Below, in pieces: positions 1-45,980 of a stretch of 45,980 bases of DNA. Source of the DNA: a virus (Duplodnaviria > Heunggongvirae > Uroviricota > Caudoviricetes); IMG/VR virus record IMGVR_UViG_2529292882_000016. One strand, written 5' to 3'. A model generated the notes under the pieces. That model had not been told where the DNA came from. It did no database searches and saw only the letters and a list, made by a program, of their open reading frames with translations. The position numbers and the translations under genes were made by a program. How positions within the stretch are numbered: the stretch's first letter is position 1; each line of letters begins with the position of its first letter.

Positions 1-483
1 ATGACGAAGAAAAAAGCACATAAACCTGGTTCAGCGACCATCGCGCTTAACAAGCGCGCCCGTCACGAATACTTTATCGAAGAAGAGTTCGAAGCGGGAC
101 TTGCCCTGCAAGGCTGGGAGGTTAAATCCCTGCGCGCAGGAAAAGCCAATATCAGCGACAGCTACGTCCTTCTGCGTGACGGAGAGGCATTTCTGTTTGG
201 CGCTAACATCACGCCAATGGCCGTGGCCTCCACGCATGTGGTGTGCGATCCTACCCGTACCCGCAAGTTACTTCTCAACCAACGCGAACTGGACTCATTG
301 TACGGTCGCGTCAATCGAGAAGGCTATACCGTAGTGGCGCTCTCCCTGTACTGGAAAAATGCCTGGTGCAAAGTGAAAATCGGCGTCGCCAAAGGTAAAA
401 AACAGCACGATAAACGTTCAGATATCAAAGAACGCGAATGGCAGGTGGATAAAGCACGTATCATGAAAAACGCCCACCGTTAA
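1..483 (+). CDS. smpB: SsrA-binding protein SmpB (160 aa, full length)
   Basis: Translation [50 protein letters not shown]... matches enterobacterial SmpB as I recall it; sits immediately upstream of ssrA as in E. coli. Confidence 0.95.
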
Positions 484-697
484 ACCTGCACTCCAATTAT
501 TGACCAGTTCCTCACCGCGCCTCCCTCTCCGGCGGCGCGAATGAACATCTTATTGGCTATCACATCCGACACAAATGTTGCCATCCCATTGCTTAATCGA
601 ATAAAAATCAGGCTACATGGGTGCTAAATCTTTAACGATAACGCCATTGAGGCTGGTCATGGCGCTCATAAATCTGGTATACTTACCTTTACACATT

Positions 698-1060
698 GGG
701 GCTGATTCTGGATTCGACGGGATTTGCGAAACCCAAGGTGCATGCCGAGGGGCGGTTGGCCTCGTAAAAAGCCGCAAAAAATAGTCGCAAACGACGAAAA
801 CTACGCTTTAGCAGCTTAATAACCTGCTTAGAGCCCTCTCTCCCTAGCCTCCGCTCTTAGGACGGGGATCAAGAGAGGTCAAACCCAAAAGAGATCGCGT
901 GGAAGCCCTGCCTGGGGTTGAAGCGTTAAAACTTAATCAGGCTAGTTTGTTAGTGGCGTGTCCGTCCGCAGCTGGCAAGCGAATGTAAAGACTGACTAAG
1001 CATGTAGTACCGAGGATGTAGGAATTTCGGACGCGGGTTCAACTCCCGCCAGCTCCACCA
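698..1060 (+). ncRNA. ssrA: tmRNA (SsrA, transfer-messenger RNA)
   Basis: Starts GGGGCTGATTCTGGATTCGACGGG, contains the tag-reading-frame region (GCAAACGACGAAAACTACGCTTTAGCAGCTTAA) and ends GGGTTCAACTCCCGCCAGCTCCACCA; about 363 nt, matching E. coli ssrA. Confidence 0.95.
1034..1060. repeat. 27-bp direct repeat CGGGTTCAACTCCCGCCAGCTCCACCA (att core at the intact ssrA end)
   Basis: Identical 27-mer recurs at 41072..41098; flanking bases differ on both sides (g/a upstream, c/a downstream). Confidence 0.85.
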
Positions 1061-1161
1061 CTTTTGATAGGACTGCAACCGGACGGCGACAATAAAAACA
1101 GCCACTTACGGACACTGACCAGACAGTGAGCGGACTTAAAAAAGACAAAAATATACACGCA

Positions 1162-1177
1162 AAATGCACGTGCATTT
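1162..1177. repeat. 16-bp perfect palindrome AAATGCACGTGCATTT near the left prophage end
   Basis: Seen directly; half-site AAAATGCAC also occurs near the right end (41002..41010). Function not established. Confidence 0.6.
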
Positions 1178-1183
1178 CAAAAA

Positions 1184-1218
1184 AGCCTCTGATTGTGAAG
1201 CCAGAGGCTTTTCTATTT
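1184..1218. terminator. Bidirectional rho-independent terminator-like hairpin
   Basis: AGCCTCTG...CAGAGGCT stem followed by TTTTCTATTT on plus and preceded by an A-run (U-run on minus); lies just downstream of the minus-strand tail-fibre operon. Confidence 0.55.
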
Positions 1219-1258
1219 GTAACTAAGAGTAACAATTCAACATGACGCAACCTACCAA

Positions 1259-1831
1259 TTACGTAACGTCAAACGCCCGGATTGAAACCAAATCATTCAG
1301 ACTATTCAGCTCTTGCTTCATCTCCCGCTGACGCTGATAAATCTCGTCATTGCGATCGACCTGTGCCTGCGCCATTGCTGCCGCCAGTTCTTCAAGTTCC
1401 TGCATCGACAGTTTCACCTGTTGATTATCAGCGTCGCCCCACGCAAGGGCGGTTCGTGCCGTATCAGATTTTGCAGCCATTACCACCGGATAGAGACGGG
1501 CCAGTGAGTCTGGGCCAGCATTCCAGGTGCGACCGTTCCATTCGAACGTGAACGGCTGCGACTCCTGTTCTGCGCGCCATGCCTCGATTTCCATCTTTTT
1601 GGCATCTTTTGCCGCTGCGATAAGTTCGGGCGTGACGGTGAACGGGGCAATTTCACCCCATTTGCCGCTCTGTAACTCTTCCCAGATGCGCTGGCCTGTC
1701 GGTGCGGTATCATCCTGCATGGCGGTATACAGGACGAATTCCGTTTCACCCTCAAATAACACCTCGCAGTCAACCGCACCATTTTCAAGGTAATGCGCGT
1801 TTCTGATGCCTTTTACCGCTCTGATTTTCAT
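1259..1831 (-). CDS. Tail fibre assembly/chaperone-like protein (190 aa)
   Basis: Immediately downstream of the Stf-like gene in the tfa position; C-terminal helical region loosely resembles Tfa-type chaperones. Confidence 0.55.
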   Translation of the reverse strand: MKIRAVKGIRNAHYLENGAVDCEVLFEGETEFVLYTAMQDDTAPTGQRIWEELQSGKWGEIAPFTVTPELIAAAKDAKKMEIEAWRAEQESQPFTFEWNGRTWNAGPDSLARLYPVVMAAKSDTARTALAWGDADNQQVKLSMQELEELAAAMAQAQVDRNDEIYQRQREMKQELNSLNDLVSIRAFDVT

Positions 1832-1844
1832 GTTTTATTCCCCG

Positions 1845-4800
1845 TTACTCGATGCGCACAAACAGGCAGATACGACCGCTTGTTCCGTAAGAGTCCCTGA
1901 CCCCGGATAACGCCATATAACGCCCCGGAAAAGTGTACCCTGTTGCTCCTGCACTTGGTGTTGAACCGTAAGAGCCAGGCCCGGCAGAAGATATTGTGCA
2001 CGAAAGATTAACTCCGCCCAGTTGTGACCCCTGCACCACATCACCCAGGCCAATTTTGATTTCTTTATCCCCGGAAGTTGTTCCGCGATAAACAGCCAGC
2101 ACCGGAACACCCACTGCCGGGTATTTGAAATATGAGCCTGAGCCCGCCATCCTGGACAACAGGTACGCCAGTGAATCTCCGTCGTAGACAACTACCCGCG
2201 ATGACATGTTCCAGCTGTTATCGCTGTCGTTGTACCGGTACTGCATATAGTGAATGCAGTGTTCACCCTGATAATACTGGTTGTAACACATCAGGGTTTT
2301 AAATTTGCGGACTGTGTCAGATTCACTGTTGGCGTACGGGGACCACATCACGTCAATAATGCCGTTAAATTGCGTGGTACCGGTAAGCAGTTGTGATGAA
2401 TCTGTAATACTGACCGCATACCGCCCCGGCGTGACTTTCTTCAGCCATTCAACGAAATCAGACAGTCCCTCAAACGCCAGGGCTTCAGTGCTGGTAAATG
2501 CCTGACCAAATCCATGCATGCCGGACAGTGCCAGCCTGCCCGGTGTGCGGTCGCGGATATCACTCTGGGGTTCCATCGTCGCAGCCGCTTTCAGTTCAAG
2601 CTCCGTGCGCATGGCCTCAGGCGTGTCCAGTGCCAGTAATGCGCGGGCTTTTTCTGACAGTTGCGCCAGTAAAATCCGGCCCTCTGCACTGAAATAAGGC
2701 AGCGTGTTTTCTTCCGGTGTTATCTGGCTGACAGCCGTTAACACGTCATTAAGCGGCTGTTTACCTGCCAGTGCTTTAGTGACCGTTGTCGCAAAGTTCG
2801 GGTCATTACCCAGCGCCGCTGCCAGCTCGTTCAGCGTGTCCAGGGCTTCAGGTGATGAGTCAACCAGCGCAGCAAGCAGTTTGCGGACAAACTCCGCATT
2901 GGCTATTTCATTACCTGCTGCATCATCCGGCGGGGTTGGCGCGGACGGAGTTCCGGTCAGTGCCGGACTTTTCAGTGGCGCGCGGGCTTCAATCAGCGCA
3001 ATAAGTGAAGCCTCATCAACCTTCAGGTTTTCCCAGCCAACCAGAAAACCACCATCTGATGACACCGCGCAACGGTTATAATAAATATGACCATTAACAC
3101 CGTAATAAATAATTATCTTATAGGCATACTCATCATTCGGGCTGGTTTTAGGTTGTGGCCAGATAATTTCAATAACACCGTTTGTCTGAATGCCTGGCAC
3201 TACCACATCTGTGTCTGCAAATACGGCATAACGACCGGGTTTTGCTGTTTTTACCCAGCGGAGAAAATCAGTCCCTGATTTAAACTCTGTTCTGTCGCTG
3301 AATAACATCCCGAAACCGAACATGCCAGGAATCGCCAGTCGACCTTCGGTGCGGTCGTAAATATTCTCCTGTGCATCCTTCTGTGCTGCATTGCCAAGTT
3401 GTGGCGTCAGATTCGTCCAGGTGACCGGGGCGGAGATATTATCGCCACGAACGGTCATGAGTATCCGTCCGTCTTTTCCAAAAAACAGAACCAGCTTTGT
3501 TGCTGTCTGGCTTGTTTTGTCGCCCCAGCCATTATCCAGCCAGATAATTTCTGTTATTCCGGTTGTTTCTTCCGTTTGCGTGGAAAAGGTGTAATACCGT
3601 CCCGGGTGCAGGTTGTGCGCAGTTCTGGCTACAGTCGCCATATCGCTGGCAATAATTGCCGTACTTCCGGCGTCCGTCATTCCGTAACCAAATGCACCAG
3701 GTAGCGCAACACGGCCTTCCGAGCTGTCGTAAAGGTCTGTCTGAATGTCCCTTACCGCTGCGCTTTTCAGCTCAAGCTCATTGCGCATGGTTTCCACTGT
3801 GGCCTGTGCCAGCAGTGACCGGGCTTTTTCTGACAGTGGAGACAGTGAAGCATTTCCGTCCTGATTAAAGCACAGAAGATTATCTGCCCGTTCTTCCAGA
3901 TTACTGATTGCGGTTAACACGTCACTGAGTGGTTGTTTACCCGCCAGCGCGTTCATGATTGTTGTCGCAAACTCCGGGTCATTGCCCAGCGCCGCTGCCA
4001 GCTCGTTCAGTGTGTCCAGGGCTTCCGGGGACGAGTCAACCAGCGCAGCAAGCAGTTTGCGAACAAATGCCGCGTTCGCCATCTCCAGCCCGGTCGCATC
4101 GTCCGGTGGGGTTGGTGTGGTTGGCGTGCCGGTGAACGCCGGGCTGTCCAGCGGCGCTTTTGTTTTCGTCTCGTCCATGACGGTTTTGACGGCCTTCGGT
4201 GTGGCTGCCAGTTCTTCGCTGTCGTTATCCGTATCACTACAGAGTTGCACCAGGCCTTTTTCTGTCGTGGAAGCATTGCTTCCCTTCAGGTCATCAACTA
4301 TCCGTTGCGCCTCGTCCCTGTGCTGTTTCGCACCCTGCTCGCTTTTTGCAGCCGCTTCGGCGCTGGCTTTTGCCTCACCGGTCAGCGTTGCGGCATCAGC
4401 AAGTTTATCGACCGCTTTCTGGACTATCGCGTCAGCATCCTTGACAGCCTGTTCTGCGCGGGCGGCATCCTGTGTGGCAGATGATGCCAGCTGTGCCACC
4501 TGCTTTTTATCTTCGGCAACGGCTTCTGCATTCTGCTGTACGTTATCCGCCAGCGTCTCGCAGTCGCTCTTGATTTGTTGCGCATCAGCGACATGTTGCC
4601 CGGCCTGTTGTTCGCTTTCCGCTGCCGCTTCCGCGCTCTGCTGCGCCTGCGCCACCATTTCCTCAAAGCGTTTCACCACGTCGGGTTTGAGGTCGCCTTC
4701 ATCAAGGGCAGTCAGAAAGTCGTTCAGCGTGCCGGGCCTGGAGTCGTCGTATACAGCAATGTCGCCAACACAGTACTCATCGCGCCAGTCCTGTCTCAGA

Positions 4801-4982
4801 TAAACGCAGTATTTTCCGACCTGCGCCTCGAACGAATATTCACCATTATTTCCGGTCACCACATCAGCCTTAGTGCACATCACTACTTCTGAGGTGTTTA
4901 CCCGGGATTTCAGAATTATGTGGCATCCGGACATGGGGATGCCTGCGCCATCAATCAGCGCACCTGATATCACTACAGACAT
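1845..4982 (-). CDS. stf: Side tail fibre protein, lambda Stf-like (1045 aa), with internally duplicated modules
   Basis: N-terminus (ISGALIDGAGIPMSGCHIILKSRVNTSEVV..., VYDDSRPGTLNDFL) and the motif LAATPKAVKTVMDETKTKAPLDSPAFTGTPT resemble lambda Stf as I recall it; long Ala/Glu-rich coiled region. Confidence 0.85.
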   Translation of the reverse strand: MSVVISGALIDGAGIPMSGCHIILKSRVNTSEVVMCTKADVVTGNNGEYSFEAQVGKYCVYLRQDWRDEYCVGDIAVYDDSRPGTLNDFLTALDEGDLKPDVVKRFEEMVAQAQQSAEAAAESEQQAGQHVADAQQIKSDCETLADNVQQNAEAVAEDKKQVAQLASSATQDAARAEQAVKDADAIVQKAVDKLADAATLTGEAKASAEAAAKSEQGAKQHRDEAQRIVDDLKGSNASTTEKGLVQLCSDTDNDSEELAATPKAVKTVMDETKTKAPLDSPAFTGTPTTPTPPDDATGLEMANAAFVRKLLAALVDSSPEALDTLNELAAALGNDPEFATTIMNALAGKQPLSDVLTAISNLEERADNLLCFNQDGNASLSPLSEKARSLLAQATVETMRNELELKSAAVRDIQTDLYDSSEGRVALPGAFGYGMTDAGSTAIIASDMATVARTAHNLHPGRYYTFSTQTEETTGITEIIWLDNGWGDKTSQTATKLVLFFGKDGRILMTVRGDNISAPVTWTNLTPQLGNAAQKDAQENIYDRTEGRLAIPGMFGFGMLFSDRTEFKSGTDFLRWVKTAKPGRYAVFADTDVVVPGIQTNGVIEIIWPQPKTSPNDEYAYKIIIYYGVNGHIYYNRCAVSSDGGFLVGWENLKVDEASLIALIEARAPLKSPALTGTPSAPTPPDDAAGNEIANAEFVRKLLAALVDSSPEALDTLNELAAALGNDPNFATTVTKALAGKQPLNDVLTAVSQITPEENTLPYFSAEGRILLAQLSEKARALLALDTPEAMRTELELKAAATMEPQSDIRDRTPGRLALSGMHGFGQAFTSTEALAFEGLSDFVEWLKKVTPGRYAVSITDSSQLLTGTTQFNGIIDVMWSPYANSESDTVRKFKTLMCYNQYYQGEHCIHYMQYRYNDSDNSWNMSSRVVVYDGDSLAYLLSRMAGSGSYFKYPAVGVPVLAVYRGTTSGDKEIKIGLGDVVQGSQLGGVNLSCTISSAGPGSYGSTPSAGATGYTFPGRYMALSGVRDSYGTSGRICLFVRIE

Positions 4983-5005
4983 ATTTTTTCTCGCGATAAA
5001 TTAAA

Positions 5006-5551
5006 TCAGGAAGAGGCTTCCGGAGAGACGGGCCATTCAATGGCGTTATATGAAGCTTTATCAGTGATGGGGCTGAAATCCATCGCCTGCAGCGATTTCG
5101 CGTAAATGCGGTACGCTTTCAGCTTCTCCCTGTCTTCGTCACTGATTAATCCCAGCAGCAGGTCTTTTTCCCATTCGCTGGTCATGATGCTGACCTGTTT
5201 TAACAGGGCGTCGCGCTCGCCTTCCGCTTTTAGTTTGTAGTCGAAAACAAATTCATCATTGCGGTAAAACCAGAAGCCCGGCGCAGTAATACGACGGTTA
5301 GCGGTAATATCCGGGAGTTCAATGATGCTGACGTTAGTGGGTTCGATACCTGTCACATCCTTACCGACCCACACCACACGCCCTCTTTCATTGTAGGCCA
5401 CTTTTATAGTGTCACTGGCAAAGTTCTTCTGTTCTTCATACCAGTTTTTGCCGTCCTCCGAAAAAAGCCAGACAATACTATGCCGCTTTGTCATCTGATA
5501 TTGCTCTGCCGTTTTCGGATTACCCGCAGTAATATTTTTTAAATGCAACAT
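5006..5551 (-). CDS. Tail fibre assembly protein, Tfa-like (181 aa)
   Basis: Downstream of a tail-fibre gene; C-terminus ...AIEWPVSPEASS resembles the lambda Tfa C-terminus (DIEWPAVP...). Confidence 0.6.
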   Translation of the reverse strand: MLHLKNITAGNPKTAEQYQMTKRHSIVWLFSEDGKNWYEEQKNFASDTIKVAYNERGRVVWVGKDVTGIEPTNVSIIELPDITANRRITAPGFWFYRNDEFVFDYKLKAEGERDALLKQVSIMTSEWEKDLLLGLISDEDREKLKAYRIYAKSLQAMDFSPITDKASYNAIEWPVSPEASS

Positions 5552-5553
5552 TG

Positions 5554-6570
5554 TTATACACTCGACGCATTATACCAGGTGCCGTTAATTAATTTCTGAA
5601 TAGGTCTTGAATACAGTTTTAGTGCTGATGACGGGGCAACATCACCACCAACCACGACATACCCCGAAGGAACGGTAAAATCATCGTCATAGTGCCCGTC
5701 AACCCTCTGACTACCCAGCCTGATATCCTGCACACCGCCATTTCGCTGCTGATAACGGGCATCAAAGTTTCCGTAGTCTGACGGTGTTACCCGTCCTGAA
5801 ACATTCACTGCCCGGTTACTTTGTAACGCGCCATTCTGAAAACGGAATACGTGCTGACCATTGGCATAAACATCCAGCAGGCCGTCACCATTCTGTTTCA
5901 GGCCGGTATCGTTATCCCCGAAAGCAATTGAGTTTCCACCCAGCGCGTTCTGAACGCCGATACCCAGCGCACCATTGACCTGAGAACCGCCGCCAACAGA
6001 CACTTTATGCGACATGGATATTTCACCCGTCCGCAGATTAATAGTGAACGGTCGAAGTGGACCAATATCGCCATTCTCGCCCTGATTTTCCCGGGTGGGA
6101 ATAAGATGCAGGCACTCTTCCGAACGACGAAAAATAAGGCCAAAAGTGTCGTTGAAAATCCTCAGCGCATTAACACCACGGATTTTTAGTTCTCCGGTCA
6201 TGGTATCACCATCACGCTGAACGGCATTTTTTGCCTTGTCCACCGTGGGTTTTAATCCGAGGTTTTCAACAGCCTCATCCTTGTCTTCCACATCCGAAAG
6301 GTTATTTTTTATCAGCAATGCCTCTTCGTTAATTGCACCACCCACCAGTAATAATATGGCTTTATATAGCTGATCGTGTTCTTCTTTATTCAGTTCTATC
6401 CCGGCCTTCTCAATGACACCACAGATTTCCTCCTGAATGGCATCCCACATGGCACTGTTCAGCCAGGTGGCAAGACGTCCTGTGCGAAGATTTCCATCAG
6501 TAAATCCGTTCTTGCCCGGGCCAAACTTATCTTTTACCGCTGTCAGCGTATCAATCCTGTGCATCTTCAT
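5554..6570 (-). CDS. Tail fibre protein (338 aa), P2 gpH / Mu S-like
   Basis: Contains the GDTMTGEL motif typical of myovirus tail fibres; Gly/Asn-rich C-terminal region; follows the baseplate genes. Confidence 0.7.
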   Translation of the reverse strand: MKMHRIDTLTAVKDKFGPGKNGFTDGNLRTGRLATWLNSAMWDAIQEEICGVIEKAGIELNKEEHDQLYKAILLLVGGAINEEALLIKNNLSDVEDKDEAVENLGLKPTVDKAKNAVQRDGDTMTGELKIRGVNALRIFNDTFGLIFRRSEECLHLIPTRENQGENGDIGPLRPFTINLRTGEISMSHKVSVGGGSQVNGALGIGVQNALGGNSIAFGDNDTGLKQNGDGLLDVYANGQHVFRFQNGALQSNRAVNVSGRVTPSDYGNFDARYQQRNGGVQDIRLGSQRVDGHYDDDFTVPSGYVVVGGDVAPSSALKLYSRPIQKLINGTWYNASSV

Positions 6571-7141
6571 CCTCGTCTGGATAGGAAAATAAAACGACGG
6601 TGTGTGACGGACATAATTTATTAATCACGCACTCCGCAACCGTATCCCCCCACGTCCGGATCGGTGTGTTGCAGGCGTCTGTGCATGTCTGCCACTGAGC
6701 ACCGGCATCCACCGGCAACGTCACACGCCAGAAATAACGCCAGCGATCACCCCATTCCGGATCGGGGCTTGCATCCAGATTCTGGAACTGTTCGATCGTC
6801 ACGCCGGTATATCCCAGCGCCTCAAGCTGATCCAGGAAGAACTGCTCATTGATGCCACCAGCCACATTGGCTTTTGCTTCAAGACGTTGCTGACGCTGAC
6901 GTAATGTCTGGGTTCCGACAGGGGAACAGGAATCAGGTAAACCATACAATTCTTCATAACGTTCAATCAGCTCTGTGGACTGACCGGGATCGATTTCAAT
7001 CACCAGTTCATCAGCCCGCTGGTGAACACGCACAAGCGATGGTGCCAGACCGTCAAGTACACCGTCGGTATCTGACCATGCAGGTCCCGGCGGCATCAGG
7101 CCATACAACAATTTTGTATAATCATCCTGTAACGTATCCAT
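6551..7141 (-). CDS. Tail protein, Mu gp48 / YmfQ-like (196 aa)
   Basis: Position and size downstream of the baseplate J-like gene in a Mu-type tail cluster; family assignment from synteny and recollection. Confidence 0.5.
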   Translation of the reverse strand: MDTLQDDYTKLLYGLMPPGPAWSDTDGVLDGLAPSLVRVHQRADELVIEIDPGQSTELIERYEELYGLPDSCSPVGTQTLRQRQQRLEAKANVAGGINEQFFLDQLEALGYTGVTIEQFQNLDASPDPEWGDRWRYFWRVTLPVDAGAQWQTCTDACNTPIRTWGDTVAECVINKLCPSHTVVLFSYPDEDEDAQD

Positions 7142-8223
7142 TATTTACTCCTTACCGGGTCATAAGCCTGCCATGTGATCTCCCCGAGCACCGGAAGCTC
7201 AGTTTCCCCCAGGTCAATATCCGATGAAGGGTCGATAAGTCGATGGGCCACCTCACCTGCAGATAAACTGATAGCCTCGCTGATTCTGGACAGATACATG
7301 CGCCCTTCCGGCACACCATCCCGGAACATCAGCGCATTCAGTTCTGATTTTATTGCCGCCCTGATCTGCGGTGTGTCTTTCGATAACGCAATCGTCATCG
7401 GAATGACTTTTTCTGTGGCACCGAATACATACAATCCGCTTCCGGCAACAGGTGCCAGAGGAAGGATGTGGTCCCTGACTGCGTTAATCACGCTTTCATC
7501 CGGGGCCGGGTGTTCCGGATCGTTTGTCGCCACCATCACGCCAACCGTTCCAATCCCTTTCCAGTGTCTGAAAGTCCATGCACGGTTAATACCCTGAACT
7601 TCTTTCGCCCAGATAACATAATCAGGGTCTGCGCCCCCCTGTGGAATGTAGTAATAACGTTCCATAACGCGGGCACGCCATATTTCCAGATTTTCAATAT
7701 CTTCACCGTCTGTAATGGTGTCTGCGTACCCTGTGGACGGCAGACCACTGACGGGTGTTCCCAGCTGCATGGCAATACCATCATCCGTATTCCCCGCCGA
7801 TCCCGGTTCGTCTGCCACAACAGGCACCCGGAGAAGACCATCGGCTGCGGTCACCGTCGCCGTCGTGGTGAAGGTCACCTGATCATCACGCTGGATCTGC
7901 GTTCCCGCCGGCAATACCGGCGCCCCCTCTACGCCATCCCAGCGCACAAATCCCCGGGCTGCCACCGCATCTTTTCGCGGGCAGCGTTTGATTCTGGCGT
8001 GCCGGTACAGCCAGTCTTCATCACACATGTCCGGTAACAGATTTCTGGCAAGATAATCGATATACCCGTACAACGTGTGCACAGCTGCAGCCTGTACACG
8101 GGCGTACACTTCCGCATCCATACGACGAAGCAGCGTATCCTGCTCAAAGCGGGTTAATAAATCACTCCGGATCATAGAAATAAGTTGCGGAAGGCCGGGG
8201 CGATAAAACTGACTGTCAGCCAT
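7141..8223 (-). CDS. Baseplate J-like protein (Mu gp47-like, 360 aa)
   Basis: Size and synteny within a Mu-like baseplate operon; start overlaps upstream gene stop. Confidence 0.65.
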   Translation of the reverse strand: MADSQFYRPGLPQLISMIRSDLLTRFEQDTLLRRMDAEVYARVQAAAVHTLYGYIDYLARNLLPDMCDEDWLYRHARIKRCPRKDAVAARGFVRWDGVEGAPVLPAGTQIQRDDQVTFTTTATVTAADGLLRVPVVADEPGSAGNTDDGIAMQLGTPVSGLPSTGYADTITDGEDIENLEIWRARVMERYYYIPQGGADPDYVIWAKEVQGINRAWTFRHWKGIGTVGVMVATNDPEHPAPDESVINAVRDHILPLAPVAGSGLYVFGATEKVIPMTIALSKDTPQIRAAIKSELNALMFRDGVPEGRMYLSRISEAISLSAGEVAHRLIDPSSDIDLGETELPVLGEITWQAYDPVRSK

Positions 8224-8629
8224 TCAGTTCACTCCAGATATCATCAAAAATAATGTTGTGAATATTGCCGTCACGCTGGTAAATGGTAATGGCAAGTGCC
8301 AGCGAGTCTGTCCCGGTCCTGACAGCGTTAATATCAAGACGGGAAGCAACACCATCCTCCACCATCCACGCCAGCGCTTCACGGGCATAATCTCTGGCAA
8401 GCTGCGGGGTTTTATTTGTCAGCTTGCTGCGTCGCAACAGATACAGACGCGACCCCGTGCGATCATTCTGAACCGCAGGCCAGGTATCCCCCCACCATCC
8501 AAATATCTGCGGTGCATCATCATCACGCCCTGCACGCCGCCAGGTAAAAAGCGAAATAATCACAGCACGCGTCAGAAGGTCGAGCGAAGCCCCGGTCGAC
8601 ACGGTTCGCCCGTTAACATTAATCATCAT
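8216..8629 (-). CDS. Baseplate protein, Mu gp46 / GPW-like (137 aa)
   Basis: Synteny between the spike-like and J-like genes; typical size. Confidence 0.5.
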   Translation of the reverse strand: MMINVNGRTVSTGASLDLLTRAVIISLFTWRRAGRDDDAPQIFGWWGDTWPAVQNDRTGSRLYLLRRSKLTNKTPQLARDYAREALAWMVEDGVASRLDINAVRTGTDSLALAITIYQRDGNIHNIIFDDIWSELNG

Positions 8630-8634
8630 GATTT

Positions 8635-9168
8635 TCAGCCCATCGGTTGATCTGGCGTGTCAGTGATCCCACCACTATCACCATTTTCGGTGTGTTTGTG
8701 GGCATTGTAGGTCTGCCGCATTTGCTGCATGCTGAGTCCGCCACTGTCGCAATTGTCAGTAATATCAGCGGTGGATTCGACAGGCATTTCAAAGCGCGCT
8801 TTAGGCGCGTTTTGAAAAATAATGGGCTTCCCGCCCCCGTTCACCACAATACCGGAACGAGTCAGGACAACGGATTGCCCCTGATCGTCATAAAGCGCCA
8901 CTTCCCCACGTTTCAGTCCTTTCAACCGGTAACGTCTGTCAGCCACGACCACAACCACACCATGAGAACGATCGCCCGCCGGGAATAAAGCAACGCCCTC
9001 AGCACCGTTCTGTGCAGCAGATGTAAAACCATAAGGCTCAAGGTGCTCAACGTGTTGTTTCTGATCTCCGGCTATCATTTTCAACCCTACAGACTGACAC
9101 TTTCTGGCGGAATCCACCGCCGTGATGACAGCCCGGGAAATCAGATTGCGAAGAGAAAACCCGTTCAT
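8635..9168 (-). CDS. Baseplate assembly protein V / spike-like (177 aa)
   Basis: Synteny in the Mu-like baseplate cluster; size consistent with the gpV/gp45 family. Confidence 0.5.
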   Translation of the reverse strand: MNGFSLRNLISRAVITAVDSARKCQSVGLKMIAGDQKQHVEHLEPYGFTSAAQNGAEGVALFPAGDRSHGVVVVVADRRYRLKGLKRGEVALYDDQGQSVVLTRSGIVVNGGGKPIIFQNAPKARFEMPVESTADITDNCDSGGLSMQQMRQTYNAHKHTENGDSGGITDTPDQPMG

Positions 9169-10223
9169 CAGAAATCCTCCTCAACATTTTTTTTCTTCCT
9201 GGCGGTAACAGGCTCGGGGAGATAAGCATCTGCCGGGCCAACCCGTAATTCAGTCGTCGTGCCCCGGTCGTCCTGGTTATAGGTGACTTCTGCGATCACC
9301 AGTTCATCATTATCAAAATTATTCAGCGGGTCGAAAACGATGACAGATAACCCCGGACGCCATAACGCGCCACTGCCCTGCCGCCAGCCCTGAACCGTAT
9401 ATGTTGTCTCACGGGTAAGCGCAGCCCGTTGACGCGCTTCAAATTCACAACGGGCCTTACAGGTTGCTGTCGTTGCTGTGCCTGACTGCTGAATCAACAA
9501 AGGGCGATAACGGGTCACACCACTGTCCTGAATGGTCTGACGTATTGCGGCAATGGTAGCCTCACCAAAATCATCATCGTTGCCCGGGCGCTGCCCACTG
9601 ACCTGATATTCAGAAAACCGCTCTCTGATGCTTCTTTCCGTGTCACAGGAAAGAATATTCTCTCCCAGCACCAGTGCTGTCGCCGCTTTGCCTGTTCCGG
9701 GTTTCCCCAGAACCAGTCGACCGCATTCATCGTCATAAGCCAGCGTCTGAACCTGCCCCAGCAACCGGTTAAGACAATCAGCAACGGTTTCGCCGTGTTC
9801 CGGCTGGGCATCAATCACCGCTGTCTGCGGCACACCGGCGTCAACAACGGTGATGCCAAATGGCGCAGCCAGTTCACTGACGATTCTGAGCAGGTTTTTT
9901 CCGCTCTGCTGGACTGGCAAAGCAGAGCAGTCAACCAGATCGGCTGTTTTGCTTCGCCCGACAATTCCCATGCTGACGCTGCTGGCGTCATAACGAAGCG
10001 GTAGAGCCTCCACATATCCGGTGAGCACGGGCTCATCCCCGATAAGCACTTCAACCAGCTCACCATTTTTTATCCGGGGCTGATAATCCCGGCTTCCGGG
10101 CCAGCGGGTGGTAATGGCAACATTAAAATCCCGGGCAATACGGTTAATGCCCGCACTGATACGGACGGATGTCCAGCCGCCCCATTCGCGACCAGAAACC
10201 CGAAGTAAAACGGTATTATTCAT
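9168..10223 (-). CDS. Tail protein, Mu P / late-control-D-like (351 aa)
   Basis: Synteny between the DNA-circulation-like and spike-like genes; start overlaps upstream stop (ATGA). Confidence 0.5.
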   Translation of the reverse strand: MNNTVLLRVSGREWGGWTSVRISAGINRIARDFNVAITTRWPGSRDYQPRIKNGELVEVLIGDEPVLTGYVEALPLRYDASSVSMGIVGRSKTADLVDCSALPVQQSGKNLLRIVSELAAPFGITVVDAGVPQTAVIDAQPEHGETVADCLNRLLGQVQTLAYDDECGRLVLGKPGTGKAATALVLGENILSCDTERSIRERFSEYQVSGQRPGNDDDFGEATIAAIRQTIQDSGVTRYRPLLIQQSGTATTATCKARCEFEARQRAALTRETTYTVQGWRQGSGALWRPGLSVIVFDPLNNFDNDELVIAEVTYNQDDRGTTTELRVGPADAYLPEPVTARKKKNVEEDF

Positions 10224-11611
10224 CTGACGGGTACCCTTAATGCCCGGATCGGAACAAAGCCCGGATGGGAGATGGCATTTCGATCCAGGATATCAGTTTC
10301 ACGGGACGCATCGTCGTACCATGACGCAGCCAGAACAAGCGCAGGAAGAACCTCCGCTGGCGTTCGCTCTGCGGTCTCCTCCGTCTGAACCAGACGGGCC
10401 TGAATATCCCGGTTCAGTTCTGTACGTAATGACGTCAGCTGAAAAAACAGCCTGTCATCCGCCGTACGCCTGAGCTCCTGTTCAATCGCCGCGTTCAGCG
10501 ATTCGCGTATAATGGTGAGATTTTCCCGCGTGGGTGGTTGTGCTGTCTCATTCTGCTCGGTACTGGCAGCCACACTGTCAAGTGCCGGATGAGAAACATG
10601 AATGATATCGGACTGACGTTCAGTGGAACCACCAACAGCCACAACCGCCTGCTGATTTTTCACCAGACTTCCGGGTTGCGGCAGTGAAGTGACCGCCCTT
10701 GCAGCCTCGCTGATTGCCGTCGTCCGGATGACTGCAGCCACCAGATTTGTCTGCTGTTTTTGCCTGACAACCGATGCGGAATCTGTGGGCCACACCGCAC
10801 GCGGTGCCAGTCCTGGATCCAGCGTAATACCGGACATTGTCGTTATGGACTGCACCAGATCCTGTGTGTTGTCCACCAGTCTGGTTCCTGCCCGCCAGGT
10901 ATCCTGCAACGTATGCACAAAATCACTGGCAACCGATGGCGGCATCAGAATGACGGATAAATCGCCCTGCATCAGCCTCATTCCGGCAGAAACAGCAGAA
11001 TTAACCATTTTGAAAGCTGTCTGAACGGTTCCCAGCATATCGGTTGCCCGGGCAATAACATCGTTCTGAATAAAGTCCGATATTCCCGCGAGATCAAAAT
11101 CGCCGAACATGTCTTCAATCAGCTCATCCAGGAATCCGGACGACTCCTCCAGTTTTCTGGCGGTTGCGGCTCCGGCGACCGGAAATGACAGTTCCCCGCT
11201 CTCAACAAACTGAAATGAAACCCGGCACATACGGCCTTCAGTGCTGGAGTGAGAAACGGTCACCTGTCCGTCAATACAGCCCTGCATTTCACCGAACTGC
11301 GGATGGATCAGTGTCCCCGGCCCGGCGGTTTCAATCGCGGTAATCAGCCTGTCGCGCTGCTCTGCGTAATCATCACCAACGAGATACGCATTAATCGTCA
11401 GCCGTCGCGTGGCACGCCCGAGATCTTCCGTGTACGGTTTGTCACGGTTTGGGTATTCATGGACCTGAACGCGGCGTCCGAACGAACCCTCGTCGCTTTC
11501 CACCGAAAACGGAACGCCACGAAATGAAGCATCGTAAAGATTATCGCGCCAGGTCGTTCCGGAAGATGAAGAAAACAAAGAGGACAAAGAAGGTAAGGAA
11601 GGAAAATCCAT
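10220..11611 (-). CDS. Mu N-like DNA circulation / tail protein (463 aa)
   Basis: Follows the tape-measure gene as in Mu-like tail clusters; size consistent. Confidence 0.45.
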   Translation of the reverse strand: MDFPSLPSLSSLFSSSSGTTWRDNLYDASFRGVPFSVESDEGSFGRRVQVHEYPNRDKPYTEDLGRATRRLTINAYLVGDDYAEQRDRLITAIETAGPGTLIHPQFGEMQGCIDGQVTVSHSSTEGRMCRVSFQFVESGELSFPVAGAATARKLEESSGFLDELIEDMFGDFDLAGISDFIQNDVIARATDMLGTVQTAFKMVNSAVSAGMRLMQGDLSVILMPPSVASDFVHTLQDTWRAGTRLVDNTQDLVQSITTMSGITLDPGLAPRAVWPTDSASVVRQKQQTNLVAAVIRTTAISEAARAVTSLPQPGSLVKNQQAVVAVGGSTERQSDIIHVSHPALDSVAASTEQNETAQPPTRENLTIIRESLNAAIEQELRRTADDRLFFQLTSLRTELNRDIQARLVQTEETAERTPAEVLPALVLAASWYDDASRETDILDRNAISHPGFVPIRALRVPVR

Positions 11612-11626
11612 TCTGATACCCCATTA

Positions 11627-13576
11627 TTAACGCCTGAAAGGTGAATACCCAACGTCATGGGTGATTTTCATAAAGGGATCGCCTGTTTTCGGCAAATCGA
11701 TGACGCGCATTCCCGGCGGCGCGTTGTCAAACGTCACCTTAAGTTCGCTGCGGGTTGCCGGTGAAGATGAAAGGCTTAACAGCTGATTCCTTTCCAGTGA
11801 TACATTCGGGGTGTAGCGTTTATCCGGAGATAAATACCCATCACCACGTGGCATCTGCCATCCGGTCATGTCATAGACAAAATCATGGAACTGTTTGCCC
11901 CACTCGTCGAACTTATCATTCAGACCAAATCCACTGTTCAGTGCATCAGCCACAAAATTTTTAACAAGCCAGGGATGTTCTTTTTCAAACTCCTGCGCCA
12001 TCATGCCCAGTTCAAGCAATCCACCAATCAGACTGATCTTCCCGAGCCCCTTTAATTTCAGCGCCGTTTTTCCTGCCGCCGTTGTCCATTGATTCTGGGC
12101 GACTGTTGCCGCACGAATACTTGCCACCGCCTTCACACCAATATACAGAGCAGAAACCGTTGCTATTGTTTTTACTGCCTGCTCCCATCCCCCCATTGCT
12201 CTGACAACCTGATCAACCTCCTGCCAGACTTTTTTCACAACCGGCCCGACCGTTTCCCAGTTATCAATTATGAGATATGCACCACCGACGAGAAGCGCAA
12301 TTAATCCCTTTGCCGGCGTCATATTCATCACGCTACCCATGATTTTTGTTATGCGTGTCAATGTGCCAATCGCCACGCCCATCGTCAGTAATGCCGCTCC
12401 AGTTTTCGCGATGGTTTTTACGACATCAGGATTTTCTCTGACAAACGTGCGCACTTCTTCCAGAAAAGGCTTCATCTCTTTTATGCCTTCATTGATTGAA
12501 GGCAGGAAGGTTTCCCCCAACGTGGAAGAAATCGCATTGATCTGGTTCTGCAGCAGCAACAACTGATTTTCCGTCGTCGCGGCACGGGCGGCATATTCTT
12601 TCTGCATTGAGCCGCCATACTGCTGCGCATCCGCCACACGATTAAAATTGGTTCGCAACAAATCCAGATTCGTGAGCAGCGGCGCAATGGCTCCCAGAGA
12701 CTCCTTCCCGAACAGCGCATTAAGCACAGCAGCCTGTTTTTCTTTCGGCACTTTCGCCAGAGAATCCAGTACGTGCAGCATGGCCCCACGGGCGTCTTTC
12801 TGCATATCCGCCGCCAGTTTTTTCGGGTCAATGCGCAACAGGCGAAGCGCTTTTTTCTGCGATTTGGTGGCAGAATTCCCCGCTGTCAGCGACAGCATAA
12901 AATTCTTTATCCCCGTCGCAGCAATTTCTGATTCCACCCCCATTCCGGCAATGGTTGCCCCCATTGCGGCAATCTCTCCGGAGGCCACACCCGCAACACT
13001 GCCTAAAGGGCCAATACGGGTCACAATATCAGAAATCTTTTTCGCACTTGCAGGACCGGTATTACCAAGATAGTTAATCTTGTCCGCAAGCCCTGCCACC
13101 TCTCCCTGTGTCAGTTTAAAGGCAGTGCGCCACTGTGCCATCATCTGACCGGATTCTTCCGCCGTGGTGTCAAAGGCCACCCCCATCTTCACGGCGTCGT
13201 CAGTAAACTGCATCAGCTCGTCACGGGCGATGCCAGCCTGACCACCCGCCGCCACGATTTCGGCGATACCTTCCGCCGACATGGGCAGTTCTGTTGACAG
13301 GTCGCGCACCTGTTCCGTCATTGCCTTAAACGCTTCCGGCGTATCCAGACCATCCACCACTTTCCGGACATCCGCCATTTTTGATTCAAGGGCAATGGCA
13401 GATTTGACCGGGAGCGCCAGCGCCCCCAGTACTGCGGTTCCGGCACCCGCTGCGCCCAGTGACAGGCTGGCAAACTCCTTTTTAAAGCCTTTCAGCTGGC
13501 GCTGCATCCCCTTCAGCGGTGCCGACACCTTATCCACGGCAGTGATGATCGCCTTCAGCTGAAAACTGTCAGCCAT
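11627..13576 (-). CDS. Tail tape measure protein (649 aa)
   Basis: Long helical, Ala/Gly-rich protein with hydrophobic segments, between chaperone/tube and baseplate genes. Confidence 0.75.
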   Translation of the reverse strand: MADSFQLKAIITAVDKVSAPLKGMQRQLKGFKKEFASLSLGAAGAGTAVLGALALPVKSAIALESKMADVRKVVDGLDTPEAFKAMTEQVRDLSTELPMSAEGIAEIVAAGGQAGIARDELMQFTDDAVKMGVAFDTTAEESGQMMAQWRTAFKLTQGEVAGLADKINYLGNTGPASAKKISDIVTRIGPLGSVAGVASGEIAAMGATIAGMGVESEIAATGIKNFMLSLTAGNSATKSQKKALRLLRIDPKKLAADMQKDARGAMLHVLDSLAKVPKEKQAAVLNALFGKESLGAIAPLLTNLDLLRTNFNRVADAQQYGGSMQKEYAARAATTENQLLLLQNQINAISSTLGETFLPSINEGIKEMKPFLEEVRTFVRENPDVVKTIAKTGAALLTMGVAIGTLTRITKIMGSVMNMTPAKGLIALLVGGAYLIIDNWETVGPVVKKVWQEVDQVVRAMGGWEQAVKTIATVSALYIGVKAVASIRAATVAQNQWTTAAGKTALKLKGLGKISLIGGLLELGMMAQEFEKEHPWLVKNFVADALNSGFGLNDKFDEWGKQFHDFVYDMTGWQMPRGDGYLSPDKRYTPNVSLERNQLLSLSSSPATRSELKVTFDNAPPGMRVIDLPKTGDPFMKITHDVGYSPFRR

Positions 13577-13660
13577 GCTTCATCTCCTCGTTAATGCGGA
13601 CGGCCTCGGCTTCCAGTTCTGTAAACTGCGAAATAGCCACCCGTCGCAGCTCCAGTGGAT

Positions 13661-13990
13661 TCAGTTTCCAGAACCAGGCAACATTGTAGAGTCGTTTCCG
13701 GAGGTGCTTCCCGTCTCCGACTGGGTAAAAAAACGCAGGATCTGCATGCTGGTCTTAAAAATATCCAGTTTTGCCATCTGCGCCGCCGATGAACGCGGGA
13801 TCCCCGCCAGCAGCGGGATATATTTCAGTGCCACCTGGCTGTCCAGTTTAATACTGCCCTCACCGGAAATAATGAAAGGAAAACCCAGGGCCTCGATTTC
13901 GTCATACGTGGGTTCACGCAACTCCAGCACATGCAGCGTTTCGTTATGCGCTGTCACCGGTTTTTTTAAAACAATTTCTGTCACGCTCAT
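13661..13990 (-). CDS. Tail assembly chaperone-like protein (109 aa)
   Basis: Small gene between tail tube and tape measure, the conserved chaperone position. Confidence 0.4.
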   Translation of the reverse strand: MSVTEIVLKKPVTAHNETLHVLELREPTYDEIEALGFPFIISGEGSIKLDSQVALKYIPLLAGIPRSSAAQMAKLDIFKTSMQILRFFTQSETGSTSGNDSTMLPGSGN

Positions 13991-14346
13991 TACTGATATC
14001 CTCCCTCTTCGCCGTGGAATTCAAGATCTGCCGTACCTTCTTCGGCATTATGGTTTGCTTCGCCATGCAGCCAGGCCGCCGAAAGCACATACACCATGCC
14101 GTTTGCCAGCTCGGCAGTAATCGTCATCTGGTCTGAGGCGGTAATTTTGTCGACCGGAAAATTTTTGGGCACTTTAAACGTGCCCTTAACGTAAGGTGAC
14201 CGCCAGGTCTCCTTGTAATCCACATCACCAGCCATGCCGACGACATCATCCCGGACATTGGTGTTCATCGGCACTTCAATGCCACCTGTCAGCGATAACT
14301 GCTGACCATCCACTTTAAAAAAACAGGTTCCGGCGATCTTTGCCAT
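13990..14346 (-). CDS. Tail tube protein (118 aa)
   Basis: Immediately downstream of the sheath gene; typical size for a myovirus tube protein; start overlaps sheath stop. Confidence 0.6.
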   Translation of the reverse strand: MAKIAGTCFFKVDGQQLSLTGGIEVPMNTNVRDDVVGMAGDVDYKETWRSPYVKGTFKVPKNFPVDKITASDQMTITAELANGMVYVLSAAWLHGEANHNAEEGTADLEFHGEEGGYQ

Positions 14347-15842
14347 TATGCTGACTCCTCTGAATACTGGAGACGGAACTGGTTAACCACCGCAAAGACA
14401 CGTAACTGGTTAACATAATCCGGCGGGAACAGCGTGTTCAGTCGGTTCGGGTTATCCGCATCACGCTCAACTATCAGATACTGTTTAAACAGATCGTAAT
14501 TTTCCACAATACCGGCACGCTCCATCTGACGATATGTCGCCAGAAGCTCCCCTTTGATAACGGCAGGAGTAACAATCGCCTGCCCAGGACCAAAACGGGT
14601 ACCATCATTTGCCAGCTTGTGGCGTCCGTACTTGCTTGTGATGACCGATTTCAGTTTGCGAAGAACATATGCGCTGGTATGCAGTGTTTCACTGTCCAGA
14701 TAGCTGTTGTCTGCCACGCCATATGCATTCTTTTTGTATGTGGTTACGGAACGCTGGATCCGCAACGTGCCGCCTTCCACATAAGCCGTCGCCACGCCGT
14801 GAGATAAAAGGGTCTGCTGCTCTGTCATGATGAATCGCTTACCTTTCGGTGCCGGAAGCATCCCCACCAGTTCCCCCGTCTGTGTCGGACGGGCCGGATC
14901 ATTGCGGATAAATACCGCTTCACGGGCAAGGCGACTGGCAACCAGTTCATCGACAGGCGACTGGGTTTCTTTTTCGTAACCGGCAAGCGTGATATGTTGC
15001 TGATTATGCATATCTCCGGCATCAACCAGCTCTGACAGCGTTCCCAGTTTTGCGGTATAGACATGCCCGTATAACTGGCGCGCATAACTCCAGCGACCGC
15101 TGCTGTCATTCATTTCGGTCATCATCATATTGATGGAGGCGGCATCGTTGAACGGCAGACCGATAAAGTCGAATGCCTCATCGCCCATAGCAGCAACAGC
15201 GGCAGTAAGATCAGGCGCGCCACTACCCGCAGTTCCGGCTTCCGTCACAACCTGAAGCCCCGCAGGCAGAATCTCACCACCACCAGAACCATAATAATTC
15301 AGGCAGACAGGCAACTCGTTACCATACAGCCCCTTATGGCGGGCAGTCAGCGTCACCACACCTGCATCAGATGACGCCGCAAACGGCAGGGTGATAACCC
15401 CGTTTACCGCTTCCTTAATCGCGGTGGCAACCGCAGTAGCATCATCGCCATTCACCACAGGCACCTGTACACGGGAGCGCCCGACATACAGACTCATGGT
15501 GCCGCTTTCCTCTGCTTCTCCGGTAACTGTCACCCTGACCGTCGCCGCCGCCCCTTTGGCTTCCGGTACTGCAATAACATACAGTTCACCGAAAGGATCT
15601 GTCTGACGGTAGACGTCAACCATACGCGCCAGCTGGCTCCCGGCCCCACAAATCTGACGGGCATAATCTGCCGACGGCATCAGCACCAGGCTGTTAACCT
15701 CAATGGCGGCATCGTTGCTGGCATGCCCAATCAGTAATGCAGGCGCGCTGGTCACCGCTGTATTTGCCGCAGAATTGTCCATCTCGGCGTAGAACAACGG
15801 CACCAGCGTATTCGACGGAACAGCACTAAAACTTATTGTCAT
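14346..15842 (-). CDS. Contractile tail sheath protein (498 aa)
   Basis: Size, position upstream of tube, and composition typical of myovirus sheath proteins. Confidence 0.75.
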   Translation of the reverse strand: MTISFSAVPSNTLVPLFYAEMDNSAANTAVTSAPALLIGHASNDAAIEVNSLVLMPSADYARQICGAGSQLARMVDVYRQTDPFGELYVIAVPEAKGAAATVRVTVTGEAEESGTMSLYVGRSRVQVPVVNGDDATAVATAIKEAVNGVITLPFAASSDAGVVTLTARHKGLYGNELPVCLNYYGSGGGEILPAGLQVVTEAGTAGSGAPDLTAAVAAMGDEAFDFIGLPFNDAASINMMMTEMNDSSGRWSYARQLYGHVYTAKLGTLSELVDAGDMHNQQHITLAGYEKETQSPVDELVASRLAREAVFIRNDPARPTQTGELVGMLPAPKGKRFIMTEQQTLLSHGVATAYVEGGTLRIQRSVTTYKKNAYGVADNSYLDSETLHTSAYVLRKLKSVITSKYGRHKLANDGTRFGPGQAIVTPAVIKGELLATYRQMERAGIVENYDLFKQYLIVERDADNPNRLNTLFPPDYVNQLRVFAVVNQFRLQYSEESA

Positions 15843-16000
15843 GATTCTTTAGCCTTATCCTGTTTAACACGTACTACATCACCCGCCGCTATACGGCGGA
15901 GCCAGTAGCTGTTTTCTTCCACATTTCGCCCGTCAGAAGGCAAAAGATCTCCACGGGCAGGGTCAGGAACCGACCGCCCTTTCAGGGGTTTCACAAACAT
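15839..16000 (-). CDS. Small hypothetical protein (53 aa), translationally coupled to the sheath gene
   Basis: ORF MFVKPLKGRSVPDPARGDLLPSDGRNVEENSYWLRRIAAGDVVRVKQDKAKES; its TGA overlaps the sheath ATG (ATGA). Not in the supplied ORF track because it is under 60 aa. Confidence 0.35.
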   Translation of the reverse strand: MFVKPLKGRSVPDPARGDLLPSDGRNVEENSYWLRRIAAGDVVRVKQDKAKES

Positions 16001-16009
16001 GAGGGACTC

Positions 16010-16573
16010 TTATTTCTGAGGGAAACGCATTTCCAGATGGTGCTCAAAGTCACCATCCGGGCCAGTACCAGGATCGATGTAATCCACATCAATACTCAGC
16101 AGGGATAAATCCGGCAGAGCATTCACGTCCTCTGCCTGTCGCGTGTCTTCTTCCGTGATTTCATGCTTCGCCGTAAAATCAAACTGGTAATACAGTTCGT
16201 AACGGTTCAGATCCAGCAGGGTGCCACCGGCATAAACAATCTCGCCCCCCTGCGGGTCCGGCATCCACCCAAGCAGGGCTTTCCAGAGTTCTCTACGGAC
16301 ATCATGAACGGCGTCATAGGCTGCCCACTGCCCTTTTTCATCACGCTCATTGCTGAGCACAACAATAACGGAGAAGCCTTCTGTCAAATCCTGCCAGTAA
16401 TCGGTCTGTGATTTTTGTTCCCCCGGCGCATCGTCAGAGGGGACAACATAGGCAGCAGGCAGACGCAGTTTTCCGGCATCAGGGATCGCCTTAAACTGCG
16501 CCGCACCACCAACACGATTCTCAAAACGCGGGCATCGCTCACGCAACGCCGCAATTATTGTTGTCAGTTTCAT
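16010..16573 (-). CDS. Virion morphogenesis / tail completion-like protein (187 aa)
   Basis: Position between head-tail joining genes and the sheath; no motif recognised. Confidence 0.4.
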   Translation of the reverse strand: MKLTTIIAALRERCPRFENRVGGAAQFKAIPDAGKLRLPAAYVVPSDDAPGEQKSQTDYWQDLTEGFSVIVVLSNERDEKGQWAAYDAVHDVRRELWKALLGWMPDPQGGEIVYAGGTLLDLNRYELYYQFDFTAKHEITEEDTRQAEDVNALPDLSLLSIDVDYIDPGTGPDGDFEHHLEMRFPQK

Positions 16574-17133
16574 TTATGCTTCCTTTTTACCGGACGTAAC
16601 GAACGCTGCAACTCACGGGACAACAGTTCCTGCGTCCAGTGACGCCGCCGCTCAATAACGTCAGCCATAAAGTTATTACGCGGGGCCAGCCGGAAAGCCG
16701 AAGAATGGTGCTTCTTCTGCCGCTTATCCTTTTTATCCATTCCATAAGCTGAATGGCGAACGCCGTAATACAGAAATGCCGGATAATAGGGTGCGCCTTC
16801 AGGGAAACGGCGATTCCCCTGCCCGTTTTTCTGGTTAGGAGAAATTTTCACCATCAGTCCGGGGCGACGCGTCGTTTTTTTGGGAACGTAATAACCGATG
16901 GAGCGGGCCAGACGCCCGGTCTGATACCCCGGGTTCTCTCCCGGGCCAGAACGCCCGCGTTTAATCACCAGACGTCTGGCGTCACGCATGTAAACGCGCC
17001 CGATCTGCACAAATGCCCGACGCAGACGGGCGCGATTAAACTCCAGCTCCTTTGGTTGTTTAAAGTCGACGTGTAAAAATGCTGTCTGATTCATGGCATT
17101 CACCCCGTCGTCGCGCTGTACGCAGTTCTTCAC
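16570..17133 (-). CDS. Head-tail joining protein, HK97 gp10-like (187 aa)
   Basis: Basic protein downstream of head-closure genes; family assignment by synteny. Confidence 0.45.
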   Translation of the reverse strand: MKNCVQRDDGVNAMNQTAFLHVDFKQPKELEFNRARLRRAFVQIGRVYMRDARRLVIKRGRSGPGENPGYQTGRLARSIGYYVPKKTTRRPGLMVKISPNQKNGQGNRRFPEGAPYYPAFLYYGVRHSAYGMDKKDKRQKKHHSSAFRLAPRNNFMADVIERRRHWTQELLSRELQRSLRPVKRKHK

Positions 17134-17476
17134 ATTCCAGCAATAAAAAACGCCGCTGACCGTTCAGGTCGCGTATTCGCCGGATCCGGTACTCCTGACC
17201 GTAATAAACCACCTCATGATCTGCCGTGATGTCGTGACGGAAACGGATCGTAAAATAATGCGTAACGATATTTTCTGTCTGCACTGAGCCCTGATAAGCG
17301 GCAGCGCCTGGCTGAGCCACCTTTGCCCAGACATCAAACGACTCCGTATATGTCGGCTCCGTACCAAAATCAGCGGTGGGTTCATCCACCCGAAGGCGGA
17401 TCTTTATCCGGCGATTCAGCTCTCCGGGATCCGGTAAAAGGTAAGTGGCACTGGTCTGACTTTGCCTGATTTTCAT
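17060..17476 (-). CDS. Head closure / head-tail adaptor protein (~138 aa from the ATG at 17476)
   Basis: ATG at 17476 overlaps the stop of the upstream gene (ATGA); sequence ...VTHYFTIRFRHD...DLNGQRR resembles head-tail joining family proteins. Confidence 0.55.
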   Translation of the reverse strand: MKIRQSQTSATYLLPDPGELNRRIKIRLRVDEPTADFGTEPTYTESFDVWAKVAQPGAAAYQGSVQTENIVTHYFTIRFRHDITADHEVVYYGQEYRIRRIRDLNGQRRFLLLECEELRTARRRGECHESDSIFTRRL

Positions 17477-17817
17477 AGCGGGACAATCCTGTAAGGGCCA
17501 GCAAGCCATCTGAAACTCATTGGCGTTTCCAGCTTCTCCACATCGGTGATCGTTGAGCGATTTTCATAAAAATGACTGACCAGCATCAGCATTGCCAGAC
17601 GAACATCATCAGTCAGATGCATCCCGTCAGGATCGTCTTCCGGAATCGTCTCTTCCGGGGCATACAACTTCCTGTTCAGGTATGTCTCTGTTCTTTTCTG
17701 TACCGCCTGCGCCAGCAGTTTCAGAAAATCGCCGTCACTGTACAAACCATCATCGAGCCGGAGGTGAGATTTAATTTCCTCTTCTTTCAGGAGCATATTT
17801 TCCTCCTGTGCCCGCAA
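17473..17817 (-). CDS. Head-tail connector protein, gp6-like (114 aa)
   Basis: Small acidic protein immediately downstream of the major capsid gene, the usual connector position. Confidence 0.55.
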   Translation of the reverse strand: MRAQEENMLLKEEEIKSHLRLDDGLYSDGDFLKLLAQAVQKRTETYLNRKLYAPEETIPEDDPDGMHLTDDVRLAMLMLVSHFYENRSTITDVEKLETPMSFRWLAGPYRIVPL

Positions 17818-17842
17818 TTACGCGGGCACAAAAAAAACCGCA

Positions 17843-19066
17843 TTACGCAGCGGCTTTCTGGCGGGTTGCAGCCCCAATTTTCATCAGCTTAATCGCCTGA
17901 GAATCCACCAGCATACCGCCGGTTCGCTTGGTGGTATAAAAACCCACAAACGGTTTATTGGTGTACGGATCGCGCAGGATACGGGTACCGATGCGATCAA
18001 CGATGGTATAGCCACGTTTGAAGTTACCAAACGCAATGGCTTTTGCATCGGCAGCAATATCCGGCATCTGTTCATTCTCAACGATGCCATACCCTGCCAG
18101 AGAAGAAGGCTGACCCAGCTCAATACCCGGACGCCACAGATAATTTCCGTCGTTATCCTTCAGCAGACGAATGGCAAACAGGCTGCTGTTGTTCATCATA
18201 AACTTCGCGCCGCTGCGGTGCGCCTTGCGCAGGGTGTAAATCAGTTTAATGATCGCATCAGCAGTCACGCCGGAAGCCGCACCGGAAGCAATGTGCTGAA
18301 GTTTGCCAAACGCACGGGTCTTGTCATCTTCATCGGTGGACTCGTAAGCCAGAAAACCTTTTGGTTTTTTGCTGCCGTCGCCACTGGTAAAGGCAATTTC
18401 TTCCTGTTCGGCAAATTCCAGCGCCAGCTCACTGTTGATCCAGTCTTCCACATTGAAGAAAGCGTCATCGAGCATTTTCTGGGTGGCCTGCGGGTTGCCG
18501 TAGATTTCCCCCATAAAGGGTTCAATCAGCCCCAGTTTTGAGGTGGCGGTTTCCGGACGTGCATCCGTTTCCCCCACCCATCCGGACGTTGTGCCGCCCA
18601 GATTCACCAGTTTTTTATAATCCGAGCCCCCGAGGGTGATCACAGTGGCTTCCTGGCGCATCACCACCTCATCTTTCAGTAGCGTCAGAATGGTGCGATC
18701 CAGTTCTTCCGGAATGGCATAACCGCCATCTTCATCATTGCCCACCTGCAGCGCCTTACGCTCCAGCTCACGCAGGCCGTCTTCACGTCCCTTGCGCATA
18801 AATCCGATAAACGCTTCTTTGTGTTCACTGGCAACTTTATTTTGCGTGCCGCCTGCCGGACGCTTGATGTCTGCCAGCTCTTTTTCCAGGTCGCTTTTCA
18901 GGTTCTCCAGCTCGCTGATTTGCCCGTTCAGGCTTTCCACCTGTTCGGCCAGCTTGCCTTTTTCCTGTTCGATCGCGTCAATGCGCTTGTCGTTTTTTGC
19001 CTTAAAATCGTCAAACTTCTGCTGCAGCTCCTGCGCGACCTGCTCCACATCTTTAATGTCAGCCAT
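17843..19066 (-). CDS. Major capsid protein, HK97 family (407 aa)
   Basis: N-terminal coiled delta-like domain followed by a capsid-type domain; located after the prohead protease. Confidence 0.8.
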   Translation of the reverse strand: MADIKDVEQVAQELQQKFDDFKAKNDKRIDAIEQEKGKLAEQVESLNGQISELENLKSDLEKELADIKRPAGGTQNKVASEHKEAFIGFMRKGREDGLRELERKALQVGNDEDGGYAIPEELDRTILTLLKDEVVMRQEATVITLGGSDYKKLVNLGGTTSGWVGETDARPETATSKLGLIEPFMGEIYGNPQATQKMLDDAFFNVEDWINSELALEFAEQEEIAFTSGDGSKKPKGFLAYESTDEDDKTRAFGKLQHIASGAASGVTADAIIKLIYTLRKAHRSGAKFMMNNSSLFAIRLLKDNDGNYLWRPGIELGQPSSLAGYGIVENEQMPDIAADAKAIAFGNFKRGYTIVDRIGTRILRDPYTNKPFVGFYTTKRTGGMLVDSQAIKLMKIGAATRQKAAA

Positions 19067-19080
19067 TATTTTTCTCCTGG

Positions 19081-19761
19081 TTAAAATTTAAGATTTTTCA
19101 GTGCATTCAGTGCGGCATCCACATCCTCAGCATCACGCAGGGATAAAGCGCCATATCCCCCGGCCATGAATGCTTTGGCCTGGGTTCGCGAGAGTCCAAC
19201 ATCGCGCAGGACTCGCTCAATAATTTTCTGATCAGGGATCTCCCCACGCGCCAGCGCATTTTTCACATCGCTGATGCGTGCCTCATCATTGGAAGGAAAC
19301 GTCACCAGACTGACCTCCCACAAGTCGATCTCTTTCAGCAGGAATACCCCTTTTTCACGGTCGTACTCCCAGTCTTTCAGGATGTAGCCAATAGAAAGGC
19401 CGGTTAAAGAACCGGCCTTCATATGGGCATGTGCACGTTTTGCCAGGGGATCATCATCAACGAGTAATCGCCCCCTGACATAAAGCCCGACATCATCTTC
19501 TTTCATTTCGGTGTACACACCGATGGGCTCATCCATGCGGTGCTGCCAGAGCAACGCAGGCAGCGCCTTTTTTTCGCTCCATTTCTGGAGTGTTGTGGTA
19601 AAGGCTCCGGGGACCACCACATCATCGTGGCTGTCCTTAACACCAAAAACAGAACCGTAACCTTCAAATTCCCCGGAATCACTGACGGATTTCAGGTTCA
19701 GCGGTATATCAAGACGCTGTTTTGTCTGCATCTCCACTCTCCTTTTTCTTACCGTTGTCAT
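19081..19761 (-). CDS. Prohead protease, HK97 family (226 aa)
   Basis: Between portal and capsid genes; N-terminal region (GYGSVFGVKDSHDDVVVPGAF) typical of prohead serine proteases. Confidence 0.75.
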   Translation of the reverse strand: MTTVRKRRVEMQTKQRLDIPLNLKSVSDSGEFEGYGSVFGVKDSHDDVVVPGAFTTTLQKWSEKKALPALLWQHRMDEPIGVYTEMKEDDVGLYVRGRLLVDDDPLAKRAHAHMKAGSLTGLSIGYILKDWEYDREKGVFLLKEIDLWEVSLVTFPSNDEARISDVKNALARGEIPDQKIIERVLRDVGLSRTQAKAFMAGGYGALSLRDAEDVDAALNALKNLKF

Positions 19762-20950
19762 CGCCAGCAGAGGGACTGGTGGTCATGTTCATCGGTGTCA
19801 GATACACATCACCGCCCGGTCGGGGATTCATATCTTCCAGATCACGGCAGTCATTAGGGGAATAAATCCCCCAGTTGATCCCCGTGGCATACGCTTCAAA
19901 GCGGGATTTCATGTCGCCACGCAACAATGCTCCGGCATTAAATTTGGCGTAAAATTTTCCCTGCTTGCTCTCTCTGACCAGCCCTGTATTGATCCGCTGC
20001 TCAATACGGGTCAGATACGGCACAAGGGAATAGTTAATGAAACCAAGCCCCAGCTCTTCAATATTGTTGAAGGTGGCGCGATCGGTGTTCTGCACCATAT
20101 GCAGCGGCACGCGGAACAGGCGACAGATTTCTTCCAGCTGAAACTTGCGGGTTTCCAGGAACTGGCTGTCCTCGGCATTCAGTGCCACCGTTTTCCAGTC
20201 CAGCCCCATTTCCAGAATCATCGGACGATGAGAGTTTCCCAGCCCGACATGCCGTTCCTCAAAATCCTTTTTGATACGCGCATAAGCCTGGTCAGAAAGT
20301 TGTTGATCCGTACGCAACACACCGGATGTTACCGCGCCATTGCCAAACAATCTGGCACCATGCTCCTCGGTTGCCGCTGCCAGTGAAATGGCCTCGCGCG
20401 CATATGCAATGGGATTCAGACCGACAAGTCCATCCAGCGTCAGGGTACGCACATGCCAGATTTCATTCTGGGTCAGCACATCCACGGAACCATCCGGAAA
20501 CGTCACCTGATAAACCGGCTGCCACTGGCTGTTCAGCTTCGGTTCCACACAGCCCGGATCTATCGGAAGAAGCTCCACCACTTCCCCCAGTGCCTTTACC
20601 TTGTAGGCGTAAAAATTACCCCGCAGACACAGGCAGACGATAACCAGTTCCCAGAATTCCTGCGGCGTCATGTAGCCATTGGGTTTTGCCGAAATCAGCT
20701 TATGCAGCCGTTCATCCACCGCCCGTGTTTTAAGGGTGCCGCTGATTTTGTAGAGACTGCAGGGCAGCATACCAACAGACTCAGCCAGCACCCTGACGCA
20801 GGAATAGACCGCCGTCAGTCGCATGGCCCGCTGGCTGCTGATCCGCTTTCCGGTATAGGTGTCGTATGACAACCCCAGCTCTTCCGCAAGCATCCCGGGC
20901 GTTGTGACGGGGGTGTTATTTTTGCGTTGAAAAAGCCCCTGGAAAAACAT
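19709..20950 (-). CDS. Portal protein (413 aa)
   Basis: Downstream of terminase large subunit; size and composition typical of HK97-family portals. Confidence 0.8.
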   Translation of the reverse strand: MFFQGLFQRKNNTPVTTPGMLAEELGLSYDTYTGKRISSQRAMRLTAVYSCVRVLAESVGMLPCSLYKISGTLKTRAVDERLHKLISAKPNGYMTPQEFWELVIVCLCLRGNFYAYKVKALGEVVELLPIDPGCVEPKLNSQWQPVYQVTFPDGSVDVLTQNEIWHVRTLTLDGLVGLNPIAYAREAISLAAATEEHGARLFGNGAVTSGVLRTDQQLSDQAYARIKKDFEERHVGLGNSHRPMILEMGLDWKTVALNAEDSQFLETRKFQLEEICRLFRVPLHMVQNTDRATFNNIEELGLGFINYSLVPYLTRIEQRINTGLVRESKQGKFYAKFNAGALLRGDMKSRFEAYATGINWGIYSPNDCRDLEDMNPRPGGDVYLTPMNMTTSPSAGDDNGKKKESGDADKTAS

Positions 20951-21132
20951 TACTCACCTCCGGAGGCGACCCGGTGACCGCGATCGAGATAACGCGCAAC
21001 CAGCCACGACCAGCACAGACACAGCGCCCCGGCAACAACAAAACCAGCCGGGGGATAAATCAGCCAGGCGCCATACGCCAGCAAAAGCGCCCCCAGCACG
21101 CCCACCAGTGGCGTGAGAATTATCAGAAACAT
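20950..21132 (-). CDS. Small membrane protein (60 aa), hypothetical
   Basis: Two hydrophobic segments; sits between terminase and portal. Confidence 0.35.
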
Positions 21133-21143
21133 AATGACCTCGG

Positions 21144-22901
21144 TTAAAGCGAGCGAATACCAACGCTGACCAGATGCTCAGACAGATCCGGCTCCGGTTC
21201 ACCGCCATTGACCAGCATCCGGCTCATTGCTGTAAACATCGCCACAGGGCCGTCGATTTTGGCTTCCAGCGTGGATTTATTCGGGAAGATATTGTTGTTT
21301 TTGTCCGGTTTCACCGTAACGTTAGACATCATCCAGTTCATGACCGGGTGATTGCTGTGGTGGAAACGTCCGGCATAGACCAGTGATTCCGTTTCCTTCA
21401 TGGCCTCTGACAGATTGCGGACCGTCTGCGGAACTTCCACCAGCGGTATACCTTCTTCAGCCAGCGCCAGACTGAACTGCATTGCGCTCCACGGGTCAAA
21501 TCCCAGTTCCCTCAGGTTTTCACCGCCAATCCATTCCAGCAGGTCACTTTTTATCTGAGTATGATCGATAACATCACCATCCGTCAGGATGAGCTTATCC
21601 ATCTCCGCCCACTTCCGGTAAAGTTCTGCCTGCTGCCGTGAGCATCGTTCCAGCCGTCCTTCCGGAAGCCAGAATTTAAAATCGGCATGAACATGCCCGT
21701 TATCCGTTCGCCAGAGTTTTGCCGCCGCACAGATATCAATCTTATGAGCAAGGTCGACGCCGACCCACATGGGATATGTTTTCAGCTCATGCTGTGGAGC
21801 GATGTATTCACACTTCTCCCACTTAATCATATCCATCCAGGCAGACTCGGCAGTGACCCACACATTCATGTGTTTGGTAAAAAAATTCACCCGCGCAGAG
21901 ACCTGTTCTTTCGCTTTTTTCGCCAGACGACGCAGATCATCCCAGCGTTTACAGATGCCCAGGCCGGGATTCGCTTTCTGCCAGACCGTTTCATCAAACG
22001 GATCATCTCCCTCATCGAGTGTGTAAATAATCGCAAAGTAGGAGTCGTCTTTTACCGCGCCCTCCACGTCGCTGTTATAGCCTCGCAATACCTTGATGGC
22101 GTAATCGCGTTGCTCGTAACAAATCCCTTCCTTGTTAAAGCCCGCCGTGGTGATACCAAATAACAGGGACTGCAGACGGGCACCGGTTGCCGTTTCCAGA
22201 ACGTCCCACACGTCGCGGGTTTTATGTGCATGCAGCTCATCAATAATGGCGCAGTGGATGTTCAGACCGTCCAGGTTGTTTGCATCCGAGGAAAGCGGTT
22301 CAAATTTTGATGCGCTCTGCTCCTGGTAAATCGCCAGCTTGTTGAAATCAAACAACCGCCCGAGTGTCGACCGGGCTTTCCTGACCATATTTTTGGCGTC
22401 TTCAAACACAATTCTGGCCTGGTCACGCGTGGTTGCGGCTGAATACACCTCAGCCCCGCCTTCACCATCTGCCCCCGTCATATACAGACCGATACCCGAT
22501 GACAGGGTTGATTTTGCGTTTTTACGGGCGACTTCGTTGTACGCTGTCCGGAACCGGCGCACCATCACCGGGCGTCCGCTGCCATCGCTGCGCATGACAA
22601 CTTCCCCGGTCTCTTCATTCACCAGCGGAATGACAAAACCAAAAATATTAATGAGGATAAAAACATGCCAGTCCATCAGTTCAATGGGCTGACCTGCCAG
22701 CGCCCCTTTTACATGGGGCACAAATTTGTAGAAATTCAGGATGTGCTGCGCACGGGGTTCACTGAAATAAATCCCCCGCTCTTCGCCGTACTTCAGATCA
22801 TCAAGAAAACGCTGGCAGGCCAGACGGACAAATTCGCCAGCGACAATTTCTCCTGCAACAACACGTTCGGCGTAGCGGATCCCGTCAGCCACTTTTGCCA
22901 T
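21144..22901 (-). CDS. Terminase large subunit (585 aa)
   Basis: Size and position after the small subunit and HNH gene; ATPase/nuclease-type composition. Confidence 0.85.
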
Positions 22902-23383
22902 CAGTCTCTCGCTTTTAAAAGCTCTGCCAGCGGATCAACATCATCCGGTCCGGCGATATTTACTTTCGCCCGGCTTGCCGGTGACATACCAAACTCTGCA
23001 AGCATCGCCCGGATCCGCTTCCAGGCATCCGCCTTCATCGCCGCAGCCGGATGTGCCTTGATCATCACATCGCCATTCTGCGTTTCCGTGCGGTAGGTAT
23101 ACCCCTCAACATCGAGTGTTTCGCAGTGATGCCGGTATTCGGTGTAGGCTTCCACCAGTAACTCAAGTGCACGCGCATCAAGCTGAGAAATGATCCCTTC
23201 CGCATTCAGCTCTTCCGCCATTCGCCTGAACCAGTACTTCCCCTGCGCCCCTAAATGCTGCGGAATTTTAGGGAGACCTTTTTCGTCCTTTTTAGCGGTT
23301 TTTTTGGAGTCTTTAACGGGGCGCTTTGAGGGGTTGCCTCGTATCAAATGCAGGCGTGGCGGGGTTTTCGGGGGTCCTGACAT
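22901..23383 (-). CDS. Terminase small subunit (160 aa)
   Basis: Basic N-terminus, immediately upstream of the large subunit with start/stop overlap. Confidence 0.7.
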   Translation of the reverse strand: MSGPPKTPPRLHLIRGNPSKRPVKDSKKTAKKDEKGLPKIPQHLGAQGKYWFRRMAEELNAEGIISQLDARALELLVEAYTEYRHHCETLDVEGYTYRTETQNGDVMIKAHPAAAMKADAWKRIRAMLAEFGMSPASRAKVNIAGPDDVDPLAELLKARD

Positions 23384-23530
23384 AATCGGTTTTACCTATC
23401 AATCGTTTGATCTCATTCCCAAAAAAAAGTTTTCGAACCTGCGGCGATGCGAGGAAGGGTTGGCGGGCGGTCCCTGACAGCCAGGGTTGCAGGGATTTGA
23501 CCCGCCCCTCCCCACAAGTGAGAATAATTA

Positions 23531-23881
23531 TCACCTGATTCGTTCGCGCGCTGTTTTCGCTTTGTGGCAGGGCCAGCACAGACTCTGCAGGTTGCTGTCT
23601 GCGTCTGTTCCGCCATGCGCTTTCGGGATGATGTGGTCGACGGTTTTCGCCTCGCTCACCACACCGACACGCAGACACAACTGACACAGACCTTTATCGC
23701 GCTTCAGAATACGGGCACGAATCACCGTCCATTTTGAGCCATAGCCACGCTGGTGGCGGCTCAGTCCGCGCTGGTGCTGCACCCAGCCTTCACCACGATG
23801 TTTATCGCAGTAGCCAGAGCTGTCTGTCGTGGTGCCTGCGCAGCCTCGCTTACGGCATGCGCGGGGGATTCGTGATGGCAT
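23531..23881 (-). CDS. HNH endonuclease (116 aa)
   Basis: Cys-rich zinc finger plus ...DHIIPKAHGGTDADSNLQSLCWPCH... HNH motif; typical partner of HK97-like terminases. Confidence 0.85.
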   Translation of the reverse strand: MPSRIPRACRKRGCAGTTTDSSGYCDKHRGEGWVQHQRGLSRHQRGYGSKWTVIRARILKRDKGLCQLCLRVGVVSEAKTVDHIIPKAHGGTDADSNLQSLCWPCHKAKTARERIR

Positions 23882-23901
23882 GGAATTTCGTTCTCCAGCG
23901 A

Positions 23902-24216
23902 TTAAAACGTTTCTCTCTCGGGGATAACATGTATTGTATTCAGTCCCGCCGCCACAGCGTACTGATTATGTTCACTGACAAGCTGCATTGTTTCATCAAG
24001 CAATTCACGGCAGCGATTTGCATTCGTTTCTATGCTCAGCACCAGTGAATGACTCCCACACAACCGCCCATCCAATAAAAATGGAGAATCAGCAGAAACA
24101 ATTTCCGATTTTATTTTTTGCAGCGCGCAAAGATTTTCTTCAATACGCTTTCGCAGAACAACGCAGCGTCCAATCGCTTCATAGTTTCGCTCAGACATTT
24201 CGCCTCCTGTTTTCAA
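23902..24216 (-). CDS. Hypothetical protein (104 aa)
   Basis: ORF only; between lysis region and HNH gene. Confidence 0.35.
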   Translation of the reverse strand: MKTGGEMSERNYEAIGRCVVLRKRIEENLCALQKIKSEIVSADSPFLLDGRLCGSHSLVLSIETNANRCRELLDETMQLVSEHNQYAVAAGLNTIHVIPERETF

Positions 24217-24283
24217 TGGAGATATTCAGGCCAACAGCATTATCGCAGCCCCTCACACTGAAGGGCTGCTGTAATGCTGGTGA

Positions 24284-24466
24284 TCAGTTCTGCGTACACC
24301 GTCGAACACCATCAATAAGCTGACAGACCTGAGACGCGGTATCGAAAAGCTGGCGCGCCTTATCCAGGCTAACGCATCCCACCAATAAAAAAGGCACCAG
24401 TATCGCTACCAGCGCCCATTTCGCCGCCGCTCGCGGCATTCTGTGTGTCCAGTGCTTTCGGCTCAT
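24284..24466 (-). CDS. Putative small lipoprotein (~60 aa)
   Basis: Signal peptide with lipobox LLVGC (MPRAAAKWALVAILVPFLLVGC...); start uncertain (ATG at 24466 or 24439). Not proline-rich, so not an obvious Rz1-type o-spanin. Confidence 0.35.
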   Translation of the reverse strand: MSRKHWTHRMPRAAAKWALVAILVPFLLVGCVSLDKARQLFDTASQVCQLIDGVRRCTQN

Positions 24467-24523
24467 AATTTTGCAATTCACTTGATACAATCCCCGCTGA
24501 ACTAAACGCAAAAAGGAGTGTTC

Positions 24524-24793
24524 ATGACTAAAGAGCAACTGGAAGTAATTGTCGCCTTAATCAGCAGCCAGCAAATGGCTCTGACTCACCTCTCACTAAA
24601 AGTCGCAAGCCTCACCGGCTGCGACAAGCAGGAGCTAGCCAATTCATTCCTTCAGGAGGGTGAACGCCTGCTAACCAGACACAATGGCAAGCTCGCCAAT
24701 GTTATTTTCAGCCAGATTGCCAGGGGTATTGAGGCAGGCGAGGAACAATCACAAGAGAACATCAGAGGAGAGATTAACGGACTACTTCATTAA
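24524..24793 (+). CDS. Hypothetical protein (89 aa), opposite orientation to the late operon
   Basis: AGGAG ribosome-binding site upstream of the ATG at 24524; ORF MTKEQLEVIVALISSQQMALTHL... Confidence 0.5.
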   Translation: MTKEQLEVIVALISSQQMALTHLSLKVASLTGCDKQELANSFLQEGERLLTRHNGKLANVIFSQIARGIEAGEEQSQENIRGEINGLLH

Positions 24794-24925
24794 ATATTGC
24801 CATAATCTCTGACTGAATTTGCTCAAAAAATGACAATTCGGTTTTTGTGCCAGCCGCTGCATTTGCCGATGCTGCGGCTTTTTGTTTATTTTTTTTCAAA
24901 ACATTCTCCTGCAGAATAAAAGCTG

Positions 24926-25309
24926 TCATCGTTTCAACTGAAAGTGAGGTCCGTCTTTCAGTGTTTTCCAGTCCCCGCCCCATTCGATGGCAGTTCCCAG
25001 CTCTGCGGCAGCCTGCTTAAATGCCTGTGCGATTTTCTCGTACAGAGGCCAGTCCCATGACACCTGGCTGCCAATGTAGGCCACAACATCCACCGCATCA
25101 CCGGTCAGGTGGCGGCTGTTCATGGTCTGGCTCTTACCTTCTGCAACCAACTGTTTCTGGCGATACTTACTGCGCAGACCTTCCGTAATACCGAAATCAA
25201 CCTCCGTCAGCTCCAGTGCACGGCGAACGACAGCAACCAGCTGTGGTTTGACGCCCTCCAGATTTTTTTCACTGCGACGGCTGAATCTGAATTTACCCGA
25301 CATATTCAC
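24926..25309 (-). CDS. Endolysin, peptidase M15-type (127 aa)
   Basis: SRHLTGDAVDV (H-x6-D) and C-terminal DGPHFQL motifs typical of zinc D-Ala/L-Ala-D-Glu peptidase endolysins; follows holin-like genes. Confidence 0.75.
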   Translation of the reverse strand: MNMSGKFRFSRRSEKNLEGVKPQLVAVVRRALELTEVDFGITEGLRSKYRQKQLVAEGKSQTMNSRHLTGDAVDVVAYIGSQVSWDWPLYEKIAQAFKQAAAELGTAIEWGGDWKTLKDGPHFQLKR

Positions 25310-25581
25310 CTCAACAATGGAAAGATTTTTGTGACGTTCCCGCGTGCGCGTATCACCAGCACGCAGAACAGCAGGTTAAAAAACACTTCCAGCCAGCCCG
25401 TTGCTAACGGGCGACCACACAGATAGCTGAGGGGCGCAAAGGCATACAGCAGCATCAGCAGCCAGGCCAGCCATGACATCAGCGGTTTATGTCTGGAATC
25501 ACGGCGACGATAAAAAAAGAGCGTCAGCACGATAACCGTGCATAACGCTACATTCAGCAATCCGGGAATGTTACTTAACAT
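25306..25581 (-). CDS. Membrane protein, lysis-associated (start probably at the ATG at 25581)
   Basis: Three hydrophobic segments; between holin-like gene and endolysin. Confidence 0.4.
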   Translation of the reverse strand: MLSNIPGLLNVALCTVIVLTLFFYRRRDSRHKPLMSWLAWLLMLLYAFAPLSYLCGRPLATGWLEVFFNLLFCVLVIRARGNVTKIFPLLR

Positions 25582-25963
25582 TGCCGCCTCCTCCACCCCG
25601 CAGACGGGAGAACAGGCCGGACACCAGCGATGCAATATCCTGCTGGTGGATGAACGAGAGAATCTTCACCGACACCACTGACACCAGTACTGCACACAAT
25701 GCGTCGACAGGTGCACCGTCAAACCCTGTATGCTTTACCAGCCAGGATGCCAGAACCTCTGCCCCCAGCACGCCGATAATGAACGACACCAGAAAATGCG
25801 CCGCCACACGCCAGGCTGAAAGCGCCTGCGGAATTGTTGCCACAAATAACGCCCCGGCGAACGCACCAAACACAATCCCGAAATCCGTTCCGGTAAACAG
25901 CCCGAATACCGTCGCCCCGCCGAGCGCCACAGCCGTGCCGGAACCGGATAAGGGTTCAGACAT
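25571..25963 (-). CDS. Holin-like membrane protein (~130 aa; start at ATG 25963 with AGGAG RBS)
   Basis: Gly/Ala-rich transmembrane helices; first gene of the lysis cassette. The longer ORF to 26188 has no ribosome-binding site. Confidence 0.5.
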   Translation of the reverse strand: MSEPLSGSGTAVALGGATVFGLFTGTDFGIVFGAFAGALFVATIPQALSAWRVAAHFLVSFIIGVLGAEVLASWLVKHTGFDGAPVDALCAVLVSVVSVKILSFIHQQDIASLVSGLFSRLRGGGGGNVK

Positions 25964-26023
25964 ACTTTTTTCTCCTGTAAATAAAAAAGGGCCACCAGCG
26001 GCCCGTAAAAAAAACACCCCGTC

Positions 26024-26050
26024 AAAGGCACCCGCAGATGCCTTTTGTGT
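26024..26050 (+). terminator. Hairpin AAAGGCA...TGCCTTT followed by TTTTGTG
   Basis: Seen directly in the holin/cassette intergenic region; function uncertain. Confidence 0.3.
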
Positions 26051-26127
26051 GGTGTTATCTGATGTGATGTGCGCCGGGCGTGGCGCGGATATGAAAAAGG
26101 CCCGCCGCAGCGAGCCCCAGAAACAAC

Positions 26128-26149
26128 AAACCCGCTCGGCGGCGGGTTT
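26128..26149 (-). terminator. Hairpin AAACCCGC-TCGGCG-GCGGGTTT with U-rich tail on the minus strand (tR'-like candidate)
   Basis: 8-bp GC-rich stem; on the minus strand it is followed by TTTGTTGTTTCT; lies upstream of the holin gene in late orientation. Confidence 0.35.
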
Positions 26150-26192
26150 AAGCTGTGTGGCGAAGTAACCACTCTTAACACGATACAATACT

Positions 26193-26221
26193 TTTTGCGT
26201 ACGCGTTAGTGTTTTAGTAAT
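26193..26221 (+). promoter_or_regulatory. Candidate sigma70 promoter for the cassette: -35 TTGCGT, 17-bp spacer, -10 TAATAT
   Basis: Hexamers read directly from the sequence about 40 bp upstream of the first cassette ATG. Confidence 0.3.
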
Positions 26222-26257
26222 ATCCTGAAGTACGTTTATCTATTGATATCTATAGAA

Positions 26258-27349
26258 ATGAAGAAAATCGAAAAACTGTTCACTGAAGTAATACGGAAGT
26301 TGCGCCATAAGAAATTTATGCGCTCGATAGCTAGTAAAAGAAGCACAACAGAAAGAAAACTAAAACGTAATGGAAGTTTAAAAAAAATCTCTCCAGAAAA
26401 AATACTTGCTCCAACCATACTTGATATTTACAAGGCGGAATATCATGAGAATGTGGTTAATTTTATAGAAAAAATAGAAAACAAAGCAAAAACAGGAAAT
26501 AAAAAGATATATATATGCTTCAGAAATACAATTCACATATCGGCTGCTGCTGGCTTATTTCTTCTTGCAAAACTAGAGACATTAAAAAGCAATCATAAGG
26601 GCTTAAAATATATCGTAGCCAAACCTCCAATTAAAACTTCATCAAAAGGAGAGCAGCACGTTGTTGATTCTGTTTTGAACAGAATCGGTATCTATGCAGC
26701 ATTAGGTGTTAAATCAAGAGAAATGAGAGAAACTCCGTCTGTAAAATGTTGGGAGGTAATTCGTGGCGAACTCGTAGATTCGGAAATTGCGGGGAACTTA
26801 TTAGAAACAATCACAGAAAGAATGGGTACCGATTATACAGATTTATATCGCCCCTTGATAGAAGCCATGTCTAATTCAGTAGAGCATGCATATCGAGACG
26901 ATTTATATGACTCAAATAAAAATAATAATAAAAATAAATGGTGGTGCTTTGCTGCAATTATGAACAACAAGTTAATATTACTAATTTGTGACCTCGGTGT
27001 CGGTATACCTAAAACGTTAAAACTCACTCAAGGTGAAAAGGTTCTTGCAAAACTAACCGAGTTCCTTGGTAAGCCATTAGTCCTTGATTCAGAACATATA
27101 AAAGCCTCATTGCAAGTTAAACGAACCCGAACAAAGCTTGGATACAGAGGGAAAGGAGGAACTGATTTACAATCTATCATAGAAAACTTTGAAAATGCAC
27201 AATTACGGATTATATCCAACAAAGGAAATTACAGATATACTCATCGTAAGAAAGCAAGACCAGAGTTAATGTGGGATGCCAAACATTCCATCAACGGTAC
27301 TATAGTTGAATGGAGCGTACCGCTACCAAATGAAGGAGACCCCCAATGA
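26258..27349 (+). CDS. GHKL-superfamily ATPase/kinase, RsbW/SpoIIAB-like C-terminal domain with ~190-aa N-terminal extension (363 aa from ATG 26258)
   Basis: N-box-like EAMSNSVEHAY, G1 box ICDLGVGIP (DxGxG), G2-like GYRGKGGTDL, with appropriate spacing; AT-rich; stop overlaps next gene's ATG (ATGA). Confidence 0.75.
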   Translation: MKKIEKLFTEVIRKLRHKKFMRSIASKRSTTERKLKRNGSLKKISPEKILAPTILDIYKAEYHENVVNFIEKIENKAKTGNKKIYICFRNTIHISAAAGLFLLAKLETLKSNHKGLKYIVAKPPIKTSSKGEQHVVDSVLNRIGIYAALGVKSREMRETPSVKCWEVIRGELVDSEIAGNLLETITERMGTDYTDLYRPLIEAMSNSVEHAYRDDLYDSNKNNNKNKWWCFAAIMNNKLILLICDLGVGIPKTLKLTQGEKVLAKLTEFLGKPLVLDSEHIKASLQVKRTRTKLGYRGKGGTDLQSIIENFENAQLRIISNKGNYRYTHRKKARPELMWDAKHSINGTIVEWSVPLPNEGDPQ

Positions 27350-27663
27350 AAACCTTATTTATCAAGGACTTTTCAAGATTCCCGGGACCTAGATACGAAA
27401 GGTTAGGTGAAAACAGTGGCGAAAAATTCCGCGATTTATTTTTGATACCAGCACTTAGCAAAGATCCAGACTTAGTCATTGACTTTGATGGTGTTTTTGG
27501 CTATGGCTCATCTTTCCTTGAGGAGGCCTTTGGAGGTTTGGTGCGTAAAGGGATAGAGCGCGAAAAATTGGAGAAGCTTAAGAAGAATCTCAAAAGTAAA
27601 GATCAATACATTATTGAGGAAGTAATTTCATATATAGATGATGCTCTGAGAGAACTAAAATAA
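27346..27663 (+). CDS. STAS-like protein, anti-sigma-factor-antagonist-like / DUF4325-like (105 aa)
   Basis: VIDFDGVFGYGSSFLEEAFGG resembles the SpoIIAA/RsbV loop (DLSGVSFMDSSGLG) including the Ser-Ser; translationally coupled on both sides. Confidence 0.7.
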   Translation: MKTLFIKDFSRFPGPRYERLGENSGEKFRDLFLIPALSKDPDLVIDFDGVFGYGSSFLEEAFGGLVRKGIEREKLEKLKKNLKSKDQYIIEEVISYIDDALRELK

Positions 27664-28124
27664 TGGACACTGACGTTACTCAGAATTTATGGACAATGCC
27701 TGCAACGATTATAGCGATTGCTGGCATTTTTTTAACAATATTAGGCTGGATAGTCACAGCAATATTTACTCGCATTAACAACGCGAAAAATTTAAAAAAA
27801 CTAGAAATAAATAGGCTTATTGATGAGTTATTTTATAAATTAGATTTCATTTATAGCGAAATGCTTGAATTGCTGCGAGACGATAAAAAAGACAAACAAG
27901 TCCTATATTACATTTTTACATCATCAGTAAGGCATGTTGAGTTTATTTGCGAGCGAATTGAGTTATTAGACAACAAGAAAAACAAAGACAATGGATTAAT
28001 ATCTGAATTAAGGCAAGCATGCACTAACGATGCGAAATATGAAAAAGAAAAAATAGGAACAACATTACATGAAATTCAAAGCGCTAATGAAAAACTCAAA
28101 AACAAATATCTAAAATCCTTTTAA
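27663..28124 (+). CDS. Small membrane protein with N-terminal transmembrane segment and helical cytoplasmic region (153 aa)
   Basis: Hydrophobic stretch MPATIIAIAGIFLTILGWIVTAIF then Lys/Glu-rich helices; start overlaps previous stop (TAATG). Confidence 0.65.
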   Translation: MDTDVTQNLWTMPATIIAIAGIFLTILGWIVTAIFTRINNAKNLKKLEINRLIDELFYKLDFIYSEMLELLRDDKKDKQVLYYIFTSSVRHVEFICERIELLDNKKNKDNGLISELRQACTNDAKYEKEKIGTTLHEIQSANEKLKNKYLKSF

Positions 28125-28130
28125 ATAAAA

Positions 28131-28165
28131 AAGGACCGGCGGCTTAGCCGGTTCCTTTTTATTTT
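28131..28165. terminator. Bidirectional rho-independent terminator between the cassette and Q
   Basis: AAAAAGGACCGGCGGCTTAGCCGGTTCCTTTTTATTTT: GC stem flanked by an A-run and a T-run. Confidence 0.7.
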
Positions 28166-28503
28166 ATTACACAAAGGCATCCATCAATAAACCCCATTGC
28201 CGTTTGCATCTCTTTCCGTATTGTTCCATCTGAACATTTCCGTTTTTTAGCAATAGCGCGTAATGAGATACCAATAACAAAGTGAGCAATGATCAACTCA
28301 TACTCTTCGGGTTTATACTTTCGCAACCGAGCCACACAACCGTCTATCATGATACCTTCGTCATCATCACACTGGAGACGTGACTTTTTACCGTGTGGTA
28401 AAAGCCCCTTGAAGCCTGCTGCTATCGGCTGCCAGTCCACACCACTGTTATCTGCTGCAGCCCAGGCCCCCCAACGATCTAAAACTTCGTACATATCACG
28501 CAT
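28159..28503 (-). CDS. Late-gene antiterminator Q, QuuD-like (114 aa from ATG 28503)
   Basis: MRDMYEVLDRWGAWAAADNSGVDWQPIAAGFKGL... and the Cys-rich QCDDDEGIMIDGC closely resemble QuuD-type Q proteins as I recall them; start overlaps upstream stop. Confidence 0.8.
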   Translation of the reverse strand: MRDMYEVLDRWGAWAAADNSGVDWQPIAAGFKGLLPHGKKSRLQCDDDEGIMIDGCVARLRKYKPEEYELIIAHFVIGISLRAIAKKRKCSDGTIRKEMQTAMGFIDGCLCVIK

Positions 28504-28760
28504 CAGCGCAGTACCTCCTGCACCAGTTTTTCGAACTTTCCAACTTTGGTTTCCAGCTCTGCCACACAATCCACCAGCTCATCCACTGCTTTTTGTGCGC
28601 GGTGTTTCGCCTGCATCAGTTCCCTGAGCGCTGGCACCATATCCTTACGAATGGCATCTTTTGTTACGCCTGTCTTTTCCAGTTGTTCCGCCTGTCGTAA
28701 CATTTCCTGTGCCTGTTTACGTAATTGTTCAGGCGTAAAAGTCATGGTCTGGTTGTTCAA
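28503..28760 (-). CDS. Hypothetical protein (85 aa)
   Basis: Helical, between DnaB-like gene and Q; overlapping start/stop junctions. Confidence 0.45.
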   Translation of the reverse strand: MNNQTMTFTPEQLRKQAQEMLRQAEQLEKTGVTKDAIRKDMVPALRELMQAKHRAQKAVDELVDCVAELETKVGKFEKLVQEVLR

Positions 28761-30148
28761 AAGAAACGCTCCATCTTACTGCTGTCGGTTCGCTTATTGC
28801 TGTATCTGCGCGGCTGGGGCTGCTGCATTGGGGTGGAAAGAATCTGTGCGCTTTCCTGATCCACAGGCAGAAAATGTCCGTTATAAAAACGCCGGTAAAT
28901 CGTTCCCAGAGAACCGTTACGTTGTTTCGTGATATTGATTTCTGCGATGCCCCTGGCCTGCGTATCCGGGTTGTACACTTCATCCCTGTAAAGCATCAGA
29001 ATGATGTCTGCATCCGCCTCTATTTCTCCGGAATTTTTCAGGTCTGAGTTCATAGGGCGTTTATTGGGCCTGGACTCCACACCACGGGAAAGCTGGCTCA
29101 GCGCAATCAACGGAAAACCACCGGATTTTGCCAGGCCTTTAAGCCCCTTTGAGATTTCACCCACGGCAAGGTCATGACGCCCCGTGGTTCGGGTTTTTAT
29201 CAGCCCGAGATAATCAACCACCACCAGCGCCGTTTCCGGATGTTTAATCAGGTGATGTTTCGTTGTTGCGCATATCTCATCAATGGTCAGGTTCGCCTGG
29301 TCCACCATCCAGATATTGCGCCCGGTCATCCGCCCCACTCCTTGTGAGAAACGTGCCCAATCTTCGTCTTCAAAGTGAGTGACAGATTTCAGGCGTGATA
29401 CCGGCATTCCTCCAGCCGCAGATACCATGCGTTCACCAATCTGGATGTTCGCCATTTCCATTGTGAACAGAAGGACACCATGCCCCTGCTCAGTCACCTT
29501 GTCGATGATATCCAGCGCCAGTTCGGTTTTGCCCATTGACGGACGAGCCGCAATAAATACCAGATCGCCGGGCTCCATGCCGCCTGTTTTTGCGTCCAGT
29601 TCATCAATACCGGTCATCAACGTTCTGGATTTTTCCAGTCCCTGATTCCGGCATTCAACACGCTCAACCACTTCCGGAAGCACATCATCAATATGTACCG
29701 GCTGAATAACGCCCTTTTCCGTCGACAATGAGGCCATCATGTTCTGCGCATCCTTCAGGGCATCTTCAGCTGCTTCACAGGTATGCGCATCACGTAATTT
29801 CTGCAACGCCTCATTCAGCGTCTTTTCTGCATCACGCAGTGCGGCATTGCGACGCAACGCTGCAACATAGTGCTCCAGTGAAGACTTCACCCAGGTTTTA
29901 CGCCCGGTATCAGTAATCACCGGAGCAAGTTCCGGCATCTCATTGCACAGCAGCACAGGATCAATCACACCTGAAACACGAGCCTGTCTGCAGATGCCTG
30001 TGTAGATATCCCGATACGCTCGTACAGAAAAAACGTCCGCAGGTAGTGTGGCCAGAATATCCATCACTTCAGGATCTGCCCCACGCAGAAAGAACGCGCC
30101 AATGACAGCGCCTTCTAGGTCATCGTTACGCCAGACTGGTGTTGTCAT
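28757..30148 (-). CDS. Replicative DNA helicase, DnaB family (~463 aa from ATG 30148)
   Basis: Walker A-like AARPSMGKTELALD and RecA-like C-terminal domain; ATG at 30148 overlaps the stop of the loader-like gene (ATGA). Confidence 0.85.
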   Translation of the reverse strand: MTTPVWRNDDLEGAVIGAFFLRGADPEVMDILATLPADVFSVRAYRDIYTGICRQARVSGVIDPVLLCNEMPELAPVITDTGRKTWVKSSLEHYVAALRRNAALRDAEKTLNEALQKLRDAHTCEAAEDALKDAQNMMASLSTEKGVIQPVHIDDVLPEVVERVECRNQGLEKSRTLMTGIDELDAKTGGMEPGDLVFIAARPSMGKTELALDIIDKVTEQGHGVLLFTMEMANIQIGERMVSAAGGMPVSRLKSVTHFEDEDWARFSQGVGRMTGRNIWMVDQANLTIDEICATTKHHLIKHPETALVVVDYLGLIKTRTTGRHDLAVGEISKGLKGLAKSGGFPLIALSQLSRGVESRPNKRPMNSDLKNSGEIEADADIILMLYRDEVYNPDTQARGIAEINITKQRNGSLGTIYRRFYNGHFLPVDQESAQILSTPMQQPQPRRYSNKRTDSSKMERFF

Positions 30149-31032
30149 GCAGCCACACCTCTGATACGAGAACGGTAGCTGGGCCAGTTGAACGACAACC
30201 AGTTGCGCCCCCCGTCTGTGATCCTGTCGGCAATGCGGGGGCTGATGAACGCCCACAACTCTTCCGGTGAAAGGTTGCTGATCAGGATGGTGGGCAGGAT
30301 ACTTTCGTACCGGGCATTGATAATTTCCTGCAAAATAGCCATTTCAGCCGCGCTGCCAAACTGAACACCAACTTCGTCGATGATCAGCAAATCCATTGAC
30401 GCATAATGCTCAATAACTTCATCCGCTGTTTTTTCGCTGTCATTCCGCCAGCAGTTTTTCACAGCACGGGTAAGGCGCATCACGTCGGTGATCTCCACGC
30501 TGGCCAGATGATTACGGATGATGTGTTTTGCCATTGATACCGCCAGATGATTTTTCCCGGTACCGCAACTGCCAGTCATAACAAGACTGGTGCCGTTCTC
30601 CAGCATATCTGGCCAGTTCTCCGCATAGCGGCGACAGGCTGCAAGATTTCTGGCTGCGTCAGGATTAACCTCCAGATAGTTATCAAACTCACAGTCCCGA
30701 AAACGCAGGGCAATTCCGGCGTTATCAGTCAGCTCTTCCGCCTTGAGGGACGACAGCTCCATGGTCAAATCGTTGGCCTCAGCGATCAAGCAGTCAGGGC
30801 AGCATGAAATTTTTTCTCTGTCCTCGCCATTGCGATCGCTCCACACCAGTATATGCGTATGGTATTTACCGTGTTTTTCGCAATACCCGCGACCTTCACG
30901 CATCAGGCAGGAACGATAAGGCCATGGCTTTTCGCCCTTCTGAGCAAATGCAATCTCTGCCCGTAACTCATCCATTCGCGCCTGTAGTCTTGTTTGTTGT
31001 TCACGCAGGTTAAACGTCATCATCGCTGTCAC
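30145..31032 (-). CDS. DnaC/IstB-like AAA+ helicase loader with N-terminal Cys/His zinc-finger-like region (295 aa)
   Basis: Walker A GSCGTGKNHL and Walker B LLIIDEVG; between O-like and DnaB-like genes. Confidence 0.75.
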   Translation of the reverse strand: MTAMMTFNLREQQTRLQARMDELRAEIAFAQKGEKPWPYRSCLMREGRGYCEKHGKYHTHILVWSDRNGEDREKISCCPDCLIAEANDLTMELSSLKAEELTDNAGIALRFRDCEFDNYLEVNPDAARNLAACRRYAENWPDMLENGTSLVMTGSCGTGKNHLAVSMAKHIIRNHLASVEITDVMRLTRAVKNCWRNDSEKTADEVIEHYASMDLLIIDEVGVQFGSAAEMAILQEIINARYESILPTILISNLSPEELWAFISPRIADRITDGGRNWLSFNWPSYRSRIRGVAA

Positions 31033-31033
31033 C

Positions 31034-31858
31034 TCAGAATGTCAATTTGTCACTGGATTTACCGAATTTGTCAGACATGGCACCAAGGCCAGACAGGACA
31101 TCGACCTGTCGCTGTCGCCCACCTCCGGGAGCGGCTGGCTGTTGCCAGAAATCTTCGAAGTGACGATCGGGGCCAAAGAACGTCGCAGCCTGCTTCACGA
31201 ACTGTGTGCCGGTATTTCCTGTAGCACGTACCCAGGCGGCATAACGTCTCACACCATCAAGCATGGTCTCCGGTTTTATTCCCTCCCTGAGACGGGCTTT
31301 CCAGGCTTTGAAGGCTGCTGACTTGGAATTGCCACCAGCACGTTTGGGATATTCCTGCCAGACCTGTTCAAATTCCGGTGAATATTCCTGTCGGGCGGAA
31401 CGCGCTGGTGCAGACGCGTCAGCGGATGCGCCAATAGTTGATTCATTGACTGGTTCTTTGACTGGTTCAAAAGAGTGACTGGTTCTGGGTGAATCTCCTG
31501 CACTACCCCCTGGTGCAACTCCTGCACCACCTGGTGAATTTGCTGCACTAGGTAGTGAATTATTTGCACTACCACCTGGTGAATCTTTTGCACCATCAAG
31601 ACGAAGAAGATAAATATTGCTCGAGTTCCCTTTTTCACCTTTCCGGGAAACTTTTTTTACCAGTCCGGATTCACAAAGAGCCGTAATATGATTCATCACA
31701 GAACGTTTGCTAATCTCGCACTGATCAGCAATATGCTGATAGCTGGGCCAGCACTCGCCCTGATCGCTGGCATTATCAGCCAGCTTAATCAGAACCAGTT
31801 TTCGCAACGGATTTCCCACGCGAATTTTCATCGCTTTCACCATCAGCTCCATGCTCAT
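31034..31858 (-). CDS. Replication initiation protein, O-like, N-terminal winged HTH (274 aa)
   Basis: HTH-like N-terminus; central Gly/Ser/Pro linker encoded by the iteron array; first gene of the replication module. Confidence 0.6.
   Translation of the reverse strand: MSMELMVKAMKIRVGNPLRKLVLIKLADNASDQGECWPSYQHIADQCEISKRSVMNHITALCESGLVKKVSRKGEKGNSSNIYLLRLDGAKDSPGGSANNSLPSAANSPGGAGVAPGGSAGDSPRTSHSFEPVKEPVNESTIGASADASAPARSARQEYSPEFEQVWQEYPKRAGGNSKSAAFKAWKARLREGIKPETMLDGVRRYAAWVRATGNTGTQFVKQAATFFGPDRHFEDFWQQPAAPGGGRQRQVDVLSGLGAMSDKFGKSSDKLTF
31447..31620. repeat. Candidate replication origin: three TGACTGGTTC repeats plus about four ~21-bp iterons with core CACCACCTGGTGAAT, inside the O-like gene
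   Basis: TGACTGGTTC at 31447, 31459, 31476; iterons CTGCACTACCCCCTGGTGCAACT, CCTGCACCACCTGGTGAATTTG, CTGCACTAGGTAGTGAATTATTTG, CACTACCACCTGGTGAATCTTTT at 31498..31589. Confidence 0.5.
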
Positions 31859-32079
31859 AACACACCTCCCAGGCGTTTAAACATTTTTCCGGACTGAAAC
31901 ACCGCCAGTGGATAACTGATGGTGTAGTTACGCCCCAGTAATTCACACACAACTTTCTGGCTTTCGGTGCTGACCAGGCAAACCCGCAGAACGTGACCGT
32001 TGCTGGTGGCGAACCACTGCCCCACACGGGGGCAACGGTTGTATCGGTGATACAGGGAATTAACGATGCGACGAATCAT
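31855..32079 (-). CDS. Hypothetical protein (74 aa)
   Basis: ORF with start overlapping upstream stop; no motif recognised. Confidence 0.35.
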   Translation of the reverse strand: MIRRIVNSLYHRYNRCPRVGQWFATSNGHVLRVCLVSTESQKVVCELLGRNYTISYPLAVFQSGKMFKRLGGVL

Positions 32080-32285
32080 GGGCGCACCTCCGCCGTAGTG
32101 ATGTATTTAACCGGACTGCTTTTCATTGCGATGGTTTCACACATCTCCGCTGCTTTACGTTCCGCTGTTTTCCTGGATTTATAGCGGCGGTGCCAGACAG
32201 ATGTATCCGTGCGAACTGATACATCGTTTCTGTATTCCGTTGTAGAAATAATAATTTCGTAACTAATCATGGACGCGCCTCCCAT
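32076..32285 (-). CDS. Hypothetical protein (69 aa)
   Basis: ORF only; start may be the internal ATG at 32270. Confidence 0.35.
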   Translation of the reverse strand: MGGASMISYEIIISTTEYRNDVSVRTDTSVWHRRYKSRKTAERKAAEMCETIAMKSSPVKYITTAEVRP

Positions 32286-32929
32286 TGATTACGGCGGAAA
32301 GCAGTGTGATTCAGGCTGGTTTCAGCCTCATGGAATGCTTCAATACAGCTCTCGTAGTACCGCATTGTGCGCAGACTTAACCCAAGCTGAAGCATCATCA
32401 GGCCATCAAGGGTGATGTAATAACCACGCAGGGAGTCACCATAGATGTGATAAGTGCCCGGTATGAAATTGCGGGTAAAAAAATCGCGCGAGCAGTTCAG
32501 ATACTCGATTTTGTCGACGATGTTCTGGTGCATGCGCTTGAAGTGGCAGGCAACATGCAGGGAGAAAATAACAGCTTTGCCGTTGACGACTTCGATTTTC
32601 AGGTATGGGGAAGTTGGGACTGTAGCCATGATGGCAGCCTCCGTATGCAATGGATAACTTCCACCACCGGAGCTGCGAAACTCATGGGTGGTGAACTGAA
32701 CAGGGTTCGCAGTACCGGCGCATACGGAAACCGGCGAGCCTTTCGGCTCCCCTGCCCAGCCCACCATAATTCTGGCGTGCGCGAGCATGGACGATAAAAA
32801 AGACGCTGGCGCGTCGTATATCGCCGTATGCAATTCCGGGCTGCGACCCCCGGCACCCGCTTTATAAGGTGCAGAGACAGTGTAACGTCCCGAAATTGCA
32901 GAATCAATATTTAGGCTTGAAACATTCAT
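32267..32929 (-). CDS. Hypothetical early protein (220 aa)
   Basis: Long ORF in the early-right operon; no motif recognised. Confidence 0.45.
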   Translation of the reverse strand: MNVSSLNIDSAISGRYTVSAPYKAGAGGRSPELHTAIYDAPASFLSSMLAHARIMVGWAGEPKGSPVSVCAGTANPVQFTTHEFRSSGGGSYPLHTEAAIMATVPTSPYLKIEVVNGKAVIFSLHVACHFKRMHQNIVDKIEYLNCSRDFFTRNFIPGTYHIYGDSLRGYYITLDGLMMLQLGLSLRTMRYYESCIEAFHEAETSLNHTAFRRNQWEARP

Positions 32930-32953
32930 ATGCTTACTGGTATTTTTACTAAC

Positions 32954-33044
32954 GCAAATGTTCTTGGATGTTACTGGCTTACTTCTTTTGTGAAGTTGCC
33001 TTTACTAACGTTGAGCGAGCCGGGTCACTCCCCGGCTTTTTTTT
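32954..33044 (+). ncRNA. Candidate OOP-like antisense small RNA (~90 nt)
   Basis: Promoter-like -35 TTGAAA (32917..32922), 18-bp spacer, -10 TATTTT (32941..32946), ending in terminator GCCGGG-TCACTC-CCCGGC plus T8 (33019..33044); plus strand in an intergenic gap of the minus-strand operon. Confidence 0.25.
33019..33044 (+). terminator. Rho-independent terminator (GCCGGG/CCCGGC stem plus T8) on the plus strand
   Basis: Hairpin and eight T residues read directly; no plus-strand protein gene lies upstream. Confidence 0.55.
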
Positions 33045-33793
33045 CACCGCTGCCAACCAATAACCTGAAATAACCCCATTTTCGGGTGATACCAGCGAGT
33101 CCCTCGCGGTTCTGCTTCCTCCATAACCCGATAAAAAGCAGCCATAAACGGTTCCACAGCAACAATTGCGCGACGTGATAACAATCCGTCCGGCGTCATA
33201 AACTCGTGGGTATCTGTAGGAATTTGATAGGCGTTCACCAGATTGCGGCATTTATCATCTGACAAACCGGTTTTTGCTTTCAGTTGGCGATATCCGGCAT
33301 AGCCCTCACGAATGGTACCCCTTTTGATTTGCTCAACTGTTTCGGCAACATGGCTGACTTTTTCTTCCACCTGAGTGATCCGTTTCTGCTGACGAACGGC
33401 TTCAAGAGCCATCGCAGCAACCATTTCGATTTCGCTCATTGGCTTACGGATCTGTTCTTCCAGTTCGCGCCAGCGATCTACCAGGCGAGCAGTGAATTCA
33501 GGACAGAGCTGTGCGACGACAATGATGCTGTCTCGCTTACCTTGTTCTCCTTCAAACAGGTAATGCTCATATTGAACTTTAAAACCTAAGTTATTGATTT
33601 TCTCGGAAACAGCCATTGGCGGTTTCCGGATGATGTTTTTAGCAACCAGGCGTTCGATACTACGTTTAACATCTGAGTGCTGACTACCCACCAGCTCTGC
33701 GATCTCAACGCTGGTCATGGATGCTTTATCGTTAAAAATTGCGGTGTTCACTGCCATCTCCTTACGGATAAATTCTTTTGAGATTCCGCACAT
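33044..33793 (-). CDS. Rha-family phage regulatory protein (249 aa; start uncertain)
   Basis: N-terminal MTSVEIAELVGSQHSDVKRSIERL typical of the Rha family; candidate starts at 33793 and 33757. Confidence 0.65.
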   Translation of the reverse strand: MCGISKEFIRKEMAVNTAIFNDKASMTSVEIAELVGSQHSDVKRSIERLVAKNIIRKPPMAVSEKINNLGFKVQYEHYLFEGEQGKRDSIIVVAQLCPEFTARLVDRWRELEEQIRKPMSEIEMVAAMALEAVRQQKRITQVEEKVSHVAETVEQIKRGTIREGYAGYRQLKAKTGLSDDKCRNLVNAYQIPTDTHEFMTPDGLLSRRAIVAVEPFMAAFYRVMEEAEPRGTRWYHPKMGLFQVIGWQR

Positions 33794-33870
33794 TCGTACT
33801 TGTTGGTGCCGAACCTTCCTTCCGTTATCCTTTTGATCCCTATAAACAAAAGAACCAAAGGAGGTTCGAC

Positions 33871-34326
33871 ATGAATTTAATGAACGTCTATGAAAAAATT
33901 GAGAATCACCTACTAGCTATCTATAAAATCAGCCCACACGATCGTGAGACGGGTAACTTGGTAAAATGCAGAGCAGTCAAACTAACTCAGCTTTATTTAC
34001 TTGTTTACAAACACGCCAATACCTCATTTATCAGGTCCAGCCATAAGATCTCGTTATCAGAATTGATATACACAGCAAGTGGTAAGTTAATTGCAGAACC
34101 ACAATCTGTTCCCCCAGCACTTGTTCTTCTCATCCTAAAAGAACAGCTTAATCAGCTTGCAAATGACCCCGACAATCTGCTTGTTGGAGTAGAGAACAAG
34201 CTGAAAGAATGGCTTTTTGAGCGCCTTGAATGGCACCAACAACTTTGTTCAGAGTTGCCAACTCTTCCTGAATTGCGCTGGAGTGATCTTCCGAATGAAT
34301 TATTTGGTCTGAAACAAGAAAGCTGA
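33871..34326 (+). CDS. Hypothetical AT-rich protein (151 aa), opposite orientation within the early region
   Basis: Strong RBS AAGGAGG 6 nt upstream of ATG 33871; followed by a 12-bp perfect hairpin at 34349..34380. Confidence 0.5.
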   Translation: MNLMNVYEKIENHLLAIYKISPHDRETGNLVKCRAVKLTQLYLLVYKHANTSFIRSSHKISLSELIYTASGKLIAEPQSVPPALVLLILKEQLNQLANDPDNLLVGVENKLKEWLFERLEWHQQLCSELPTLPELRWSDLPNELFGLKQES

Positions 34327-34540
34327 TTCTGGGTTCTAAATCTTTCAATACAGAGCGCAGCGAATGCTCTGCGCTCTGTAGTTTCAACAAGGTGTGTTCG
34401 GTCGCCAAACCAGCAATTTCTGCATTGTTAGCCAAGTGAATAATCCATTCACGCAGTTCACTAGGTGTAAGATCCCCTGCATTGATACATGGAGCCTTTT
34501 TCACTGCTTCATTATTACTATGCTGCATATCTCTTCCCAT
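34148..34540 (-). CDS. Hypothetical protein (130 aa) coupled to the cro-like gene; 3' half overlaps the plus-strand gene
   Basis: ATG at 34540 overlaps the stop of the upstream cro-like ORF; 179-nt antisense overlap with 33871..34326 makes its full extent doubtful. Confidence 0.3.
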   Translation of the reverse strand: MGRDMQHSNNEAVKKAPCINAGDLTPSELREWIIHLANNAEIAGLATEHTLLKLQSAEHSLRSVLKDLEPRISFLVSDQIIHSEDHSSAIQEELATLNKVVGAIQGAQKAILSACSLLQQADCRGHLQAD

Positions 34541-34749
34541 CACTTCTCATCCTCTGTGTGCGCTAAGCTTGGATGTGTATATGGAATGTTCGGATCCAGA
34601 TGGCAGAGAATGGCAACATCCTCCGGAACGCCCCGCGTTTTCCACTTTCCAACTCCCTGACTACCACGAGGCCTTCCTTTCTTTGGGAACCTGCGGCCAA
34701 TAGCGGCATTGGTCTTAAATTGAGTTTTTAATATTTCATAAAGGGTCAT
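34540..34749 (-). CDS. Cro-like small regulator (69 aa)
   Basis: First gene leftward of the divergent promoter region opposite the cI-like gene; basic; GAGG RBS. No sequence similarity to lambda Cro recognised. Confidence 0.4.
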   Translation of the reverse strand: MTLYEILKTQFKTNAAIGRRFPKKGRPRGSQGVGKWKTRGVPEDVAILCHLDPNIPYTHPSLAHTEDEK

Positions 34750-34759
34750 TCTTTAGCCT

Positions 34760-34840
34760 CACACTGGATACTCTGTTATCCAAGAATGTTAAACGCGAGA
34801 ACCCAAAGTATCAAGAAATTCTGTTACTTTAGTATCAGCA
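34760..34840. promoter_or_regulatory. Divergent promoter/operator region (OR-like) with repeated GTATC/GATAC half-sites
   Basis: GGATACTCTGTTATCC (34766..34781), AGTATCA at 34807 and 34831, TCTGTTAC at 34822; between the divergently transcribed cro-like and cI-like genes. Confidence 0.4.
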
Positions 34841-34860
34841 GCCATGAAAGGAGAAGAAAA

Positions 34861-35517
34861 ATGAAATCTTTAGGTGAACGCCTCATCAACGCACGACAAA
34901 AAGCTGGGTTAACGCAAGATGCGTTGGCTAAAAAAGCAGGGGTCACCAGAGTTGCAATCAGTAAAGCCGAGCAAGGCCTTACAAAAAGTTTCAACGGTGA
35001 CACCCTTTTTAAAGTCGCAGCTGCACTGCAGTGTTCACCGCAGTGGCTTCAGAACGGAGATGAAAAAGATAAGCATTGGGAAAATAATGTTAAGAGCTGC
35101 CCACAGAGAGACACAGCACACTCTTACCCTGTAATTAACTGGGTTCAGGCAGGATTATTCGCAACTGCTGGTGATGACTACAACATGTATGATCAGGATA
35201 ATTGGAGGCATTCTGTAAAATACGCTGGTGAGAGGGGGTTCTGGCTGGAAGTGCACGGAGACTCAATGACTTCGCCCGTAGGAATAACATTTCCTGAAGG
35301 AATGTCGATCCTTGTCAACCCAGATAAAGAAGTTTTTTCAGGGTGTTACGTCATCGCCAGAAAAAAATCTACCAATGAAGCAACATTCAAAAAATATATT
35401 TCTGAAATGGGAAAGGCGTTTCTAAAGCCCCTTAATCCACAATATCCAATCATAGAAATGGACAATGATTGCGAAATAGTAGGTGTTGTGGTTGATGCCA
35501 GGTGGGATATTTTCTGA
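34861..35517 (+). CDS. cI-type repressor, HTH plus LexA-like S24 peptidase domain (218 aa from ATG 34861)
   Basis: N-terminal HTH (LTQDALAKKAGVTRVAISKAEQG) and C-terminal S24-like region (WLEVHGDSMTSPVGITFPEGM...VIARKK...); AAGGAG RBS. Confidence 0.85.
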   Translation: MKSLGERLINARQKAGLTQDALAKKAGVTRVAISKAEQGLTKSFNGDTLFKVAAALQCSPQWLQNGDEKDKHWENNVKSCPQRDTAHSYPVINWVQAGLFATAGDDYNMYDQDNWRHSVKYAGERGFWLEVHGDSMTSPVGITFPEGMSILVNPDKEVFSGCYVIARKKSTNEATFKKYISEMGKAFLKPLNPQYPIIEMDNDCEIVGVVVDARWDIF

Positions 35518-35539
35518 CCAGACACAAAACACAAAAAGA

Positions 35540-35620
35540 AACCAAAGTATCAAAAATCACTTGCCATACCTTGATACCTTAGTTACCATGAAGCAAGGTT
35601 CGTAACTGAGGTATCATCTC
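35540..35620. promoter_or_regulatory. Second operator-like cluster (OL-like) with the same GTATC/GATAC half-sites
   Basis: AGTATCA (35546), TTGATACC (35571), GTAACTGAGGTATCA (35602..35616) immediately upstream of the early-left operon. Confidence 0.35.
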
Positions 35621-36124
35621 ATGATCAATAAAGCTACAACTCTTGACTGTCTCGAAGAACTGAAAAACCTCGGCAGCCTCATTACACTAATAGCAAAAGC
35701 AACACCAGATGCTACGCTCTCTAGCGATATAGAGTCATGCGCAGGACTGGCATGGGATATGACAAATAGCATATCCAGAAAGCTATCGTCAGCAATGCTT
35801 TTACAGAACAAAAATTCTGCAATCAACAACCGTCTTCGCACCCAACGCGAAGACTGCGGCTTAACAACAGCCGAACTCGCCAGACTGCTCGACCTCGATG
35901 AAGAAATCATCATCCAGTGGGAAAGCGGAGAGCACGAACCAACCATCAGCATGCTTATCCCTCTGGCTAATGTTCTTGGCTGTGATCCGATGTGGCTGTT
36001 AACTGGCGAGGTTACTCCTCCGGAGCAACCAAAAAGTGAGGAGCAGCAACACCATGACGCATCTCAACAAGTTTGCTCCTTATCTCGCGAAGCTCTTCTA
36101 CGGAAGAACCAATACCAATGGTGA
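35621..36124 (+). CDS. XRE-family HTH protein (167 aa)
   Basis: HTH segment LTTAELARLLDLDEEIIIQWESGEHEPTISMLIPLANVLGCDPMWLLTG; GAGGT RBS; first gene after the OL-like region. Confidence 0.6.
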   Translation: MINKATTLDCLEELKNLGSLITLIAKATPDATLSSDIESCAGLAWDMTNSISRKLSSAMLLQNKNSAINNRLRTQREDCGLTTAELARLLDLDEEIIIQWESGEHEPTISMLIPLANVLGCDPMWLLTGEVTPPEQPKSEEQQHHDASQQVCSLSREALLRKNQYQW

Positions 36125-36252
36125 CATAATCGCCGCTTCGCCCCTCAAGGTACATGCGAACATTTTTATCAATCATTGCGGAAACAGTCTCAATATGAAA
36201 ACACTTCTGAGACTCGCTATATAGCAGAACATATAAGTCAGCTGAGGAAGCC

Positions 36253-36618
36253 ATGAAAAAGTTCGAAAACATAACTGTTCTCCATGTTGATGACTTTGAT
36301 TATACAAACCCGGACCTTCTCCCGGAGGTTGTAAAGGCAATAGATGTTGCCGATATAGTGATTAGAGGAAAGAGAATTGTCAAAAACAGGCTCGCATGCA
36401 CTTCAGGAGCAATGACAGAAACAACCTCACAACAAGATGATTATGAAGGCATTTGTCTGGAGCCTGACTCATTTGCGGTAAATGTTTATCATTTATTGCA
36501 TGCAACACAGGTATTACATATGTCAAGTAATCACGAAACAAAAACACTTGGCAGCGAAATTCTGAATTTTGCATGTGAATATGCAAAAGCTGCTGCCGAA
36601 AAAGAATTAGCGCAATAA
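36253..36618 (+). CDS. Hypothetical protein (121 aa), AT-rich
   Basis: ORF only; GAGGAAG upstream of the ATG. Confidence 0.45.
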   Translation: MKKFENITVLHVDDFDYTNPDLLPEVVKAIDVADIVIRGKRIVKNRLACTSGAMTETTSQQDDYEGICLEPDSFAVNVYHLLHATQVLHMSSNHETKTLGSEILNFACEYAKAAAEKELAQ

Positions 36619-36814
36619 CAATAAATATTCCCTAAATGTTTATTACGGTTTTATCGCCGGGGATTGTTGCAACCTTTATTCGCAGGAGATTATGTTATGA
36701 CTTTCCTGAAACATAAGGCATCGTATAAAACTACCCGCCTCATTGCACAACATGGAGATTCTTATCTTCATATAGCCAGCCTGTATTTGCGCAAAGCATA
36801 TGGGAGATAAGTCA

Positions 36815-37003
36815 ATGGAAGAAAAACAACAAAACATAACACATAAAAAAGTAAGAGTGTTGCTAACCATTGAAAATGGTGAAGTAATTTACTCAAAACA
36901 TCTGTTGGATAATGAATTCGTTGGCTGCATGGATACATTTCTGTGGATGGCAAAAAGAGCGGGTTACACGATTATTCCACCAGCAAAGGAGCAAACATTA
37001 TGA
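36815..37003 (+). CDS. Hypothetical small protein (62 aa)
   Basis: GGGAGA RBS before ATG 36815; stop overlaps next ATG (ATGA). Confidence 0.4.
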   Translation: MEEKQQNITHKKVRVLLTIENGEVIYSKHLLDNEFVGCMDTFLWMAKRAGYTIIPPAKEQTL

Positions 37004-37581
37004 GTCATTCAGAGTTCCGACCAGAAGTTACGCCACATGGCATAAAAATTGGCAATACAACCATTGATTATGTTGAGGCCGTACAGCGGCTTAATGATGG
37101 TGAATACGATTATCCAAACTCACACGGTTTAAGAATCATGCAATGTATTGCTGAAGCCGATGATGCAGGGTTGCTGGGACGATTTTCAGTCGATATGAAG
37201 GTTGCTCAGTGGCGATGGCTGTATGTGACTACGTTTATAAATGAAGAGAAAGACAAGAACGGTACCGTTGATATCCCTAACGATAACGGAACTACAGATC
37301 ACGCGGTTATTTACAAGGGTAAACATGGTTGCCTGAGTATCTACCCCGGACCACTTCGTATTGCCCTGCAAAACCACGTCGAATGGGGATTTATTGAAAA
37401 ATATGGCGAAGCTGAAGGCATGGGGCGAGTTCTGTTTCTCTATCAAAAAATGCTCATCGCAGATCCTGATAATGGTTTCATTATTTCTGCTATGGGGCGC
37501 GAAGGGCTTGAACTCCTTCTGGATGAAATGATGAACGACCTGAATACTCATGGTATGCCAGAAGCGCCAGTGACACATTAA
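37000..37581 (+). CDS. Hypothetical protein (193 aa)
   Basis: AAGGAG RBS 7 nt upstream of ATG 37000; translationally coupled to the upstream small ORF. Confidence 0.5.
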   Translation: MSHSEFRPEVTPHGIKIGNTTIDYVEAVQRLNDGEYDYPNSHGLRIMQCIAEADDAGLLGRFSVDMKVAQWRWLYVTTFINEEKDKNGTVDIPNDNGTTDHAVIYKGKHGCLSIYPGPLRIALQNHVEWGFIEKYGEAEGMGRVLFLYQKMLIADPDNGFIISAMGREGLELLLDEMMNDLNTHGMPEAPVTH

Positions 37582-37757
37582 ATATTAAGAAGAATATAAT
37601 TCTTCCATCTTTTACTAACCGTTTATATGAAAAGCAACCGTGAATTAAACAGAGTAAAACTGATTTTAATCCTTACCACAGTACTGACACTAACTGAAAT
37701 CATTATTCTCTTTATTGCGCTGTCAGTCGGTTAAAAATATCTGGATACCACAGACCA

Positions 37758-37946
37758 ATGAGACTGTATTTCACAATAGTAATTTTACTGGCAATTATCG
37801 CATGCATTTACGGATTACTCGTTCCGTTCCTTATATCTATGAAGGATACGATAGCAGTTATTTCTGGCTTTGCACTGGCGTTTCTGACCCCGCCCTGCAT
37901 TTATGCCATTTACAAGGGTCTTTCTTTCACTAAGGATAAAAGATGA
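37758..37946 (+). CDS. Small membrane protein (62 aa, two predicted transmembrane segments), coupled to the SPFH gene
   Basis: Hydrophobic sequence MRLYFTIVILLAIIACIYGLLVPFLIS...; stop overlaps the SPFH gene ATG (ATGA). Confidence 0.4.
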   Translation: MRLYFTIVILLAIIACIYGLLVPFLISMKDTIAVISGFALAFLTPPCIYAIYKGLSFTKDKR

Positions 37947-38770
37947 AAAAAATTATTTTTGCTTTAGCCATTGTTCTGCCGACTATTGGCCTTGTCGGTT
38001 GCGATCGCGTTGAACCAGGTAATGTTGGCATCAAGGTAAATAAACTGGGCGACGACAAAGGCGTCGGTGAGGTGGTCGGTGTTGGTCGCTACTGGACTGG
38101 CTGGAATACTGAAGTTTATATCTTCCCCACCTTCAAACAAATGAAGACCTACGATGAACCGTTCAGTTTCCAGATGAGTGACGGTACAACCATCGGCTAT
38201 CACATCGGTGTGGCCTACAAAGTTGATCCATCCAAAGTTACCACGGTGTTTCAGACCTACCGCAAAGGCGTGGATGACATTACCGACACTGACCTGCGCC
38301 AGAAGATCGCCGACGCACTCAACCGACTGGCCAGCAAAATGACCACCGACAAATTTATCGATGGCGGGAAGTCTGAACTACTGGATGCAGCTCTTAAAGA
38401 CATTCAGGAGGAAATGACACCCATCGGTATTCAGGTAATGAGCCTCTCATATGTAGGTAAGCCGGAGTACCCGTCAACCGTTATCGACAGCATTAATGCC
38501 AAAGTCACGGCGAACCAGAAAACACTGCAGCGCGAGCAGGAAGTAAAACAGCGCGAAGCGGAAGCCAATATGTTGCGCGCAGAAGCTGCCGGACAGGCTG
38601 ATGCGATTCGCACAAAAGCCCAGGCCGAAGCTGATGCTATTCGTTTACGCGGTGAAGCTCTGCGCCAGAACCCCGGCGTTATGGAGCTGGAAGCCATCAA
38701 TAAATGGAACGGCACACTGCCGCAATACATGACCAGCGGTGCTAATACACCATTTATCCAGGTTAAATAA
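37943..38770 (+). CDS. SPFH/band-7 (prohibitin/stomatin-like) domain lipoprotein (275 aa)
   Basis: Signal peptide with lipobox LVGC; central SPFH-like region and Ala/Glu-rich coiled-coil tail (EAEANMLRAEAAGQADAIRTKAQAEADAIRLRGEALRQNPGVMELEAINKWNG). Confidence 0.75.
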   Translation: MKKIIFALAIVLPTIGLVGCDRVEPGNVGIKVNKLGDDKGVGEVVGVGRYWTGWNTEVYIFPTFKQMKTYDEPFSFQMSDGTTIGYHIGVAYKVDPSKVTTVFQTYRKGVDDITDTDLRQKIADALNRLASKMTTDKFIDGGKSELLDAALKDIQEEMTPIGIQVMSLSYVGKPEYPSTVIDSINAKVTANQKTLQREQEVKQREAEANMLRAEAAGQADAIRTKAQAEADAIRLRGEALRQNPGVMELEAINKWNGTLPQYMTSGANTPFIQVK

Positions 38771-38804
38771 CTTATACGCCCGGCAGGCCGCCGGGCTAAG
38801 GGAA

Positions 38805-39170
38805 ATGCAAATGAACACCCAGAATACTCAACCGCAAATAATGAACTATGACCCGAATCTGACGTCATGCGGACGCATGGCAAAACAAACCGTTCGATTA
38901 ACTTTCGGGCTATGGGAATACCGCGAAACATTCGAAGTTACTGTCGGCGGCAATCTGACCGGACTGGATGTTATCAGTTGCGCTATTGAAAGCCTGTACG
39001 CAACGCTGCCTTATGAAGAAGTCGAGGATGAGCGCGATATCATAGCCACCATTAATATCGGCGGACTGGAATGCAAGGATGAAAACCTGTCCGGAGAGCT
39101 CTGGCTTGCCGGAATGCTTATCTCAGCAGAAATTATCAGCATTGAACCCGCTACAAACATACGACTCTGA
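38805..39170 (+). CDS. Hypothetical protein (121 aa)
   Basis: ORF with AGGGA upstream of ATG 38805; preceded by a GC-rich intercistronic hairpin (GCCCGGC...GCCGGGC). Confidence 0.45.
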   Translation: MQMNTQNTQPQIMNYDPNLTSCGRMAKQTVRLTFGLWEYRETFEVTVGGNLTGLDVISCAIESLYATLPYEEVEDERDIIATINIGGLECKDENLSGELWLAGMLISAEIISIEPATNIRL

Positions 39171-39201
39171 AGTTCTCACTATTCAGAGAACAGGAGAAAA
39201 A

Positions 39202-39444
39202 ATGTTCGCTTTGATTAATCAGGGACAACTGTATACCGACAGTGCCGGTTACCCGATAAAAATTATTCGCTGCATAAATAACACTGTGTTGTACAGAAGA
39301 ATGGATGGGCAAATGCAGTCGATAAAAATAAACGATTTTAATGGACTGTTTGAACGGATCGATCACCAGGAATACCGACAAATTCTGGCAGAAACAGAGC
39401 AGGAAGCTCATCTGAAAAAATTACGGGCCATGAAAAGGAAGTAA
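39202..39444 (+). CDS. Hypothetical protein (80 aa)
   Basis: AGGAG RBS upstream of ATG 39202. Confidence 0.45.
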   Translation: MFALINQGQLYTDSAGYPIKIIRCINNTVLYRRMDGQMQSIKINDFNGLFERIDHQEYRQILAETEQEAHLKKLRAMKRK

Positions 39445-39447
39445 AGA

Positions 39448-39594
39448 ATGAATAAAGCCTTTGAGCTATGGGTGCGCCAGCGTTACGGCAATCGCTATGA
39501 CCTGACGCGAGATGTTGACGGTTTCTACTGCCGTGAAATTGTGAAACGAATGTTTGAAGTGTGGTGCCACTGCCGTGGGCTGAATGTTGTATGA
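39448..39594 (+). CDS. Hypothetical small protein (48 aa)
   Basis: AAGGAAG RBS; ORF MNKAFELWVRQRYGNRYDLTRDVDGFYCREIVKRMFEVWCHCRGLNVV; below the ORF-track size cut-off. Confidence 0.3.
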   Translation: MNKAFELWVRQRYGNRYDLTRDVDGFYCREIVKRMFEVWCHCRGLNVV

Positions 39595-39602
39595 GGTGAA
39601 CT

Positions 39603-39812
39603 GTGGGGCTGGATTGCGTACCTATATCAACCTACTGCCGCAACGCAGGAGAAACGGTTGATGCCGTTAACAAACGGATACAAAGAGGAATATGGAAAGA
39701 AGGGGTACATGTATTAAAAGTCGACGGAGTTAAAGAACGTTGGGTCGACTTAATGGAGATTACAAAATGGGCAAGAAAGAACAAGGATCACTATCTCTCC
39801 CTAGAGGAGTAA
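39603..39812 (+). CDS. xis: Excisionase-like protein (69 aa; GTG start assumed)
   Basis: Small basic protein immediately upstream of and overlapping int, as in lambda xis-int; winged-helix-like composition. Confidence 0.5.
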   Translation: MGLDCVPISTYCRNAGETVDAVNKRIQRGIWKEGVHVLKVDGVKERWVDLMEITKWARKNKDHYLSLEE

Positions 39813-40939
39813 CTATTCGCCAGCATAAAACTGGTAGCACTCTGGTTATCACTTTTACATATAAAGGGGTTCTGTGTCGGGAGCCCCTCTCCAGAATGGA
39901 AGTAAACGCGCGCGGTGTGAAGTACGCTGAGCGTCTGCTGGGAGAAATAAAAAATCAGATTATCGATGGTACCTTCGAATATGCAAAATACTTCCCCAAC
40001 TCCCAAAAGCTGGAGTTGTTCGGGGGAGTGAAAAAAAACAAAAATATAAAATCTTACCTGGATGAATACCTGATTATCTGCCAGAACCGTAACCTGTCAC
40101 CATCGACAATTAGAGGTTATGAAAAATGCCTGTCGGCGCTGTCAGCATTGCATAAATTTCATGTATCAGAACTGACACCTGCAGTACTAAAAAACTGGAT
40201 CGCCAGCAGAAAAACAAAACTGAAAACTATCCGCAATAATCTTTCATTCTTGCGCAGCGCCATAGATGAAGCGGTGACCGATGGTTTGTTAACAATAAAT
40301 CCTGTCACGCTAGTCAGCGCCAGCCGGTATCACGTATTGGACAACACACCAGGCAGTGATGATTACGAGGTCGATCCTTTTACACCAGCGGAGACGGCAG
40401 CAATCTATGACGCCTGTCATTACCCGGAATGGCGAAATCTGTTTCGCTTTGCCTTTAATACAGGACTGCGCAGCTCAGAATTGTGCGCGTTGCGCTGGAC
40501 GGATATAGACTTTATCGGCAACACCGCGCATGTTCAGACTGCAAGCGTAGTCGGGGTAATCAAAAGCACCAAAACAAAAGCCGGCACCCGCAAAGTGCAA
40601 CTGAACAGCGAAGCGCTGGCGGCTCTTCAGGCACAAAAGCCCTACACGGCGCTAAAGAGCGACTTCATATTCAGCGATCCGAAAACTCGCGCTCCTTGGG
40701 CAAACGCAGATGCGATCCGAAAAAAAGCCTGGGTACCAACCCTTAAAAAAGCTGGTGTACGCTATCGCAATCCGTACCAGACACGCCACACGTTCGCCAC
40801 TCGGCACATTAGCCAGGGCGTTAACCTGTTCTGGCTTGCTGGTCAGATGGGGCATAAAGGACCGGAAATGCTGTTCAGACATTACGGCTCTTACCTTGCA
40901 GAATACGATGGAAAAACGGCGATTTCTGCAACCCCGTAA
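39767..40939 (+). CDS. int: Tyrosine integrase, lambda Int-like (390 aa from ATG 39767)
   Basis: C-terminal catalytic region with RHTFATRHISQG...RHYGSYL (R/H/R/Y-type motifs); transcribed toward the att repeat at 41072. Confidence 0.85.
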   Translation: MGKKEQGSLSLPRGVTIRQHKTGSTLVITFTYKGVLCREPLSRMEVNARGVKYAERLLGEIKNQIIDGTFEYAKYFPNSQKLELFGGVKKNKNIKSYLDEYLIICQNRNLSPSTIRGYEKCLSALSALHKFHVSELTPAVLKNWIASRKTKLKTIRNNLSFLRSAIDEAVTDGLLTINPVTLVSASRYHVLDNTPGSDDYEVDPFTPAETAAIYDACHYPEWRNLFRFAFNTGLRSSELCALRWTDIDFIGNTAHVQTASVVGVIKSTKTKAGTRKVQLNSEALAALQAQKPYTALKSDFIFSDPKTRAPWANADAIRKKAWVPTLKKAGVRYRNPYQTRHTFATRHISQGVNLFWLAGQMGHKGPEMLFRHYGSYLAEYDGKTAISATP

Positions 40940-41071
40940 CGGCAAAATATTTCAAAATGTTGTACAGAATCAGGACGTTACCGGGACAACAATATGTACG
41001 TAAAATGCACATAATTCATTGTTTGAAAAAATAAATCGTTCATATTCAATAAATTGGATTAATCACGATCA

Positions 41072-41098
41072 CGGGTTCAACTCCCGCCAGCTCCACCA
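41072..41098. repeat. Second copy of the 27-bp att direct repeat (displaced ssrA 3' end)
   Basis: Identical to 1034..1060; the downstream flank (AAATTCTCCATCGGTGATTACC...) carries a terminator hairpin and is then followed by a P4-type integrase, as at the chromosomal ssrA locus. Confidence 0.85.
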
Positions 41099-41145
41099 AA
41101 ATTCTCCATCGGTGATTACCAGAGTCATCCGATGAAGTCCTAAGA

Positions 41146-41178
41146 GCCCGCACGGCGCAAGCCCTGCGGGCTTTTTTG
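41146..41178 (+). terminator. Rho-independent terminator (probable original ssrA terminator)
   Basis: GCCCGCA...TGCGGGC stem followed by TTTTTTGTG. Confidence 0.6.
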
Positions 41179-41303
41179 TGCCCTCAATTTGTCCCGCGAA
41201 GTCCGAAGAAAACTAATTAAATCCGATCCTTTTAGGCACCTTGTTAGGCACCTCATAAAGCTTTATTGTTTTTTGAGGTGCCTAAAACTATGGAAACCCG
41301 GCA

Positions 41304-42545
41304 ATGGCAAGACAAACCAAACCTCTATCCGTTAAAGAAATAGAATCAGCCAAACCCAAGGAGGCGGACTACGTTCTCTATGATGGCGATGGCCTTGAGC
41401 TACTCATTAAATCCAGCGGGAGTAAAATCTGGCAGTTTCGCTACATTCGCCCTGTCACCAAGAAACGAGCAAAGAAGAGCATAGGCTCCTACCCGTCAGT
41501 TACCCTTGCCGATGCCAGAAACTACCGTGCAGAGTCCCGCTCACTACTGGCTAAACAGATCGATCCGCAGGAACATCAGCAAGAACAATTGCGCAGTTCG
41601 CTGGAAGCCAAAACCAACACTTTCCAACTCGTAGCTGAACGTTGGTGGAATGTGAAGAAAGCCAGTGTGACAGAGGACTATGCGGAAGATATCTGGCGCT
41701 CTCTTGAAAGAGACGTCTTTCCTGCGATTGGCGACGTTAGCGTTACAGATATTAAAGCTCATACACTGGTTCAGGCCGTACAACCGGTTCAGGCCAGAGG
41801 AGCACTGGAAACTGTTCGTCGCCTGTGCCAACGTATTAATGAGGTCATGATCTATGCCCAGAACACAGGGCTGATTGATGCTGTTCCCAGCGTTAATATC
41901 GGTAAAGCCTTCGAGAAGCCTCAGAAAAAGAACATGCCCAGCATTCGACCGGATCAGCTACCTCAGTTAATGCAGACGATGCGAACAGCCAGCATTAGCC
42001 TTTCCACACGCTGCCTGTTCATGTGGCAACTTCTTACTATTACCCGCCCTGCCGAAGCGGCTGAAGCTCTCTGGGAAGAGGTAGACATAGAAGCGCGAGA
42101 GTGGAAGATTCCTGCAGCACGCATGAAAATGAACCGCGACCATACTGTTCCATTGTCAGATGAAGCAATTGCGATACTAGAGATGATGAAGCCGTTAAGT
42201 GGAAATCGAGAATTTATCTTTCCCAGCCGCATCAAGCCAAACCAGCCGATGAACAGTCAGACCGTAAACGCATCGCTAAAACGCGCAGGTTTTGGTGGGG
42301 TGCTCGTTTCACACGGCCTGCGATCTATCGCCAGTACAGCCCTTAATGAGCAGGGATTTCCACCTGATGTTATTGAGGCTGCACTTGCTCATGTGGATAA
42401 GAATGAGGTTCGTCGTGCGTATAACCGTAGTGATTATCTTGAGCAGCGACGGCCTATGATGCAGTGGTGGGCTGATTTTGTGATGGCTGCAGATCACGGT
42501 AGTATGATTGAAGGAGGGATAAAGGCAATGCGGTTAGTTGGATGA
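41304..42545 (+). CDS. intA: P4-type tyrosine integrase, CP4-57 IntA-like (413 aa)
   Basis: N-terminus MARQTKPLSVKEIESAKPKEADYVLYDGDGLELLIKSSGSKIWQFRY and C-terminus ...HVDKNEVRRAYNRSDYLEQRRPMMQWWADF typical of P4-family integrases; about 200 bp after the ssrA 3' end. Confidence 0.85.
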   Translation: MARQTKPLSVKEIESAKPKEADYVLYDGDGLELLIKSSGSKIWQFRYIRPVTKKRAKKSIGSYPSVTLADARNYRAESRSLLAKQIDPQEHQQEQLRSSLEAKTNTFQLVAERWWNVKKASVTEDYAEDIWRSLERDVFPAIGDVSVTDIKAHTLVQAVQPVQARGALETVRRLCQRINEVMIYAQNTGLIDAVPSVNIGKAFEKPQKKNMPSIRPDQLPQLMQTMRTASISLSTRCLFMWQLLTITRPAEAAEALWEEVDIEAREWKIPAARMKMNRDHTVPLSDEAIAILEMMKPLSGNREFIFPSRIKPNQPMNSQTVNASLKRAGFGGVLVSHGLRSIASTALNEQGFPPDVIEAALAHVDKNEVRRAYNRSDYLEQRRPMMQWWADFVMAADHGSMIEGGIKAMRLVG

Positions 42546-42625
42546 CATGTCGTAGCTAAAACCCGTTCTGTTTTTGGGTAGATTAACCTGAAGGTCTGCA
42601 ATTTTAAATGACGCTGAAAGAAGTT

Positions 42626-42651
42626 AAACCCTGCTCTTAAGCAGGGTTTTT
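42626..42651. terminator. Bidirectional terminator hairpin AAACCCTGC-TCTTAA-GCAGGGTTT
   Basis: 9-bp stem with T-run on plus and a T-rich tract on minus; lies between the convergent intA-like gene and the 767-aa gene. Confidence 0.6.
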
Positions 42652-42683
42652 ATGATTTATTCTAATTTTGGTTTTGAATCTTT

Positions 42684-45980: not shown

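Follow-up and report, generated by a model that had tools for sequence, protein, structure and literature searches.

A probable replication origin inside the initiator gene of a lambdoid prophage, with variable iterons beside a conserved repeat module

We analysed a 45,980-bp stretch of viral DNA (the window) and found that positions 31447-31593 probably constitute the replication origin of a lambdoid prophage, located inside the gene of its own initiator. This assignment draws on the anatomy of the region, on selection at the DNA level on both of its repeat classes, on the covariation of the iterons with the recognition helix and on modular exchange among relatives. The best reading of the comparison with known systems is a lambda-style layout in a different, little-studied protein family, in which variable iterons would be combined with a conserved module at the place where lambda has an AT-rich tract. 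As a kind, an in-gene origin of the lambda style is ordinary, and the interest lies in the conserved module.

Table 1 Features of the replication region in window coordinates.
Feature	Position	Strand	Remarks
DnaB-family replicative helicase gene	28757..30148	-	likely start ATG at 30148, overlapping the loader stop codon
DnaC/IstB-like helicase loader gene	30145..31032	-	start probably ATG at 31023
Replication initiator gene	31034..31858	-	274 aa; winged-helix N-domain, disordered linker, helical C-domain, disordered tail
Helical C-domain coding region	31160..31384	-	aa 159-233; presumed partner-recruiting; helices pLDDT 61-70
Conserved repeat module	31447..31488	-	three exact GAACCAGTCA copies on the gene strand, 31447-31485, after the iterons
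Iteron array	31489..31593	-	five 15-bp imperfect dyads; encodes aa 89-124
Iteron units	31489-31503, 31513-31527, 31534-31548, 31555-31569, 31579-31593	+	
N-terminal winged-helix domain coding region	31595..31858	-	aa 1-88; presumed iteron reader
AT-richer tract of the sequence-only reading	31596..31620	-	codes the last strand of the wing (NIYLLRLD)

The initiator and its neighbouring genes

Residues 17-67 of the initiator match Pfam HTH_36 (PF13730; E = 2.6e-11, 43.6 bits against a cut-off of 25), a domain carried by all homologs listed (the best 120 of 5,597). A weak DnaD_N match (E = 3.5e-5) stays below the cut-off of that family. Phage_rep_O (PF04492) gave no match even at E <= 10, in a run in which lambda O scored 123 bits (5.7e-36). 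The protein matches PHROG 270 'replication initiation protein' (6.5e-90) and PHROG 8540 'replication initiation O-like' (1.4e-61), and NCBI names its homologs only 'helix-turn-helix domain-containing protein'. A first, sequence-only reading of the window had placed a lambda-like origin in an O-like gene. The array does lie in the linker-coding part of an initiator gene and is iteron-like in comparison, but the initiator is O-like only by its architecture and by some database labels.

In the AlphaFold2 model, the N-domain (pLDDT 75-88) consists of four helices followed by a β-hairpin (H-H-H-H + hairpin), with the recognition-helix region at about residues 48-66 (EISKRSVMNHITALCESG). The linker (residues 94-158) has a pLDDT below 50 and is predicted to be disordered. 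PHROG matches of the C-domain are to 'DnaD-like helicase loader' and to the C-terminal parts of replication proteins. Foldseek returned generic winged-helix matches only (E >= 0.02), so a specific structural family cannot be claimed. The likeness to the DnaD N-domain (2v79) and the staphylococcal RepA N-domain (4pql, 5kbj) is weak (E ~0.05-0.1); it is generic to winged helices and is no evidence of membership. A sequence search of the PDB gave one spurious low-complexity match only.

The loader and helicase genes follow immediately downstream, in the order initiator, DnaC-like loader, DnaB-like helicase. The loader matches Pfam IstB_IS21 (2.1e-15) and PHROG 50 'DnaC-like helicase loader' (7.5e-90), as well as NCBIfam DnaC under its cut-off (2.8e-38). 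For the helicase, matches were obtained to Pfam DnaB_C (9.8e-73), TIGR00665 (1.1e-92) and PHROG 19, the last from residue 37 of the long open reading frame. The homologous genes of PhiR49_2 measure 879 nt (annotated loader) and 1392 nt (helicase). The partner genes differ among relatives, which carry DnaC + DnaB, a P-like loader, DnaB alone or a primase-helicase.

Rfam reported no RNA family in 31000-32000, and a consensus scan of 30900-32400 found no promoter or terminator; neither an internal promoter nor an RNA element is thus supported. No IHF or DnaA-box consensus was seen when 31380-31640 was inspected by eye. A search of the plasmid database for a mini-replicon, as proof of sufficiency, found no small plasmid dependent on the initiator gene alone, and its matches to the full architecture are all phage-sized circles of ~40 kb. 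Overall, the matches in that database are phage-sized circles or chromosome-sized records.

The iteron array

The pattern GTGMANNNNNTKCAC has five matches in the window, all within the array, with starts at the units of Table 1 and a spacing of 24/21/21/24. Shuffled sequence is expected to contain 0.23 matches and none of 100 shuffles reached five; the repeats of the array are non-random. Being far above chance and confined to the initiator gene, they were counted in favour of an origin. Each dyad reads GTGCA-N5-TKCAC on the gene strand and GTGMA-N5-TGCAC on the plus strand, with the general form GTGMA-N5-TKCAC. The sequence-only reading had described about four ~21-bp units with the core CACCTGGTG. 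This second repeat class is real, but it consists of five 15-bp dyads, and CACCTGGTG, which occurs as an exact string only twice (31528 and 31573), is the junction of neighbouring units. Such junctions differ among close relatives (TAGGGGGTA, TATCTG, CAGGTA), whereas GTGCA-N5-TKCAC is constant, and between the units of the array conservation is confined to the dyad core. Tandem Repeats Finder did not pick up the 21-24-bp array; the only period it returned was one of 12 nt at 31442-31469.

The iterons encode the inter-domain linker, as had been proposed: residues 89-124 lie between the winged-helix domain and the C-domain. Origins of the lambda type occupy this same linker-coding position between a DNA-binding N-domain and a C-domain, and are marked by at least 3-4 internally symmetric dyads about two helical turns apart; five are present here.

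Could the repeats be a low-complexity Gly/Ser/Ala/Pro linker expanded by replication slippage, without a function as DNA? The segment they encode is predicted to be disordered, all five units share one reading frame in the window, and the number of dyads among relatives ranges from 2 to 8 even among near-identical proteins, as slippage would lead one to expect. However, every unit is a dyad, a symmetry that is meaningless for the peptide and speaks against a peptide-only origin of the repeats. In six of the more than 100 related loci compared, one unit stands 23 + 22 nt from its neighbours and thus out of frame; VQEIHQ replaces SAGDSP in the peptide, yet the DNA motif is kept. Across subfamilies, changes in the half-sites are symmetric (GTGcA/TgCAC, GgGCA/TGCcC, GTGAc/gTCAC, GTGtA/TaCAC) and track the recognition helix: over the 25 N-domain clusters, every iteron class is matched by a recognition-helix sequence of its own, with paired variation of helix and dyad in at least ten classes. 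The second repeat class also stands against slippage, as GAACCAGTCA is repeated across frames with frozen synonymous sites. Slippage as the whole explanation appears very improbable and is largely refuted by these comparisons, which indicate that the dyads are selected as DNA and not as peptide.

Dyads of the Min27 type have the sequence GGGCAGGAGCTGCCC.

Iterons and N-domain covary while the C-domain is exchangeable, a further feature of lambda-type origins. The L17 protein of phiP27 has residues 142-274 in common with our initiator at 97.7% identity, with a different N-domain and different iterons (TCAGAWTCTGA x5, then two copies of AAAACATGATCCGCAAG). Homologs that are alike solely over residues 1-138/143 keep the layout of iterons followed by the element.

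The conserved repeat module

The three direct repeats that the sequence-only reading had located at 31447, 31459 and 31476 are exact copies of TGACTGGTTC (plus strand) and occur nowhere else in the window. On the gene strand, the module reads CCA-GAACCAGTCA-CTCTTTT-GAACCAGTCA-AA-GAACCAGTCA, with a spacing of 17 and then 12 nt, and encodes the peptide RTSHSFEPVKEPV. The third copy is followed by a degenerate fourth 12-mer, GAATCAACTATT, at 31435-31446. Together, the three GAACCAGTCA copies and the degenerate 12-mer form short direct repeats with a period of ~12-13 nt that adjoin the iterons, as in the unwinding elements of iteron plasmids. The core common to the whole family spans 31452-31488, and in relatives the last iteron always starts 20-21 nt ahead of the module, in fixed phase.

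At identical residues, 176 of 186 codons are identical in the module compared with 509 of 1432 in the N-domain (94.6% versus 35.5%) among eight divergent homologs picked by protein similarity, pairs that are not phylogenetically independent and make the P value indicative only. A conserved N-domain residue is encoded by 2-6 different codons; in the module it is essentially one.

Alternatively, selection on the module might act mainly on the encoded peptide, RTSHSxEPVxEP, as a contact motif for a replication protein of host or phage, with the codons conserved only secondarily. The peptide is nearly invariant across the family, and short linear motifs are known in initiator linkers, for example the clamp-binding motifs of TrfA (PMC4980987). 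Selection on a peptide does not, however, freeze synonymous sites in this way. GAACCAGTCA copies 1 and 2, which are 17 nt apart, lie in different frames and are translated as RTSH and EPV, so two 10-mers of one gene encode different peptides. Furthermore, two copies of AACCAGTCA are retained in mEp044 in a different frame again, where the peptide is PNQSYITSK. We assign a very low probability to a constraint mainly on the peptide; the codon and frame patterns indicate that the GAACC/GAACCAGTCA module is under constraint at the DNA level.

We also weighed whether an inverted copy, CAGAACCAGT (31790-31799), might be a flanking site but rejected it, as its codons (K-L-V-L) vary freely among relatives.

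The module also coincides with the boundary at which N- and C-modules are exchanged. It is therefore conceivable that GAACCAGTCA repeats serve as a recombination homology patch outside initiation, in which case the dyads could still be iterons. Module exchange takes place right here: matches restricted to the N-domain end at residues 138-143, sharing of the phiP27 C-domain starts at residue 142, and the lambda record annotates recombination junctions just past the iterons. On the other hand, phiP27 has the same C-domain without the element, which is thus unneeded for that exchange, and the distance and phase to the last iteron are fixed. In Pseudomonas prophages, the module has ~45% GC between flanks of 58-65% GC, inside genes of 60-65% GC, and in distant initiators unrelated repeats of ~12 nt follow the iterons. 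These four observations argue for a mechanistic role of the module, and a mere homology patch seems unlikely.

Distribution of the two-part design

The exact 25-nt pattern of the module is present in at least 120 IMG/VR contigs and 86 gammaproteobacterial species genomes, loci that are ascertained for the element because they were fetched by DNA pattern; the unbiased set is confined to homologs retrieved by tblastn. The family with the CCAGAACCAGTCACTCTTTTGAACCAGTCAAWGAACC module spans Escherichia to Vibrio, Haemophilus, Shewanella and Pseudomonas. Every examined homolog with an overall identity of 47-58% has the module intact, as does Aggregatibacter phage S1249, which is matched over residues 1-88 only. 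The module is altered in mEp044 (55% identity over residues 1-87), shrunk to GAACC in MD8 (40% over residues 1-74) and absent at 27% identity, and it is also absent from lambda and phiP27, which have the same host.

The two-part design recurs in more distant HTH_36 initiators, with sequences of their own. In Vibrio phage 252E42.2, five copies of GGTGACAGAGAGTCAC are followed by TCCTAAC repeats about every 12 nt, and Pseudomonas phage MD8 has seven dyads followed by four GAACC at 11-13 nt spacing. phiP27, with its five dyads and the two AAAACATGATCCGCAAG copies after them, is a further example.

Base composition and duplex stability

The AT-richer tract that the sequence-only reading had placed after the iterons exists, with 32% GC against 50% for the gene, but on the wrong side: the gene is on the minus strand and the tract lies upstream of the iterons. 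Its stability is unremarkable: over 40 bp, the duplex ranks near the 8th percentile in the window. Three points led us to reject it as the unwinding element: its location towards the N-domain, the folded residues that it encodes, and its GC-rich codons in Pseudomonas relatives; it is probably not an origin element. Given the strand of the gene, it is the TGACTGGTTC/GAACCAGTCA repeats that occupy the position equivalent to the AT-rich tract of lambda, from the iterons to the C-domain.

By duplex stability, the module region (31436-31488), with 41.5% GC, reaches only the 13th-15th percentile of the window. The 40 bp that come after it (31390-31430) rank with the most stable of the window. Lambda-type origins have a strongly AT-rich unwinding tract on the C-terminal side of the iterons; none was found there. 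The module forms a relative GC dip in Pseudomonas relatives only.

Comparison with known origins

In lambda O, four 18-bp iterons with 20/24/23-bp spacing code for residues 117-145 and are followed by an AT-rich tract and the C-domain (PMC7466680). The region described here resembles lambda in that the origin would lie within the initiator gene, between the N-terminal DNA-binding and C-terminal partner-binding domains, with 4-6 dyad-symmetric iterons about two turns apart (20/24/23 in lambda, 24/21/21/24 here) and a second origin element on their C-terminal side. In both, iterons travel with the N-domain on module exchange. The differences concern the protein (HTH_36 instead of Phage_rep_O), the partners (lambda P hijacks host DnaB, while this phage has a DnaC-like loader and its own DnaB-like helicase) and the second element, which in lambda is a tract of ~80% AT and here consists of exact, sequence-conserved 10-nt direct repeats of 41.5% GC.

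The oriL of the Bacillus phage SPP1 is located in gene 38, the initiator gene, which is followed by the loader and DnaB-type helicase genes (PMC6316719). The order of three genes (gp38 origin binder, gp39 loader, gp40 DnaB-type helicase) and the repeats in the initiator's gene beside an unwinding element are alike. SPP1 differs in its combination of direct repeats with an AT-rich unwinding element, its second origin (oriR) and its Gram-positive host, and no sequence relationship was detected.

Iteron-binding initiators of plasmids, RK2 TrfA and F RepE, bind sequence-specific repeats in the unwinding elements as single strands (PMC4980987, PMC4081077). These systems likewise combine winged-helix initiators, iterons and adjoining direct repeats of ~12-13 nt. 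The plasmid 13-mers are required with their specific sequence, and no better model than these is available for the GAACCAGTCA(AW) 12-mers. Plasmid origins are intergenic and AT-rich, whereas the present region is coding and moderately AT-rich, and single-strand binding is putative here.

Among the closest known systems are also the 'Eru6' replication region of Stx phages (Stx2a_WGPS2, AP012537), SfV orf39 and the replication proteins of mEp460 and cdtI, which have the same initiator family and iteron class; cdtI has eight units of this class. The Eru6-type nucleotide match has 87% identity over 87% of the gene (nt 112-825), with Rha and Ash+Rha open reading frames upstream and the 3' end of the gene unmatched. 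In the Eru6 reference, Rha-family genes lie between cI and the replication genes (PMC8951638). Matches to this group end before the last ~25 codons, and the C-terminal tails are of several types. The Eru6 papers type the module by gene content, without a description of the origin (PMC8951638). In the literature covered, which includes older work in part, we found this typing in Stx phages but no experiment on the family and no description of the origin or iterons; an earlier description is possible.

An alternative assigns the dyads to regulation: they would bind the initiator or another winged-helix protein for autoregulation, as a transcription roadblock or for copy-number control by handcuffing, and the origin would lie elsewhere. 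No marked AT-rich unwinding tract stands beside the array, plasmid iterons also act in control (PMC4980987), and origin function is something we infer here. However, neither repeat recurs in the 46-kb window, which therefore has no second iteron cluster to serve as origin, and the position and modular behaviour match those of the proven in-gene origins of lambda and SPP1 (PMC7466680, PMC6316719). A simple operator would also hardly explain the adjoining DNA-constrained module at its fixed distance. A purely regulatory array is improbable in our judgement, and an origin remains the preferred assignment.

Discussion

For origin firing, we propose that the winged-helix N-domain of the initiator binds the five dyads, probably as dimers. 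At a spacing of about two helical turns, this binding would build a complex similar to the lambda 'O-some', which may destabilise or capture the adjoining GAACCAGTCA direct repeats. The C-domain would then recruit the DnaC-like loader and the DnaB-like helicase onto the opened DNA.

A further-reaching proposal, which we put forward tentatively and at somewhat less than even chance, is that the ~37-nt module CCAGAACCAGTCACTCTTTTGAACCAGTCAAWGAACC is a previously undescribed, sequence-specific origin core. It would be common to a large initiator family of gammaproteobacterial temperate phages and replace the generic AT-rich tract. Its reader would be the conserved part of the initiator rather than a host factor, because the presence of the module tracks the N-domain family, not the host. 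If this is true, the variable dyads beside the module would form, for a single winged-helix scaffold, a naturally occurring 'recognition code' series.

The initiator family drives the replication of many prophages, including the 'Eru6' Shiga-toxin phages, in which replication amplifies the toxin genes and the origin has not been mapped (PMC8951638). As a simple marker, the 25-nt motif points to the probable origin in prophages from 86 or more gammaproteobacterial species. The paired variation of helix and dyad is a ready data set for how winged helices read DNA, and could help in designing phage or plasmid replicons that are orthogonal to one another. More generally, the region presents a clear case of a coding sequence that is constrained mainly by its function as DNA.

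Two classes of repeat within the initiator gene

On the + strand, the segment 31440-31600 contains two classes of repeat. The three direct repeats described by the sequence-only reading are exact copies of TGACTGGTTC and occur nowhere else in the window. The same reading proposed about four iterons with the palindromic core CACCTGGTG; the array actually consists of five 15-bp dyads (GTGMANNNNNTKCAC), absent from the rest of the 46 kb and all in one reading frame. By chance 0.23 copies are expected, and five were reached in 0 of 100 dinucleotide-preserving shuffles. CACCTGGTG is found just twice, each time spanning the junction of two dyad units, and in close relatives the 15-bp dyad is constant and the unit junctions are variable. 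Of the repeat-finder checks, the pattern count recovered the five dyads; Tandem Repeats Finder left the array unreported, because conservation between units is confined to the dyad core. With the parse corrected in this way, the observation is confirmed.

Features of the prophage and of the initiator. Residues refer to the initiator.
Feature	Position (nt)	Strand	Residues	Remarks
tmRNA gene (ssrA), full length	698-1060	+		Rfam RF00023, 295.8 bits
DnaB-family helicase	28757-30148	-		after the loader
DnaC/IstB-like loader	30145-31032	-		next gene after the initiator
Initiator ORF	31034-31858	-	274 aa	contains every repeat
N-domain			1-88	AlphaFold2 winged-helix layout, pLDDT 75-88
Linker, predicted disordered			94-158	pLDDT below 50; remainder follows the GAACCAGTCA repeats
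Helical C-domain			159-233	then a disordered tail
Variable initiator end	31034-31110		about 250-274
120-aa ORF	31276-31638	-		another frame
GC-rich stretch	31390-31430			C-domain side of the module
TGACTGGTTC copies	31447, 31459, 31476	+
GAACCAGTCA x3		gene strand	125-138	after the dyads
Five dyads, GTGCA-N5-TKCAC as read on the gene strand; + strand starts of GTGMANNNNNTKCAC	31489, 31513, 31534, 31555, 31579	gene strand	89-124
CACCTGGTG copies	31528, 31573
AT-richer tract	31596-31620			N-domain side, 32% GC
Inverted 10-mer CAGAACCAGT	31790-31799	+		N-domain codons K-L-V-L
Ash+Rha ORF	32267-32929			three genes upstream of the initiator
C4 antisense RNA	32684-32771	-		RF01695, 83.3 bits
isrK Hfq-binding RNA	32796-32872	-		RF01394, 57 bits
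cI-like repressor	34786-35517	divergent		LexA-like C-terminal part; upstream of the initiator

At its N-terminus the initiator has a match to HTH_36 in Pfam (E = 2.6e-11) and a weak one to DnaD_N; the PHROG matches are 270 ('replication initiation protein'), 8540 and 391 (both 'replication initiation O-like'). The implied homology to O itself does not hold: Phage_rep_O gave no match even at E <= 10, with lambda O scoring 5.7e-36 in the same run. Fold and sequence searches of solved structures with the initiator returned nothing beyond generic winged-helix similarity. The iterons do encode the inter-domain linker, as had been suggested. For lambda, the record places the iterons at 39034, 39054, 39078 and 39101, where they encode residues 117-145 of O. 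The proposal of a putative origin of lambda layout, placed inside the initiator gene and coding for the linker, appears right in substance. The window is a lambdoid prophage, in which this kind of feature is expected.

The 120-aa ORF overlapping the initiator gene reads the repeats as VQKIHQVVVQIIHYLVQQIHQVVQELHQ... and is most likely an artefact of their stop-free sequence; its frame is the one used by out-of-frame iterons in some relatives. Even between homologs that are close elsewhere, the last ~25-30 residues of the initiator take at least three unrelated forms (...LSGLGAMSDKFGKSSDKLTF, ...PYFKASYDNVDYSQIPAGFRG, ...SGFSEQNYGSTSVKW; alignment A1). Different tails may match different downstream partners.

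Upstream of the initiator are two small ORFs, the Ash+Rha ORF, a Rha ORF and cII- and cro-like ORFs. The C4 and isrK RNAs both lie within the Ash+Rha ORF, which points to antisense control, of the P1/P7 type, acting on an antirepressor-like gene. Given the tmRNA gene, the prophage adjoins ssrA, a common phage integration site.

The replication gene shares 97.7% identity with its counterpart in Escherichia phage PhiR49_2 and ~87% with the genes of SfV, mEp460, cdtI and the Stx phage Stx2a_WGPS2; the 'Eru6' replication region has this last phage as its type (PMC8951638). Eru regions were typed by gene content in that study and its predecessor, and neither mentions iterons or an origin. A prior description of the proposed origin was not found in the accessible literature.

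DNA elements or a repetitive linker

Since the repeats encode a predicted-disordered linker, they could reflect a plain repetitive peptide. Reading frames, dyad symmetry and covariation, and copy number favour their interpretation as DNA elements. GAACCAGTCA copies 1 and 2 are 17 nt apart, in different frames, and encode the peptides (R)TSH and EPV. In the related loci L190, L092, L108, L170, L185 and L181, which include the iteron class of the window as well as others, one dyad unit lies at 23 + 22 nt from its neighbours; the DNA motif is kept and the encoded peptide is VQEIHQ, not SAGDSP.

Homologs were gathered by protein similarity in annotated phages and by DNA pattern in IMG/VR. Each of 25 N-domain clusters has its own dyad, and between classes both half-sites change symmetrically. 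Every dyad class is paired with a distinct predicted recognition-helix region (~aa 48-66), and residues 1-47 are nearly constant. The dyad copy number varies from 2 to 8 across near-identical proteins; iteron number is also variable in lambda-type Stx phages (PMC7466680).

Dyads found with different versions of the N-domain.
Phage or locus	Dyad
Window, SfV	GTGCA..TKCAC
Min27	GGGCAGGAGCTGCCC
Klebsiella phage RothC	ATGCC-N7-GGCAC
Pectobacterium phage ZF40	CTGTGCC-N7-GCACAG
Pseudomonas prophages	TGTAGGCC...
L177/L186-type loci	GTGAAAATNTTKCAC
Aggregatibacter phage S1249	TATGCCAGCAGATAGCAC x4, in place of GTGAAAATNTTKCAC
Vibrio phage D160	GTGAC-N5-GTCAC
Related locus L121	GTGTA-N5-TACAC

A codon-frozen module follows the dyads

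The element after the last dyad is CCAGAACCAGTCACTCTTTTGAACCAGTCAAWGAACC, with few changes at most, in all tblastn homologs of 47-58% overall identity, from phages of Escherichia, Vibrio, Klebsiella and Pectobacterium. It likewise follows the last dyad in S1249, which is matched over residues 1-88 only. The last dyad starts a constant 20-21 nt upstream of the element's ACC codon. We compared codons at positions with identical amino acids in eight tblastn homologs. Codon identity in the N-domain is 35.5% (509/1432 pairs); each invariant residue there is encoded by 2-6 different codons, which means that synonymous sites are saturated. The module's 12 codons reach 94.6% (176/186), a very large contrast even though the pairs are non-independent. 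Sequence flanking the module is not conserved, so the identity does not stem from recent transfer of a larger block. In mEp044 (55% identity over aa 1-87), AACCAGTCA occurs twice, in another frame and encoding another peptide.

The exact 25-nt pattern ACCAGTCACNCTNNNGAACCAGTCA is present in at least 120 IMG/VR contigs and in representative genomes of 86 species, with Gammaproteobacteria in every record naming a taxon; genera include Pseudomonas, Xenorhabdus, Photorhabdus, Shewanella, Vibrio, Haemophilus, Microbulbifer, Providencia and Erwinia. Among the 69 genome loci whose upstream ORF is complete, 66 have the N-domain signature KLADNA. The module's GC content in Pseudomonas prophages is ~45%, against 58-65% in its flanks. 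Judging by the accessible literature, two findings are new: a GAACCAGTCA module that is codon-frozen across the family, and the clean covariation of recognition helix and dyad.

Min27-type loci (L083:2730-2760 in Min27; L167, L119, L150) carry an extra (T/G)AACCAGTC(A/G)AA upstream of their dyads, where the N-domain coding region ends (ELNQSN), placing the motif on both sides of the array; the window has no upstream copy of this type. The inverted copy CAGAACCAGT of the conserved 10-mer is probably due to chance, as its codons vary freely in relatives.

Module exchange among initiators

In more distant HTH_36 initiators the module sequence is missing but the two-part layout recurs: five GGTGACAGAGAGTCAC dyads precede TCCTAAC repeats with a period of ~12 nt in Vibrio phage 252E42.2, seven dyads precede four GAACC spaced 11-13 nt in Pseudomonas phage MD8, and five TCAGAWTCTGA dyads precede AAAACATGATCCGCAAG x2 in phiP27. 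The tblastn matches fall into groups covering either the N-domain and repeats (aa 1-138/143) or the C-domain (from aa 126-158). The phiP27 protein L17 (L084:1976-2902) is 97.7% identical to the window over aa 142-274 and shares the DnaC and helicase genes, with a different HTH_36 N-domain and repeats. It is a natural domain-swap partner for specificity tests.

Partners of the same N-domain family vary: RothC and S1249 have a P-like loader, ZF40 has only a DnaB-like helicase, Min27 and phiXuzhou21 have a primase-helicase, and cdtI lacks an adjacent replication gene. Such modularity follows the pattern established for lambdoid O genes, in which hybrids of lambda, phi80 and 82 trace iteron specificity to the N-terminal and partner specificity to the C-terminal part of the protein. 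The Min27 'O' (L083:2501-3169, 222 aa) diverges from its near-identical phiXuzhou21 homolog (258 aa) right after the conserved module, as if the Min27 record contained a frameshift.

Proposed origin mechanism

In the proposed mechanism, N-domain dimers would bind the five dyads, whose spacing of about two turns puts them on one helix face. The dimer-dyad complex would then open or capture the adjoining GAACC-repeat module, which occupies the position of the AT-rich tract in lambda, and the C-domain would bring in the phage DnaC-like/DnaB-like pair. The initiator-loader-helicase gene order has a precedent in SPP1, where the initiator gene contains an internal origin and is followed by a loader and a DnaB-type helicase (PMC6316719). 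A mini-plasmid dependent on the initiator gene alone was searched for and not found.

The module is moderately AT-rich (41.5% GC; 13th-15th percentile of 40-bp duplex stability). The GC-rich stretch downstream of it ranks near the top of the window's 40-bp segments in both GC content and stability (99.9th percentile); the palindrome GACGCGTC lies within this stretch, which is part of the module shared with phiP27. The AT-richer tract noted in the sequence-only reading is present. We dropped it as an origin element, since it lies on the N-domain side, codes for the last wing strand and is GC-rich in Pseudomonas relatives.

For sequence-specific short repeats beside iterons, the closest parallel in mechanism is the set of unwinding-element 13-mers of RK2 and F, which are bound as single strands by TrfA and RepE (PMC4980987, PMC4081077). 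Lambda O too binds single-stranded DNA of its AT-rich region (PMC7466680). The GAACC module tracks the N-domain family and not the host: it is missing from lambda and phiP27, phages of the same host. It also decays with N-domain divergence: mEp044 has an altered form, MD8 retains only GAACC, and 252E42.2 lacks it. From this distribution we infer that the initiator itself, and not a host factor, may read the module.

Follow-up and report, generated by a model that had tools for sequence, protein, structure and literature searches.

Lambda OOP is a 77-nt antisense RNA of the cII-O junction that reaches about 55 nt into the coding end of cII. In the immI region of P22, the antisense RNA sar (68-69 nt) has its start within ant and extends over the ant ribosome-binding site. 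Plasmid copy-control RNAs (e.g., CopA/CopT and RNAI/RNAII) work by stem-loop recognition, fall into specificity types and have mirror hairpins on both strands. The small RNAs (sRNAs) AgvB/AsxR (EcOnc01-03) and HnrS are 51-66 nt long and are encoded in the late region downstream of PR', and in the anti-sRNAs EcOnc01-03 the 3' part is conserved and the 5' part variable (PMC4104026, PMC13502914). In the study of IsrK it is antQ, not roi, that lies upstream, and a divergent RNA is not described (PMC4825925). The locus presented here goes unmentioned in that study, in the EcOnc catalogue, in the HnrS paper, in a 2025 review of phage sRNAs and in full-text searches with sequence strings.

The window (the whole stretch of DNA that was analysed, 45,980 nt) holds a lambdoid (lambda-like) E. 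coli prophage that adjoins tmRNA (698-1060, Rfam). A cI-like repressor gene lies on the + strand (34786/34862-35517, with 34862 the likely real start). On the minus strand are a cro-like gene (34749..34540), then a 131-aa open reading frame (ORF), and a Roi/Rha/Ant-like gene (roi/rha, 33793..33044; Pfam Phage_pRha, phrog_63), whose true start is possibly near 33757. A + strand ORF is situated between cro and roi. A gap of 114 nt separates the roi stop codon from an ORF at 32929..32267, named 'ash family protein' in RefSeq relatives, which is followed by two small ORFs, an O-like initiator gene and a DnaC-like loader gene, in that order. The gap holds the candidate RNA unit, and the T-run of its terminator has one base in common with the roi stop codon (TCA on the + strand, 33044-33046). 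Our favoured reading, offered tentatively, is that 32913-33046 is a self-contained + strand gene for a small non-coding RNA, which would act as a cis-antisense regulator of the roi-isrK transcript.

The minus strand below the gap encodes two members of described RNA families. Covariance models place isrK (RF01394) at 32872..32796, with 57 bits (gathering score 50), and the C4 antisense RNA (RF01695) at 32771..32684, with 83.3 bits (gathering score 45). Both matches are full length, that of isrK including its own terminator. A promoter for isrK (32907..32879, minus strand) was read from the sequence, with -35 TTGATT (32907..32902), a spacer of 17 nt, -10 TACACT (32884..32879) and a start at ~32872. 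It agrees with the consensus at 8 of 12 positions, which is under the scanner cut-off, and the predicted start is position 1 of the Rfam isrK match. Further downstream is a Rha-domain (AnrP-like) coding sequence of 121 aa (32267..32632, minus strand; Pfam Phage_pRha, phrog_995) with a GGAGG Shine-Dalgarno sequence. The C4 loop (...CCGUAUGC...) is complementary, by eye, to GCAUACGG, which overlaps the GGAGG of the ATG at 32632, and C4 loops and their two target sites form at least five co-varying sets. This arrangement is the P1 immI / Gifsy-1 isrK-orf45-anrP design (PMC4825925).

An earlier note on this DNA had treated 32267..32929 as a 220-aa gene, a view that does not hold for most of its length. 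Codon-position bias, assessed over 48 unique variants, is absent from the first 297 nt of the 'ash' ORF (58:62:58), whereas the Rha-domain part has a third-position excess (32:31:74). The supposed gene consists largely of the isrK and C4 RNA genes with their own promoter, and its protein-coding part is 32267..32632. As an oddity, the 'ash' frame is open in all 48 variants, and the other two frames have stops in 47-48 of them. The coincidence of the 'ash family protein' ORF (Pfam PF10554) with two RNA genes bears on annotation in hundreds of genomes. It also bears on the antisense relationship proposed in the same note. Since the downstream unit has its own promoter and starts at ~32872, the candidate RNA is not antisense to its normal 5' untranslated region; the overlap with the Rha 3' end comes down to one base of the stop codon, and what stands of the proposal is that the RNA would be antisense to transcripts leaving roi.

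The 201-nt region is found in 265 of 5,426 complete E. coli genomes (megablast), and a second version alone in 246, in 207 of these near full length. By one estimate the element is in ~207-219 of the 5,426 genomes, and the overall figure is put at ~4-5%. Carriers include O103:H2 12009, O111, O55:H7 and some O157:H7 strains, and the carrier prophage group includes Stx2a- and Stx2d-converting phages and prophages of O157, O103, O111, O145 and O55 strains. A set of 100 sources, made up of 93 loci fetched through the Roi protein, six earlier loci and the window, contains the element 66 times, in 17 unique versions that fall into three types, here called alleles A (that of the window), B and C. Examples of strains with allele A are swine E. 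coli tcmA_3 and ETEC1732, and of strains with allele B O103:H2 12009, O111:H- 11128 and O157:H7 PV15-279. A context-free pattern scan of IMG/VR gave 91 copies, each flanked by the isrK promoter and the 3' end of roi, and promoter motif and terminator occur together in 91 of 91. Scans anchored on the flanks, with the interior left free, gave 70 copies in IMG/VR and 28 in metagenomes (28/28 with promoter motif and terminator). All of the 91, 70 and 28 copies lie at the roi-isrK junction and belong to type A, B or C, and the flanks alone as anchors revealed no further alleles in IMG/VR or the metagenomes.

Identity within a type is 97-100% over the RNA body. Between types, it is 61-68% in the RNA body and 67-92% in the + strand promoter segment, compared with 95-100% in the isrK promoter, 89-93% in the terminator and 92-99% in the next 250 nt of roi (3' end). 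The cassette interior is thus a hot spot of divergence in discrete alleles. Fixed inside the diverged part are the -35 hexamer, the 18-nt spacer length, TGnTAT(T/C)TT, a 10-nt box, a hairpin and the terminator; this architecture, its conservation and its position at one junction can be read directly from the collected copies. The alleles assort independently of immunity type and of C4 loop type, as expected if one DNA encodes both sense and antisense RNA. A sponge or mimic of C4 or isrK loops was rejected, because the alleles do not co-vary with the at least 10 C4 loop variants.

The edges of the cassette are well marked. Homology to the isrK modules of other phages (phiP27, SfV, ST64B and others) stops at ~32908-32915, which is 2-9 nt before the + strand promoter -35, so the cassette edge coincides with that of the transcription unit. 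At the other edge, the junction to alternative roi alleles is ~40 nt inside roi, near 33085, and the last ~13 codons of roi move with the cassette. In cassette-less relatives of roi an unrelated insert fills the slot, in the L004 type a small ORF and in the phiP27 type an additional antirepressor gene. Covariance-model matches to isrK and C4 are found in cassette-less loci as well as in those with alleles B and C. The isrK promoter is intact in both cassette-less types, and thus the + strand promoter is part of the cassette rather than of the isrK module.

A + strand terminator amid minus-strand genes (stem-loop and T8, 33019..33044) had been noticed before, and it is present. The hairpin GCCGGG-TCACTC-CCCGGC occupies 33019-33036 and is followed by T8 at 33037-33044; the scanner lengthens the stem to 8 pairs, six of them GC (GAGCCGGG-TCACTC-CCCGGCTT, 33017-33038), which gives an intrinsic terminator at 33017..33044. 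Under strict criteria (a perfect stem of at least 7 pairs, at least 5 GC pairs and at least 7 T in 8) it is the sole site on both strands of the whole 45,980-nt window and the strongest intrinsic terminator there. With a looser cut-off, 20 dinucleotide shuffles gave one site in total. On the minus strand the hairpin has no T-run, and the terminator is therefore unidirectional and stops + strand transcription only. It is kept in alleles A, B and C with changes in the loop, and the scanner calls it on the same strand in B and C too. The 3' part common to all alleles reads GTTGAG(C/T)GAGCCGGGT...CCCGGC-T7-9, with the T7-T9 tail in all copies. The terminator variants GAGCTGGG and an outer G.U pair are compatible with a + strand RNA only.

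The promoter-like motif TTGAAA-18-TATTTT, also pointed out previously, lies at 32917..32946. Its -35 hexamer TTGAAA (32917..32922, + strand) is conserved in alleles A, B and C, with TTGGAA in one copy. The extended -10 element TGgTATTTT (32938..32946, + strand; TG at 32938-32939, TATTTT at 32941-32946) becomes TGaTATCTT in allele B. Every allele has the 18-nt spacer and the TG, though 6 of the 18 spacer bases differ between A and B. The motif alone is at chance level, with 7 sites in 6 kb compared with 7.4 +/- 2.7 in shuffles; the TG extension is present in one of these seven, namely the site at 32917-32946. In alleles B and C the scanner calls the same TG-bearing site, which is the sole promoter-like site of each equivalent region. 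The weak points of the candidate promoter are its suboptimal 18-nt spacer and its weak -10. Furthermore, its conservation could in part have another cause: the conserved spacer bases TCATAT include the ATG (32929) of the opposite-strand 'ash' ORF, which had been described as overlapping the promoter and does lie inside its spacer, upstream of the isrK start. The -35 hexamers of this promoter and of the divergent isrK promoter stand back-to-back, 9 nt apart.

From the position of the -10, the RNA is predicted to start at 32952-32954 and to span 32952..33044 (+ strand), a length of ~87-93 nt for allele A in the window, ~85 nt for B and ~80 nt for C. As a prediction, the ~90-nt non-coding + strand transcript proposed in the earlier note is supported by a self-contained promoter/terminator unit, and considerably strengthened by three alleles that keep the hexamers, spacing, hairpin and terminator. 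Folding of 32954-33044 (+), which that note had suggested as a check, gives a stable structure (-31.4 kcal/mol, z = -4.0). Coding capacity is not conserved. No ORF is shared across the alleles on either strand (the + strand ATG at 32968 is missing in C and that at 32930 in B), and there is no minus-strand ORF within 32930-33043. A small protein or type I toxin was rejected, as no ORF, opposite or adjoining, is conserved across alleles.

The box GTTCTTGGAT (32960..32969, + strand) is located at the predicted 5' end or close to it; alleles B and C have it as positions +1 to +10, the very 5' end. It is identical in A, B and C and is the only invariant stretch in the otherwise diverged RNA body; the exceptions are one copy with GTTCTTGGCT and one with GTTGTTGGAT, the latter on a contig of 1.4x coverage. 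In the predicted fold, the GUUC portion of the box pairs with GAGC adjoining the terminator. Hairpin 1 follows at one position in all three alleles and is built from three differing stem sequences, GGC-UU-ACUUC / UUUUGU / GAAGU-U-GCC in A (32976..33000, + strand), GGAGC-C-GUUU/UAUGCG/AAAC-A-GCUCC in B and GGC-CUGC/UUUAU/GCAG-UU-GCC in C. The alleles were folded separately; RNAalifold/MAFFT of the 13 unique RNAs misaligned the three hairpin types and gave a meaningless consensus. A 10-nt direct repeat, TTTACTAACG, had also been noticed. Both copies (32945 and 33001) are present in the window, but the repeat is specific to allele A, is mutated to TTTACCAACG within it and is missing from B and C. 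Its role as a protein-binding site was dropped, as it is neither enriched in the window nor conserved between or within alleles.

The folds beat shuffles on either strand (z -2.1 to -4.8 on +, -2.2 to -5.6 on minus), and natural variants point to both. The allele A hairpin variants GAAGU->GAGGU and GCC->GUC, as well as the terminator variant GAGCUGGG, are wobble-compatible on the + strand only. Hairpin 1 of allele B forms an unbroken 10-bp helix on the minus strand only, with an internal C.A mismatch on the + strand, and two of its sub-variants are G.U-compatible on the minus strand only. In allele B hairpin 1 may thus be important on the minus-strand RNA, instead of or besides the + strand RNA. 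Hairpins that matter on both RNAs are the pattern expected of a sense/antisense pair, and three rebuilt stems that are stable on both strands are expected of such a pair with mirror hairpins.

Cis-antisense regulation of the roi-isrK junction transcript is the most likely function, and the following steps can be proposed. A sigma-70 promoter, back-to-back with the isrK promoter, would start an RNA at ~32952-32954 that stops at ~33040-33044, giving ~90 nt made up of the conserved 5' box, a central stem-loop and the terminator hairpin. This RNA would be perfectly complementary to the intercistronic part of minus-strand read-through from roi, itself fed by pR or by a promoter of its own, and the target transcript would lead to the isrK-C4-antirepressor module and to the O/P-like replication genes. 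Recognition might occur by loop-loop contact of hairpin 1 with the mirror hairpin on the target, after which the duplex would be cut (RNase III type) or elongation impeded. Expression of the antirepressor and replication genes could in this way be uncoupled from early transcription, or damped relative to it, by an OOP-like logic, and alleles A, B and C could be specificity types by which prophages in the same host escape cross-talk. Transcription, the ends of the RNA, antisense action and its consequences are what we infer here from sequence. Since neither a ribosome-binding site nor a coding sequence is covered by the RNA, what pairing would achieve in regulation is speculative.

Pure cis-antisense action leaves the invariant 10-nt 5' box unexplained, and this is the main argument for a trans-acting Hfq-type sRNA, in which the 5' box GUUCUUGGAU would be the seed for a host mRNA or sRNA or for a distant phage mRNA, with the hairpin and the U-rich terminator as scaffold and Hfq-binding module. 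Such a function is unlikely, though it has points on its side. Two features of Hfq-type sRNAs are present, a tail of 7-9 U in all copies and a box that is invariant across alleles, and the layout, with the box at the very 5' end in B and C, is like that of many enterobacterial 5'-seed sRNAs. Prophage-encoded Hfq-bound sRNAs are, moreover, common in pathogenic E. coli (PMC4104026, PMC13502914). However, the element-bearing loci contain no conserved complement of the box in 2.5 kb to either side, GUUC of the box is paired in the predicted fold, and all copies stay at the roi-isrK junction, as would better suit a local role. A near-perfect complement, ATCCAAGAAT, occurs once in the window, at 34778-34787 next to cI, where it abuts the start of the longest cI ORF; cI was rejected as a trans target, as just 7 of the 66 loci have this site and its position is in the operator region, upstream of 34862. 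RNAduplex of the 5' 32 nt of the RNA against the window was uninformative, with a background of -25 to -30 kcal/mol everywhere.

The back-to-back promoters and the high conservation of the terminator, the best-conserved part of the cassette, would also fit an insulator. The region upstream of isrK would fire divergently, the terminator would block an antisense run through roi and cro into cI, and the RNA would be a functionless by-product. The phiP27-type junction also has a hairpin with a T-rich tail straight after the roi stop, non-homologous and in the same direction. An insulator, however, could do without an invariant 10-nt box and without a hairpin whose structure is kept though its stem is rebuilt in three alleles. 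In addition, the L004 type and phiP27 have a working isrK promoter without the cassette or such a terminator, and divergent firing is thus no inherent problem of that promoter, the + strand promoter being the cassette's own. On balance this explanation is improbable, slightly more so than action in trans.

A GC hairpin straight after a stop codon can shield the upstream cistron from 3' exonucleases. The functional transcript might be the minus-strand one, with the hairpins as processing, stability or protein-binding elements and the + strand motifs incidental. The 10-bp helix of allele B, its two sub-variants and the minus-strand z-scores down to -5.6 speak for this, but it leaves unexplained a conserved run of 6-9 A between stop codon and hairpin and the fixed spacing of -35, TG and -10, and the allele A changes GAGGU and GUC and the terminator variant GAGCUGGG are compatible with the + strand only. 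We regard it as distinctly improbable. Nut-like boxA/boxB sites on the minus strand were tried and rejected; the hairpin and CGCTCAACG (boxA-like) each occur only once in the window, and no N-like family is found next to cI. That nothing here is functional and the motifs hitch-hike at a recombination junction is very improbable, since, although the single genomic context in closely related E. coli prophages lets shared ancestry explain part of the conservation, the interior is only 61-68% identical and yet keeps short motifs and hairpin, and the quality of the terminator is far beyond chance.

If the cis-antisense candidate is transcribed, it would be a gene for an undescribed RNA in the region that controls lysis and lysogeny in prophages of ~4-5% of complete E. 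coli genomes, and its place beside the isrK/C4 antirepressor switch means that it could influence prophage induction and toxin release. The three structure-keeping alleles in near-identical flanks (92-100%) would offer a natural system for the diversification of antisense specificity. A more far-reaching proposal, which we consider improbable, is that the RNA is a third, type-specific RNA regulator of a lambdoid 'immI-like' switch, which together with isrK and C4 would gate the antirepressor and replication, spontaneous induction and Shiga-toxin release in Stx2a/Stx2d phages, its types preventing cross-talk in Shiga toxin-producing E. coli (STEC).

In comparison with known RNAs, the + strand of 32917-33044 gave nothing at gathering score in Rfam release 15, and with E up to 10 only noise (Vault, 16 bits; SorY, 13 bits), each well under its own cut-off. 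Like AgvB/AsxR (EcOnc01-03) and HnrS, the candidate is short, ended by a terminator, directed against its neighbours and carried by prophages of pathogenic E. coli in related, non-identical copies. Unlike EcOnc01-03, it keeps the 5' box and the terminator and varies in the middle, and it lies in the early/immunity region. With CopA/CopT and RNAI/RNAII there is no homology and no common replication-control context; the analogy is in putative stem-loop recognition elements that diverge into specificity types with the structure kept, and in mirror hairpins on both strands. Relative to P1/P7 c4 and Gifsy-1 IsrK, the candidate is the divergent immediate neighbour of a bona fide isrK-C4-antirepressor module. 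It has discrete sequence types with the structure kept, as c4 does, but it is on the opposite strand, is unrelated in sequence, and has alleles that vary independently of the C4 loop types.

P22 sar is similar in being a small antisense RNA of an antirepressor control region with its terminator in the intercistronic gap, features that are predicted for the candidate, and the phiP27-type junction of related loci (L034) has a sar-like layout. In contrast to sar, the predicted RNA at 32952-33044 covers no ribosome-binding site or start codon (the nearest ATGs are at 32929, in a doubtful ORF, and at 32632), and the antirepressor-like gene is here controlled by isrK/C4, ~300 nt away. The analogy to lambda OOP drawn in the earlier note holds for orientation and general position but not for sequence or for the partner gene. 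Alleles A, B and C share only 7-9-nt words with lambda 38300-38900 (blastn-short, E at least 0.19), lambda is absent among the phage database search matches, and no cII homologue adjoins the candidate, the neighbour being the Roi/Ant-like gene (Pfam, PHROG annotation). Further differences from OOP are that one base of the Roi/Ant-like stop codon is shared and the rest is intercistronic, and that there are three discrete alleles. As in OOP, a short, constitutive-looking predicted RNA with a promoter-like site of its own and a strong terminator is directed, upstream of the replication genes, against the early-right operon, and a 5' hairpin region precedes the terminator hairpin. We read the unit as a real, undescribed RNA gene of ~80-93 nt, OOP-like in layout only, and so as a good candidate for a small phage RNA that is new but of a known general kind, with an inferred mode of action.

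The 'ash family protein' open reading frame (ORF) of the window (32267-32929, minus strand), which takes its label from RefSeq relatives, matches Pfam PF10554 at amino acids 16-108 (E 8.7e-17). This ORF coincides with isrK and its promoter, with C4, and with the ribosome-binding site that serves the internal Rha-domain (AnrP-like) gene. Codon-position bias is absent from its first 297 nt (58:62:58), while the downstream part gives 32:31:74. Nevertheless, its reading frame is open in all 48 unique sequence variants, and the other frames carry stops in 47-48 of the 48. There are two readings: the 'ash' family is the translation of RNA genes, or ribosomes have to cross this region without amino-acid constraint.

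Between the cro side and roi, the Roi/Rha/Ant-like gene, lies a plus-strand ORF of 151 aa (33872-34326) with a strong AGGAGG Shine-Dalgarno sequence, which overlaps the 3' end of a convergent 131-aa ORF by 179 nt. It is without a Pfam or PHROG match, and RefSeq annotates a plus-strand hypothetical protein at the equivalent position in a related prophage (L192). Given this ORF, roi may be transcribed either from pR or from its own promoter. A pR-like motif, TTGATA-17-TAACAT, is located at 34814..34786 on the minus strand. The longest cI ORF starts at 34786, and the alternative ATG at 34862 (MKSLGERL...), preceded by a GGAG Shine-Dalgarno sequence, is the likelier start. Elsewhere, a full-length tmRNA gene close to the window's left end (698-1060, plus strand; 296 bits) suggests that the prophage is integrated at ssrA. 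The hairpin ACCGGC...GCCGGT (28135-28152) has flanking T-runs on either strand, and terminators were called there in the two orientations; it appears to act bidirectionally.

In phiP27 (L034, 3236-3330), the hairpin GGCCGG...CCGGCC followed by TTTCTT was observed directly past the roi stop, likewise oriented against roi; this phiP27-type junction hairpin is non-homologous. A TTGATT-16-GATATT motif within the 5' end of the next gene, an antirepressor gene, faces the hairpin, and from this arrangement an antisense RNA of ~55 nt is predicted. Such an RNA would cover the Shine-Dalgarno sequence and start of the antirepressor gene, a layout resembling that of P22 sar.

Across the window (32684-32872, minus strand) and comparison loci L020-L190, at least 10 distinct C4 loop sequences were found (e.g., CCGTATGCG, CCTTGAGCG and CCGATAACG). 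In at least five sets, the C4 loop co-varies with its matching site in isrK and with a second one, located where ribosomes bind for ATG 32632, the start of the internal gene. These co-varying sets look like the c4 hetero-immunity classes of P1 and P7, here inside E. coli lambdoid prophages.

Follow-up and report, generated by a model that had tools for sequence, protein, structure and literature searches.

Does the immunity region of this temperate phage carry two genuine protein-coding genes that share the same DNA on opposite strands, or is one of the two overlapping ORFs spurious? The question arises from a 45,980-nt stretch of Caudoviricetes DNA (IMG/VR record IMGVR_UViG_2529292882_000016, referred to here as the window). 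In it, a first-pass annotation based on the sequence alone had noted an AT-rich plus-strand ORF with an ideal ribosome-binding site, a minus-strand ORF coupled to a cro-like gene and overlapping the 3′ end of the former by 179 nt, and a perfect 12-bp hairpin downstream. We first verified these features and found that every one of them is present as described. The annotation offered two alternatives, namely that one ORF is spurious or that this is a convergent overlapping pair with potential for mutual regulation, and proposed that the plus gene is a lysogeny-expressed moron. As detailed below, this interpretation is only partly supported: the convergent pair is strongly supported, the moron reading holds in part, and mutual regulation remains an inference. 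The features of the locus are collected in Table 1.

Table 1. Features of the antisense gene module and its neighbors (window coordinates).
Position	Strand	Feature	Details
33044..33751	-	Rha-family regulator	Next gene of the early-right operon after the module; Pfam Phage_pRha; PGAP annotation in relatives gives a 708-nt gene
33803..33831	+	Promoter-like element of the plus gene	TTGGTG (33803-33808), 17-nt spacer CCGAACCTTCCTTCCGT, TATCCT (33826-33831); function inferred only
33809..33870	+	Conserved leader	Distal arm CCGAACCTTCC (33809-33819) complementary to the SD region GGAGGTTCG(AC) (33860-33870)
33858..33864	+	Shine-Dalgarno sequence of the plus gene	AAGGAGG, 6 nt before the ATG
33871..34326	+	Plus-family gene	151 aa; ATG at 33871, stop at 34324-34326; all-helical; conserved C-terminal motif LPEL.W.DLP.ELF; belongs to an undescribed protein family
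34148..34326	.	Dual-coding segment	179 nt, 59 codons of each gene; codon position 1 faces position 1, positions 2 and 3 face positions 3 and 2
34148..34543	-	Minus-family gene	131 aa from the GTG start, or 130 aa from the ATG start (34148-34540); the ATG overlaps the TGA of the cro-like gene as TGATG; predicted as three helices
34349..34380	.	Perfect 12-bp hairpin	TACAGAGCGCAG (34349-34360), 8-nt loop CGAATGCT (34361-34368), CTGCGCTCTGTA (34369-34380); starts 23 nt after the plus stop, inside the minus coding sequence (codons LQSAEHSLRSVL)
34540..34749	-	Cro-like gene, first of the early-right operon	69 aa; phrog_4749, E = 3e-49; divergent from the repressor gene; "cro-like" rests on position only
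34861..35517	+	CI/LexA-type repressor	HTH_3 plus Peptidase_S24; annotated as a LexA family protein in relatives

To determine whether both ORFs are maintained, we searched for loci that carry homologs of either protein. Distant homologs of both proteins (43% and 57% identity) were found, and the two families occur together in 13 deeply diverged lineages of E. coli, Salmonella, and Serratia prophages, in which the plus protein shares 20 to 55% identity. In every locus that carries a full-length plus-family gene, both ORFs are intact and overlap antisense, and the 13 lineages all share one phase, with overlaps of 179 to 272 nt. Finding homologous prophages with only one intact frame had been named beforehand as the outcome that would count against a real pair, and the comparison came out in favor of the pair. 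The only exceptions are three loci, designated L042, L043a, and L056, in which the plus gene was deleted or decayed and the minus gene stayed, whereas the plus gene was never found without an intact minus gene.

The overlap is far more than expected by chance. Across the 13 lineages, there are no stops in about 970 overlap codons, while in the same antisense phase just outside the overlap, 6 to 7% of codons are stops (70 of 1009 and 48 of 801). Synonymous shuffling gave a product of P values of about 1e-13 with the plus protein held fixed and about 1e-20 with the minus protein held fixed. It should be noted that the single-lineage P values are only 0.002 to 0.34 and that the lineages are not fully independent.

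To examine selection on each frame, substitution rates were compared outside and inside the overlap. Both non-overlap parts show normal coding periodicity, with codon-position rates of 0.49/0.39/0.63. Outside the overlap, dN/dS of the plus gene is 0.16 to 0.60 where dS is not saturated, and that of the minus gene, measured over the first 60 to 72 codons, which lie outside the plus gene, is 0.18 to 0.45 in most measurable comparisons. Within the overlap, the codon-position rates are flattened to 0.36/0.37/0.41. In most comparisons, dS is saturated outside the overlap and two- to fourfold lower inside it, in both frames, although in the closest pair of loci (L005-L018) it is not reduced. An overlapping-gene test pooled over five independent sister pairs gave a dNN/dSN of 0.64 (CI 0.46-0.90, P = 0.004) and a dNN/dNS of 0.66 (CI 0.48-0.93, P = 0.008), which supports purifying selection on each frame, even though one pairwise comparison gave a minus-frame dNN/dNS of 1.29.

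These data bear directly on the possibility that only the minus gene is real and that the plus ORF is a chance ORF or a noncoding, oop-like antisense transcript. In favor of this view, RefSeq annotates only the minus gene (WP_074398084.1 in the closest genome) in the two E. coli records inspected, the minus gene persists alone in the three loci above, and in L042 only the leader plus a 35-codon ORF remains, such that antisense transcription alone could be the selected feature. However, the plus family comprises 21 diverged clusters among 1.84 billion representative proteins, aligned over their full length, with conserved length, start, an invariant strong Shine-Dalgarno sequence, and a conserved C-terminal motif. 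Together with the coding periodicity of its non-overlap part, the frame that is open in all 13 lineages, and the dNN/dSN value, this makes the minus-only reading very unlikely.

The converse, that only the plus gene is real and the minus ORF is an artefactual open frame, is more unlikely still. Gene callers did choose only the plus gene at L006-L012, L061, and L063, and the shuffle P values with the plus protein fixed are individually weak (0.02-0.34). Against this, the minus gene has a conserved, coding non-overlap part, exists without the plus gene in three loci, forms 14 clusters in E. coli and Salmonella, and matches phrog_37051, a family without a known function (E = 5.4e-37; residues 15-125 against profile positions 2-112 of 137). 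Stop-start coupling in the window, or GGAGG-type Shine-Dalgarno sequences in other lineages, precede it. In addition, the AlphaFold2 model of the minus protein has a mean pLDDT of 76, with the overlap-encoded helix (residues 84-129) at about 90. The corresponding model of the plus protein, built from a four-sequence alignment, is poor (pLDDT 43).

A third possibility is that both genes are real but that the shared DNA is only nominally dual-coding, with a functional minus protein that ends near residue 100 to 110, a tolerated tail dictated by the plus frame, and an overlap that is a by-product of genome compaction with no regulatory role. The last 18 to 30 codons of the minus ORF appear unconstrained in their own frame. 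In the 18 codons that overlap in the long versions but not in the window, rates follow the plus frame only (plus positions 2 and 3 at 0.26 and 0.62). The minus C-termini are low-complexity and vary in length (118-161 aa), and the window's own minus ORF stops 54 to 57 nt earlier than most. True dual constraint therefore covers about 40 to 50 codons rather than the full overlap. Nevertheless, these codons show constraint in both frames, minus positions L94, L97, Q108, I111, and L118 are conserved and lie in the high-confidence predicted helix, and the overlap has never been resolved in 13 lineages despite divergence to 20 to 30% identity. We consider this reading unlikely, although it is the strongest of the alternatives.

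Alternatively, conservation in the overlap could reflect a nucleic acid element, such as an RNA duplex, a processing site, or a recombination boundary. About 50 nt at the plus C-terminus is almost invariant at all codon positions, a hairpin lies nearby, and mosaic boundaries occur at the module edges. However, both ORFs stay open well beyond the conserved 50 nt, in sequence that has diverged freely, the constraint alternates between plus-dominated and minus-dominated segments along the overlap, and the hairpin is absent in 6 of 13 lineages. Moreover, where the plus gene is lost, exactly the plus-driven residues relax: the minus residues that face the plus W.DLP motif change from HSEDHSS to RSEEHFS or FPKEQYG, while QII and AIQ.EL stay. 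This explanation is thus very improbable.

We next examined the sequences that could govern expression. The plus gene is preceded by a near-invariant leader. In an alignment of 14 leaders, TGGTG, CGAACC, and TA..CT of the promoter-like element are invariant, as is AGGAGGTTC at the Shine-Dalgarno sequence, and lineages with a 19-nt spacer have a TGn extended -10. The element is a weak consensus match, and a scanner that requires at least four of six matches per hexamer did not detect it. An alternative 5-bp hairpin, GAACC/GGTTC, flanks the Shine-Dalgarno sequence. The leader, whose distal arm is complementary to the Shine-Dalgarno region, folds at -26.4 kcal/mol (z = -3.9). The same helix is predicted in 12 of 13 lineages and in leaders that precede other cassette genes. 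RNAalifold gave 13 pairs, none with a change on both sides, and so the helix is not proven by covariation; no Rfam match was found in 33600-34900. A lambda boxB/nut site was rejected for the leader hairpin, as the loop is not GNRA-like and the orientation is unclear.

The 12-bp hairpin is the only perfect short-range inverted repeat of this length in the window, where we estimate that roughly 0.02 would be expected by chance (46,000 positions × 8 loop sizes × 4^-12). Its folding z-score is -2.4 on the plus strand and -4.0 on the minus strand. Seven of the 12 bp are GC, but the tails, GTTTCAACAA on the plus strand and TTGAAAGATT on the minus strand, contain no U-tract. A terminator scan did not call the hairpin and found no plus-strand terminator in 33500-34900. 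A hairpin at the equivalent place occurs in 7 of 13 lineages, in two unrelated sequence types. A bidirectional intrinsic terminator was therefore rejected, also because the hairpin lies inside the minus coding sequence.

To seek relatives of known function, both proteins were compared with several databases. Neither has a credible Pfam or NCBIfam match (only subthreshold hits at E of about 0.08), the plus family has no PHROG match, and none of 20 plus-family members matched a PADLOC anti-phage defense profile. Two scans of GTDB genome contigs with plus-family alignments returned no confirmed relatives, and scans of viral contigs with three single proteins returned nothing. A PDB sequence search gave only chance-level matches, and a Foldseek search of the PDB with the minus model gave only generic helical hairpins (best E = 0.22). 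An F-box or a beta-clamp-binding motif was considered for the plus C-terminal motif but rests on resemblance only and was set aside. Literature searches for the RefSeq accessions and for YdaS/YdaT found no description of this gene pair.

Taken together, we are confident that window positions 33803-34543 hold a self-contained, mobile module of Enterobacterales temperate phages, in which the 3′ thirds to halves of two protein-coding genes (59 codons here, 63-90 in other lineages) are written in the same DNA in a fixed antisense phase. The analysis establishes that the ORFs are conserved and intact, that each has its own translation start signals, that both are under purifying selection outside and inside the overlap, and that they are inherited and exchanged together. 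In contrast, the expression of either protein, the way in which the genes affect each other, and their biochemical functions are matters of inference. Our current hypothesis is that the minus gene is translated from the early-right (cro) transcript by stop-start coupling and that the plus gene is transcribed head-on against this operon from its own leader. Since the two mRNAs would be complementary over 180 to 270 nt and the polymerases would converge, expression of one should depress the other, as a protein-coding counterpart of lambda oop versus cII. The plus protein would then be favored when pR is repressed in the lysogen and the minus protein after induction, although in Serratia the context is reversed, with the minus gene downstream of cI, and no single lysogenic versus lytic assignment fits all lineages. 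In this view, the hairpin would act as a 3′-end or processing structure. A more far-reaching and tentative possibility is that the module is an obligate sense-antisense protein pair in which the overlap itself is the device, with convergent transcription and the mRNA duplex making the two proteins mutually exclusive and one marking the repressed prophage and the other the induced state, for example as alternative exclusion or host-control functions or as a protein-coding toxin/antidote-like pair. If so, the plus gene would be a protein-coding equivalent of oop RNA, and this would be one of the evolutionarily oldest and best-supported antisense gene overlaps in bacteria or their phages.

The closest precedent is the overlap of olg1/olg2 with gene 10 in the B3-like Pseudomonas phage Fc02 (PMC9936078). 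There too, in the lysis-lysogeny region of a temperate phage, the gene right after the cro/ner-like gene on the lytic strand overlaps antisense a protein-coding gene on the repressor strand, and both products were shown to be made and to exclude superinfecting phages. By analogy, superinfection exclusion is the leading guess for the module described here. However, no sequence similarity was detected, as tblastn of both window proteins against 50,697 phage records hit only one Rac-like phage. The Fc02 forward-strand genes lie on the repressor transcript and are small (7.9 and 20.7 kDa), whereas the overlap here is a 3′-3′ convergent one between two proteins of about 15 kDa. Deep evolutionary conservation of the Fc02 overlap was not part of that study.

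As with lambda oop and cII (PMC5869508), a leftward transcript, here inferred, would start downstream of an early-right gene and be complementary to the 3′ end of that gene; P22 sar/ant is a similar case. In Rac-like relatives, the module sits exactly where oop sits, between the CII-equivalent (YdaT) and the replication genes. It is not the pRE analog in these phages, where pRE933P and the YdaT operator lie between ydaS and ydaT. In contrast to oop, a 77-nt noncoding RNA with an intrinsic terminator, the putative transcript carries a conserved 151-aa ORF, has no canonical terminator, and faces a different gene. Type I toxin-antitoxin pairs such as txpA/RatA and bsrG/SR4 of Bacillus prophages are likewise convergent, 3′-overlapping units inherited together, and here too one partner (the minus gene) can persist alone while the other is never found alone. 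However, both partners here are protein-coding genes of about 130 to 150 aa, and neither sequence has a hydrophobic stretch long enough for a membrane helix, the models being of soluble helical proteins.

Claims of antisense overlapping protein genes in bacteria and phages are contested. Those reported in E. coli O157:H7 and Pseudomonas aeruginosa (ano, nog1, laoB, and others; PMC5960689, PMC9927249, PMC8850804) also encode two proteins on opposite strands and are also systematically overlooked by annotation pipelines, but they are mostly young ORFs fully embedded in a conserved mother gene and are supported mainly by expression data. Here, the strong evidence comes from comparative genomics alone: two similarly sized genes, each with an independent half, keep a 60- to 90-codon antisense overlap across lineages diverged to 20 to 30% identity, and natural partner-loss variants show which residues each frame constrains. 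The case also exposes a systematic annotation gap, in that PGAP and Prodigal-type callers usually record one gene or the other, and as a result, the plus family is absent from Pfam, PHROGs, and PADLOC. Given its position at the heart of the lysis-lysogeny region, the module offers a directly testable case of convergent-transcription control between two proteins.

Finally, the proposal that the plus gene is a moron is partly supported. The gene is reversed relative to the operon, has a promoter-like leader, and occupies a plus-strand slot that is presence/absence-polymorphic between otherwise collinear phages. Of 309 E. coli genomes that match the flanks, only two carry this cassette, and the others hold a 97-aa gene, a bssS-family gene, or P27p13, starting at the same nucleotide. 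However, what moves is the two-gene module rather than the plus gene alone, including a second gene that belongs to the early operon, and expression in the lysogen is presumed rather than shown. The swapped cassette in sister phages is exactly 33871-34543, and the module is found in different contexts: after cro, after YdaS/YdaT, in a Cox-type region, and downstream of cI in Serratia. The AT-richness is real but mild, with 38 to 41% GC over the plus ORF as compared to 44 to 49% in the flanks.

To establish the setting of the antisense pair, the gene order of the region was determined first. The region is the immunity region of a phiP27-like lambdoid prophage and is 98.5% identical over this stretch to E. 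coli ETEC1732. A CI/LexA-type repressor gene is followed by a cro-like gene, the minus ORF, the plus ORF, and a Rha-family gene. The sequence features described in the first-pass annotation were all found to be present, which include the ribosome-binding site AAGGAGG, a 151-aa plus ORF, a 131-aa minus ORF whose ATG overlaps the cro stop (TGATG), an antisense overlap of 179 nt, and a hairpin. The hairpin is the only perfect 12-bp short-range inverted repeat in 46 kb. The AT-richness of the plus ORF is mild, with 38-41% GC as compared to 44-49% in the flanks. A second helix-turn-helix protein, annotated as "helix-turn-helix domain-containing protein" in relatives, is encoded directly downstream of the cI-type repressor on the same strand.

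Coordinates of features in the window and in the related loci retrieved for comparison (L numbers)
Sequence	Feature	Coordinates	Strand	Product
Window	Rha-family gene	33044-33751	-
Window	Conserved leader of the plus gene	33803-33870
Window	AAGGAGG	33858-33864
Window	Plus ORF	33871-34326	+	151 aa
Window	Minus ORF	34148-34543	-	131 aa
Window	Two-gene module (segment replaced in sister phages)	33871-34543
Window	Hairpin	34349-34380
Window	Cro-like gene	34540-34749	-	69 aa
Window	CI/LexA-type repressor gene	34861-35517	+
Window	Second helix-turn-helix protein	35621-36124	+	167 aa
L002	Slot between the Rha gene and the cro-like gene	3172-3535
L003	Slot between the Rha gene and the cro-like gene	3172-3507
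L004	Slot between the Rha gene and the cro-like gene	3153-3837
L043	Tandem minus-family genes	3001-4028
L042	Variant with fused leader and ATG	3001-3433
L063/L064	Module of Serratia proteamaculans and a related Serratia assembly	2603-3239
L002	Insertion in the early-right operon	1479-2325
L061/L062	Insertion in the early-right operon	833-1694

We next asked which of the two ORFs is real. PGAP annotates only the minus ORF in the nearest genome, and the minus ORF matches phrog_37051 (E = 5e-37) whereas the plus ORF returned no match in the family searches. This might suggest that the plus ORF is spurious; however, it is not. Both proteins have distant homologues, at 43% identity for plus and 57% for minus, and when the encoding contigs were retrieved, every one carried both ORFs, intact and overlapping antisense, although the gene caller had reported only one of them in each. 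Additional loci were gathered by scans of IMG/VR, a profile search for the minus family, an exhaustive HMMER search for the plus family, and look-ups of the most distant plus-family members, from Salmonella and Serratia. Together, these gave 13 deep lineages with a plus-protein identity of 20-55% between lineages. In all 13, both ORFs are intact and the phase is identical, such that codon position 1 faces position 1 and positions 2 and 3 face 3 and 2, with overlaps of 179-272 nt. Annotation pipelines report either the plus or the minus gene at this module, apparently arbitrarily by lineage, and never both (L001, L005-L012, L044, L045, and L060-L063); only one GenBank phage record, PP818812, lists both genes. 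The plus family is therefore missing from Pfam, PHROGs, and PADLOC.

To determine whether both frames are maintained as coding sequence, several statistics were computed. Outside the overlap, the same antisense phase carries stops at 6.9% of codons opposite the plus gene (70/1009) and 6.0% opposite the minus gene (48/801), while inside the overlap there are none in about 970 codons. Resampling of synonymous codons with one protein held fixed gave per-lineage P values of 0.02-0.34 (plus fixed) and 0.002-0.16 (minus fixed), with products of about 1e-13 and 1e-20. It should be noted that the lineages are not fully independent and these products overstate the evidence somewhat. Both nonoverlapping halves show the classical coding pattern, with pairwise differences of 0.49/0.39/0.63 at positions 1/2/3, while in the overlap the pattern is flat and lower (0.36/0.37/0.41). 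Nei-Gojobori dS is saturated outside the overlap and 2-4 fold lower inside it, in both frames, in most comparisons, and outside the overlap dN/dS is 0.16-0.45 in most comparisons where dS is measurable. Lastly, an OLGenie-style count, pooled over five phylogenetically independent sister pairs, gave dNN/dSN = 0.64 (bootstrap CI 0.46-0.90, P = 0.004) for the plus frame and dNN/dNS = 0.66 (CI 0.48-0.93, P = 0.008) for the minus frame. The constraint is partitioned along the overlap. The last 18-30 minus codons follow the plus frame only, a middle stretch (minus ELATLNKVVG) follows the minus frame, and the roughly 50 nt that encode plus LPELRWSDLPNELFGL and minus FLVSDQIIHSEDHSSAIQ are nearly invariant.

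Three loci keep the minus gene after loss of the plus gene and can be considered natural experiments. In L042, a deletion or recombinant variant, the conserved leader and ATG are fused 10 nt beyond the stop of the minus gene (protein P0016) and open only a 35-codon ORF antisense to its 3' end, which could indicate that antisense transcription is kept without the plus protein. In L043, two minus-family genes lie in tandem. The first (protein P0014, 120 aa) faces only a decayed plus remnant, PVLQRSALLSELSGL, while the second still overlaps an intact 157-aa plus gene by 194 nt, which looks like a duplicated module caught in the act of losing one partner. In L056, the plus gene is truncated at its 5' end. 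In L042 and the first L043 copy, the minus residues that face the plus W.DLP motif relax (HSEDHSS becomes RSEEHFS or FPKEQYG), while QII and AIQ.EL persist. No locus has a plus gene with a broken minus frame. One near-identical minus-family protein (P0002, E. coli QT351_09075) is frameshifted after residue 102, inside the overlap, which would also break the plus frame and could be a sequencing error or a decaying copy.

The plus family consists of about 21 clusters at 50% identity, with lengths of 148-162 aa, from E. coli, Salmonella, and Serratia. It is all-helical with the conserved C-terminal motif LPEL.W.DLP.ELF. Searches of Pfam, PHROG, PADLOC, and the PDB returned no relatives, and its AlphaFold model is unreliable. 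The minus family consists of 14 clusters. Its model has a mean pLDDT of 76 and three predicted helices, of which the overlap-encoded helix 84-129 has a pLDDT of about 90 and packs on helix 47-76. Fold and sequence searches with the minus protein gave no significant match. Neither protein has a membrane-type hydrophobic segment.

The genomic context shows that the pair moves together. Of 5426 complete E. coli genomes, 309 match the flanks but only 2 carry this cassette. The slot between the Rha gene and the cro-like gene is polymorphic, and sister phages carry a 97-aa hypothetical gene, a bssS-family (biofilm regulator-like) gene, or P27p13 (also listed as phiP27 L13) on the plus strand, all beginning at exactly the same nucleotide after the shared leader. 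The replaced segment is the whole two-gene module. Elsewhere, the module is found after YdaS/YdaT and before the replication genes in Rac-like prophages, which is the position of lambda oop, directly after a cro-like gene, in a Cox-type region, and downstream of cI in Serratia. The Rac-like version occurs in 22 of 5426 E. coli genomes, again with only the minus gene annotated. In the two Serratia loci, the module lies on the other side of the switch, where the minus gene is downstream of, and co-oriented with, the cI-type repressor, the plus gene lacks the conserved leader and strong SD, and the overlap is the longest seen (272 nt). In some relatives, a TumE-family toxin, an HVO_A0114-family DNA-binding antitoxin-like pair, and a DUF4222 gene are inserted in the early-right operon, which points to a second cargo slot just downstream of the module.

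In 12 of 13 lineages, and also in front of the other, unrelated cassette genes, the 68-70 nt before the plus ATG are nearly invariant at two blocks, (T)TGGTGCCGAACCT(T)CC and AGAACC[AG]AAGGAGGTTCGAC-ATG, even though the coding sequences of these lineages have diverged below 30% identity. Besides the window, this covers the leaders of L005, L006, L012, L014, L041, L043-L046, L054, L061, and L002/L003. The first block plus the invariant TA..CT reads as a sigma-70 promoter-like element of the form TTGGTG-N17-19-(TGn)TAnnCT, with TTGGTG-N17-TATCCT here, TATAAT in L005, and TGn-extended -10 variants elsewhere. The spacer sequence CCGAACCTCC is complementary to the SD region, with 13 predicted pairs and a window z-score of -3.9, and a 5-bp GAACC/GGTTC hairpin is an alternative fold. 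However, the arms never covary, so the helix is unproven and could act in plus-sense RNA, minus-sense RNA, or DNA. A search of Rfam returned no match.

The hairpin beyond the plus gene is less conserved. A stem of at least 7 bp lies about 23-77 nt after the plus stop in 7 of 13 lineages. In five of these it is of the AGCGCAG/CTGCGCT type, built from the minus codons SAE...LRS, while in L041 and L054 it has unrelated sequences. In the other six lineages, no stem of at least 7 bp is found there. The hairpin has no U-tract on either strand and lies inside the minus coding sequence, so it is not a canonical terminator. We read it as an optional 3'-end or processing structure.

Taken together, the analysis establishes a conserved, mobile, dual-coding two-gene module, whereas the expression of the two genes and their effect on one another are inferred. 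In our working model, which we consider at best about as likely as not, the minus gene is made from the pR transcript by coupling to cro, the plus gene is transcribed head-on from its own promoter, and convergent transcription together with a 180-270-nt RNA duplex makes the two antagonistic, as with lambda oop/cII. No intrinsic terminator was found on the plus strand between 34326 and the repressor gene, and plus-sense transcripts could therefore also run antisense through cro. Of the two alternatives offered in the first-pass annotation, that one ORF is spurious or that the two form a convergent overlapping pair with potential for mutual regulation, the convergent pair is strongly supported, while the regulation remains an inference. 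Antisense overlapping gene pairs in phage switch regions are already known, and this one is supported by unusually deep comparative evidence, albeit without expression data. The closest published analogue is Pseudomonas phage Fc02, where the gene after ner overlaps antisense a gene on the repressor strand and both give superinfection exclusion. Although no homology to that system was detected, the analogy makes exclusion the leading guess for the function of the module.

Follow-up and report, generated by a model that had tools for sequence, protein, structure and literature searches.

The stretch of DNA analysed here, 45,980 bp long and referred to as the window, carries between positions 34540 and 36124 a prophage immunity region sharing 96% DNA identity with the Stx2e phage phiP27 (genes L10-L12). 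Several Stx1a- and Stx2a-converting phages exhibit about 84% DNA identity to this region, and the immunity region of E. coli SE11 is 97.7% identical. Of 5,426 complete E. coli genomes, 333 harbour an immunity region of the phiP27 type.

The region comprises a cro-like gene of 69 aa (34540..34749, minus strand), which is the first gene of the rightward operon starting from PR, the cI repressor gene of 218 aa (34861..35517, plus strand) and a gene of 167 aa (35621..36124, plus strand), which opens the leftward (PL) operon and encodes a protein with a C-terminal HTH_3 domain (DicA-like). As in lambdoid immunity regions, the divergent cro-like gene is separated from cI by a control region of about 100 bp. 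On the minus strand past the 69-aa gene there are Rha/Ant-like genes, followed by DnaD-like, DnaC-like and DnaB genes. The PL operon extends to an SPFH gene and two integrase genes (37943-42545, plus strand). This gene order, i.e. cro, OR, cI, OL/PL and early-left genes ending in int, gives the region the functional layout of lambda.

An earlier note on this DNA had called the two divergent genes cI-like and cro-like. Both calls were confirmed, the first by the domains HTH_3 and Peptidase_S24 and the second by a predicted Cro fold. For the 69-aa protein no sequence-family match was found, its family being without a Pfam model; its predicted fold was best matched by Cro proteins. The gene is cro-like on the strength of this predicted fold, which is the only feature that settles its identity.

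In the cI protein, the Pfam domains HTH_3 and Peptidase_S24 were detected with E=1e-14 and E=1e-22, respectively. Homology to lambda cI spans the full length of the protein (E=2e-33); in the N-terminal domain, similarity was detected to P22 c2 (E=3e-9), to 434 Cro (E=8e-9) and to the 434 repressor (E=1.5e-4). The motifs VQAGLF (Ala-Gly), GDSMTSP (Ser) and TFKKY (Lys) align with the cleavage and catalytic residues of lambda cI (3bdn), A111-G112, S149 and K192. Judged by these similarities, cI combines an HTH domain of the P22 c2 type with a self-cleaving domain like that of lambda cI. Its identity to the repressors of the loci L108-L113 is about 46%; the operators there read ATTTAAG-N4-CTTAAAT, and these loci are recognisable as P22 c2-like.

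Two clusters of candidate operators

Six 16-bp quasi-palindromes with the consensus TGATAC-N4-GTATCA, assigned to neither strand, flank the repressor gene as candidate operators: three are located between the cro-like gene and cI, and three after cI. In the right cluster, OR-a (34766..34781, GGATACTCTGTTATCC) covers the start region of PR, OR-b (34798..34813, AGAACCCAAAGTATCA) overlaps the -35 hexamer of PR and OR-c (34822..34837, TGTTACTTTAGTATCA), the best-scoring of the six, overlaps the promoter proposed for cI, PRM. In the left cluster, OL-1 (35537..35552, AGAAACCAAAGTATCA) lies upstream of the PL -35, OL-2 (35572..35587, TGATACCTTAGTTACC) is placed in the PL spacer and -10, and OL-3 (35601..35616, CGTAACTGAGGTATCA) extends from about +6 to +21 of PL and contains the Shine-Dalgarno sequence GAGG (35608-35611). 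The OR and OL clusters are about 715 bp apart.

The strings quoted in the earlier note were all found in their places: GGATACTCTGTTATCC at 34766, AGTATCA at 34807, 34831 and 35546, TCTGTTAC at 34820, TTGATACC at 35571 and GTAACTGAGGTATCA at 35602. TCTGTTAC corresponds to the left half of the cI-proximal site OR-c plus the TG of the extended -10 proposed for cI. The half-site (A)GTATCA/TGATAC(T), which the note had described as shared by both clusters, holds. The unit is not a 7-mer but the 16-bp TGATAC-N4-GTATCA, present three times per cluster.

The sites show a 6-4-6 sequence symmetry with conserved half-sites and variable centres (CAAA, TTTA, CTTA, TGAG, TCTG), and indirect readout is probable for the four central base pairs. 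The centres of the half-sites are about one helical turn apart, so that the spacing suits a dimer; the reservation made beforehand, that the motif spacing might be incompatible with dimer binding, does not apply. The OR-a site of an Stx2a phage relative (L002) is a perfect core palindrome (GATACTTAAGTATC), and OL-1 of the relative L105 is a perfect palindrome, too (AGATACTTTAGTATCA); the window itself contains no such perfect copies. The left half of OR-b is degenerate (3 of 5 positions match); with only one good half-site, this operator could owe its conservation to the PR -35 hexamer it contains. OL-1 is a 20-nt direct repeat of OR-b with 90% identity. The sequence of OL-3 may be shaped by a hairpin described below or by the Shine-Dalgarno sequence instead of by repressor binding.

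Within the 214 intergenic bases there are 5 occurrences of the hexamer GTATCA/TGATAC, whereas its frequency elsewhere in the window would predict 0.14 (Poisson P=4e-7). For the dyad GATAC-N4-GTATC with at most 2 mismatches the corresponding values are 6 and 0.065 (P=1e-10); the whole 45,980-bp window contains 20 such matches, six of them being the intergenic sites. The dyad was defined after inspection of the data, and circularity was checked in three ways, by dyad enumeration, by leave-one-out matrices and by cross-cluster matrices. The enumeration covered 11,264 palindromic 5-mer dyads with gaps of 0-10, among which GATAC-N4-GTATC ranked first by four orders of magnitude (Bonferroni-corrected P about 1e-6), the runners-up being shifted versions of the same dyad. 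With leave-one-out matrices the six sites ranked 1, 1, 1, 1, 3 and 8 among 45,965 positions of the window. A matrix built from OR only ranked the OL sites 1, 2 and 8, and a matrix built from OL only ranked the OR sites 1, 2 and 9 among the same number of positions, so that each cluster retrieves the sites of the other, in agreement with the claim that the same half-site occurs on both sides of cI.

The six sites reach matrix scores of 14.1-19.7, and the next-best positions in the window do not exceed 11.4. These next-best matches (16922, 37327, 29420, 43392, 30297) lie inside coding regions and were treated as chance matches, not as further operators of the prophage. LexA boxes were considered, too. 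Their consensus is CTGT-N8-ACAG, and the sites, judged by eye, are unlike it.

Alternatively, the repeats might be a functionless chance clustering of an A+T-rich hexamer. Intergenic DNA is generally A+T-rich, and this is all that can be said for such an explanation, which we regard as hardly conceivable. It is contradicted by the P value of the dyad (1e-10) and its first place among 11,264 dyads, by the cross-cluster ranks (1, 2, 8-9) and by an operator spacing that is invariant across six genera (see below).

A consensus scan detected exactly one promoter-like site per cluster, each in the expected direction. The predicted PR promoter (34786..34814, minus strand) consists of the -35 hexamer TTGATA (34814-34809), a 17-bp spacer and the -10 hexamer TAACAT (34791-34786), and the predicted PL promoter (35561..35589, plus strand) of TTGCCA (35561-35566), a 17-bp spacer and TACCAT (35584-35589). 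The arrangement mirroring lambda OR and OL that the earlier note had seen in the two clusters is thereby supported, with one putative sigma-70 promoter in each cluster, PR directed toward cro and PL, on the strand of cI, away from cI as in lambda. At the position equivalent to PR, TTGNNN-17/18-TANNNT was present in all 11 lineages tested. For PL, TTGNNN-17-TACNNT with OL-2 in the spacer was present in 9 of 9 class-1 lineages and in one class-3 lineage tested. The right half of OL-2, GTTAC, supplies the TAC of the PL -10, which explains why this half-site appears 'imperfect'.

No -35 recognisable as belonging to cI was found, and no -35/-10 candidate for cI on the plus strand of the intergenic region reached 9 of 12 matches. 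The hexamer TAGTAT (34830-34835) was rejected as a -10 of cI because L002 and L003 do not share its A2. Instead, we propose as PRM the extended -10 sequence TGTTACTTT (TGnTAnnnT; 34822..34830, plus strand) with a predicted start near 34837, which would lie inside OR-c, in its left half and centre. The pattern TGnTAnnnT recurs in 15 of 15 lineages belonging to three specificity classes, on the strand of cI and at the same place, 13 nt from the PR -35 and 23-37 nt ahead of the ATG of cI; by chance about 0.1 occurrences per region are expected. The predicted transcription starts are about 34779 for PR (minus strand), 34837 for PRM (plus strand) and 35596 for PL (plus strand). Since those of PR and PRM are only about 58 bp apart, a polymerase at one promoter would probably keep the other from being occupied.

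Conservation and co-variation with the repressor

Among close relatives the half-sites vary less than the DNA surrounding them. In 25 OR haplotypes 8 of 30 half-site columns were variable, compared to 51 of the 81 other intergenic columns; in 29 OL haplotypes these values were 4 of 30 and 52 of 73. The block CCAAAGTATCAAG in OR-b was invariant among the 25 haplotypes and OL-2 in 27 of the 29.

More divergent loci were reached independently, either via the 42-cluster family of the Cro-like protein or via distant relatives of cI. In prophages from Klebsiella, Providencia, Photorhabdus, Salmonella and Yersinia, the cI proteins are only 62-74% identical to the one described here and have kept the helix (V/I)(T/S)RVAISKAE(Q/L)GLTK. 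The nine lineages with this helix, from Escherichia and these five genera, each carry three OR sites and no more, at distances of 32 and 24 bp, plus two or three sites in OL, spaced by 34-36 and 24-29 bp, in flanking DNA that can no longer be aligned. Other loci provided additional examples of this arrangement. In all 10 class-1 lineages the centre-to-centre distance is 32 bp between OR-a and OR-b and 24 bp between OR-b and OR-c. Only some lineages have a third OL site, which is absent from L120, L125, L126 and L130.

Where the helix differs, the half-sites differ, too. Class-2 lineages, with the helix VSRVTISKIELGDSQD (L127, L128, L129, L131), carry CGAAAC-type half-sites in both clusters, and a Serratia lineage (L107) with the helix VSRMAISKIEMGLTQ carries TAAAC-N4-GTTTA in both clusters, as perfect palindromes on either side of cI. 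All of these changed-helix lineages retain the 5-4-5 geometry as well as the 32/24 spacing, the spacings of L107 and L127 having been counted by eye on the alignment. In 11 further lineages the half-sites of both clusters switch together with the cI helix and are unchanged where the helix is kept. This co-variation supports a reading of both clusters by cI and is the best evidence available for it; the proposal that a single repressor serves both early promoters gains from it, as the half-sites on the two sides of the gene shift jointly with its recognition helix.

Alternatively, the reader of the sites might be another HTH protein of the neighbourhood instead of cI, either the Cro-like protein or the DicA-like protein of 167 aa. 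In lambda-type switches Cro binds the same operators as the repressor, and a shared use of the sites with the Cro-like protein is to be expected. However, the half-site follows the cI helix, and among the three half-site classes the putative recognition helix of the Cro-like protein (SQGVGKWKxRG) hardly varies. The Cro protein of this family may even read something other than the cI half-sites. The 167-aa protein carries an HTH_3 domain, but the operators persist in lineages where no HTH family match is recorded for the gene that follows OL (L120, L124-L126, L130), and the HTH portion of the 167-aa gene is 96% shared with phages that have no DNA match to cI or the operators. On these grounds we rejected this protein as the reader of the operators. 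Altogether, a reader other than cI appears very improbable.

In our opinion both clusters are very likely operators of the lambda/P22 type, served by one cI repressor in an immunity switch of the phiP27 type, as far as can be concluded from sequence comparison. In such a switch, cI dimers would bind the six 16-bp TGATAC-N4-GTATCA operators. Occupation of OR-a and OR-b would turn off PR and keep the cro-like gene and the replication operon silent, and occupation of OR-c would turn off cI synthesis, either by autoregulation or as a target of Cro. Binding to OL-2, together with OL-1 upstream and OL-3 downstream of PL, would silence the operon running to the integrase. RecA-stimulated self-cleavage at the Ala-Gly bond would then part the DNA-binding from the oligomerisation domain, releasing PR and PL.

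We furthermore infer cooperativity of the sites spaced by 24 bp, OR-b and OR-c being the candidate pair, looping between OR and OL over 715 bp and an order in which the sites are filled. By score, the first of the six sites is OR-c, located on the promoter proposed for cI. In lambda the affinity order is the reverse, but scores from a matrix of six sites are no measure of affinity.

A predicted RNA hairpin at the left cluster

OL-2 and OL-3 are mirror images of each other rather than direct copies, with 14 of 16 positions matching in inverted and 6 of 16 in direct orientation (counted by eye). Together they form an inverted repeat (35572..35616, plus strand) with arms of 15 nt that are 93% complementary, and the corresponding RNA is predicted to fold into a 15-bp hairpin (MFE -22.9 kcal/mol, z=-5.0) in which the Shine-Dalgarno sequence GAGG of the gene at 35621 is fully paired. 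The 3' end of the 5' arm, together with the loop, holds the -10 of PL, and the loop also contains the start predicted for PL. RNA initiated at PL does not form the hairpin in the prediction (MFE -5.6, z=+1.8). In the region 33000-37500 no known RNA from Rfam was matched at E values up to 1.

No intrinsic terminator-like site was found between cI and PL, and the OL hairpin itself was rejected as an intrinsic terminator since it is without a U-run. Because there is no terminator after cI, the PRM transcript would read through PL. The relatives differ in this respect. In a comparison of 15 lineages, all 8 lineages without a terminator show the hairpin with a paired Shine-Dalgarno sequence (z -3.8 to -6.9), four of them being class-2 lineages with different stem sequences, and all 7 lineages with a terminator are without the hairpin (z -1.7 to +0.4). 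Further loci on both sides agree with this pattern. The stem is retained in 24 of 24 unique terminator-less haplotypes, most of the irregularities being U.G pairs on the sense strand.

These observations allow a tentative second reading of the left cluster, in which the OL-2/OL-3 repeat is an RNA element, besides or instead of being a pair of operators, and masks the Shine-Dalgarno sequence of the gene at 35621 in the cI read-through mRNA. The hairpin in the read-through cI RNA would block translation of this gene and would probably expose the RNA to Rho; transcripts from PL, starting between the arms, would be translated. For an RNA element speak the 8 to 7 division between hairpin and terminator, the retention of the stem in the terminator-less haplotypes and the pairing of GAGG in the long RNA as opposed to the PL-initiated one. 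The asymmetry between G.U and A.C in the stem is suggestive of selection at the RNA level, too, but not decisive, because two haplotypes carry C.A mismatches in the stem. Moreover, two mirrored quasi-palindromic operators yield an RNA hairpin automatically, so that selection could act on the DNA alone, and the hairpin lineages fall into about two clades, which reduces the 8 to 7 division to a few independent events. That OL-2 and OL-3 double as DNA operators and as the arms of an RNA structure masking the early-left ribosome-binding site in the cI mRNA is therefore a possibility which we put forward with some doubt. If it were true, the lysogen's own repressor transcript could not express the PL operon, a task for which relatives use a terminator after cI instead.

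Comparison with known phage switches

In the operators of P22, the outer half-sites are contacted and the four central base pairs are not (PMC4267663). The region described here resembles immC of P22 in the N-terminal repressor domain homologous to c2, in the form of the sites (half-site, 4 bp, half-site) and in the multi-site OR and OL flanking the repressor gene. The half-site is TGATAC here and ATTTAAG in P22, the sites have a length of 16 bp here and of 18 bp there, and the helix TRVAISKAEQ differs from that of P22. Furthermore, the first gene of the PL operon encodes an HTH protein here, and no antiterminator homologue was recognised.

The likeness to lambda consists in the order cro-OR-cI-OL/PL, in the three sites per cluster and in the homology of cI over its full length, with the Ala-Gly, Ser and Lys residues aligned. 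OR1 and OR2 of lambda are spaced by 24 bp, and this is also the distance between OR-b and OR-c. Unlike lambda, the region contains neither rexAB nor a terminator between cI and PL, and the distance from OR to OL is about 715 bp compared to about 2.4 kb in lambda. PRM, too, differs from its lambda counterpart, as it is apparently of the extended -10 type and enclosed by the operator next to cI. A repressor at OR-b would be placed at about -32 of PRM and not at -42, so that an activation of the lambda type is not implied.

Among Stx phages whose switches have been characterised by experiment, reviews describe a varying number of operators, as in 933W, with 3 OR and 2 OL sites, and in H-19B, with 4 OR sites (PMC8065619). 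With these two phages the system shares the kind of switch and the medical setting, immunity regions of the phiP27 type being found in Stx1a and Stx2a phages as well. The specificity of the repressor and the operator sequence are different.

In the searchable literature, a scope that does not include the phiP27 genome paper of 2002, we found no description of, and no experimental work on, operators or promoters of the phiP27 type. The system is an ordinary switch of the lambda/P22 class and adds nothing conceptually unexpected. As phiP27-type immunity is common and occurs in Stx phages, the switch would govern prophage induction and toxin release in some pathogenic strains. The operator consensus, the three predicted promoters and the specificity classes make it possible to predict immunity groups from sequence and help in planning reporter and EMSA experiments. 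A further use lies in orthogonal repressor/operator pairs, with TGATAC, CGAAAC and TAAAC half-sites and the matching recognition helices.

The alternation of hairpin and terminator is the only part of the system that might be new biology. Known examples of transcript-specific translation are the lysozyme gene e of T4 and I-TevI, in which a long transcript masks the Shine-Dalgarno sequence. The similarity to these cases lies in the predicted hairpin of the long transcript, which pairs the Shine-Dalgarno sequence, and in a promoter inside the hairpin, which gives an open mRNA. Unlike T4 e and I-TevI, the arms of the hairpin would double as operators of the repressor, and the long transcript would be the mRNA of the repressor itself.

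Probable maintenance promoter and operator-like sites

An extended -10 promoter motif (TGnTAnnnT) is located on the cI strand at 34822-34830, within the predicted operator OR-c, and is kept in all 15 lineages, representing three operator-specificity classes. Judged from the sequence, it is likely the maintenance promoter of the repressor gene cI. A single copy of the operator dyad with one mismatch, GGATACTTTCGTACCG, occurs at 30297-30312 within the DnaC-like gene. Its score with the matrix built from the six predicted operators is only 10.2, compared to 14.1-19.7 for the operators themselves, and it is therefore probably a chance copy.

On the other side of cI, the Shine-Dalgarno sequence of the first gene of the leftward operon (first PL gene) is paired within a predicted hairpin comprising the putative operators OL-2 and OL-3 (35572-35616). 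Predicted hairpins of this type are confined to lineages without an intrinsic terminator 3' of cI. Among the 15 lineages compared, Shine-Dalgarno pairing was predicted in all eight lacking a terminator but in none of the seven possessing one. Further cases of both kinds were detected beyond these 15 lineages; in all, the window and the related prophage loci L002, L003, L105, L127-L129 and L131-L137 stand on the hairpin side, and L107, L120, L122, L124-L126, L130 and L143-L153 on the other.

The cro-like gene and the edge of similarity

The cro-like gene (34540-34749, minus strand) has homologues in L107 and L120-L131. Its protein family comprises 42 clusters, every one annotated as hypothetical, and there is no Pfam model for it; a Cro fold is indicated by the predicted structure. 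The putative recognition helix is almost unvarying, even where the cI helix and the operator half-site (GATAC, CGAAAC or TAAAC) differ. Just downstream of this gene, at about 34300-34540, the similarity to phiP27 and nearly all E. coli relatives ends, their matches starting at position 238-254 of the query 34300-36300. Two overlapping ORFs are found here, one at 34148-34543 (minus strand, phrog_37051) and one at 33778-34326 (plus strand, no family match).

Composition of the leftward operon

The leftward operon ends with two tandem tyrosine-recombinase (integrase) genes (39740-40939 and 41304-42545, both plus strand). They differ in their arm-binding domains (Arm-DNA-bind_2 versus Arm-DNA-bind_3), and one of them may be part of a neighbouring element.

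At sequence level, the first PL gene (35621-36124, plus strand) looks like a fusion of two parts joined near 35834. By eye, the N-terminal part resembles a small stand-alone protein located after OL in L120; the C-terminal part is a DicA-like HTH_3 domain. The phages PhiR49_2 and phi467 share 96% identity with the HTH_3 part and the DNA downstream, and show no DNA match to the cI gene or operators of the window, which places a mosaic joint inside this gene. Its 3' end is overlapped by an 86-aa ORF on the minus strand (36012-36272) matching phrog_6104 (E=1e-49), a phage family of unknown function; the phiP27 counterpart is L09. The product of the first PL gene comprises 167 aa in the window, compared to 138 aa in phiP27 and 215-216 aa in Stx phages.

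Follow-up and report, generated by a model that had tools for sequence, protein, structure and literature searches.

Comparative sequence analysis points to the small membrane protein encoded immediately upstream of the SPFH lipoprotein gene in a phiP27-like E. coli prophage as a conserved partner of the SPFH protein and not an NfeD; we regard this as the main new finding. The two genes are early genes of the prophage and lie in a window of 45,980 nucleotides, by which we mean the whole stretch of DNA that was analysed. The relevant features are collected in Table 1.

Table 1. Position, strand and supporting evidence of features in and around the hairpin-SPFH gene pair.
Feature	Position	Strand	Basis
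Surrounding gene string	34786..41173	+	PHROG and Pfam assignments; same order in phiP27 L11 to L01
CI-like repressor	34786-35517	+	PHROG/Pfam
HTH/CII-like	35621-36124	+	PHROG/Pfam
Predicted helical-hairpin inner-membrane protein, 62 aa, P-x-L-I-S hairpin family (PHROG 1130)	37758..37946	+	ORF, hydropathy, PHROG, alignment
Turn motif P23-F-L-I-S27-M-K-D-T31 (codons), between the two helices, predicted periplasmic face	37824..37850	+	Family alignments, charge distribution, fusion model
Predicted coupling junction: AAGGA Shine-Dalgarno (37932-37936) within the hairpin gene and ATGA stop/start overlap (37943-37946)	37932..37946	+	Sequence
Predicted SPFH (Band 7) lipoprotein, 275 aa, homologue of phiP27 L05 (PHROG 200)	37943..38770	+	Pfam, PHROG, AlphaFold, Foldseek
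Predicted signal peptide, lipobox L17-V-G-C20, then Asp21-Arg22 (+2 Asp)	37943..38002	+	Regex, hydropathy
SPFH/Band_7 domain, residues 22-208	38006..38566	+	Pfam PF01145; model secondary structure
Predicted 65-residue Ala/Glu/Gln/Arg-rich helix, residues 178-242, equivalent of the SPFH-cage 'wall' helix	38474..38668	+	DSSP of model, composition
C-terminal motif W255-N-G257-T-L-P260, family-specific	38705..38722	+	Alignment of 103 family members
GC-rich stem-loop, behind the SPFH stop and ahead of the likely ATG (38805 or 38811) of the next gene	38778..38796	+	Sequence
xis	39603-39812	+	PHROG/Pfam
int	39740-40939	+	PHROG/Pfam
Terminator-like site after int	41159-41173	+	Terminator scan

The larger protein is recovered by profile searches, with matches to PHROG 200 (E=5e-114) and to the Pfam Band_7 domain (E=1.8e-30; 106.8 bits against a cut-off of 23.6). 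Its AlphaFold model (pLDDT 93.2, pTM 0.75) retrieved full-length matches in Foldseek searches (probability 1.00, E 6e-14 to 1e-8, 240-300 aligned columns) to HflC/HflK (7vhq), prohibitin (8rrh/9o9z), erlin (9vvj), stomatin (9z7u), QmcA (8z5g) and flotillin (9bq2), the best being HflC and HflK. At the sequence level the only PDB matches were to HflK (E=6e-4; the phmmer alignment spans residues 114-240) and to the coiled coil of prohibitin-2. Identity to HflK/C is 16-18%, and the scores against the NCBIfam equivalogs for HflC (TIGR01932, 24.4 bits versus a cut-off of 134.4) and HflK (TIGR01933, 23.4 versus 159.4) do not reach the level required for assignment. The long helix that follows the domain is composed of 22% Ala and of 11% each of Glu, Gln and Arg. 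An alignment of 103 sequences further revealed an invariant W255 in the C-terminal motif, with G257 and P260 conserved in at least 90%. As modelled, the protein is a complete SPFH protomer, with an SPFH domain, a 65-residue wall helix, a short helix and a conserved C-terminal tail. Hence, the SPFH-like core proposed in an initial annotation is confirmed by both profile and fold, while the long Ala/Glu coiled-coil that it had noted now appears as a predicted single Ala/Glu-rich helix.

The 62-residue protein, which had been recognized as a small two-helix membrane protein in the same annotation, indeed displays two hydrophobic stretches (approximately residues 3-27 and 32-52) separated by a four-residue turn. 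It matches PHROG 1130 (E=2.5e-23), which is placed in the category 'moron, auxiliary metabolic gene and host takeover', and has 35 close homologues, none of which bears a name. It shows all the hallmarks of a family of proteins of about 55-80 residues with two transmembrane (TM) helices joined by a short Pro/Ser turn, whose genes lie immediately 5' of an SPFH lipoprotein gene; the family alignment has an invariant Pro23 and a near-invariant Ser27. When 22 members of this family were compared to Pfam at E up to 1, with the NfeD family PF01957 included, none could be assigned to a family, the sole marginal match being that of one member to a holin family (E=0.15); no match to the Imm family was found for the hairpin. 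Likewise, a profile of the hairpins retrieved nothing from the PDB at E up to 10, although the QmcA-YbbJ complex is present in that database.

These results bear directly on the proposal that the two proteins resemble the cellular NfeD-SPFH pairing. As an analogy it holds: as in the stomatin/QmcA-NfeD (YbbJ) systems, a gene for a small membrane protein is coupled to, and presumably co-transcribed with, an SPFH gene, whose product in those systems forms a ring (8z5g), and QmcA-YbbJ itself is among the structural matches. As a statement of family it does not, given that PF01957 is absent from the protein in the window as well as from the 22 relatives, and that about 50 of the 62 residues are membrane-embedded, which leaves no space for an OB-fold domain. 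Moreover, the SPFH body of QmcA faces the cytoplasm, whereas the one described here is predicted to be exported as a lipoprotein. That the pair is a genuine stomatin-operon-type NfeD-SPFH pair with a minimal NfeD is thus extremely improbable, and membership of the NfeD family is effectively refuted.

The ATG of the SPFH gene (37943-37945) overlaps the TGA of the hairpin gene (37944-37946) as ATGA, just as the initial annotation had it, with an AAGGA 6 nucleotides upstream. An identical 4-nucleotide overlap is seen in P88, KpCHEMY26, Fraca, ST512-KPC3phi13.5, Pseudomonas phage 5400 and phiE125. For both genes PHROG matches and hundreds of homologues each rule out chance ORFs. The arrangement indicates that the two genes are translationally coupled.

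Three ORFs without assigned function separate the HTH/CII-like gene from the hairpin gene, and the SPFH gene is followed, in order, by DUF5406, DUF4222, xis and int. The placement of the pair in an early-left operon agrees with this organization, as it lies on the strand and the side of the repressor gene that lead to xis-int. A scan for promoters and terminators gave no calls flanking the pair on the plus strand, where the only terminator-like sites lie within int (40425-40448) and past it. The stem-loop behind the SPFH gene (-17.1 kcal/mol) is no better than shuffled sequences (z=-1.46); it is absent from the output of the terminator scan and was not called a terminator because the U-tract is missing. 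Since an own promoter or terminator was not detected, we rejected the idea that the pair constitutes an autonomous moron-like cassette. The lysis cassette, with holin-family genes (25306-26188) and an endolysin gene (24926-25309), lies on the minus strand about 12 kb from the pair, in another transcription unit. A class II holin identity of the hairpin was likewise rejected: its topology fits, but its gene is not part of this cassette, which occupies 24.9-26.2 kb of the opposite strand, and no holin family was matched.

The pairing itself is widespread. The SPFH family (PHROG 200) is represented in 722 phage records, and at least nine unrelated phage groups, both temperate and strictly virulent, have the hairpin gene immediately ahead of the SPFH gene. 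These include P2-like P88, P1-like phages, HK97-like Fraca, Klebsiella prophages, N4-like KpCHEMY26, the Vequintavirinae KpS8 and 4MG, T7-like ProddE, Mu-like Pseudomonas phage 5400 and phiE125. Among IMG/VR loci the hairpin adjoins the SPFH gene in 146 of 157; in a set with one genome per species it was detected by HMM upstream of 63 of 86 SPFH ORFs and in further cases by eye, i.e. in most of 80 loci. The SPFH locus is carried by 10.5% of complete E. coli genomes. Pairs that are not part of prophages occur in the chromosomes of Dyella and Leptospira, where they look like self-contained two-gene units; the Dyella pair is divergent from a BlaR1/BlaI-type sensor/repressor pair. An all-against-all comparison of the neighbours in 78 loci revealed the hairpin as the sole neighbour conserved across phyla. 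No conserved third partner, such as a second SPFH gene, ftsH or a protease gene, emerged from these loci, the remainder being lineage-specific synteny and an antisense-ORF artefact. Judging from gene order, the two genes are inherited together across phage families and in some bacterial chromosomes. In P1-like phages, the pair occupies the slot of tciABC (by homology TerB-like tellurite/colicin resistance), while plp/upl are kept. Plp and Upl of P1 were also considered as a version of this pair and rejected, Plp being a 125-residue protein encoded on the opposite strand (BLASTP E=17).

We then considered where the two proteins might reside. The N-terminus of the SPFH protein has an MKK n-region with its two lysines, a hydrophobic segment (residues 4-16) and the sequence LVGC (17-20), which fits the lipobox pattern [LVI][ASTVI][GAS]C; regular-expression and hydropathy analyses thus corroborate the previously noted lipoprotein signal. 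The lipobox Cys is conserved in at least 90% of the 103 family members, and all 92 alignable close (enterobacterial) homologues have the sequence Cys-Asp-Arg. Asp at position +2 is the inner-membrane retention rule for E. coli lipoproteins, though Arg at +3 might weaken it. Further, in about 20 of 150 representative clusters the hairpin and the SPFH protein are naturally fused into a single polypeptide, one example being a P1-like form of 347 residues; such fusions were confirmed in the DNA of independent assemblies. In the AlphaFold model of one of these (pLDDT 88.5) the hairpin forms two long helices with a four-residue turn (pLDDT about 90). The fusions additionally carry a third helix, preceded by a basic linker and ending at the lipobox Cys, which is present in every one of them. 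The charge distribution of the hairpin follows a positive-inside pattern that suggests an N-in/C-in topology. Taken together, the SPFH protein is probably lipidated and retained on the inner membrane with its body in the periplasm, since it has the +2 Asp and since the third helix of the fusions would run from N-in to C-out to end at the lipobox Cys. Mature SPFH cores that are 98-100% identical pair with hairpins that are only 25-35% identical to one another. Hence, a highly specific interface must rest on the short motif, or else the hairpin mainly contacts the signal peptide or the third helix.

Several annotations of related proteins did not withstand scrutiny. The label 'serine protease', found in records of phiP27 and Stx phages, was rejected as only Band_7 and no catalytic domain is present; it was most likely carried over from names such as 'membrane protease subunit / regulator of protease activity HflC'. 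The label 'transposase' in phage records was rejected too, the respective domain being absent. A known defence system was rejected for the pair, with neither protein matching any family of PADLOC-DB 2.0 at E up to 0.1. Finally, the 'superinfection exclusion protein' of PhiSH19 provides no evidence for exclusion because it is a separate soluble acidic protein, encoded 200 nucleotides upstream.

Comparable arrangements are known from both phages and cells. The T4 proteins Imm and Sp are small, inner-membrane, periplasm-facing early phage proteins that alter the envelope of the infected cell in superinfection exclusion; their analogy to the pair is purely functional. SPFH genes of Kayvirus (MbpS/MbpV), Kuttervirus PhiSH19, Bruynoghevirus and phiCbK-like phages belong to the same family, PHROG 200, and in most of them a small membrane-protein gene abuts the 5' end. 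However, the partners in question, i.e. MbpV with one TM segment, an unannotated 72-residue ORF with two in PhiSH19 and an ORF with three in Karma, lack the P-x-L-I-S motif and fall into other families of small proteins. Of the candidate relatives, only the prophage protein PM0222 of P. multocida (Pmorf0222; OAZ06802.1) has been studied by experiment; it is likened here by its description alone, namely as an 'HflK/C-like' SPFH protein of 25-35 kDa that occurs in outer-membrane vesicles, is a TLR1/2 agonist and acts as a virulence factor in the lysogen (PMC9872710). If PM0222 does belong to the family, its presence in these vesicles would count against inner-membrane retention (PMC9872710). As a model of how the pair may operate, the closest analogue is YdjG/YdjH-YdjI (SamGHI) with PspA of B. 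subtilis. There, small integral membrane proteins from the same operon bring to the membrane an SPFH protein that has no TM helix of its own (PMC8581546; bioRxiv 10.64898/2026.02.06.704340), the small membrane proteins thus recruiting it in membrane-stress protection (PMC8581546). In contrast to the periplasmic, lipid-anchored body predicted here, YdjI is cytosolic and works with PspA, and the likeness drawn between the hairpin and YdjG/H is a functional one.

Gene positions also suggest when the pair is deployed. In P1-like phages it belongs to the C1-repressed ban operon, where it is flanked by ban and the retained C1-operated Pban; in P88 the early operon contains it, with cox on one side and the replication gene on the other; and in virulent phages it is found among the genes for RNA polymerase, dUTPase, DNA polymerase and ligase. 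Because of these positions, i.e. on the way from repressor to xis-int in the window and within the ban operon in P1-like phages, we infer that the module is expressed at an early stage of lytic development rather than during lysogeny, although some expression in the lysogen is possible since a repressor gene lies upstream on the same strand. It is very unlikely that the pair serves lysogen conversion, in which constitutive expression from the prophage would exclude superinfecting phages or furnish a surface or vesicle lipoprotein that acts on the animal host. The precedent for such a role is the P. multocida protein, expressed in the lysogen (PMC9872710); it would also accord with the lack of a terminator call between the repressor gene and the pair, the PHROG category of the hairpin and the frequency of the locus in E. 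coli genomes. Yet the pair has no detectable promoter or terminator of its own, lies in repressed or early operons in P1-like phages and P88, is present in virulent phages and cellular chromosomes, has no PADLOC match and finds no support in the PhiSH19 protein, while the +2 Asp and the fusions point to the inner membrane and not to the cell surface. The prophage exclusion function raised in the initial annotation is similarly weakened, because strictly virulent phages (N4-like, T7-like and Vequintavirinae) and non-prophage chromosomal loci carry the pair as well, and because its positions imply lytic expression. A membrane-scaffold, host-modulating role is nevertheless plausible.

According to phage papers as of 2026, the purpose that SPFH genes serve in these viruses 'remains unclear' (PMC13239085), and we found no functional study of phage SPFH proteins in the literature searched. 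As a distinct possibility that falls short of a probable one, we tentatively favour the view that the pair is one module and forms, at the periplasmic surface of the inner membrane, a scaffold of two components that insulates or stabilises the membrane of the infected cell. The SPFH protomers would, by analogy with solved full-length SPFH proteins, form a ring or dome and so seal off a patch of membrane. Solved relatives form domes from such rings (PMC12624060), and here the dome would stand on the membrane side that HflK/C occupies. In HflK/C, prohibitins and stomatins the transmembrane element is part of the SPFH protein itself; here the hairpin would contribute it in trans. The putative benefit may be protection from premature depolarisation or lysis, from pore-forming attack or from the entry of competing phage DNA. 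On genomic context, namely the tciABC slot taken by the pair in P1-like phages, the BlaR1/BlaI-type neighbours in Dyella and the place of the SPFH gene in the lysis-gene region of Kayvirus, and by analogy with membrane-stress protection in B. subtilis, we deem, with low confidence, an insulating or stabilising role of the module to be likelier than the regulation of a protease; the lack of a PADLOC match speaks against a protective role.

The latter would follow if the pair were a mimic of HflK/C, with the hairpin as a TM adaptor and the assembly binding or enclosing FtsH, or mixing with or displacing HflK/C, such that the turnover of phage regulators (CII, CIII, Xis-like) or of membrane proteins is changed, much as lambda CIII does from the same early-left position. 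SPFH proteins recurrently partner with membrane proteases, which favours such a role. HflK and HflC have, like the SPFH protein as predicted, an N-terminal inner-membrane anchor, a periplasmic SPFH body, a long wall helix and a C-terminal cap region. They are its best structural match and, along with the prohibitin-2 coiled coil, HflK is its only match in the PDB by sequence; weak NCBIfam matches point the same way, as does the predicted side of the membrane, HflK/C being described as a complex that 'extends into the periplasm' (PMC12048511). The link to phages through lambda CII, and similar speculation, appear in phage papers (PMC8540360, PMC10269572). However, the NCBIfam scores are far under their cut-offs and the identity to HflK/C is low. 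HflK and HflC are FtsH modulators encoded by a K/C gene pair with in-cis TM helices, whereas the phage module has a single SPFH gene, a predicted lipid anchor and a separate hairpin. Further, the 78 diverse loci contain no linked ftsH or protease gene, the chromosomal copies of the module resemble self-contained two-gene units, and it is common in strictly virulent phages, which have no lysogeny decision (also remarked in PMC8540360). We accordingly rate the mimicry of HflK/C as unlikely.

SPFH scaffolds compartmentalise membrane proteins, and the hairpin grossly resembles a holin in having two TM segments, an N-in/C-in topology and a basic C-terminus. These features would suit a lysis-timing device in which the hairpin and the SPFH dome sequester or restrain holins, or buffer the membrane potential, and thereby prevent an early onset of lysis in an antiholin-like manner or in lysis inhibition, as would the Kayvirus gene mbpS, located in the lysis-gene region between lysK and tgl, beside the holin-like MbpV (PMC7150955). 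Such a function is decidedly unlikely given that the lysis cassette in the window is remote and separately transcribed, that a single hairpin among 22 had a marginal holin match, that the Leptospira and Dyella copies have no lysis genes nearby and that most phages carry the pair among early or DNA-metabolism genes. A bolder form of the membrane-scaffold reading, which we consider rather improbable, would see in the pair an undescribed, self-contained two-component membrane-caging system that bacteria have in common with nine or more phage lineages. Used early by phages, it would enclose inner-membrane patches from the periplasmic side, which could block the entry of competing-phage DNA or blunt pore-forming or depolarising attack by colicins, membrane-targeting abortive-infection effectors or premature holin firing; the fused forms would be cut by signal peptidase II into an integral three-TM anchor and a lipoprotein cage subunit.

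The present analysis corrects the 'serine protease' and 'transposase' mis-annotations as well as the omission of the hairpin ORF from reference records, and it defines a second kind of SPFH partner besides NfeD. It also shows that, as accessory genes of tailed phages go, SPFH genes are comparatively widespread. The nearly constant hairpin partner, its occasional fusion into a single polypeptide and the predicted periplasm-facing body render the question of their function tractable with a small two-gene construct. Should the module indeed shield or insulate the infected cell's membrane, host takeover by phages and phage-phage competition would be seen to include a strategy that is structural and non-enzymatic.

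The 62-aa frame and the frame for the 275-aa protein are coupled through an ATGA, in which the ATG of the latter overlaps the stop codon of the former and is preceded by AAGGA at a distance of 6 nt. Nearly the whole of the 62-aa product (hereinafter the hairpin) is made up of two hydrophobic stretches (approximately residues 3-27 and 32-52), and its C-terminus is basic. The 275-aa protein begins with MKK, followed by a hydrophobic core and an L-V-G-C lipobox (residues 17-20), and it scores 106.8 bits with the Pfam Band_7 model, whose cut-off is 23.6. An AlphaFold model based on 103 diverse homologues (pLDDT 93.2, pTM 0.75) displays a body at residues 20-175, beta-rich and then alpha/beta, a 65-residue helix (178-242; 22% Ala and 11% each of Glu, Gln and Arg) and a short helix (244-254), beyond which the tail is less confident. 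Foldseek searches with this model against the PDB aligned the near-complete chain with HflC/HflK, prohibitin, erlin, stomatin, QmcA and flotillin, over 240-300 columns at probability 1.00 and with E-values from 6e-14. On both sequence and fold, the protein belongs to the SPFH/Band 7 superfamily and can be read as a predicted exported, lipobox-bearing, full-length SPFH protomer. The initial annotation had described a lipoprotein with this lipobox, an SPFH-like core and a long Ala/Glu coiled-coil, overlapping a two-helix membrane protein; with the fold, lipobox and overlap all verified and the Band_7/SPFH search positive, every element of that description is therefore correct and the feature is real.

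Features of the window in the neighborhood of the hairpin-SPFH pair, with positions and profile matches
Feature	Position	Strand	Match
Lysis cassette (two holin-family genes and endolysin)	24.9-26.2 kb	opposite to hairpin-SPFH pair	
CI-like repressor	34786-35517	+	
62-aa hairpin ORF	37758-37946	+	PHROG 1130 'membrane protein', E=2.5e-23
275-aa SPFH ORF	37943-38770	+	PHROG 200 'lipoprotein', 5e-114; Pfam Band_7, E=1.8e-30
DUF5406 gene (listed GTG start)	38739-39170	+	
Prophage integrase	39740-40939	+	
Second tyrosine integrase	41304-42545	+	PHROG 1, E=6e-72
767-aa ORF	42684-44987	-	PHROG 18693 (unknown function), E=0

Several other assignments were rejected. The HflK and HflC models fail, ruling out an orthologue of either, and the serine protease and transposase labels of some records do not hold. 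The hairpin has no Pfam family and is neither a known holin nor NfeD, with which it had been compared; neither protein is matched by PADLOC defence models. Both PHROG families are already catalogued and 'SPFH domain-containing protein' is an existing name. Records of phiP27 in both RefSeq and GenBank, like most Stx-phage records, call the SPFH gene a 'serine protease' and omit the hairpin frame despite 97-100% conservation (in RefSeq phiP27, NC_003356, it is 100% conserved at 6159-6347); both are apparently annotation errors.

With phage phiP27, where the SPFH gene is L05, the region shares 97.4% identity, and with a set of Stx2-converting phages about 94%. On the plus strand, the CI-like repressor is followed by an HTH/CII-like gene, three ORFs of unknown function, the hairpin, SPFH, DUF5406, DUF4222, excisionase and integrase genes, while from about 33.8 kb the anti-repressor, regulator and replication genes run on the opposite strand. 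No plus-strand promoter-like sites were detected flanking the pair, and between 34.0 and 41.2 kb terminator-like sites on this strand lie only inside int and just after it (41159-41173). Together with the gene order, this makes the proposed 'early-left operon' a reasonable reading. The listed GTG start of the DUF5406 gene overlaps the SPFH gene; its PHROG and Pfam matches start at residues 25 and 36, and the true start is probably the ATG at 38805 or 38811, behind a GGGA ribosome-binding motif, which would leave a 34-40 nt spacer holding a GC-rich stem-loop (38778-38796). The second tyrosine integrase, about 365 nt past the prophage int and its terminator-like site, suggests that elements integrated in tandem, or that this end of the window is an integration hotspot. 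Just past it lies the 767-aa ORF, possibly cargo of the neighboring element; its match spans the C-terminal two-thirds of the profile (1258 positions).

The main result of our analysis is that the hairpin-SPFH pair is a conserved module. Homologous SPFH lipoprotein genes have a small two-TM gene abutting or overlapping their 5' end in P2-like P88, P1-like phage-plasmids, HK97-like Fraca, Klebsiella prophages, the N4-like virulent KpCHEMY26, the virulent Vequintavirinae KpS8 and 4MG, the T7-like Desulfovibrio phage ProddE (beside its DNA polymerase), a Mu-like Pseudomonas phage and Burkholderia phiE125. A hairpin profile HMM retrieves all these partners with E-values of 1e-17 to 1e-10, the phiE125 match being weak (4e-3), and alignments reveal a turn motif, P-x-L-[IV]-S, in which the Pro is invariant and the Ser nearly so. 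Among IMG/VR loci, SPFH directly follows the hairpin in 77 of the 78 close ones and in 69 of the 79 distant ones (approximately 40% identity). In a sample of loci from one genome per species that extends from Enterobacterales to Leptospira and Bacteroidota, the HMM detects a hairpin upstream of 63 of the 86 SPFH ORFs, and by inspection several of the misses (Sutterella, Cupriavidus and others) carry one too. Loci without it are the most distant ones and two from Shigella/E. coli where an IS element has replaced the upstream DNA. Our neighbor comparison found no other neighbor conserved across phyla. In Vequintavirinae, a 54-aa soluble ORF (MLLNLKA.TWEKLQHLA...; L004 2701-2865, L169 1332-1496) that by eye looks like a ribbon-helix-helix protein sits between the two genes.

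Of 5426 complete E. coli genomes, 571 carry the locus, in up to three copies each; it resides on chromosomes as well as on phage-plasmids of roughly 100 kb. In Leptospira the pair adjoins sdhABC-type genes and an ArsR regulator. Its position is fixed in about 20 species of Dyella/Rhodanobacteraceae, where genes for a BlaR1-type M56 sensor-protease and for a BlaI-type repressor diverge from it; the arrangement may be an envelope-stress regulon. A hemerythrin-domain gene lies downstream of the pair in these loci (e.g. L105 2976-5433, minus strand). Given these chromosomal loci, the module is common to phages and cells rather than phage-specific.

Repeated fusion is classical evidence for two proteins acting together. 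About 20 of the best 150 representatives (clusters at 50% identity) are 320-390 aa fusions with a hairpin, a basic linker, a third hydrophobic helix ending at the lipobox Cys and the SPFH body, in that order. This recurrence argues for joint action and fixes the relative topology. Two fusions were verified at the DNA level: a distant one, from three assemblies with phage-like contigs, and a close P1-like one of 347 aa (SPFH 92% identical), from two independent assemblies (L177 2501-3544, L178 64-1107). Compared with the unfused P1-like variant (L003 4940-4970), the latter has lost one A from the A7 run at the SPFH start codon (ATGAAAAAAACG to ATGAAAAAACG); this may reflect a true allele, expression prone to slippage or a sequencing error in the homopolymer. 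In the window the SPFH start is also an ATG followed by A7, but the hairpin stop codon precedes the run. The AlphaFold model of the close fusion (pLDDT 88.5, pTM 0.70) begins with two long helices and the 4-residue turn between them (pLDDT about 90), and continues with the third helix and the SPFH protomer. The hairpin thus emerges, at the sequence level, as a co-translated, co-inherited and sometimes fused partner of the SPFH protein.

At residues 21-265, the mature core, SPFH proteins of different E. coli phages are 98-100% identical, against 86-92% identity in DNA, indicating strong purifying selection. Hairpins of three types, with mutual identities of only 25-35%, accompany this one core, and the signal peptide switches together with the hairpin type. 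The hairpin, signal peptide and last 10 SPFH residues come as three very different cassettes (the IMG/VR loci L008-L087, P88 and P1-like), a pattern suggesting that the core is either subject to gene conversion or strongly constrained. Either a short conserved motif might suffice for the hairpin, or it might work with the signal-peptide helix, to which it is covalently joined in the fusions. The same pattern would result from simple linkage if recombination took place inside the conserved core.

In E. coli, Asp at +2 is a Lol-avoidance, inner-membrane retention signal, which a basic +3 residue may weaken. Cys-Asp-Arg is present in 92 of 92 alignable close (enterobacterial) homologues, with +2 variable elsewhere. 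Across the hairpin family both termini are net positive and the turn is not, implying an N-in/C-in hairpin; the strongly basic linker behind helix 2 in the fusions implies that helix 3 runs in-to-out, with the lipobox Cys and SPFH body periplasmic. Taken together with the Asp, these features make it likely that the body sits at the inner membrane on its periplasmic face, where HflK/C is also located (PMC12048511).

Gene positions bear on timing. Canonical P1 has the C1-operated Pban, then tRNA genes, plp/upl (opposite strand), tciABC, trnI and ban; the P1-like variants keep Pban/Oban (99.4% identity over 2 kb) and carry the pair exactly in the tciABC slot, ahead of trnI-ban. This slot (L003 4731-5775 versus P1 NC_005856 934-1630) lies between upl and trnI-ban, downstream of the retained Pban; P1 Plp is unrelated, and the plp/upl essentiality data are irrelevant to the pair. 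In P88 the pair is within the early operon, between cox and a replication gene, and virulent phages carry it among genes for RNA polymerase, dUTPase, ligase and DNA polymerase. These positions fit an early/middle lytic function better than one expressed in the lysogen.

In the mechanism we propose, SPFH protomers facing the periplasm from the inner membrane would assemble into a ring or dome, as do all solved full-length SPFH proteins (PMC12624060), and the hairpin would supply in trans the transmembrane element that other SPFH proteins hold in cis. B. subtilis offers the nearest working parallel, in YdjG/H and their recruitment of the TM-less SPFH protein YdjI (PMC8581546). On contextual grounds we tentatively favor, with low confidence, membrane insulation or stabilization during phage development, because of the probable early expression, the replacement of TerB-like tciABC cargo in P1, the association with the Dyella envelope-sensor pair and the membrane-stress roles of bacterial SPFH proteins. 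The main rival, a mimic of HflK/C acting on FtsH, was raised speculatively in phage papers (PMC8540360, PMC10269572) and is weakened by the abundance of the module in virulent phages, the failure of the HflK/HflC models and the lack of protease linkage in the neighbor comparison. A role in lysis timing is suggested solely by the Kayvirus arrangement (PMC7150955).

Other phage SPFH genes have different small neighbors: MbpV in Kayvirus, a 3-TM ORF in Karma and, in Kuttervirus PhiSH19, an unannotated 72-aa 2-TM ORF (L262 1932-2150, minus strand) with a long basic loop, which overlaps the SPFH lipoprotein start by 4 nt and represents a different family in the same coupled arrangement. Hence, an SPFH protein with a small membrane partner appears to be a general phage theme, of which the P-x-L-I-S hairpin appears to be the commonest form in Gram-negative hosts. 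Full-text searches for phage SPFH proteins retrieved only annotation-level mentions and speculation; the sole functional study of a prophage SPFH protein, PM0222, a candidate relative, concerns host inflammation (PMC9872710), and a 2026 paper states that why a phage genome has an SPFH lipoprotein 'remains unclear' (PMC13239085). Within the literature searched, three points are new: an obligate hairpin partner, in some cases fused, that stands in place of NfeD; the probable periplasmic inner-membrane topology of the SPFH protein; and the spread of the module over virulent phages and cellular chromosomes. Together they redirect interpretation away from a prophage exclusion gene, one of the roles envisaged in the initial annotation.
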